From NCBI RefSeq assembly GCF_002945325.1, contig NZ_CP026606.1, forward strand, positions 930,001-962,000: 32,000 nucleotides of DNA, in the 5' to 3' direction. The position numbers were made by a program, and so were the translations under genes. Every line of letters starts with the position of its first letter. Position 1 is the stretch's first letter. This document shows positions 1 through 32,000 of the stretch, piece by piece. The notes below the pieces were generated by a model. That model ran no database searches, had not been told where the DNA came from, and saw nothing but the letters and a program-made list of their open reading frames with translations. Origin of the DNA: Methanococcus maripaludis. GTDB lineage: Archaea; AGJL01; Methanococci; Methanococcales; Methanococcaceae.

Positions 1-1
1 A

Positions 2-271
2 AATCCGGCACTTTTAGAACATGAAAAATTTACGGGACTCTTAAGAGCAATTTCACACCTTTCTGAAGAACTCATGAAAAGAAAAGATATCGATAATTTA
101 CCGCAATCAGATATTGACCATATTTCTGGAGACATTGTAAGAGTGTACGAAAGACTCGTATCAGAATGGTTAGACTACATGATGTATTTAAAAAATAACT
201 ATCCATATTTATTTTCACTTGCAATGCGGTCAAATCCTTTCGATTTAACGTCAGAAATAATTGTAAAATAA
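2..271 (+). CDS. 3' end of a gene truncated by the window edge; hypothetical protein
   Basis: The frame is open from nt 2 (NPALLEHEKFTGLLRAISHLSEEL precedes the listed Met at 74) to the TAA at 269-271. I recognise no motif. Confidence 0.5.
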   Translation, partial: NPALLEHEKFTGLLRAISHLSEELMKRKDIDNLPQSDIDHISGDIVRVYERLVSEWLDYMMYLKNNYPYLFSLAMRSNPFDLTSEIIVK

Positions 272-282
272 ATCTTTTAAAG

Positions 283-306
283 GTACATGGGGTTTATCCC
301 ATGTAC
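283..306. terminator. Perfect 9-bp hairpin (GTACATGGG / CCCATGTAC, 6-nt loop) just after the stop at 271, followed by a T-run (tttattttt)
   Basis: Inverted repeat read directly: 283-291 pairs with 298-306. An oligo-T tract follows at about 322-330. Function as a terminator is inferred. Confidence 0.35.
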
Positions 307-592
307 TTAAAGAGTGCCAATTTATTTTTGAGTAAACTATTTTTACGAGAGTGTCTTTGTGCCAAGTTACGAAGTACGGCAACTATGGACAAATATTTCA
401 AACACCGTTAACACGATATTTAACAGTATATTTCGCTTATCATACGATAAGCAACAAATATACCTTTTTTTAATATATATTGTTTTTGGCAGGACTTTTT
501 ATGTAAATCGTCTTTTTAACATTTTATAAGGTTAAATTTTAGTTAATCAAATTTATTTCTAAAAAAGTAAGTTTATTAAAAATTAAAAGGAA

Positions 593-1672
593 TTAAAATT
601 CAATATCTTCTCTTTCCATTTTCTTTTTTGAAAGTGATATTACTGGGTTTATTGATGCTTCTCCTTCAACTGAAACGTATCCGTTGATTACAGTTCTATC
701 GAAGAATCCTTTACCCCATTTGTTTCTTACTAAAACTGTGGAGTATCCTTCAGGAGTTCCAACGTTTCCAACTGAAATATCCGAAGAAATTCCTGTAAAG
801 TCCCTACAGACTTTGCATCCTTTTCTGACATATTCATCCATTTCATCAATTTTAAAATTGAATACGTTGCCATGTATTGTTGAAACTATGAGTTTTCCCT
901 TGTCAATTTCCATTTTTTTAATATCCCAAGGGTTTACTTCAACTTCTTTTAGCTTTTTGAGCATTTTATCATAGTCAAAGGTTTCAAAACAGAACAGTGA
1001 TATTTTTAACCTTATTGCCTTTTTGAAAGGTTCAACTAAATCGTTGTTTGTTGCCATCATCTGGTAAACTGCATTAATAACACAAGGTGTTCCAACAACT
1101 GCAATTTTGTTTAATTTTTTTACCATTACAGCTTCTTTTAAAACTTCGAGTATTGGGACGTTCCAGTTGTATCTACTTCCAGCAGTTTTTAAAACGTCTT
1201 CTTTCGATGTTGCAAGGTATGATTTTGGATCCATTGTCCATTTATCTTCCATCATAACAATTGCGCCGTCAATTAAGTCTTCATCGAAGGCATTTGCTAA
1301 AATTGCGGTTACAACACCACCACTTTGAATATTTTTAGTTTCGAGTGTTGATTTTGCTTTATAATTTTCAATAACTCTTCCTGGAACTTTTTCTAAATTA
1401 AAGATGTGTCTTTCTTTTGTTCTTGGACATGCATTGTAACATGCACCGCAATTTACATCGTAGAGAGTTACTTTACAGAATTCCGCTGAAATTGGAGACT
1501 CCCCATTTTCAGTTGGCACAATAATACATGCGCATTCGTCACAGTCAAACTGCACGGGACTTTGCTGTTTAAAGTATATATTTTCAGTAGGACATACAGA
1601 AACGCACGCTCCGCAACCAGAGCATGTTTCTCTATCCCATACTTCTTCTTTTAAGTTCAAGTATGACTTCAT
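593..1672 (-). CDS. FrhB-like F420-binding/[4Fe-4S] subunit with an N-terminal ferredoxin domain; putative electron-input subunit of glutamate synthase
   Basis: N-terminal Cys motifs CSGCGACVSVCP and CGACYNACP. The remainder resembles the FrhB/FdhB/FpoF family. The ATG at 1672 has AGGTGG 5 nt upstream, so I prefer it over the GTG at 1681. It lies 32 nt downstream of the GXGXG gene on the same strand. Confidence 0.85.
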   Translation of the reverse strand: MKSYLNLKEEVWDRETCSGCGACVSVCPTENIYFKQQSPVQFDCDECACIIVPTENGESPISAEFCKVTLYDVNCGACYNACPRTKERHIFNLEKVPGRVIENYKAKSTLETKNIQSGGVVTAILANAFDEDLIDGAIVMMEDKWTMDPKSYLATSKEDVLKTAGSRYNWNVPILEVLKEAVMVKKLNKIAVVGTPCVINAVYQMMATNNDLVEPFKKAIRLKISLFCFETFDYDKMLKKLKEVEVNPWDIKKMEIDKGKLIVSTIHGNVFNFKIDEMDEYVRKGCKVCRDFTGISSDISVGNVGTPEGYSTVLVRNKWGKGFFDRTVINGYVSVEGEASINPVISLSKKKMEREDIEF

Positions 1673-1704
1673 AATTTCCACCTAAATCTCTTAAAGTATT
1701 TTAA

Positions 1705-2496
1705 TTATCTCAAATCAGGTGTGTACAGTTTCTGGAATGGCCTGCTTGAAATTGGAGCGATTTTTGTATATTTTGAATTGATAAGTTTTTCTTTGATTTC
1801 GTTAGAATAACCAAATTCTGCACAGAATTCTTCGATGTATGGAGTAATTTTTTCAATGTCTTCTTCAGTAAAGTCCTTGATGTCTGCTGCAATTCCAAGT
1901 TGGGAACTTTCGACAATTCCCCTGATGTAAATTACACCGCCGTGAATTCCTGTTGCAATCATTCTTCCTTCGATATTTTCAGTATCTTCTTTATCCATGT
2001 TGAAGTTTAAAATAATTCCTCCAGCCATGTATTCCCCAAGGAAGTCTTTTGCAGCTCCACCGATAACTAAAACAGGGAATTTGTATTTGTATTCTTTCAT
2101 GTGGATTCCGCTTCTGTATCCAACATTTCCTTGAACGTAAACTTTTCCGCCTCTCATCGAGTGGCCGGTTACATCCCCACTACTTCCGTGAATTACGACA
2201 AATCCTTCATCCATTGTATTTCCCGGAGCATGGTCCGCATTTCCATTTACAACTACTTTAGGGCCTTTCATAAACATTCCGAGGTCTCCACCAGGAACTC
2301 CGTTTACGATTATCGTTAAATCTTTTCTTGAAACTCCGTTTCCAATAAATCTCTGGCCTAAAACATTTTCAAGTACTAATTTTTCCAAGTCTTTGTTTTC
2401 GTCCAAAACTTCGTGGATTTTCTCGTTTAATTCCCTGTAGTCCATGTCCTTGGCGTCAATTTTAAGTTCTTTCATTCTTTCACCTAGACTGGCCAT
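1705..2496 (-). CDS. Glutamate synthase GXGXG domain protein (GltB domain 3 / FwdC-like beta-helix)
   Basis: Repeated beta-helix turns: NGVPGGDLGMFM, HGSSGDVTGHSMRGG, QGNVGYRSG. Its ATG overlaps the upstream stop (TAATG at 2494-2498). Confidence 0.9.
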   Translation of the reverse strand: MASLGERMKELKIDAKDMDYRELNEKIHEVLDENKDLEKLVLENVLGQRFIGNGVSRKDLTIIVNGVPGGDLGMFMKGPKVVVNGNADHAPGNTMDEGFVVIHGSSGDVTGHSMRGGKVYVQGNVGYRSGIHMKEYKYKFPVLVIGGAAKDFLGEYMAGGIILNFNMDKEDTENIEGRMIATGIHGGVIYIRGIVESSQLGIAADIKDFTEEDIEKITPYIEEFCAEFGYSNEIKEKLINSKYTKIAPISSRPFQKLYTPDLR

Positions 2497-4028
2497 TACA
2501 TTCCTGCCTGTTTTATTCCTAATGTATTTAATTCAATCTCGCTGAGTCCTACGCCCCTCAATCTGTCTCTGTTTCCTCTGAGACTTTCTATAGAGTTAAT
2601 TCCTGCAGCTCCGAGTAATTCTTGGATTTCGTGAGTCCATGCGTGTATTAAATTAGCGACTCTTCTTGCAGCGTCATCTACTTCCAATCTTTTTACGAGT
2701 TCAGGTTTTTGAGTTGCAATACCCCATGCACACTGTCCCGTGTAGCATCTTCCACATACTGTACAGCCCATTGCAACCATTGCAGCGGTTCCAATGTACA
2801 CTGCATCAGCACCAAGTGCAATTGACTTGAATACATCAGCGGAGTTTCTAATACCTCCACTTGCAATGATGCTTATTTTATGCCTGTTTCCTTGCTCTCT
2901 TAATCTATCATCTACTGCTGCGATTGCAACTTCGATTGGAATACCAACGTTATCCCTAAATACTTTAGGTGCAGCACCAGTTCCACCCTTAAATCCATCG
3001 ATAACAACTGCATCTGCATCTGATGTTGCAATACCGTTTGCAATTGCTGATACATTGTGCACTGCAGAAATTTTAACAAATACTGGCATTTTCCATCTTG
3101 TAGCTTCTTTCAAACTTCTGATGAGTTGTGCAAGATCTTCAATTGAGTAGATATCGTGGTGAGGTGCTGGCGAAATTGCATCTGAACCTTGAGGAATCAT
3201 TCTCGTCATTGAAACTTCTGCTGACACTTTTTCTCCAGGTAAGTGCCCTCCGATTCCAGGTTTTGCACCTTGACCGATTTTGATTTCAATTGCAGCCCCT
3301 TTGTTTAAATATTCACTGTTTACACCAAATCTACCACTTGCAACTTGTGTGATGATGTTATCTGAATATCCATACAAATCCCTGTGAAGTCCGCCTTCAC
3401 CTGTTCCCATGAACGTTCCACATTCTTTTACAGCTTTTGCCATTGCTTTGTGGGAATTTAATGAAAGTGCACCGTATGACATGTGTCCGATCATTATTGG
3501 AGTATCTAACTTAAGATTTGGAGCAATTTTTGTTTTTAATTTTGCTTTTTTGACTTTTTTACCGTCGATTTCTTCTTCAACGTAGTCAAATTCTAATTTT
3601 TCTGGTTTTTTACCAACGTATGTTCTAAGTTCCATAGGTTCTCTTAATGGATCTATTGAAGGGTTCGTTACCTGACATGCATCAAGAACAATTTTATCGA
3701 AGTATATCGGGTACTCTTTTGCATTGCCCATACCGCTTAATAGAATACATCCTGATTTCGCCTGTGTTACAACATCCTGTTTTACTTCAGGTGTCCATAC
3801 GGGGTGTTCCCTACCGCATGATTGATTTAATGTAACGGTAATAGCATCTCTAGGGCACAGTGAAGCACATCTTAAACATGCCCCACATCTGTTAGGGTAC
3901 GTTAAAATTTTATTTCCCTGTCTTCTGTAAACGCCCCATGAACACTCAGTAGTACATCGTTCACAAAGCATGCATCTTTCCGGATCCACAAAAACTTTGT
4001 ATTTTGGCGGAACTGTTGAAGGTATCAT
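2496..4028 (-). CDS. Glutamate synthase FMN/central domain (GltB domain 2) fused to an N-terminal 2x[4Fe-4S] ferredoxin
   Basis: N-terminal CMLCERCTTEC and CGACLRCASLCP. GltB-like segments ISPAPHHDIYSIEDL, GGTGAAP, ASGGIR and GCTVCGRCYTGQCAWGIATQ. Confidence 0.92.
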   Translation of the reverse strand: MIPSTVPPKYKVFVDPERCMLCERCTTECSWGVYRRQGNKILTYPNRCGACLRCASLCPRDAITVTLNQSCGREHPVWTPEVKQDVVTQAKSGCILLSGMGNAKEYPIYFDKIVLDACQVTNPSIDPLREPMELRTYVGKKPEKLEFDYVEEEIDGKKVKKAKLKTKIAPNLKLDTPIMIGHMSYGALSLNSHKAMAKAVKECGTFMGTGEGGLHRDLYGYSDNIITQVASGRFGVNSEYLNKGAAIEIKIGQGAKPGIGGHLPGEKVSAEVSMTRMIPQGSDAISPAPHHDIYSIEDLAQLIRSLKEATRWKMPVFVKISAVHNVSAIANGIATSDADAVVIDGFKGGTGAAPKVFRDNVGIPIEVAIAAVDDRLREQGNRHKISIIASGGIRNSADVFKSIALGADAVYIGTAAMVAMGCTVCGRCYTGQCAWGIATQKPELVKRLEVDDAARRVANLIHAWTHEIQELLGAAGINSIESLRGNRDRLRGVGLSEIELNTLGIKQAGM

Positions 4029-4055
4029 CTTTTCTCACCTAATTATTAACTTAAA

Positions 4056-5147
4056 TTAAATTTTTTTCTCTAATTTTGCAATAACCATTCTTCCTGCGTC
4101 TGGCATCCATACTCGATCCAATTCAGGGCATATTTTCCTAATTGCTGATTCTTCACTTGATACAAATAACAAGTCATCTTTTTCTGCAGCAACTAATGGT
4201 CTTAATTTAATTCTGTCAGTTAAACCAACCATTGTATTTCCTTCTTCGACTTCACCATTCATGAAAGCCATTCCTTCTTGTGTTCCAACAACAATTCCGA
4301 AAGGACCGTTCATTGTTGCACCGCCATAGGTCATACGGATTGCTTCGTGTATTTTTTTATCTTCTTTGGACATACTCTCGATTTCATCCCAGAATCTTGG
4401 AGCTAATGCACTCATTGCATATTCTACAGGGATTTTGTGTTTCCTGATGAGTAAATCGAAGAGATATGCAACAACTTCTGTGTCGGTTAAAAGTTTACAT
4501 TTGTATCCAAAACTTTCAACGTATCTTTTGTTTGCACCGTAGCTTGTAATTTCTCCGTTGTGAACTACAGACCATCCTAACAGGTTGAATGGGTGCGCAC
4601 CTCCCCACCATCCTTTCGTGTTTGTAGGGTATCTTGCATGTGAAAGCCATTGGAAACCTTTGTACTGGTCAATTTTAAAGTATTCTGCAACTTCTAAAGG
4701 CCATGCAGCGGCTTTAAATACGCCCATATTTTTACCGCTTGAAAATACAAATGCTCCGTCGATTTTAGCGTTGATATCCATTACGATATCCACCATCATG
4801 TCTTCTTCGACTGATTTGTATTTTTCATCAAACCTGTAGAAAAATCTCCACGAAACCTGTTCTTTTTTGATAATTCCTTCTTCTGTTGGAATTTCTTCAT
4901 CTTTTAAGATGTATCCGTATTTTACAAGAACTTCTTCGACTTCGTGTCTAATTTTATCGTAATCTTTGGTTGCATCTAAAAAAACGTGTATTGCATAGTC
5001 ATCTTTATAGTCTGGGTAGATTCCATATCCTACATAACCTGAACCTTCACCATTTCCTCTTTCCTTTAAACAATTCAAGGCTGTAGCAATCCTGTCTCCA
5101 CTGATAAGTCTTCCAGTTCTACTCATAAATCCGATAATTCCGCACAT
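4056..5147 (-). CDS. Glutamate synthase glutamine amidotransferase domain (class II / Ntn type, GltB domain 1)
   Basis: Begins MCGIIGF, with the catalytic Cys directly after the initiator Met. It is the first gene of the co-directional cluster, with a 27-nt gap to the next gene. Confidence 0.92.
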
Positions 5148-5293
5148 GATAAGCCTCCAACTTTAGGTTATCCTATTATGAAAAAAGTCATTTATATACA
5201 TTATTGAATATAAAAGAGCCAATATACTCTGAAAAATTATTTTTTATAGGTTAATCCAAGTATTTATTCAATTATTTTAAAAAATATAAAAAA

Positions 5294-5911
5294 TTATTTT
5301 TTAATATCAACAACACCAGTTCTAAACAAGTGTTCTATACTAACGCCTTCGATTTCATCGATTCCACTTTTATCCATTACCACGAATACTTTTTTAGGGT
5401 TAGCAATACCTTTTAAGTATTTTATTGTTTCTTTTACAGAATTTCCAGATGTCATTACATCATCAACAATAATAACGTCCTTTCCAACAATACTGGACAT
5501 GTTTTGACCGATAAATCCTGTTGTTTTCTCTTTTTCAGTATGGATGTGTTTTTTTGGAACATATATAGAGAAATTTTTATCAAGTTCATCCGAAATCAGC
5601 GTTGCAAGAGGAACCCCGCCTGAAGAAATTCCGACAACACCGTCAAATTCAACATCTGAAAGCATGTCGCAGATTATTTTTGAAATATTTCTAAGCCTTC
5701 TTGATGAAGCCCGAACGTTGTCCCATTCTAAAAAGATATCCAACTTTTCAGAATCCTCTTTAGGACTTTCTTCAGCCTTTAAAAGTTCTTCACCATTTAG
5801 TGTAAGATATAATGCCGTTTTAACTGATATGTTTAGTTCTTCTGCAATATCCCCACTTGGAAAACCCATATCCCTTAATTTTAAAGCCTTAAGTATGAGT
5901 TCTTTTTTCAT
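5294..5911 (-). CDS. Orotate phosphoribosyltransferase-like protein with an N-terminal HTH (PyrE2-like / GfcR-type putative regulator)
   Basis: N-terminal HTH-like segment [21 protein letters not shown]-binding loop [13 protein letters not shown]. 205 aa. Confidence 0.8.
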
Positions 5912-6105
5912 GATATCACCACGTTACCAGATAATACTCTTTTATATTATTTTTATATTTCGCTAGATTTTGATTGATGCCAAAGAATGACATATATTCT
6001 CAGAAATTCATGAAATATTTTTATCAGATAGATTTATAAAATGCCGTTTTAGATTATAAAACAATATTCAGTTTATTAAACCCAAATACTAATTTAGATG
6101 GTAAT

Positions 6106-6951
6106 ATGAACAAAAATGAAATAGCTAATCTGAAAATGCAAGGTTTTATCCTTCAAAACGATGGAAAACATTTTGCATTAAGAATAAAAACCGATGCAGG
6201 ATGCATGGATTCAGAAAAAATTGACAAATTGTCAGAAATATCAAAAAAATACGGTAGAAATTATATTAGTTTCACCGTCAGGCTTTGTGTAGAAATTCCT
6301 TGGATAAACTACGAAGATATACCTAAAATAAAAGAAGAACTTAAAAATTCAAGCCTGATATCCGGTGGAACTGGAAACACTGTAAGGCCCCTTGTCGCTT
6401 GTAAGGGAACTGTTTGCACTCACGGACTTATTGACAGTCAAAAGATTTGTAACGAACTTGATTCATTATTTTTTGGAAAAAAATTACCGCATAAATTTAA
6501 GATAGGAATTTCAGGATGTCCAAATAACTGTGCAAAAGCGCAGTTAAACGATGTAGGAATTATTGGACAGAGAATACCAAAAATAAATGAAGAAAACTGT
6601 AATGGATGCACACTGTGCTTAAAATCCTGCAGTGTCGATGCAATCACAATCGTTGATAAAAAAGCAGTTATAGATTATGAAAAGTGCGTTAACTGCGGAA
6701 AATGCGGGGAATCGTGCAAAAGAAAATGTATTTCTTTAAAAGATGGTGTATTGATATCCGTTGGCGGAAAATTCGGTAAAAAATATAAAATTGGCGAAAA
6801 TATAGGAATATACGATGCTCCAAATCTTGAAAAGATAGTTTCTGAGATTATGGATTATTTCGAGGAAAATGCAGATTCTCATGAAAGATTTGGCGATACA
6901 ATCGATAGAACGGGAATTAGTTCTTTAAAAGAAAAATTAAAAGGTTATTAA
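6106..6951 (+). CDS. Small nitrite/sulfite reductase-like (Dsr-like) siroheme protein with an inserted 2x[4Fe-4S] ferredoxin domain
   Basis: Motifs ACKGTVCTHG ... GCPNNCAKA (siroheme/[4Fe-4S]-type). Inserted CNGCTLCLKSCS and CVNCGKCGESC. 281 aa. Confidence 0.75.
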   Translation: MNKNEIANLKMQGFILQNDGKHFALRIKTDAGCMDSEKIDKLSEISKKYGRNYISFTVRLCVEIPWINYEDIPKIKEELKNSSLISGGTGNTVRPLVACKGTVCTHGLIDSQKICNELDSLFFGKKLPHKFKIGISGCPNNCAKAQLNDVGIIGQRIPKINEENCNGCTLCLKSCSVDAITIVDKKAVIDYEKCVNCGKCGESCKRKCISLKDGVLISVGGKFGKKYKIGENIGIYDAPNLEKIVSEIMDYFEENADSHERFGDTIDRTGISSLKEKLKGY

Positions 6952-6968
6952 TAAATATTAACCAGTTA

Positions 6969-7697
6969 TTATAACATTCCCATCCATTTGTGGATTTGTG
7001 GCGTGCACATTACATCCACATACTTGCCACAAATGGCCATTAATTCAAATATCTTTTTTTTCGAAGTAGTTGTTTTTATTTTATCAGTTGGTGATACCGG
7101 CTGAATACATAGCGTTATATTTCCAATTTTTGATAAATCTATTGCAATTCTTTCAATTAATTCTTCAGAAGTTTCTTCAAACACGACAATTTTTGCATAA
7201 ACGTCAGTTCCTGCCAGATAGAGTCTTTCAATCGTTTCAAGTTCTTTTTTATACAATCCATACCAGAAATCGTCGTCTTTATTTTCAAAGTGTTCTGGCA
7301 ACTTTATATCTATTGAAGCATAATCGTAGCTACCCAATCGTTCTGGAAACATTCCATTGCTCTCTAAAAACGTCTTATAACCTTTATGTTTTAAAATCTC
7401 AGAATATTCTTTTATTTTATTTGAATATACCAGAGGTTCTCCTCCAGTAAAAGAAACTGCAAAAAGGTCAGGAGTCCTCAATTTTTCAATAATTTCGATA
7501 AGTTCATGTTCAATTTCTAGATATTCCATAAATTCGCCTGATCCGGAAATTTCTTCGACTCTTGCAGTTCCCCCTGGAGCATTTGGCTCGTCACAATATA
7601 TGCAGTCAAGGGGGCATTCTTTAAATCTCACAAAAATAAATCTTTTACCAATAAACTTCCCCTCCCCCATAATTGAGGAAAACACTTCTCTAATCAT
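6969..7697 (-). CDS. queE: 7-carboxy-7-deazaguanine synthase (radical SAM)
   Basis: N-terminus SIMGEGKFIGKRFIFVRF followed by CPLDCIYC. GGTGG RBS 4 nt upstream. Confidence 0.85.
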   Translation of the reverse strand: MIREVFSSIMGEGKFIGKRFIFVRFKECPLDCIYCDEPNAPGGTARVEEISGSGEFMEYLEIEHELIEIIEKLRTPDLFAVSFTGGEPLVYSNKIKEYSEILKHKGYKTFLESNGMFPERLGSYDYASIDIKLPEHFENKDDDFWYGLYKKELETIERLYLAGTDVYAKIVVFEETSEELIERIAIDLSKIGNITLCIQPVSPTDKIKTTTSKKKIFELMAICGKYVDVMCTPQIHKWMGML

Positions 7698-7843
7698 TTA
7701 ACCACCGATAAATCGTTTTTAAAATTTAAAACGTATTTAATATTAAGTTCTCAAATAATGAACTCAGATACTTATATATACTATCAAAAGCAGTGTAATA
7801 TTGCATCAATATAAGAGATGTATATAATACTAGGTGAATAAAT

Positions 7844-8053
7844 ATGGCTTTCGGTAAACCCGCAATGAAAAATGTTCCTGTTGAAGCAGGAAAAGAATAT
7901 GAAGTAACAATTGAAGACATGGGTAAAGGTGGAGACGGAATCGCTAGAATCGATGGATTCGTTGTTTTCGTACCTAACGCAGAAAAAGGTAGCGTTATTA
8001 ACGTTAAAGTTACCGCTGTAAAAGAAAAATTCGCTTTCGCAGAAAGAGTATAA
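7844..8053 (+). CDS. Stand-alone TRAM domain protein (small RNA-binding, chaperone-like)
   Basis: 69 aa. GDGIARIDGFVVFVPNAEKGSVINVKV is typical of single-domain archaeal TRAM proteins. AGGTGA RBS 7 nt upstream. Confidence 0.85.
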   Translation: MAFGKPAMKNVPVEAGKEYEVTIEDMGKGGDGIARIDGFVVFVPNAEKGSVINVKVTAVKEKFAFAERV

Positions 8054-8113
8054 GTGTTTCACGTCTTCCCTTAATACCTGTGGGCTTTTATCGGAAACCC
8101 CAGTAGTTAAGCA

Positions 8114-9091
8114 GTGATAAAGATGATCGAATCACTCATTCGATTCTTTTATTTTTTTATTAGTCTAGTTATATACTGGATCAATTTAATCCGTGCATTT
8201 AATCTGGAACTTATTGAAAAACGTACTCTTGACATTATTTTTGTTTTCAACTTATCAGTACTTTTCTTTTCGATATATTTTATGTCTGATGTAAATTATG
8301 TTTTTGGACTTTCTGTTTATGCTGCTTCTTTTTTGAGCGTTTTACTGATTAGAAATCAGGTCTTTTTTGAAAAATTTACAAAACTTTTAAAAATGGATCT
8401 TTCGTTTGACAATCCGATTCATAAGATTTCACTTTCGCTTTCTACATACATTTTATTAAATCCAATAATCGCTTTTGCATCGGGAGCAGGTCTTATAATC
8501 ATCCTTTCTGACTTTTTAGAAATATTAGATATTGCCGCATTTCAGCTTATAATTTTAGTCTACGCATTTGTTGGAATAGGCTTTGGAACGAGAAAAAACT
8601 TAAAACAGTCTATTAAAAGGCTTGATATAAAACGTCCATCCTTAAAATACGCAATTTTTGGAGTAATCCTTCTATTAATGGTTGATAAATTTATATGGGG
8701 ACTTTTTGACTTTTTTATATATGTCTTCCAGTCAATGGATCCGGCAATTTCAGAACATATTGCAGAACAGGCTGTTGTTGAAAATTCAAATGTCAATGAA
8801 GTTGTAAGTACAATAAAAACTTCAGCATCTACGCCATTAAAAATAGTATTTTTATCAATAATAGTTGGAATAAGCGAAGAAGTAATGTTTAGAGGGGCGT
8901 TACAGCCGAGATTTGGAAACATTTATACAAGCTTACTTTTTGCAAGTCTTCACGCCCAGTATCTATCATCAATGGTACTTTTAGATGTATTTATAATAAG
9001 CTATATCCTTGGAATGATAAAAGAGAGGAAATCTACATCCACTACAATATTAATTCATATATTTTACGATATTTTATCATTAATCTTTTGA
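8114..9091 (+). CDS. CPBP family intramembrane metalloprotease (CAAX-protease-like)
   Basis: Multi-pass hydrophobic protein. CPBP motifs SEEVMFRG (EExxxR), FASLH (FxxxH) and HIFYD (HxxxD). The start is either the GTG at 8114 or the ATG at 8123. Confidence 0.75.
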   Translation: MIKMIESLIRFFYFFISLVIYWINLIRAFNLELIEKRTLDIIFVFNLSVLFFSIYFMSDVNYVFGLSVYAASFLSVLLIRNQVFFEKFTKLLKMDLSFDNPIHKISLSLSTYILLNPIIAFASGAGLIIILSDFLEILDIAAFQLIILVYAFVGIGFGTRKNLKQSIKRLDIKRPSLKYAIFGVILLLMVDKFIWGLFDFFIYVFQSMDPAISEHIAEQAVVENSNVNEVVSTIKTSASTPLKIVFLSIIVGISEEVMFRGALQPRFGNIYTSLLFASLHAQYLSSMVLLDVFIISYILGMIKERKSTSTTILIHIFYDILSLIF

Positions 9092-9436
9092 TTCTGACCT
9101 TAAACAGTCGTAAAACCACGGTTCTTCATAAGATTCATAATTTTTAACATAAGGGCAGTCTTTTGGAAGTGCAGAAACCATTATAGCTTCGAGCATTGAA
9201 AGGCACTTTTTTTCTTTTTTAAACCGGTTTTTATAAATTTTACAGCGTTTTGTTTCAGTATCAAGGTGGTTGCAGTATACAACTTCAGGTTCACTGCATT
9301 CGGTTGAATTAAAAACGTGGATTATACAGCACCTTCCGCACTGCTCGCAGAGATCGTCGGGAAACATTTCCGAACTTAATTTTATTATTTTTTCTTTTTC
9401 ATACTTTATTGTACCTTTTGAAGTAAAAATGTTCAT
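9080..9436 (-). CDS. YkgJ-type cysteine-cluster (CxxCxxCC) protein
   Basis: CEQCGRCC motif plus additional Cys residues. Its 3' end overlaps the convergent CPBP gene by 12 nt. Confidence 0.7.
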   Translation of the reverse strand: MNIFTSKGTIKYEKEKIIKLSSEMFPDDLCEQCGRCCIIHVFNSTECSEPEVVYCNHLDTETKRCKIYKNRFKKEKKCLSMLEAIMVSALPKDCPYVKNYESYEEPWFYDCLRSESKD

Positions 9437-9505
9437 AATATCACGTGGAAATTTAAAATAAATTTTTAAAAGGGGAAATATTAAAAAAAATAATTAAAAA
9501 AGTAA

Positions 9506-10699
9506 TTATTTTCTTGTTAATCCTTCATAGATTGCTGCTTGGAGACCGTGGAATTTAACCATTCCAACAATTTCTCTCTGGTCCATTTCTTTGTTTTCGA
9601 ATGAAACCATTTCTTCGTTGTAGATTGCATCTTTGCTTTCTCTTCCAGCGATTCTCATTGAACCTTTGTAGAGTTTTAAAACTACTTTTCCGTTCATTCT
9701 TGTTTGTGTTTTATCAATAAAAGCATCCAAATCGAGTCTTAATGGTTCGTGCCAGAGTCCTTTGTATACCAAATCTGCGTATTTTGCGTCAACCATTTCT
9801 TTGAATACGAGTTCTTCTCTTGTTAAAACGAGCTGTTCAAGAGCTTTGTGTGCAGTTATTAAAAGCATTGCACCGGGGCATTCATAGTTTTCTCTTGATT
9901 TTAGACCTAAAACTCTATCCTCAACAATATCTACTCTTCCAACCCCATTTCTTCCTGCAATTTCGTTTGCTTTTCTTATTAATGAAACTGCTTCCAATGA
10001 ATCCCCGTTGATTGCTACAGGAACTCCTTCTTCAAATTCGATTTCTACGTATTCTTCTTTGTCTTGCGCATCTGTTGGGTCAACAGTCCATGCAAAACAT
10101 TCTTTTGGAGTTTCGGTCATAGGGTCTTCTAAAATTCCGCCCTCAATACTTCTTCCCCATAAGTTTTCATCGATACTGAATGGTTTTTCTAAGTCTACTG
10201 GAACTGGAATACCTTTTTCTTTTGCATATGCTATTTCTTCAGTTCTTGTAAGGTTTAAATCTCTGATTGGTGCTACAATTTCAATTTCAGGTGTTTTTGC
10301 CCTCATTACTGATTCAAATCTGAACTGGTCGTTTCCTTTTCCAGTGCATCCGTGTGAAATTGCGCTTGCTCCAACTTCTTGTGCAAGTTCTGCAATTTTT
10401 ATAGCAATTAAAGGTCTTGCAAGAGCGGTTGATAATGGGTATCCTTCGTAAAGTGCATTTGCTTTAATAGCTCTGAAAATGTAATCTTTTGCAAATTCTT
10501 CTTTTGCATCGATTGTGTAGTGTTTTAATACGCCGAATTTTTTTGCTTTTTCTTCTGGTTCTTTTAAATCGTCTTCAGGCTGGCCTACATCAACTGCTAC
10601 TGAAATTACTTTGTAGTCGTATTTGTCTTCGAGTAATTTTAAACAGCAGCTCGTGTCAAGCCCTCCAGAATATGCCAAAACTGCAATTTTTTCTTGCAT
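9506..10699 (-). CDS. argG: Argininosuccinate synthase
   Basis: [12 protein letters not shown]-pyrophosphatase motif and a full-length ArgG-like sequence. The ATG at 10699 has AGGTGA 5 nt upstream, so I prefer it over the GTG at 10708. Confidence 0.95.
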
Positions 10700-10831
10700 G
10701 ATTATCACCTGTGTTTTATTTTTCCGTTCTATTTTTGATGTAAATAAATTGTAATCTAAAATTTATTCAATATATTATCTAAATAGTTATAAACTTTATT
10801 GTAAAAAAATGTGAAAATAAAATTTGAGTTA

Positions 10832-11812
10832 TTAAAGTTCATTTTTAAGAAGTTCTGCAACTGCAAAACTAGGTGTTGCAAGGGAAACGTCTTTTCCATA
10901 CCTTTCTGCAACAGAAATTACTTCAAAATCCGCTAATGCATCTTTTAAAATATTTTCTCCAAGTCCTGTTATTACAACTTTTTTGGAACCGTATTTTTCT
11001 GCCACATTTTCCACGTTTTCTAAAATTAACTCTTTCCATAATTCATAATAATTTTTTGCGATATTTTCTGCATCAATTTCTGAAATCTGATTCAAATCTG
11101 AGCATAAAACTTTTGAAATTCTAACTAAACTGCTTCTTTTATCTGTTCCTTTGCCGTCAGGTGTATCGCATGTGTATTCTTCAGTTGTTACTTTTTCCAA
11201 AACTACCGAAATATCCGCAGTTATTGCAAAATATTCTGAAGAAACGTTTGTATCTACGCCTTTAAACGATATCGTGTTTCCAAGATGTGAAATTGGGGTT
11301 CTGAGCGTTCCAACATACAACAATTCATGATTCATGAGTCTTTCAAGGTCTGTTTTTTCTGCAACCACTTTTCCCTCCACGATAGGGATAATGTCAGTTG
11401 TTGTTGAACCCATATCTACTAAAATACAGTTTTCTTCGATATTTTTTGAAACCCATTTTGCAGTTCCGCACCAGTTTGATGCAGAAACTTTCATGTAATT
11501 TGTTTTTGCGCTCTCAAGAGAAATAAAATTTCCATTACTATCAAAAACGGATATATTACTACCAAAAGCAGATTCTGCGGCATTTAATATATTATCTACG
11601 CCTTCTTTTTTTGTTTCATAAGAATCTGCAAGTTCTGCGGTCGTAACAAGTGCTACATGCGATACATCGTTTGAATACGTCTTTAAAACTTCTGCTAATT
11701 TATCGTTATTCTTCCACATTGGAAAATAAAGGTGGTGAACCTTAAATTCACCGTTTTCGTGAAGTTCTGTTATTTTTGTATTTGCTCCGCCAATATCTAT
11801 TCCCAAAATCAT
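10832..11812 (-). CDS. Hydantoinase/ASKHA-fold ATPase-like protein of the H4MPT-linked C1-transfer-associated family
   Basis: N-terminus ILGIDIGGANTK (ASKHA phosphate-1 motif). The family assignment comes from my recollection of the methanogen/methylotroph-restricted family. The ATG at 11812 has GGTG upstream. Confidence 0.6.
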   Translation of the reverse strand: MILGIDIGGANTKITELHENGEFKVHHLYFPMWKNNDKLAEVLKTYSNDVSHVALVTTAELADSYETKKEGVDNILNAAESAFGSNISVFDSNGNFISLESAKTNYMKVSASNWCGTAKWVSKNIEENCILVDMGSTTTDIIPIVEGKVVAEKTDLERLMNHELLYVGTLRTPISHLGNTISFKGVDTNVSSEYFAITADISVVLEKVTTEEYTCDTPDGKGTDKRSSLVRISKVLCSDLNQISEIDAENIAKNYYELWKELILENVENVAEKYGSKKVVITGLGENILKDALADFEVISVAERYGKDVSLATPSFAVAELLKNEL

Positions 11813-11926
11813 TTTCACACCATAGTTAAATAAAAATAAAAAATCATTTTTAAAAGATAAGTTTAATTATAGATAATCACAATATTATTTAAAGTTAATT
11901 TGGTTAATTAAGCGTTATGTGAAATT

Positions 11927-13000
11927 ATGAACGACAATCCTGCCACAAATAAGGTTTTTAAAGAAGTTTCGAGCCTATATAAACAATACTTTGAATATGC
12001 CATACTTGTTCGAAAATGGCTTGAAATTCCTGATGATTTAAGTCATAGGGAAATTGGCTACGGGATGTTAAAAAAAGTAGACAATAGAAATATGTCTTTT
12101 AACACAGAAAGAGACTATTTAGCTTGGGTTTTAAAAGAATCCCCATTTCACTTGTATAAATCACTTTCTTACATGGAATACCCAGATATTGTTGGGGGCG
12201 CTGCAAAAAAAGGTCTGTTTAAAAGAGAAGTTGCATTTGATATTGATACGCATAAAACAGAAAAGTGTACTCATGACGATTCATGGATATGCGAAGAGTG
12301 TTTGGGTGAAGCTAGAAATCAGGTTTTAATTTTAATTGAAGATTTTTTATTTCCTGATTTTGGACTCGACAAAAAAGATTTAAAAATAGTATTTACTGGA
12401 AACCGAGGCTACCACATATATCTAAAACCCGAAGACCCCGAATTGCTTAAAAGAATAGAAAAATGGGGAAAAAACGAAAGAAGATACTTTATTGAATATA
12501 TTTTGGGAAAAAATCTAAATTTAAGGAATATGGGAAGTCGGTGGAAAAATATACTGATAAGAGAATTTAATAAAAACAAGATTGCAACAAAAAAGTTTGA
12601 AAAAACTTCAGACTGGAAAACTGAAATCGATAATAGGAAAGACAATACAAGGCGGAAAATATACGAAACGATCGATAAAGTAAAAAGCAGGCTTGAACTC
12701 GACGAAAAAGTTATGGATGATGATATCCGGCTTCTTAGAACCATTGGATCACTTCACGGGTACACTGGACTTATGGTAAAAGAAATAACTTATAATTCAT
12801 TGAAAAATAACCAGTTCGATCCATTAAATCATGGCGTATTTGCCAAATTCCATAAAAAAATGTACAATGTAAAAATAAAACAGGAACTTGATCCTTTAAC
12901 ACTAAAAGGAGATACTTTTGACCACAATTCAACAGAAATTCCTGCAAGCTATTTATTATTCCTCTTTGGACACGGTATCGACTTTGAAATCTTAGAATAA
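11927..13000 (+). CDS. priS: DNA primase small (catalytic) subunit
   Basis: Catalytic acidic motif VAFDIDT, GNRGYHIY, and a Cys-rich insert CTHDDSWICEEC. Confidence 0.9.
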   Translation: MNDNPATNKVFKEVSSLYKQYFEYAILVRKWLEIPDDLSHREIGYGMLKKVDNRNMSFNTERDYLAWVLKESPFHLYKSLSYMEYPDIVGGAAKKGLFKREVAFDIDTHKTEKCTHDDSWICEECLGEARNQVLILIEDFLFPDFGLDKKDLKIVFTGNRGYHIYLKPEDPELLKRIEKWGKNERRYFIEYILGKNLNLRNMGSRWKNILIREFNKNKIATKKFEKTSDWKTEIDNRKDNTRRKIYETIDKVKSRLELDEKVMDDDIRLLRTIGSLHGYTGLMVKEITYNSLKNNQFDPLNHGVFAKFHKKMYNVKIKQELDPLTLKGDTFDHNSTEIPASYLLFLFGHGIDFEILE

Positions 13001-13067
13001 TTTTTATTTTTTTAAAAAATTAAAATAGTATATCTAAATTTATAAATTAATTTGCCTAAAATAAAAA

Positions 13068-13143
13068 TGGTAGCCCAGCGCGGATTCGAACCGCGGTCCC
13101 ATGCTCCAAAGGCACGGATGATTGGCCACTACACTACTGGGCT
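13068..13143 (-). tRNA. tRNA-Gln (anticodon UUG), with CCA encoded
   Basis: The reverse complement AGCCCAGTAGTGTAGTGGCC...CGTGC-CTTTGGA-GCATG...GCGGTTCGAATCCGC-GCTGGGCT-A-CCA folds as a cloverleaf. Anticodon loop is CUUUGGA. Confidence 0.9.
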
Positions 13144-13179
13144 TCTTTAATAGTTGCACTAATTAGATTGGAATTACGG

Positions 13180-13187
13180 TATATAAA
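13180..13187 (-). promoter_or_regulatory. TATA box (TTTATATA on the minus strand) upstream of tRNA-Gln
   Basis: Consensus archaeal TATA octamer, 37 nt upstream of the tRNA 5' end. Confidence 0.5.
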
Positions 13188-13351
13188 GTTTTCGGTAAAA
13201 TTCATTCTTTTAAAAGCGTTTGAAATATTGATTAAATAGAGATATTCGGATTAATTCTAAAAATAGACTTTATTAATGAGTTAAATAATTTCAAAAAATT
13301 GGATTTAATTTTATAAAAAAATTAATAAAAAATATGAACAATACCAAAAAG

Positions 13352-13359
13352 TTTATATA
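13352..13359 (+). promoter_or_regulatory. TATA box (TTTATATA) upstream of tRNA-Thr
   Basis: Consensus octamer, 44 nt upstream of the tRNA 5' end. Confidence 0.5.
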
Positions 13360-13402
13360 TTGTTTTTGAGTTAGTTGATATGCAAATTGTAGGTTTAAGT
13401 GT

Positions 13403-13476
13403 GCTTCAGTGGCTCAGCCTGGTAGAGCGCCTGCTTGGTAAGCAGGAGGCCGCGGGTTCAAACCCCGCCTGAAGCT
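13403..13476 (+). tRNA. tRNA-Thr (anticodon GGU), CCA not encoded
   Basis: GCTTCAG acceptor stem pairs with CTGAAGC. Anticodon arm is CCTGC-TTGGTAA-GCAGG. T-arm is GCGGG-TTCAAAC-CCCGC. Followed by a T-run. Confidence 0.9.
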
Positions 13477-13520
13477 CGTTTTTTATTTTGGGAAAATATA
13501 TTTATACATTCAAATATATT

Positions 13521-14459
13521 TTAAAATTTTACAAACTCCCCGAAAAATCCATTTTTAGAAAGTAGTTCTTTATCTTTTGAATTTAACGACTGTTTTTTTA
13601 AAGGAGGGATTGCCGAACCATCCTTCGCATAAATTACCCCTTTTTTCTTTTTTGAGCCTAAAAATTTACCTGCATTTCCATCAATAATTATTGTTCCAGA
13701 TATCATGTCAGAAGCAGTGAAATCTCCTGTGTTTCCAGTTATAATTACAGTTCCACCTCTTAACACTGATCCAGTATTTTTTCCAGCATTTCCATTAACC
13801 AAAACAGTTCCATTCTTCATTAAAATTCCTGTGCTCAAATCCACATTTCCATTTACAGTGATTTTTGATCCATTTTCAAGTCTGGCACCAATCGTGTCTC
13901 TAATTACATTATCATTTAAAATTAATTCGTTGTTCTTAAAAACGTTTGGTTTTAAAACTTTTTCTTGTGAATTAGATTCCATTAATTCAGTGATTGAAAT
14001 ATATTTTTTATATCCTGAAATATCGCTTTCAACTTCAATTATATTTCCAATGGGCTCTTTTAAGCTAAATTTTTCGTTTAAATAAACAGTTCCAGAAACC
14101 ATGCTTATCCCAAATCTCGTGTCAATGTTTCCATCAACAATAACAGTACCGGTTTGAATTTTACCTCCCGATCCTCCAAAATACTTTAAATCGGCACCCA
14201 TCGAACTGCAAAACCGGTGTCCCACATCCCCCTTAATATAAACTACATTTTCAGGATTTTTTATGTGGTTTACTAATTTTTCGTAAGATATTCCACCAGA
14301 TACATCACCTTTGATGTCAAAATTACTCTGCCATATAAAGTTGTAAGTAAAATCAAGAATACAATCTTTAGAATCATTTAATATAAGTTCCAGTACATTT
14401 TTATCGTTTAAATAGTCCTCGACTGCCTTTTTTTTCTTTTTAAATATTCCAAAGACCAT
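13521..14459 (-). CDS. Orphan GXGXG-motif beta-helix protein (FwdC / GltB-domain-3-like), function unknown
   Basis: Repeats such as [46 protein letters not shown] and [20 protein letters not shown] upstream. Confidence 0.7.
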
Positions 14460-14712
14460 GAAACCACCCTGGACAAAATTATACTTATAAATCTTTAATT
14501 AAAAGTATTAAAATTAGGCTTTTTTGATTTTAAAAAATAATATTTATTAAATTCCCCATTAAGCAACTTTATATATTATGAAAATATAGTAAACTGTGTG
14601 GACAATACCCCACAATGAATATTAAACCCCTCAAAAAAATATTTGCTGAAAACAGTTAAAATCATTATTGTCGACAGTTAAATGACCCAATAAAGATCCA
14701 ACGATAATAGAC

Positions 14713-15012
14713 CTAAAACACGAATAAATATTTCTTTAAATCGGTTATTTTACCCCCAGAAATAACCAACCCCTCGTTTTTTAAAATTTCTATCTTTTTT
14801 TCAACCCCGTTGACATATCCTCCAACGTAGCCGTTAGAATTTACAACCCTGTGGCACGGCACTGTTAAAATTTTTGGATTATTTTTCATCGCATTTCCTA
14901 CAGCCCTATAAGCTTTAGTATTTAGAGCTTCTGCTATTATCTTGTACGTGGTGACTTTTCCTCTTGGAATCTGCATTATAAGGTCGTAGCACTGTTCATT
15001 GAATGTTTTCAT
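14713..15012 (-). CDS. Single-domain MGMT-family protein (methylated-DNA-protein-cysteine methyltransferase C-terminal domain only)
   Basis: Active-site motif PCHRVV with the Cys retained. HTH-like segment TTYKIIAEAL. Only 99 aa. Confidence 0.85.
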   Translation of the reverse strand: MKTFNEQCYDLIMQIPRGKVTTYKIIAEALNTKAYRAVGNAMKNNPKILTVPCHRVVNSNGYVGGYVNGVEKKIEILKNEGLVISGGKITDLKKYLFVF

Positions 15013-15071
15013 GAAAAATACTCTGATTTTAACATATAAAAATAAATTTCTAAAAAAGTAAAAGTAAATAT

Positions 15072-16307
15072 TTAGTTTTCTTTAGGGTATGCAGGAAGTT
15101 TGTGGATTGAAATATCAAGCCCTGCTTTTTCTTCAGATTCTTTAACTCTTAAACCGCCAGTAACTGCTCCAACAAGTTTTCCGAGAATAAATCCTGCACC
15201 AGTTCCATAAACTGCACAAATTAATGTTGCAATTATCTGTTCGGTAAGGCTGACCCCACCAACACCGCCAAATGCAGTCATTCCAAATATCCCTGCCAAA
15301 ATTGCACCAAGTGCTCCAGATGTTGCGTGTACAGGAATTACACCACATACATCGTCCAATCCCAATTTTTCAACAATTTTAAATATTAATGGTACCTGGG
15401 ATCCTGCGATAAATCCAATTATTAAAGCTCCAAGCGGGCTTACAATATCAGTTCCTGCACAAATTGCAACAGTTCCTGCTAAAAGACCGTTTGCAGTATA
15501 TAACACATCGTTTTTAGAGAATAAACATCCTCCAAGACCCCCACCTGCCATTGCAAGCGTTGTTGTTGCACATACTAATCCTGAAATATCACTCAATGCA
15601 AGTGAACTTCCAACGTTAAATCCGTACCATCCAAATGCAAGAATGTATGCACCTAGAATCGACATTGGGATGTTGTGTCCCGGAATTGTTATTGCTTTTT
15701 TATTTACGAATCTACCAACTCTTGGACCGATTGCTGCAATTAAACCAAGTGCTAAAAATCCGCCAACACCGTGAACCATTAAACTTCCTGCATAGTCGTG
15801 GAATGGAATTACTCCTGCACCCCACGGCCCAAGATAACTAAAGAATGGGTACAACAAAGCCGTTATAACGATTGAAATTAAAATATATGATTTAAATTTA
15901 ATTCTCTCTGCAATTCCTCCTGCAACAATAGTTGCCGCAGTTGCCGCAAATACGAGTCCTAAAAACCAGTTTGCAAGTTCCAGCCCATTGTTTGAAAGGA
16001 ATGGAGTTGCACTTGCAATTTTTCCCCACCAAATAAAGAAATCTGCAGGGTTTAATGTTCTAGCAATTACTGAACCGACTAAAAGCCAAGAAATACATCC
16101 AATGATCCAGTCGCCCATGTTCTTCATCATTGCATTGTTTACGTTCTTTTCTCGAACCTGACCGCCTTCAAGCATTGCAAATCCAAGGTGCATTATGAAG
16201 ATAAAAGCACCAGTAAAAATTAAAAACATTACATCGCTTGAGTTTGCAAGCGTATTTAACGCATCCATAATATTTGTAGGGTTATTGAATAAATCTGCCG
16301 TCACCAT
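15072..16307 (-). CDS. amt: Ammonium transporter (Amt family), paralog 1
   Basis: 11-TM Amt-like sequence (GGQVREKNVNNAMMKN, HGVGGFLALG, VHATSGALG). 28 nt downstream of a PII gene. Confidence 0.95.
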   Translation of the reverse strand: MVTADLFNNPTNIMDALNTLANSSDVMFLIFTGAFIFIMHLGFAMLEGGQVREKNVNNAMMKNMGDWIIGCISWLLVGSVIARTLNPADFFIWWGKIASATPFLSNNGLELANWFLGLVFAATAATIVAGGIAERIKFKSYILISIVITALLYPFFSYLGPWGAGVIPFHDYAGSLMVHGVGGFLALGLIAAIGPRVGRFVNKKAITIPGHNIPMSILGAYILAFGWYGFNVGSSLALSDISGLVCATTTLAMAGGGLGGCLFSKNDVLYTANGLLAGTVAICAGTDIVSPLGALIIGFIAGSQVPLIFKIVEKLGLDDVCGVIPVHATSGALGAILAGIFGMTAFGGVGGVSLTEQIIATLICAVYGTGAGFILGKLVGAVTGGLRVKESEEKAGLDISIHKLPAYPKEN

Positions 16308-16335
16308 ATTTACGCACCATTAAAATTTAATAATA

Positions 16336-16728
<393 letters not shown>

Positions 16729-16765
16729 TTAAGGAAAACCCATACCTTGAAAAATGTATGATATA

Positions 16766-16785
16766 GGAACCGGAATTCTTATTCT
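16766..16785. promoter_or_regulatory. Two overlapping imperfect NrpR-type operators (GGAA-N6-TTCT twice) in GGAACCGGAATTCTTATTCT
   Basis: Read directly. The site lies 17 nt downstream (on the minus strand) of a TTTATATC box at 16803-10 and about 90-110 nt upstream of the PII ATG at 16674. Confidence 0.55.
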
Positions 16786-16802
16786 TACTTAAAAATAAAA
16801 CT

Positions 16803-16810
16803 GATATAAA
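16803..16810 (-). promoter_or_regulatory. TATA box (TTTATATC on the minus strand) for the PII-amt unit
   Basis: Reverse complement of gatataaa. Position is relative to the operator and the ATG. Confidence 0.5.
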
Positions 16811-16873
16811 TATTCCTATCAAAATAGATAAATTTGAATATTTGAAAAAAAGAATAAAAAATATTTTTAGAAG

Positions 16874-17290
<417 letters not shown>

Positions 17291-17315
17291 TCAATAAAAA
17301 AAAGTAAAAAATTAA

Positions 17316-18542
17316 TTATTCGTCAGGGTAAGCTGGCAATTTGTGTTCTGCAAGATCGAGACCCATTTTTTCTTCTTCTTCAGTAACTCTGAGTCCACCT
17401 GTGAATCCACCAACTAATTTTCCAAGACCGAATCCTAATCCTGTACCGTATACTACTGTTAATCCTGCTGCAATAAGCTGGTTTACCAAACTTACTCCAC
17501 CAGCACCACCAAGAGCAACCATTCCAAAGACACCTGTTAAGACACCTCCTAAAATACCTGCTGTACCGTGTACTGGAATTACACCACATACGTCATCCAA
17601 TCCCATTTTTTCAACGATTTTGTAGACGATTGGTACCTGAATTCCTGCAACAAGCCCGATAATTAATGCTCCTATTGGGCTTACAACATCCGTTCCTGAA
17701 CAGATTGCAACTAAACCTGCCACAATACCGTTTGCTGTGAATAATACATCATCTTTTGACGCTAGGAGTGCTCCAATACCTCCACCTGCCATTGCAAGTG
17801 TTGTTGTTGCACATACTAATCCAGAAATATCTGCAACTGCAAATGAACTTCCTACGTTAAATCCGTACCATCCGATTGCAAGAACAAATGCCCCGAATAC
17901 TGACATTGGGATATTGTGTCCTGGAATTGAAATTGCTTTTTTGTTAACGAATTTTCCAATCCTAGGTCCAAGAGCCGCAATTGCTCCAAGTGCTAAGAAA
18001 CCACCTAGACCGTGTACAACGAAACTTCCAGCGTAATCGTTGAATGGAATCATTCCTGAACCCCAAGGTCCAAGGTACACAAACAGCGGGTATAGTATCG
18101 CAGTTATGATTATTGACATTAATAAGTATGATTTAAATTTAATCCTTTCTGCAACACCACCTGATACAATTGTAGCTGCAGTTGCTGCGAATACCAGTCC
18201 AAAGAACCAGTTTGCTAAGTCTATTCCATTATTTGCAAAGTTTGTTGTAAATATTTGTCCCCACCAGCTGAAGAAGTCCGCAGGAACAAGTGAAACTGAA
18301 AGAACACCACCTATGAAAAGCCATGAAACTGCTCCAATTAACCAGTCTGCCATGTTTTTCATCATTACGTTGTTAACATTTTTCTTTCTGACCTGACCGC
18401 CTTCGAGAAGTGCAAATCCTAACTGCATTGCAAACACAAGTACTCCCATTAATACTAAGAACATTACATCTCCAGAAGTTGCCAATGTACTGAGCCCTGT
18501 TACGATGTTTGTGGGGTCAGCAAATAAATCTGCCGTTGCCAT
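17316..18542 (-). CDS. amt: Ammonium transporter (Amt family), paralog 2
   Basis: Highly similar to the 15072-16307 product. The ATG at 18542 (MATADLF, parallel to MVTADLF of paralog 1) has AGGTGA 5 nt upstream, so I prefer it over the GTG at 18551. Confidence 0.95.
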   Translation of the reverse strand: MATADLFADPTNIVTGLSTLATSGDVMFLVLMGVLVFAMQLGFALLEGGQVRKKNVNNVMMKNMADWLIGAVSWLFIGGVLSVSLVPADFFSWWGQIFTTNFANNGIDLANWFFGLVFAATAATIVSGGVAERIKFKSYLLMSIIITAILYPLFVYLGPWGSGMIPFNDYAGSFVVHGLGGFLALGAIAALGPRIGKFVNKKAISIPGHNIPMSVFGAFVLAIGWYGFNVGSSFAVADISGLVCATTTLAMAGGGIGALLASKDDVLFTANGIVAGLVAICSGTDVVSPIGALIIGLVAGIQVPIVYKIVEKMGLDDVCGVIPVHGTAGILGGVLTGVFGMVALGGAGGVSLVNQLIAAGLTVVYGTGLGFGLGKLVGGFTGGLRVTEEEEKMGLDLAEHKLPAYPDE

Positions 18543-18568
18543 AATTTTCACCTGATTTTATTTTTAAT

Positions 18569-18907
<339 letters not shown>

Positions 18908-19132
18908 TTAAACACCCCTTCGTGTCTTTGATATTTTTTAAGATTGATAAAGTGGTAATCATGATTCACGCGTATGAAATTTCGATTTTTATAGGTCATT
19001 TAATATTTTGTAAATAGGGGTATATTACCTTATTTTTCAACAAGGTAATGTCGGTTATTTGGTTTTTTAATGGTTTTTGGCTATTTTAAGGTTAATGGTG
19101 CGATATAGTGATTTGGTTGGTGCGTCTCGGAA

Positions 19133-19152
19133 GGAACCGGAATTCCTTTTCC
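19133..19152. promoter_or_regulatory. Two overlapping perfect NrpR-type operators (GGAA-N6-TTCC at 19133-19146 and 19139-19152) in GGAACCGGAATTCCTTTTCC
   Basis: Read directly. The site lies 25 nt downstream (on the minus strand) of a TTTATATA box at 19178-19185. Confidence 0.65.
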
Positions 19153-19177
19153 GATGATACTACATAGACATACATCC

Positions 19178-19185
19178 TATATAAA
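19178..19185 (-). promoter_or_regulatory. TATA box (TTTATATA on the minus strand) for the PII-amt-PII unit
   Basis: Reverse complement of tatataaa. Spacing to the operator matches the architecture at 16766-16810. Confidence 0.5.
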
Positions 19186-19298
19186 GATAATTTAAATCTA
19201 AAAATTTAAATCTTTTTTAATCCAAATAGACCAATAAATAGATATATTTTTCAGATAAAAGAAGAATTTAAAGAGTTTGAAAAATTAAAAAAAGAAAG

Positions 19299-20183
19299 TT
19301 ATTCTCTTACGACCATTGTACCCACGCCATCTTCCGTGAAAATTTCAAGAAGAACTGCATGAGGTGTTTTTCCATTTACTATGTGCACACTTTGAACGCC
19401 TTTGTTTAATGCATTGATACATGCTTCAATTTTTGGAATCATACCGCCAGTAATAAGTCCTTTTTCAATCATGTCTTCAATTTGAGGAATGGTTAATCTT
19501 CTGTGAAGTGTAGACGGATCATTTATATCATCCATTATTCCATCGACATCGGTAACCATTATAAGTTTTTCTGCATCCATTGCACCCGCAATGTCTCCTG
19601 CAGCAATGTCTGCGTTTAGATTCAAGTCATTTCCCTGGTGATCGACACCTATTGGTGAAATTACCGGAATGTACCTTTTTTCAACCAGTATGTCTATTAA
19701 TTTTGTATCGACGTGTTCGACTTCCCCGACCATTCCAAGATCTACTTCGATTTTTTGACTGTCTTTCATTAAATACTGGATTTTTTTCTTTGCTTTAATT
19801 AATTGACCTGATTTTCCAGAAAGACCGACAGATTTTCCGCCGTATCGTTCTAATTTTGAAACAATGTCGCCATTTATTTTACCAATAAGAACCATTTTAA
19901 CAATATCAAGTGTTTCTTCATCAGTTACACGAAGCCCGTGAATAAATTCAGGGGTTTTTCCCATTTTTTCCATCGCACGATTGATTTCAGGGCCGCCACC
20001 GTGTACTACTATCGGGTTTATGCCAACATATTTCAAAAGCACGAGGTCTTTTGCAATCCAGTTCTTTGCCTGCTCGTTTACCATAGCGTGGCCGCCGTAC
20101 TTAATTAAAATCTTCTGATCGTGAAATTTACAGATGTAAGGCAGGGCTTCGATTAAAATTTCTGCTTTTGTGTAGTCTTCCAT
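19299..20183 (-). CDS. argB: Acetylglutamate kinase
   Basis: Amino acid kinase motifs ILIKYGGHAM and VVHGGGPEI. 294 aa, ArgB-like throughout. Confidence 0.93.
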   Translation of the reverse strand: MEDYTKAEILIEALPYICKFHDQKILIKYGGHAMVNEQAKNWIAKDLVLLKYVGINPIVVHGGGPEINRAMEKMGKTPEFIHGLRVTDEETLDIVKMVLIGKINGDIVSKLERYGGKSVGLSGKSGQLIKAKKKIQYLMKDSQKIEVDLGMVGEVEHVDTKLIDILVEKRYIPVISPIGVDHQGNDLNLNADIAAGDIAGAMDAEKLIMVTDVDGIMDDINDPSTLHRRLTIPQIEDMIEKGLITGGMIPKIEACINALNKGVQSVHIVNGKTPHAVLLEIFTEDGVGTMVVRE

Positions 20184-20277
20184 GTTACCCGCTCACCAAA
20201 ATATTTAAATATTGTTTTTTCATATTCTATATGATTTAATATTTATACATTTTTTAATCCATGCGGAGGTGCATACT

Positions 20278-20529
20278 ATGGAAGAAGAAAGAATCTATAC
20301 AATCCCTTTGAGAGACGTAACAAACAAAAGCCCTACAACAAAAAGAGCTCCAAGAGCTATAAGGGCAATTAGGGAGTTCTTGAAGAAACACATGAAATCA
20401 GATATTGTAAAACTTGACAATACAATAAACGAAAAAGTATGGGAAAGAAGCTTAAACAAAATCCCTGCTAAAGTTAGAGTTAAAGTTGTAAAAGAAGGAG
20501 ATGTTGTTAAAGCAACATTAGTAGAATAA
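20278..20529 (+). CDS. rpl31e: 50S ribosomal protein L31e
   Basis: [14 protein letters not shown]...[18 protein letters not shown]. The ATG at 20278 has GGAGGTG upstream. I rejected the upstream extension to 20212. Confidence 0.9.
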
Positions 20530-20565
20530 TCTACCTGCTTCTTTCTTTAGAAACACTGTGGTACT

Positions 20566-21249
20566 ATGATAATGAAAACATATTTTTCTGGAGTGTCCAC
20601 ACCAGGAGTACATTCACTCGCAACTGAAGATTATGGGTTTTTTCCTCTTTCAGTTGATCAAAAAACGATGGAACGTATGAAAAACGTACTCGACATTCCT
20701 GCAACCCAATTAAACATTTCAAACAGCTCTTTAATAGGCTCCTTATGTGTTGGAAACTCCAACGGACTTTTAGTACCTAACATAACGACTGAAAAAGAAC
20801 TTGAATTAATTAAAATGTTTTTAAAAGAAAACAGTCTGGACGTTAATTTAGAAAGACTTAAAGCTAAAAACACGGCATTTGGTAACTTAATATTAACTAA
20901 CAATAAAGGATGCATAATTTCGGAAGAATTATCCAGATTTAGAAAAACTATTGAGGATGTACTAGACGTAGAATCCGGAGTAGGAAACTACGCTGAACTC
21001 CCAACAGTTGGTTCAAATGGAGTTGCAACCGATAAAGGATGCCTGGTTCACCCACTAACTGATGAATTAGAATTAGAATGGATTCAAGACATTTTAAGAG
21101 TGGACTATGTTGAAAGAGGCACTGCAAATAGGGGCGTAACTTCAGTTGGCGCGTGCATTCTCGCAAACACCAAAGGAGCTGTTGTCGGAGGCGACACGTC
21201 AGGTCCTGAAATCTTAAAAATTGAAGAAGCTCTAGATTTAATAGATTAA
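20566..21249 (+). CDS. eif6: Translation initiation factor 6 (aIF6)
   Basis: Five-fold pseudo-repeat eIF6-like sequence ([37 protein letters not shown]). Confidence 0.93.
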
Positions 21250-21267
21250 TATTATTTTGGTGATAAT

Positions 21268-21498
21268 ATGGCAAAAATCGTAAGAATAAAAGGAGAAATC
21301 GTTGGAAAAGATGAACCAATGGTATTTACAAAAGAATACAACGTTTTAAAAGAAAATGATGCTTTAGAAACCATGTATTCAGAAATTGGCAGCAAACATG
21401 CTGTAAAAAGAGCAAATATCAAAGTTGTAGAAATTTCAGAAATTTCTGTAGAAGAAATTCAAAGCCCGATTTTGAAAAAAACTCTTGAAATGAACTAA
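21268..21498 (+). CDS. rplX: 50S ribosomal protein LX (L18Ae/L20A family)
   Basis: 76 aa. Position follows L31e-aIF6 as in the conserved archaeal cluster. GGTGAT RBS. Confidence 0.85.
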   Translation: MAKIVRIKGEIVGKDEPMVFTKEYNVLKENDALETMYSEIGSKHAVKRANIKVVEISEISVEEIQSPILKKTLEMN

Positions 21499-21606
21499 TT
21501 ATTTTACTCTTTTTAAATTGTTTTGATTTCAATTGAAACTATTTTATATAATTTAAACAGAATATAATTTTACGATTATATTAACTTGTTTTATTCAGGT
21601 GATTTT

Positions 21607-22029
21607 ATGTCTGAAGAACGGATACAGTTTAACGCTAAAAAAGGAAAATGGTACGTTTCTAAAAAAATCAAAATTGATGAAAATACATCCAACGAAGAAA
21701 TTGCTAGAGTTTTAGCTTCGATCGAAGAAACACTCTCTATAAAAATAAAAGATTTTTTGCCGTTTGACATGGAAAAACTCAGGGCAATTGCTGATGAAAT
21801 ATACGAAAAGAAAAAGGGAAGAGTTAAAGAAGAAGATATTTCAGGAGCATTAACAAAATTAAAGTCTCCAGGAACTACAAAAAAATTGGGAACAATTGAT
21901 GATACAAAAGAAGGAAAAGAAATTTTAAAAAGACTTCTTACAGAAATTGTTTTAGAAAGACTAGGAATAACTTCAAAAATCGAAGCTAAAATGATTGAAA
22001 AATACATTGAAAAATCAAAGGCCAAATAA
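21607..22029 (+). CDS. Hypothetical K/E-rich protein (140 aa)
   Basis: The ATG at 21607 is preceded by AGGTGA. I recognise no motif. The mirror ORF on the minus strand is judged an artefact. Confidence 0.55.
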   Translation: MSEERIQFNAKKGKWYVSKKIKIDENTSNEEIARVLASIEETLSIKIKDFLPFDMEKLRAIADEIYEKKKGRVKEEDISGALTKLKSPGTTKKLGTIDDTKEGKEILKRLLTEIVLERLGITSKIEAKMIEKYIEKSKAK

Positions 22030-22091
22030 ACCTTTAAAACTAAAATAAAACTCTTTTTTTGAAATTTAAAAAATTTAAAAAAGTTATTTAA

Positions 22092-23066
<975 letters not shown>

Positions 23067-23191
23067 CTATTTCTAGAGTTTTAATATAACAAGTATAATT
23101 ACTAATCAGCAATATAATGTACTTTCTATTCTCAATAAATAGAAAATTATATATATTAAAGGAGCTACAGCGAAATTTTGACCGATTAATA

Positions 23192-23217
23192 AACGTATTA
23201 CCCCAATTAACGTATTA
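23192..23217. repeat. Direct repeat AACGTATTA (23192-23200 and 23209-23217), each inside a short A/T inverted repeat
   Basis: Read directly. It lies immediately upstream of a TTTTATATA box at about 23233-23241 and about 70-90 nt upstream of the cofH-1 start. Confidence 0.7.
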
Positions 23218-23283
23218 ATTAGCTATACTCAATTTTATATACGAAAAAGCCCAATTGGAACTTAGAAATTATCCGGTGATTTG

Positions 23284-24360
23284 ATGGATTTAATGTCCTT
23301 TAAAGAAAGAGAAATCTCAAAAAAAGACTGCGTTGAATTATTTGAAGATACAGAAAACTTTTTTGATATCTTAAAACTTGCAGATTCCATTAGAAAAGAT
23401 ATTGTCGGGGATACGGTTACTTTTGTAAAAAACACAAATATCGAAACCACAAACGTCTGTACCATGGGATGTAAATTCTGTGCATTCAGCGTTTCAAAAA
23501 ACAGCCCCGAAGCTTTCAAATTGGATGCGGATGAGATTGCTAAAAAAGCAGTTATTGCTAAAAAATCAGGACTTACAGAAGTTACAATCCACGGCGGAAT
23601 TCACCCTGATGTCGATACACACTTCCAAGTTGAAACAATAAATAAAGTAAACAGCGCAACTTCGAAACTCGGTGGAATATATACCCACGCATACTCCCCA
23701 CAGGAAATATTAAATGGCGCCGAAAATGCAGGACTTAGTATAAACGAAGCCTTAAAAATGTTAAATGAAGCAGGTTTAAGAACAATTCCTGGAACTGCTG
23801 CTGAAATACTCGATGATGAAGTAAGATCTGACATCTGTCCTTTGAAAATGTCTACTAAAAAATGGATAGATATCATGAAAACTGCGCATAAAACCGGAAT
23901 TAAAACAACTTCTACAATAATCTACGGTCATGTTGAAGAATACAAACATATTGTAGATCATTTATCAATCTTAAAAGAAATCCAGAAAGAAACCGGCGGT
24001 ATTACAGAATTTATTCCAATGTCATTTTTACATGAAAATACGCCCCTTTACAAATCCGGAAGAGTTACAGACGGTGCATCTGGACTTTATGAGTTAAAAC
24101 TCTATGCAATTGCTAGAATTTTATTTAAGGAAACTATCAAAAATATTCAGGCACCAAGAGTAAAAATTGGAACGAAATTGAGTCAGTTAATTTTAAAATC
24201 CGGTGCAAACGATCTTGGTGGAACTTTAGTAGAAGATAAAGTTTCAAAAGCTGCAGGAAGTATCTATGAAGATGCAAGCGTAGATTTAATGAGAAATGCA
24301 ATTACAAGCATTGGAAGAATTCCAAAAGAAAGAACAACACTTTATGAAATAATTGAATAA
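23284..24360 (+). CDS. cofH: FO synthase subunit CofH-like radical SAM protein, paralog 1 (the more divergent copy)
   Basis: Radical SAM motif CTMGCKFC. Conserved PGTAAEILDDEVR and YGHVE segments. The start is the ATG at 23284 (or 23293), after GGTGAT. Confidence 0.85.
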   Translation: MDLMSFKEREISKKDCVELFEDTENFFDILKLADSIRKDIVGDTVTFVKNTNIETTNVCTMGCKFCAFSVSKNSPEAFKLDADEIAKKAVIAKKSGLTEVTIHGGIHPDVDTHFQVETINKVNSATSKLGGIYTHAYSPQEILNGAENAGLSINEALKMLNEAGLRTIPGTAAEILDDEVRSDICPLKMSTKKWIDIMKTAHKTGIKTTSTIIYGHVEEYKHIVDHLSILKEIQKETGGITEFIPMSFLHENTPLYKSGRVTDGASGLYELKLYAIARILFKETIKNIQAPRVKIGTKLSQLILKSGANDLGGTLVEDKVSKAAGSIYEDASVDLMRNAITSIGRIPKERTTLYEIIE

Positions 24361-24475
24361 AATCCCTATTTTCCGTTTTTTAATGATTTAGTCCTGAATT
24401 AGCAGTTAATATCATCGAAATATTTAAATATTAAAAAATAGTCTTGAAGATATTTATAGATCGATTGGTGATTTG

Positions 24476-25555
24476 ATGGATTTGATGTCTTTTAAAGAAA
24501 AAGAAATCTCAAAAAAAGACTGCGTTGAATTATTTGAAGATACTGAAAACTTTTTTGATATATTGAAACTTGCAGATTCTCTTAGAAAGGATATTGCAGG
24601 TGACACGGTTACTTACGTTGTTAATGCAAATATTAACTTTACAAATGTCTGTAGTGGAACATGCAAATTCTGTGCATTTAAAGCAGAACACGGCGATCCA
24701 AACGCGTTTTTTTTAAGTCCTGAACAAGTTGCTAAAAAAGCACTCGAAGCTAGAAAAACGGGTGCTACTGAAGTTTGTATTCAAGGCGGCCTTTTAAAAG
24801 AAATTGATACCTATTTTCAAGCTGAAATCCTAAAAAAAGTCAAAGAAATCACCAAAACCTATGGGGGAATTGATGTGCATGCATTTTCCCCAATGGAAGT
24901 TAAATCCGCTGCAGAAAATGCGGGATTAAGTGTAAAAGAAGCTTTAAAAATTTTAAAAGAAAATGGTTTAAACAGCATGCCTGGAACTGCTGCTGAGATT
25001 CTGGATGATGAAGTAAGGTCTGAAATCTGCCCTACAAAATTAAAAACTTCTGAATGGATTGATGTTGTATCAACTGCACATAAAACTGGAATTAATACAA
25101 CTTGCACAATGATGTACGGCCATATCGAAGAAAATAAGCATCTTGCAGAACATTTATCAATTTTAAGAAAAATCCAAAAAGAAACTGGCGGTTTTACAGA
25201 ATTTGTGCCATTAACCTTTTTACATGAAAATGCGCCACTTCACCACATGGACCGAGTAAAAAGTGGAGCTTCTGGAATGCTTGATTTAAAAGTTTACGCA
25301 ATTTCAAGAATTTTCTTTAAAGATTATATCAAAAACATACAAACCTCCTGGGTAAAACTTGGAACAAAATTAAGCCAGATTTCATTGAATTGTGGTGCAA
25401 ACGATATCGGTGGAACTTTAATGGAAGAAAGCATTTCAAAAGCTGCTGGCGGAAGCTACGGAACGTACATGAGCGAAGAAAAATTAAAAGACATGGTTTT
25501 AGCAGTTGGAAGAATTCCAAAACAGAGAAACACATGTTACGAAATTATAGAATAA
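24476..25555 (+). CDS. cofH: FO synthase subunit CofH (5-amino-6-(D-ribitylamino)uracil-L-tyrosine 4-hydroxyphenyl transferase), paralog 2
   Basis: NINFTNVCSGTCKFCAF, CIQGG, PGTAAEILDDEVR, YGHIE. GGTGAT RBS. Confidence 0.9.
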   Translation: MDLMSFKEKEISKKDCVELFEDTENFFDILKLADSLRKDIAGDTVTYVVNANINFTNVCSGTCKFCAFKAEHGDPNAFFLSPEQVAKKALEARKTGATEVCIQGGLLKEIDTYFQAEILKKVKEITKTYGGIDVHAFSPMEVKSAAENAGLSVKEALKILKENGLNSMPGTAAEILDDEVRSEICPTKLKTSEWIDVVSTAHKTGINTTCTMMYGHIEENKHLAEHLSILRKIQKETGGFTEFVPLTFLHENAPLHHMDRVKSGASGMLDLKVYAISRIFFKDYIKNIQTSWVKLGTKLSQISLNCGANDIGGTLMEESISKAAGGSYGTYMSEEKLKDMVLAVGRIPKQRNTCYEIIE

Positions 25556-25662
25556 ATAAAATAGATTTCCCCAATTTACTTTTCTTAACCTAAACTTACT
25601 TATTCTTTAAAACACTATTTTAAACTGTTTTTAAATCTTAAAAAATATTTAACTGTGAAAAT

Positions 25663-26142
25663 ATGGAAATAAAAAGAAGATACATGTTAAAAAAGAAAGA
25701 ATTAAAGGAATTAAAAGAAGAACTTGGAAATATTTTTGACGTTGAAAAAATAATTCCAAAAAAAGCAGTTGTTGAAAAAGCTGTAACCGAAGAAGGCGAA
25801 ATAATCCTTTTAGACGGAACTCCTCTTGCAATGGTAAACAGCGGGAGAATATTTCCAACACTCAAATTCCTTTTAGAAATGGATATTGAAAACAACAGGG
25901 TTATTGTAGACATGGGTGCTGTAAAATTCATCGCAAACGGTGCAGACATTATGGCCCCTGGAATCGTCGGAGCTGACGAAGATATAAAAGAAGGGGACAT
26001 TGTTTTTGTAGTTGACGTAACTCACAAAAAGCCATTATCTGTTGGAGAAGCTTTAATGGATGGAAAAACAATGGTTGAAGAAAAAAAAGGAAAAGCGATC
26101 AAAACCATTCATTTTATTGGCGATGAAATCTGGAAAATGTAA
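25663..26142 (+). CDS. PUA domain RNA-binding protein
   Basis: C-terminal PUA-like segment VDMGAVKFIANGADIMAPGIV...GDIVFVVDVTHKKPLSVGEAL. Confidence 0.8.
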   Translation: MEIKRRYMLKKKELKELKEELGNIFDVEKIIPKKAVVEKAVTEEGEIILLDGTPLAMVNSGRIFPTLKFLLEMDIENNRVIVDMGAVKFIANGADIMAPGIVGADEDIKEGDIVFVVDVTHKKPLSVGEALMDGKTMVEEKKGKAIKTIHFIGDEIWKM

Positions 26143-26155
26143 AAAATAGATTATT

Positions 26156-26764
26156 ATGATAGAAATAATTGAAATAAATGGGATAAAGATAAAAACACAC
26201 CCTAAAGTATACGTTCCTGCGGAAGACAGCGAACTTTTAATAGAAAATTTAGTCGATGTACAAAATAAAACAGTCCTTGACGTGGGAACTGGAAGCGGAA
26301 TTCAGGCAATAAATGCCGTAAAACAGGGTGCTTTAAAAGTTATTGGGATCGATATAAATCCATATGCAGTAGAGTGTGCAAAAATCAATTCAGAATTAAA
26401 CGAAATTGATTCCAAAAAACTTTCCTTTAAAACAGGCGACCTCTTCAAAAATATTGATGAAAAATTTGACGTAATTTTATTCAATGCACCATACCTTCCA
26501 ACTTCTGACGAGGAAAAATTAGAAAAATATTTAAATTACGCTTTTGATGGCGGAAAAGACGGAAGAGAAGTTTTGGATAAGTTTTTAGATGAAGTAGCCA
26601 ACTATTTAAAAAAAGATGGAATTATTCAGATTCTTCAATCATCACTTACCGATGGAAATAAAACCATTGAAAAAATGGAAAAATTAGGATTTGTTGCGAA
26701 ACAAACCGGGTCTTTAAAATTTTCATTTGAAGAATTACAGGTGATTACAGGGTGGAAAAAATGA
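26156..26764 (+). CDS. HemK-related archaeal class I SAM methyltransferase
   Basis: SAM motif [12 protein letters not shown] and catalytic-loop motif FNAPY (a variant of NPPY). Confidence 0.8.
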
Positions 26765-27501
26765 AAGCTTTTGAAATCATAGAACTAATTGAAAAGTTTG
26801 CTCCAAAAGAACTTGCCGTACCCAGGGACAATATCGGCCTTCAGGTTGGATTAAACCTTGAAAAGGAAGTTGAAACATTAGGAATTGCACTTGACCCGTC
26901 CTTAGAAGTTATAAAAAAAGCAGAATCTGAAAACGTGGACTTTTTGTTTACCCACCACCCGATTTTAAAAGATCCAATAAGAAATTTTACAGGGCCAATT
27001 TACAAAAAACTCAAAATATTAACTAAAAAAGATATTCCACTTTACAGTGCACATACAAACCTGGATATTTGTAAAAACGGACTTAATGACTGTTTAGCTG
27101 AATTATATAATTTAAAAGATGTTAAAAATTTATATGAAGATGGTCTTGGAAGAGTTGGAACATTTGATGGAACTTTTGAAGATATTTTAAAAATTACGAA
27201 AGAAAATATATTCGCAGTTCCACAAACTGTCGTTCCTAAAAGCATATATGATAAAAAACAGTTAAAAGTGGCAGTTCTTTCAGGATACGGGCTTTCGCAA
27301 GATTCTATTAAATATGTATCAAATTTTGCAGATGTTTACATTTCTGGAGATTTAACTCACCACTCAAAAATCATTGCAGAAGAACTAGGGATAACAGTTA
27401 TCGATGGAACTCACTACGGAACCGAAGTTTACGGCTTAAAATCATTTTTAAAATATTTAGAAAAGAACATTCCTTGTAAAACAGTATCATTAGATTTTTA
27501 A
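26761..27501 (+). CDS. Nif3-like dinuclear metal centre protein (GTP cyclohydrolase 1 type 2 homolog family)
   Basis: FTHHP, SAHTNLD and GDLTHH metal-ligand motifs. The ATG at 26761 forms an ATGA overlap with the upstream stop. Confidence 0.85.
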
Positions 27502-27590
27502 ATATATTTAAGCTCTTTTTTGCAGATTTTCTACTTAAATTAAATCATAAATTTATTATACCAATTAAAAACCATAATATATATGTCACT

Positions 27591-27614
27591 ATTTATAATC
27601 ACCATTTATAATCA
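27591..27614 (+). repeat. Tandem direct repeat ATTTATAATCA (27591-27601 and 27604-27614), which gives two TATA boxes 13 bp apart
   Basis: Read directly. Located 18-41 nt upstream of the ATG at 27632. Confidence 0.8.
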
Positions 27615-27631
27615 TTTTTAACGGTGTAACT

Positions 27632-28543
27632 ATGGAACTTACAATAGTTCAGAAAGAAATACTTCAAGAATTAATTTCAATTTATAGGGAAAAAAATAAA
27701 GCTGTAAAGGGAACAGAAATTGCAGTTAAATTAAGTAGAAACCCAGGAACGATTAGAAACCAGATGCAGGCTTTAAGAGCACTAAATCTTGTTGATGGGG
27801 TTCCAGGTCCAAAAGGAGGATACATTCCAACGAGTTTAACCTACCGTTCACTCGGACTTGAAACAGAAGAAGAAATTACAGTTCCAATTTACAAAAGAGA
27901 CGACCTCGTTGAAGGAGTTAGTGTCATAAAAATCGTATTTGACACAGTTACAAGAGAAAAATCATGCTCTTCAAAAATTTACGTTAATGGGGACACTAGG
28001 AAATTTTCAGAAGGAGATGTTGTAAAAGTTGGGCCAACGCACCACAACAAAATTGTGATTTTGGGTAGGGTCGTTGGAAGAGATGATATAAACCATATCC
28101 TTTTAATGGATGTAATAAGTGTTGCAAGCGTTCCAGGAATCACTGTTGGGGATGTTGGAATAAAAGAAGAATTGATATACATAACTCCTGAAAAAACGAT
28201 TCGAGATGCCGCAAAACTACTTTCAGATGCAAATATCAGTGGAATTCCTGTAATGGATGGAAAAAAACTTCTTGGAGTATTGAGTCTTCATGATGTCGCA
28301 GATGCAGTTTCAAGAGGCCTTGAAAATGAAAATGTGACAAAATTAATGGCTGAAACGATACACACAATCTCAAAAAACGAGAAAATATATGATGCATTAA
28401 TTTTAATGGAAAAACATAATGTAGGACGGTTAATTGTACTGGATAATGAAGAAATCGCAATTGGAATTCTTACAAGAACAGATATTCTGAATTTAATCGA
28501 AGGTACAATCTTTCCAAAAATTCTAAAAAAGTATTTAAAATAA
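27632..28543 (+). CDS. HrcA-like winged-HTH plus tandem CBS domain protein (putative ligand-sensing regulator)
   Basis: N-terminus KGTEIAVKLSRNPGTIRNQMQALRALNLVDGVPGPKGGYIPT. C-terminal CBS pair (ISGIPVMDGKKLLGVLSLHDV, VGRLIVLDNEEIAIGILTRTDIL). Confidence 0.8.
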   Translation: MELTIVQKEILQELISIYREKNKAVKGTEIAVKLSRNPGTIRNQMQALRALNLVDGVPGPKGGYIPTSLTYRSLGLETEEEITVPIYKRDDLVEGVSVIKIVFDTVTREKSCSSKIYVNGDTRKFSEGDVVKVGPTHHNKIVILGRVVGRDDINHILLMDVISVASVPGITVGDVGIKEELIYITPEKTIRDAAKLLSDANISGIPVMDGKKLLGVLSLHDVADAVSRGLENENVTKLMAETIHTISKNEKIYDALILMEKHNVGRLIVLDNEEIAIGILTRTDILNLIEGTIFPKILKKYLK

Positions 28544-28544
28544 G

Positions 28545-28835
28545 TTATTTCATTCTTTTCTTGAATTCTTCACTTAATTCTTCATAGGTAATTCCTGATT
28601 TTGCAAGAAGGACCATTGTATGAAAAATTAAATCCGCGCTTTCGTAAATTATTTCTGCTTTATCGTTGTCTTTTGCTGCAATAATAACTTCTGCAGCTTC
28701 TTCACCGACTTTTTCACAGATTTTATTTACTGCAGTTTTTTTGCCATCCGTTGTTAATTTAGCAACGTAAGAGCCTTCGGGTTTTTCTTCGATTCTTTTT
28801 TCGATCGTAGCATATACTTCTTTTAAAACATTCAT
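28545..28835 (-). CDS. hisE: Phosphoribosyl-ATP pyrophosphohydrolase
   Basis: 96 aa MazG-like protein: SYVAKL...[14 protein letters not shown]...[13 protein letters not shown]. Confidence 0.9.
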
Positions 28836-28872
28836 AAAATCACTAAAAAAGATTTATAAATTTAATTTTAAA

Positions 28873-29286
28873 TTATTGAATTTCTTTAAGTCTTTTTACC
28901 ATTTTAACAGCAGCTTCTACTGCGTTTTTACCGTAATCAATTCTATCTTCAGCCTGCATTCTTGTCATTCCAGGTCCCGCAATTCCAAGTGCAACTGGTT
29001 TTCCAAAGTCTAAAGATAAATCTGCAATTTTTCTTGCCGCGTTTTGAACTACAATTTCATCGTGTTCAGTATCTCCTTCGATAACGCATCCAATTGTAAC
29101 AACTGCATCGATGTCGTCTTTTTGAAGAAGTGTTTTGATTGCAAGAGGCATGTCAAATGATCCTGGAACCATTATTTTGTGGGAAACATTTGCACCTAAA
29201 AATTCAGCATGTTCTTCTGCCATTTTTTCCATCATGAATGTTAAATCCCTGTTGAATTCTGCGATAACAAATCCTAAGTTGACCAT
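28873..29286 (-). CDS. ribH: 6,7-dimethyl-8-ribityllumazine synthase
   Basis: 137 aa, archaeal RibH-like (VPGSFDMPLA, GCVIEGDTEHDEIV). Confidence 0.93.
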   Translation of the reverse strand: MVNLGFVIAEFNRDLTFMMEKMAEEHAEFLGANVSHKIMVPGSFDMPLAIKTLLQKDDIDAVVTIGCVIEGDTEHDEIVVQNAARKIADLSLDFGKPVALGIAGPGMTRMQAEDRIDYGKNAVEAAVKMVKRLKEIQ

Positions 29287-29334
29287 TTTTTCACCCTATT
29301 GATTTACAATAATAGTCTCATTGATTTTTAAACA

Positions 29335-29790
29335 TTATAAGTTTTTTGATAGTTCAAGATAGTTTTTTGCATTCTCTTTTATAGAATTTATTTCTTCATC
29401 AGTTAAAGTTCTTACAACTTTTCCAGGAACCCCTAAAACCATGCTATTTGGTGGAATTTCTTTATTTTGTGATACAAGTGCATTTGCGCCAATTATTGAG
29501 TTTTTACCGATTTTTGCGCCGTTTAGTACAGTTGAATTCATTCCAACGAGTACATTGTCTTCAATGGTACACCCGTGAATTACTGCACCATGCCCTACTG
29601 AAACGCCTTTTCCAATAAAAACAGGATAATCTTTTGAACAGTGCACAGTACAGTTATCCTGCACGTTTGAATCATCATCTATTTTTATTTTATTAATATC
29701 TGCCCGTAATACTGCTCCATACCAGATATTTACGTTTTTACCGAGTTCAACATCCCCAATAACAACCGCATTTTTCGCAATCTTCGCCAT
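29335..29790 (-). CDS. Gamma-class carbonic anhydrase-like hexapeptide-repeat protein
   Basis: Left-handed beta-helix repeats with the His ligand pattern (VHCS..., VGHGAVIHG). The ATG at 29790 follows GGTGAT. The TTG extension to 29814 is rejected. Confidence 0.85.
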   Translation of the reverse strand: MAKIAKNAVVIGDVELGKNVNIWYGAVLRADINKIKIDDDSNVQDNCTVHCSKDYPVFIGKGVSVGHGAVIHGCTIEDNVLVGMNSTVLNGAKIGKNSIIGANALVSQNKEIPPNSMVLGVPGKVVRTLTDEEINSIKENAKNYLELSKNL

Positions 29791-29828
29791 TATATCACCA
29801 ATACATCCAATCAATATAAAAATTAAAA

Positions 29829-30101
29829 TTACCTTGTTTTATAAACTTTATCCCATTCTCGCTCAAATTCGTCCATGAACATCAGGGTTTTATCGACTTC
29901 TATTGCACAAACTTGTTGAAAATTAACCACTGCAAAGTTTTTCTTGTCTTCGTTGAATAACAGCGTGCCAGTTCCTTTTCCAGTTTCTAAATATTTAATA
30001 TACTTATTTTTAAGTTTTACTACCGCTTCGTAGTCGTATTCTCCTTCCAAGATACTTCCAGGGTAGTGTATCTTGATATATAGAGTTGGTCTTTTTTTCA
30101 A
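29829..30101 (-). CDS. Small hypothetical protein (90 aa from the TTG at 30101; the ORF stays open to the TTG at 30140)
   Basis: There is no in-frame ATG near the 5' end. A strong GGAGGTG (30107-30113) sits 5 nt upstream of the TTG at 30099-30101. I recognise no motif. Confidence 0.5.
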   Translation of the reverse strand: MKKRPTLYIKIHYPGSILEGEYDYEAVVKLKNKYIKYLETGKGTGTLLFNEDKKNFAVVNFQQVCAIEVDKTLMFMDEFEREWDKVYKTR

Positions 30102-30158
30102 AAAAGCACCTCCAATTCTACTGTCAATTTTATATACCAATCATAATTATTTAAGGTT

Positions 30159-31268
30159 ATGATCGGATTTAGAATGACTTCAAAAAACAAGTACAGTATT
30201 TCAAAATTATATCCTCTAGTAGGTGGGACACTATTCAAAGAATTTAGCGAAATAATTGAAAATCTGGATTCTTTAGATATTTTAATATATTCATTTATGA
30301 GTATGCAGGAAAAAGAAGTTTTAAACGAAATAAATGAATTAAAAAAACTAAAAAAAGATGTTATATTAATTGCGGGAGGAGCTCACCCATCAGGATGTCC
30401 AGAAGATACATTAAACATGGGATTTGACCACGTAATAATTGGTGAAGGGGAAATTTCACTACCAAATCTTATAAATTCTATAAAATCTGGAAAAACTTCT
30501 GAAAAAATAATTAAAGGAATAATAATTGAGAATTTTGACAATTATGAAAAAATATGGCCCCTTGCACCAATAGAAATTACAAGAGGGTGTCCCTACAACT
30601 GTAGATTCTGCCAGACTCCCCAAATATTTGGAAAAAATATAAGGCATAGAAGTATTGAAAGTATCGTAAAAATTGTAAAAACTATGGGCGATATCCGGTT
30701 TGTAACCCCAAACGCGTTTTCATATGGGTCCAAAACAGGAACAAAACCAGATATTGAAAAACTTGAAAAATTGATGAAAAGTCTCTTTGAAATTAAAAAA
30801 AGGCTCTTTTTTGGAACTTTTCCATCAGAAGTAAGGCCGGAATTTGTAAAATTTGAAACACTTGATTTAGTAAATAAGTATTGCGACAATAGATACATTC
30901 ATTTTGGAGCGCAGAGCGGAAGCGATGAAGTTTTAAAACATATAAGACGCGGTCACACAGTTTCAGATGTTATAAATGCTGTTGAAACGTCTAAAGAATG
31001 TGATTTAATTCCAAAAGTTGATTTTATATTTGGTTTTCCAGACGAAACAAAAGATCAAAGAAAAGAAAGCATTGATCTGATGAAATACATTATAAAAAAG
31101 AATGGAAAAGTCCATGCACACTATTTTATGCCCCTTTGTGGAACTTACTTTGAAAACAGCACCCCAGAATTACTTGAAAAAGAAACCTTAGATATTTTAG
31201 GAAAAATGGCAAAAAAAGGACAGATTACTGGTTCGTGGGGATACCAGTACTCCAAAAATTTAGAATGA
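30159..31268 (+). CDS. B12-binding-like domain / radical SAM protein (MJ_1487-type family by recollection)
   Basis: N-terminal IAGGAHPSGCPEDTLNMGFDHVIIGEGE. Radical SAM motif CPYNCRFC. The start is at 30159 or 30174. Confidence 0.8.
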   Translation: MIGFRMTSKNKYSISKLYPLVGGTLFKEFSEIIENLDSLDILIYSFMSMQEKEVLNEINELKKLKKDVILIAGGAHPSGCPEDTLNMGFDHVIIGEGEISLPNLINSIKSGKTSEKIIKGIIIENFDNYEKIWPLAPIEITRGCPYNCRFCQTPQIFGKNIRHRSIESIVKIVKTMGDIRFVTPNAFSYGSKTGTKPDIEKLEKLMKSLFEIKKRLFFGTFPSEVRPEFVKFETLDLVNKYCDNRYIHFGAQSGSDEVLKHIRRGHTVSDVINAVETSKECDLIPKVDFIFGFPDETKDQRKESIDLMKYIIKKNGKVHAHYFMPLCGTYFENSTPELLEKETLDILGKMAKKGQITGSWGYQYSKNLE

Positions 31269-31272
31269 AAAT

Positions 31273-31752
<480 letters not shown>

Positions 31753-31775
31753 TTAAAATAGCTAATTAAATGTAA

Positions 31776-32000
31776 TTAGTGAATTCTTTCGATGATAAAA
31801 TCTGCAATGTTTTCGAGATTTTTTCTTTTTTCTGCATCGAATATTTTTAAGTAATCTTTAGCTTCTTCTGTTGCGTTTTTCATTGTATCTTTTGCATAAT
31901 TAATAGAATCGGCTAAAAGTTCAATTGCTTCTGCAACTTCTTGTTGATTTGCATCTTGATTTCCTAAAATCTGCAATAATCTTTCTTTTTTATCTTCAGA
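31776..32000 (-). CDS. 3' end of a gene whose 5' part lies beyond the window; hypothetical helical protein
   Basis: The frame stays open to nt 32000 (…SEDKKERLLQILGNQ…). The Met listed at 31976 is a TTG codon inside the ORF. Confidence 0.5.
   Translation of the reverse strand, partial: SEDKKERLLQILGNQDANQQEVAEAIELLADSINYAKDTMKNATEEAKDYLKIFDAEKRKNLENIADFIIERIH

Follow-up and report, generated by a model that had tools for sequence, protein, structure and literature searches.

[quoted passage not shown]

Four co-directional open reading frames on the minus strand (5147..593) form a putative glutamate synthase cluster in the ORF listing of the window, the 32,000-nucleotide stretch of DNA analyzed in this study, which matches Methanococcus maripaludis at 99% identity (Table 1). 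Genes 1 and 2 are separated by 27 nt (4055..4029), and the stop codon of gene 2 overlaps the start codon of gene 3 by 1 nt (TAATG, at 2496). The spacer between genes 3 and 4 measures 32 nt with the ATG at 1672 as the start of gene 4, and 23 nt with the GTG at 1681, which would yield a product of 362 aa. The ATG is the better start because MKSY begins all Methanococcales homologues. Shine-Dalgarno-like sequences (GGAGG, GGTGA, AGGA or AGGTGG) lie 5-9 nt before every start codon of the four genes. On the coding strand from 5283 to 507, matches to TTTATATA with at most one mismatch were found only at the two boxes upstream of gene 1, and a scan of the same strand found no runs of five or more T at the three internal junctions. 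The promoter-like boxes upstream of gene 1, the T-runs past gene 4 and the T-run-free junctions are consistent with one transcription unit; judged from spacing only, the four genes of this operon-like arrangement would be co-transcribed.

Table 1. Features of the glutamate synthase locus (positions in the window)
Feature	Position	Strand	Basis or description
Candidate archaeal promoter	5193..5214	-	Two TATA-like boxes, 46-67 nt before first ATG; pattern match
TATA-like boxes	TTTATATT at 5214-5207; TGTATATA at 5200-5193	-	Pattern match
Gene 1, class-II (Ntn) glutamine amidotransferase subunit, 363 aa	4056..5147	-	GATase_2, 4e-9
Gene 2, FMN / 2-oxoglutarate subunit, 510 aa	2496..4028	-	Fer4 + Glu_synthase (PF01645), 2e-150
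Gene 3, GXGXG beta-helix subunit, 263 aa	1705..2496	-	PF01493, 1e-30
Gene 4, FrhB-family F420H2-oxidase-like subunit, FGltS(I)-alpha type, 359 aa	593..1672	-	Fer4, FrhB_FdhB_N 4e-22, FrhB_FdhB_C 6e-44
Candidate terminator	561..582	-	T5 at 582-578, T6 at 566-561; 11-32 nt past gene 4 stop; pattern only

The predicted domains of the four products score far beyond chance. The gene 1 product begins with MCGIIG, which places the predicted nucleophile Cys right behind Met1, and has HNGEIT at residue 196; its orthologues, 43-72% identical, occur in all complete syntenic loci. The gene 2 product carries an N-terminal 2x[4Fe-4S] ferredoxin domain (C19, 22, 25, 29 and C48, 51, 54, 58) and a Glu_synthase TIM barrel bearing the cluster motif C422-x2-C425-x2-C428-x4-C433. 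Its alignment with the large subunits in 7MFM, 2VDC and 1LLW covers their residues ~860-1180 and shows that the three [3Fe-4S] Cys residues of bacterial GltB are kept, together with one extra Cys. The gene 3 product is the counterpart of the GltB C-terminal domain.

The gene 4 product is composed of an N-terminal 2x[4Fe-4S] ferredoxin domain (C17, 20, 23, 27 and C66, 75, 78, 82) and an FrhB core. The [4Fe-4S] cysteines of M. marburgensis FrhB, Cys104/134/192/195 (eLife 2013), map by alignment onto the invariant C197/C228/C286/C289, the [4Fe-4S] ligands of this core. FAD motifs are kept in the helix QSGGVVTA (116; QSGG-V-TA pattern) and the loop GSRY (165), and the F420 loop reads DISVGNVG (298). 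The AF2 model (pLDDT 84.8, pTM 0.86) matched 8RIU_B and 8RJA_E along its whole length in the structure search, with TM 0.80-0.83. The nearest relatives by sequence and structure, 8RJA_E, 8RIU_B, FrhB and Fsr (28-33% identity, E down to 1e-41), are all F420-dependent. The product falls below the NCBIfam cut-offs for both FrhB (180.8 vs 331.5) and FpoF (152.8 vs 475). The initial annotation had described junctions of 27, -1 and 32 nt between four co-directional genes for an Ntn amidotransferase, a ferredoxin-fused FMN domain, a GXGXG domain and an FrhB-family protein with its own N-terminal Fe-S domain, and had noted that the window has no GltD-like NAD(P)H subunit. The coordinates, the sequence and the domain matches bear this out, and Pfam scans of 30 further window ORFs found no GltD-type protein (Pyr_redox_2 or Fer4_20). 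No GltD homologue was identified in the M. maripaludis genome (2024 M. maripaludis genetics preprint).

All 32 informative loci in which the FrhB-like relative is at least 38% identical share gene order and strand; they span Methanococcales, Methanomicrobiales and Methanosarcinales. In each of them glutamate synthase genes lie directly upstream of the FrhB-like gene; 27 of the 32 contigs are long enough for all three upstream genes to be visible. Junctions between the GXGXG and FrhB-like genes are mostly -10 to +6 nt and often overlap. Twelve of 13 full-length relatives at 22-35% identity have no glutamate synthase neighbour within the DNA examined per locus, and the thirteenth (L039) adjoins a Dsr-like gene. 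Orthologues of gene 4 were found only in methanogens of the three orders, including M. voltae, and Methanosarcina has one besides FpoF. One apparent fusion of the FrhB-like protein with a glutamate synthase subunit, P0121, looks like the product of a frameshift; no real fusion was found.

The same split core is found in bacteria. Contigs of Spirochaetota and Deltaproteobacteria (L069-L072; proteins P0188-P0209) have the order GATase(351)-Fd+FMN(508)-GXGXG::GltD(724), followed by a type III GS gene, and their FMN subunits share both the 8-Cys ferredoxin domain and the C-x2-C-x2-C-x4-C motif. The genes are arranged as in methanogens, with the donor module directly after GXGXG. In the bacteria, however, the donor is GltD-like (Fer4_20 + Pyr_redox_2, NAD(P)H type) and fused to GXGXG, whereas methanogens have a separate FrhB-like protein in this place. 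The conserved four-gene synteny, together with GltD in the same slot in bacteria, strengthens the proposed functional link of the FrhB-like gene to the core.

Nitrogen genes lie nearby: amt and P-II genes are found near the cluster in the window and likewise in 12 Methanomicrobiales loci. A 2024 Tn-seq preprint lists the core trio as essential in M. maripaludis, where it is treated as the GOGAT; the fourth gene goes unmentioned there. A second ORF with a GXGXG domain (13521-14459) is present in the window, as is a Dsr-LP gene on the opposite strand, five genes lying between the latter and the FrhB-like gene.

It is likely that the four genes encode one soluble putative GOGAT made of separate polypeptides, with F420H2, not NAD(P)H or free ferredoxin, as the reductant. 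The initial annotation had put forward an F420-dependent GOGAT as a candidate, and this reading appears well supported by comparison in silico, namely by synteny, the bacterial module swap, the kept ligands and motifs, and the structural matches. That the four proteins form a complex, that the relay runs in the order given below and that F420 is the physiological donor are inferences. Points against this reading are the Asn in the F420 loop, the scores below the NCBIfam cut-offs, the fold shared with plant HCAR, the failure to find a real fusion to the core and the silence of the Tn-seq preprint on the fourth gene. The FrhB-like subunit would bind F420H2 and pass a hydride to its FAD. Single electrons would then move through the FrhB-core [4Fe-4S] to the two [4Fe-4S] clusters of the gene 4 ferredoxin domain, which probably also anchors the subunit, and on through the two [4Fe-4S] clusters of the FMN-subunit ferredoxin domain and the C422..C433 cluster to FMN. 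Glutamine may be hydrolysed by the amidotransferase subunit at its N-terminal Cys, and the ammonia may react with 2-oxoglutarate on the FMN subunit to give 2-iminoglutarate, which FMNH2 would reduce. The net reaction would be Gln + 2-OG + F420H2 -> 2 Glu + F420, with the GXGXG subunit standing in structurally for the C-terminal beta-helix of GltB. The relay drawn at first, from FAD through the two ferredoxin domains to FMN, is plausible but omitted two clusters, one in the FrhB core (C197/C228/C286/C289) and one in the FMN domain (C422/C425/C428/C433).

The core trio might instead be a ferredoxin-dependent GOGAT fed by free reduced ferredoxin, with the FrhB-like protein as a separate co-transcribed enzyme, e.g. 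an F420:ferredoxin oxidoreductase balancing both pools. The 2x[4Fe-4S] domain of the FMN subunit could take electrons from soluble ferredoxin, no fusion of the FrhB-like protein to the core was found, and ferredoxin:F420 oxidoreductase activity has been reported for the soluble FpoF of Methanosarcina. However, a redox-balancing enzyme would not be expected to adjoin the GXGXG gene strictly in 32 of 32 loci of three orders, with frequent stop/start overlap, or to occupy the slot where bacteria with the same core have a GltD module fused to GXGXG. Methanosarcina already has FpoF, and the gene 4 product fails the FpoF cut-off. We regard this explanation as rather unlikely. It is less probable still that the FrhB-like protein does belong to the enzyme as its fourth subunit but has a non-F420 flavin site, serving another donor or acceptor, as in chlorophyll-pathway members, or a regulatory or redox-sensing role. 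Membership of the FrhB fold alone is no proof of F420 use. Plant HCAR (5DQR) has the same fold in the structure search, at 17% identity. HCAR uses ferredoxin. The Ser-Val loop of FrhB contacts F420, and its Ser aligns with Asn (N303) in Methanococcales; only in this order is there a Cys-rich insertion, C44-x2-C47-x-C49. Against this stand the F420 dependence of all the closest relatives and the confinement of the orthologues to three orders of methanogens, which are F420-rich. Moreover, the F420 potential (about -340 to -380 mV; quoted as -380 mV in the literature) is near that of NAD(P)H, the bacterial donor.

Split GltB-like trios of other function exist, and a Methanomassiliicoccaceae contig (L067) has a trio in the order FMN-GATase-GXGXG without FrhB. 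These trios, and the second GXGXG ORF of the window, would fit a core that is a related amidotransferase/FMN enzyme, e.g. of the N-methylglutamate synthase type, with the FrhB-like subunit feeding another reduction. This is very unlikely, since the catalytic Cys1, HNGEIT, the PF01645 match and the kept cluster cysteines fit a redox-active glutamate synthase, the trio is essential and treated as a GOGAT in the 2024 preprint, and amt and P-II genes, or type III GS in bacteria, lie close by. Finally, Fsr is an Fsr-N (ferredoxin + FrhB) module fused to a Dsr-LP module and the window holds both halves, so the FrhB-like protein could be the Fsr-N-like partner of Dsr-LP. That pairing, hardly credible given the strand and distance of Dsr-LP, is largely refuted by synteny: Dsr-LP adjoins the FrhB-like orthologue in no syntenic locus. 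M. voltae has the orthologue, although Dsr-LP within Methanococcus is limited to M. maripaludis S2 (PMC3448663), a sulfite-sensitive strain.

The idea of an F420-dependent GOGAT is not new and is already established in the field. It appeared in print in 2011-2012, and the cluster is the FGltS(I) that Susanti and Mukhopadhyay (2012) proposed; related accounts are Kaster 2011, Mills 2013 and Chadwick 2022. The same assignment is given in PMC3448663, whose data set took in M. maripaludis strains, PMC3087415, PMC3591093 and PMC9012536. With its Fsr-N-type subunit (N-terminal 2x[4Fe-4S] + FrhB) encoded beside glutamate synthase genes, FGltS(I) is identical to the present cluster, without substantive difference. 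It is still termed 'putative' in the literature of July 2026, in exact agreement with the earlier remark that it had been proposed from genomics but not characterised biochemically. FGltS(I) is a known, testable and still unproven enzyme. What the present analysis contributes is the statistics on the junctions, the comparison with the GltD slot of bacteria, the conservation of the 4-Cys motif and the match in structure to 8RIU and 8RJA. Sequence searches with the gene 4 and gene 2 products found no archaeal split glutamate synthase in the PDB copy searched.

GltBD (Azospirillum 2VDC/6S6S, Bacillus 7MFM) has in common with the cluster its chemistry, the Ntn amidotransferase, the FMN barrel with cluster cysteines, to which the gene 2 subunit aligns at E 1e-60, the GXGXG beta-helix, and the logic of a donor flavoprotein feeding Fe-S clusters and then FMN. 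In the present cluster, however, the domains are separate polypeptides without the central domain, the FMN subunit has an extra 2x[4Fe-4S] ferredoxin domain and a fourth Cys at the [3Fe-4S] site, and GltD (FAD/NADPH) is swapped for an unrelated FrhB-fold flavoprotein. The N-terminal half of Fsr (7NP8, 7NPA) has the ferredoxin + FrhB architecture of the gene 4 product, with electrons passing from F420H2 through FAD and a [4Fe-4S] relay to the catalytic module, but it is fused to siroheme sulfite reductase, whereas the gene 4 product is free-standing beside glutamate synthase genes. Closest to the gene 4 product in sequence (E 1e-41) and fold are 8RIU chain B and 8RJA chain E, which in Ca. Ethanoperedens belong to the F420-reducing CODH and formylmethanofuran dehydrogenase; they are free-standing ferredoxin + F420-reductase proteins that dock on CODH and Fwd via the ferredoxin domain. 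Their host enzymes differ, and electrons run towards F420 in them, whereas in the methanogen glutamate synthase they would run from F420H2. 'Subunit 4' of FGltS(II) in Methanothermobacter (MTH193 / MTBMA_c06440) comes from another clade of FrhB proteins, and a circular permutation with respect to FrhB has been described for it.

The ORFs, junctions and domain calls confirmed the four co-directional genes at 593-5147 that were described in the initial annotation, and all four lie on the minus strand. Re-reading of the sequence gave the same junctions: genes 1 and 2 are 27 nt apart, the stop of gene 2 and the start of gene 3 overlap as TAATG at 2496, and a spacer of 32 nt separates genes 3 and 4. 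A mechanical ORF call starts gene 4 further out, at GTG 1681. Since every Methanococcales homologue begins with MKSY, the ATG at 1672 is to be preferred. A purine-rich Shine-Dalgarno-like element lies upstream of each of the four start codons. TATA-like boxes were found by pattern matching on the coding strand only upstream of gene 1, there are no T-runs of five or more at the three internal junctions, and two such runs come after the stop codon of gene 4. This pattern would fit a single transcription unit. Counts in a scan for sigma-70 promoters and intrinsic terminators were at shuffle level, and such models are not applicable to archaea. The FrhB-like product and the FMN subunit are each 99% identical to a Methanococcus maripaludis protein. 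Since Dsr-LP, a small sulfite-reductase-like protein encoded nearby, is MMP0078, the operon is, by gene counting, probably MMP0080-MMP0083, with gene 4 as MMP0083 (MMP_RS00475); no papers were found under the locus tags MMP0079-0083. On the same strand, 146 nt upstream of the operon, lies a gene for a phosphoribosyltransferase-domain protein with an extra N-terminal region of about 60 residues, and this gene was not found as an operon neighbour in the other loci compared.

Features of the operon and its surroundings (window positions)
Feature	Position	Strand	Description
Gene 1, class-II Ntn amidotransferase (GATase)	5147..4056	-	ORF 363 aa
Gene 2, Fd-FMN subunit	4028..2496	-	ORF 510 aa
Gene 3, GXGXG subunit	2496..1705	-	ORF 263 aa
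Gene 4, FrhB-like protein	1672..593	-	ORF 359 aa from ATG
Insertion in gene 4 ferredoxin domain	1495-1560	-	residues ~38-59, C44-x2-C47-x-C49
Four-Cys motif of gene 2	2730-2765	-	residues 422-433, C-x2-C-x2-C-x4-C
TATA-like boxes	5214-5207 and 5200-5193		coding strand, upstream of gene 1
Phosphoribosyltransferase-domain protein	5294-5911	-	205 aa
Dsr-LP	6106-6951	+	281 aa, NIR_SIR + inserted ferredoxin domain; sulfite/nitrite-reductase-like
Second GXGXG-domain ORF	13521-14459	-	312 aa
Nitrogen cluster	15072-18907	-	P-II, Amt, P-II, P-II, Amt
GGAA-N6-TTCC matches	19133-19152		two, overlapping
Luciferase-like oxidoreductase	22092-23054		Mer-like
Tandem radical-SAM genes	23281-24360 and 24473-25555		CofH/MqnC C-terminal regions

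Genes 1-3 carry the domains of a glutamate synthase (GltS, GOGAT) large subunit, not as a single protein of about 1500 aa but split over three genes. Against NCBIfam NF008730 (cut-off 1047) the FMN subunit scores 272 bits, and the central-domain profile PF04898 gives only a weak match to it, inside the barrel (residues 356-486). The gene 1 product begins with MCGIIG, with the nucleophile Cys directly after Met1, contains HNGEIT at residue 196 and matches GATase_2 (Pfam, 4e-9), as in N-terminal-Cys Ntn amidotransferases. In the gene 2 product, a 2x[4Fe-4S] ferredoxin domain (C19/22/25/29 and C48/51/54/58) at the N-terminus precedes an FMN TIM barrel that covers the Glu_synthase profile PF01645 in full (E 2e-150, 501 bits). 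This FMN subunit aligns with GltB residues 856-1179, and with residues ~860-1180 of the solved large subunits 7MFM, 2VDC and 1LLW, which are NADPH- and ferredoxin-dependent, at E of about 1e-60. Gene 3 encodes the GXGXG beta-helix (PF01493, 1e-30), the C-terminal domain of the bacterial large subunit GltB, as a stand-alone protein. UniRef cluster names in the FMN-subunit protein search still say 'Archaeal glutamate synthase [NADPH]'. A 2024 M. maripaludis RB-TnSeq preprint described the three core genes as essential and stated that a homologue of the bacterial small subunit was not identified; the fourth gene is unmentioned there, and its supplement has no entries for MMP_RS00455-00475. No structure of an archaeal split glutamate synthase was found in the PDB by sequence search.

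In the FMN subunit, C422, C428 and C433 align with the three bacterial [3Fe-4S] cysteines. Characterised glutamate synthases have the three-Cys motif C-x5-C-x4-C with a [3Fe-4S] cluster, whereas split-type FMN subunits have a fourth cysteine, C425, between them. The resulting four-Cys motif was found in 28/28 methanogen orthologues and in the bacterial split-type forms examined. Because C425 is conserved in all split-type FMN subunits examined, this class may hold a [4Fe-4S] cluster instead of a [3Fe-4S] cluster at this site.

[quoted passage not shown] Gene 4 has the Fsr-N architecture. Its product consists of a ferredoxin domain, with invariant ligands C17/20/23/27 and C66/75/78/82, followed by FrhB_FdhB_N (4e-22) and FrhB_FdhB_C (6e-44), both above the Pfam gathering score. 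C197, C228, C286 and C289 are invariant in 15/15 aligned sequences and correspond by alignment to the core [4Fe-4S] ligands of FrhB, which in M. marburgensis are Cys104/134/192/195 (eLife 2013). The FAD helix QSGGVVTA (116; invariant Q116, G118, G119, V121 and A123) and the FAD loop GSRY (165; invariant G165, S166 and Y168) were placed according to the eLife description. The F420-proximal loop DISVGNVG is conserved in shape, but the position of FrhB Ser209 is occupied by Asn303 in Methanococcales and by Ser or Ala in other orders, so that the Methanococcales loop reads Asn-Val as compared with Ser209-Val210 of FrhB. The product scored below both the FrhB and the FpoF equivalog cut-offs of NCBIfam (TIGR03289, 180.8 vs 331.5; NF040616, 152.8 vs 475). 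It is a subfamily apart, neither hydrogenase FrhB nor FpoF.

In the ferredoxin domain of gene 4, about 18 residues are inserted that include C44-x2-C47-x-C49. In the 15-sequence alignment this Cys-rich insertion is found only in Methanococcales, M. voltae having just two of the cysteines, and is absent from Methanomicrobiales and Methanosarcinales. An AlphaFold2 model built from the same alignment had a pLDDT of 84.8 and a pTM of 0.86, with low confidence (about 60) only at residues ~31-60, where the insertion lies. The best full-length PDB matches of the model in Foldseek were 8RIU chain B and 8RJA chain E, the F420-reductase subunits of the Ca. Ethanoperedens CODH and formylmethanofuran dehydrogenase (TM 0.80-0.83, E about 1e-28), with FrhB and Fsr next; against the FrhB chains 6QGR_B and 9R51_B the TM was 0.81-0.85, normalised to target length. 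8RJA chain E was the top sequence match as well (1e-41, residues 2-350). According to the 8RIU/8RJA preprint, the CODH subunit is composed of a ferredoxin domain and an F420-reductase domain and is anchored on its host enzyme via the ferredoxin domain. It provides a precedent of solved structure for the proposed plug-in role of gene 4.

A genome scan with the 15-homologue alignment as query, one genome per species, gave at least 67 loci, which were searched with the window proteins and in which the genes were re-called. Among the loci listed, at least 33 have an FrhB-like relative of at least 38% identity; one of them begins within the gene and is not informative. The GXGXG gene lies directly upstream on the same strand in 32/32 informative loci among those listed, which is the gene context of an FGltS(I) alpha subunit, and the full order GATase, Fd-FMN, GXGXG, FrhB-like was found on 27 sufficiently long contigs among them. 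The syntenic taxa include Methanothermococcus and Methanocaldococcus, several Methanomicrobiales families, and Methanosarcina, Methanolobus and Methanomethylovorans. When the FMN subunit served as the query of a protein search, all hits were close orthologues belonging to these three methanogen orders. The junction from GXGXG to FrhB-like is typically -10, -4, +3 or +6 nt, a signature of translational coupling. As negative controls, the loci listed included 13 full-length relatives of 22-35% identity from Bathyarchaeia, Thorarchaeota, Syntrophoarchaeum, Methanophagales, Acidimicrobiales and others. In 12 of the 13, no glutamate-synthase gene was present in the retrieved locus DNA; the thirteenth (L039) adjoins a Dsr-like gene, that is, the arrangement of Fsr. 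A Methanomassiliicoccaceae contig (L067, 7800-13300) encodes a GltS-like trio of another kind, ordered FMN, GATase-like, GXGXG-like, with 27-40% identity. It is without an FrhB-like gene and has a FAD_binding_4/Fe-S protein encoded upstream. This trio is possibly a different enzyme and is uninformative on the donor.

A Rosetta-stone search, in which the GXGXG and FrhB-like sequences were joined as one query, turned up no credible case of a natural fusion between them. The sole apparent fusion (P0121, 552 aa, 2169-3827 of L068, a Methanoregula-like metagenome contig, followed by a P-II gene) comes from one contig only and has scrambled sequence ending both halves; it is most likely a frameshift artefact and was not counted. 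Among the hits of the same search were many bacterial proteins, 720-757 aa long, that carry GXGXG in fusion with a module like GltD, the bacterial NAD(P)H small subunit. Four bacterial contigs from Spirochaetota and Deltaproteobacteria (L069-L072, proteins P0188-P0209) carry the split form, consisting of GATase (351 aa), Fd-FMN (508 aa) and GXGXG::GltD (724 aa). GXGXG::GltD is followed by a gene for type III glutamine synthetase in L069 and L070, and in two of the proteins (P0188 and P0196) the GltD-like module has a 2x[4Fe-4S] ferredoxin domain of its own at its end. The bacterial split FMN subunits are the same as the methanogen ones in the eight-Cys ferredoxin domain and the four-Cys motif. 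As judged from these sequences, the split core is common to bacteria and methanogens, and the slot after GXGXG appears to encode an electron-input module, GltD in bacteria and the FrhB-like protein in methanogens. The GltD module in the same slot argues that gene 4 encodes the donor subunit, and this is the strongest new argument of this analysis. In the window, a Pfam search found no protein with the GltD-type domains Fer4_20 and Pyr_redox_2 among the four operon products and 30 further ORFs, in agreement with the lack of a GltD-like subunit noted earlier from the sequence.

Synteny, the GltD slot and the conserved ligands support, as far as sequence analysis reaches, the interpretation in the initial annotation that the operon encodes a putative F420-dependent GOGAT, and the four proteins probably form a glutamate synthase driven by F420H2. 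Family membership and the conserved motifs suggest that F420H2 would transfer a hydride to the FAD of the FrhB-like protein. Electrons would then pass through the core [4Fe-4S] cluster to the two clusters of the gene 4 ferredoxin domain, for which the ligands are present and the order would be that of Frh, Fsr and 8RIU. From there they would cross to the two ferredoxin clusters of the FMN subunit, pass the C422-C433 cluster and reach FMN; ligands for these steps are present as well, and the contact between the subunits is presumed. By homology, glutamine would be hydrolysed at Cys1, ammonia transferred and 2-iminoglutarate reduced as in the established GltS mechanism. A more elaborate version, in which a [4Fe-4S] cluster with the fourth ligand C425 completes a six-cluster wire from F420H2/FAD to FMN and C44-x2-C47-x-C49 forms an additional site, for a metal or for redox sensing, by which nitrogen assimilation is adjusted to the cellular redox state, is speculative and rather unlikely as a whole.

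Other readings of the operon have to be weighed. The core may be ferredoxin-dependent, with the FrhB-like protein acting as an independent F420:ferredoxin oxidoreductase. However, the gene adjacency is strict and often overlapping, and bacteria have GltD in the same slot; we regard this reading as improbable. The FrhB-like protein may instead be a genuine subunit with a flavin site that does not use F420. Plant HCAR (5DQR) was also among the structure matches of gene 4, at 17% identity. HCAR is ferredoxin-dependent, so the FrhB fold alone is no proof of F420 use. Even so, a subunit of this kind would be less probable still than the separate oxidoreductase. As to the core itself, that the trio is not a GOGAT at all is very unlikely.

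The least probable reading, which we consider hardly credible, is a split Fsr made of the FrhB-like protein and the nearby Dsr-LP. Against it, no orthologous locus among those listed has Dsr-LP as a neighbour, and its position beside the operon is not conserved in the other loci compared. Within Methanococcus, MMP0078 was reported from M. maripaludis S2 only (PMC3448663). M. voltae has the FrhB-like orthologue, whereas Methanococcus other than M. maripaludis was reported to be without Dsr-LP (PMC3448663). We rejected this pairing because of its synteny and phyletic pattern.

In these methanogens, ammonium enters biomass by way of GS-GOGAT. If the F420H2-driven enzyme is real, F420H2 would be the fourth donor class of glutamate synthases, after NADPH, NADH and ferredoxin, and nitrogen assimilation would be coupled directly to the H2/F420 pool of methanogenesis. 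It would also be a clean case in which the electron-input module, GltD or FrhB-like, is swapped on an otherwise unchanged catalytic core. The hypothesis of an F420-dependent GOGAT is already known in the methanogen literature since 2011-2012. Kaster (2011) stated that the activity 'remains to be proven' (PMC3087415), and Susanti and Mukhopadhyay (2012) wrote the reaction as Gln + 2-OG + F420H2 -> 2 Glu + F420 and defined FGltS(II) too (PMC3448663). An FGltS protein was included in the FrhB family alignment of Mills et al. (2013; PMC3591093), Chadwick et al. (2022) labelled an FrhB clade FGltS (PMC9012536), and the Wagner group called the enzyme 'putative' in 2022, 2024 and July 2026. The electron donor of methanogen GOGAT is a recognised question, and the outcome is no surprise to specialists. 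In M. maripaludis, which is genetically tractable, the locus offers a well-defined test case and not a new idea. Our additions are small: the bacterial module-swap comparison, the fourth Cys conserved at the [3Fe-4S] position and the Cys-rich insertion confined to Methanococcales.

Twelve Methanomicrobiales loci carry amt and P-II genes 2-4 kb upstream of the operon; in the window, the nitrogen cluster is about 10 kb from it. No NrpR operator (GGAA-N6-TTCC) was found upstream of the operon, which fits the report that the GOGAT transcript level is unchanged under diazotrophy in M. thermolithotrophicus. The only two matches in the window, a count not above chance, overlap about 230 nt upstream of the first gene of the P-II/amt cluster. 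The second GXGXG-domain ORF of the window (2e-11) is 27-30% identical to GXGXG subunits of other loci and may be FwdC-like or another paralogue of GltB domain 3. Further along are F420-related genes, namely the gene for the Mer-like oxidoreductase and the tandem radical-SAM genes, which resemble the F0-synthase pair CofG/CofH.
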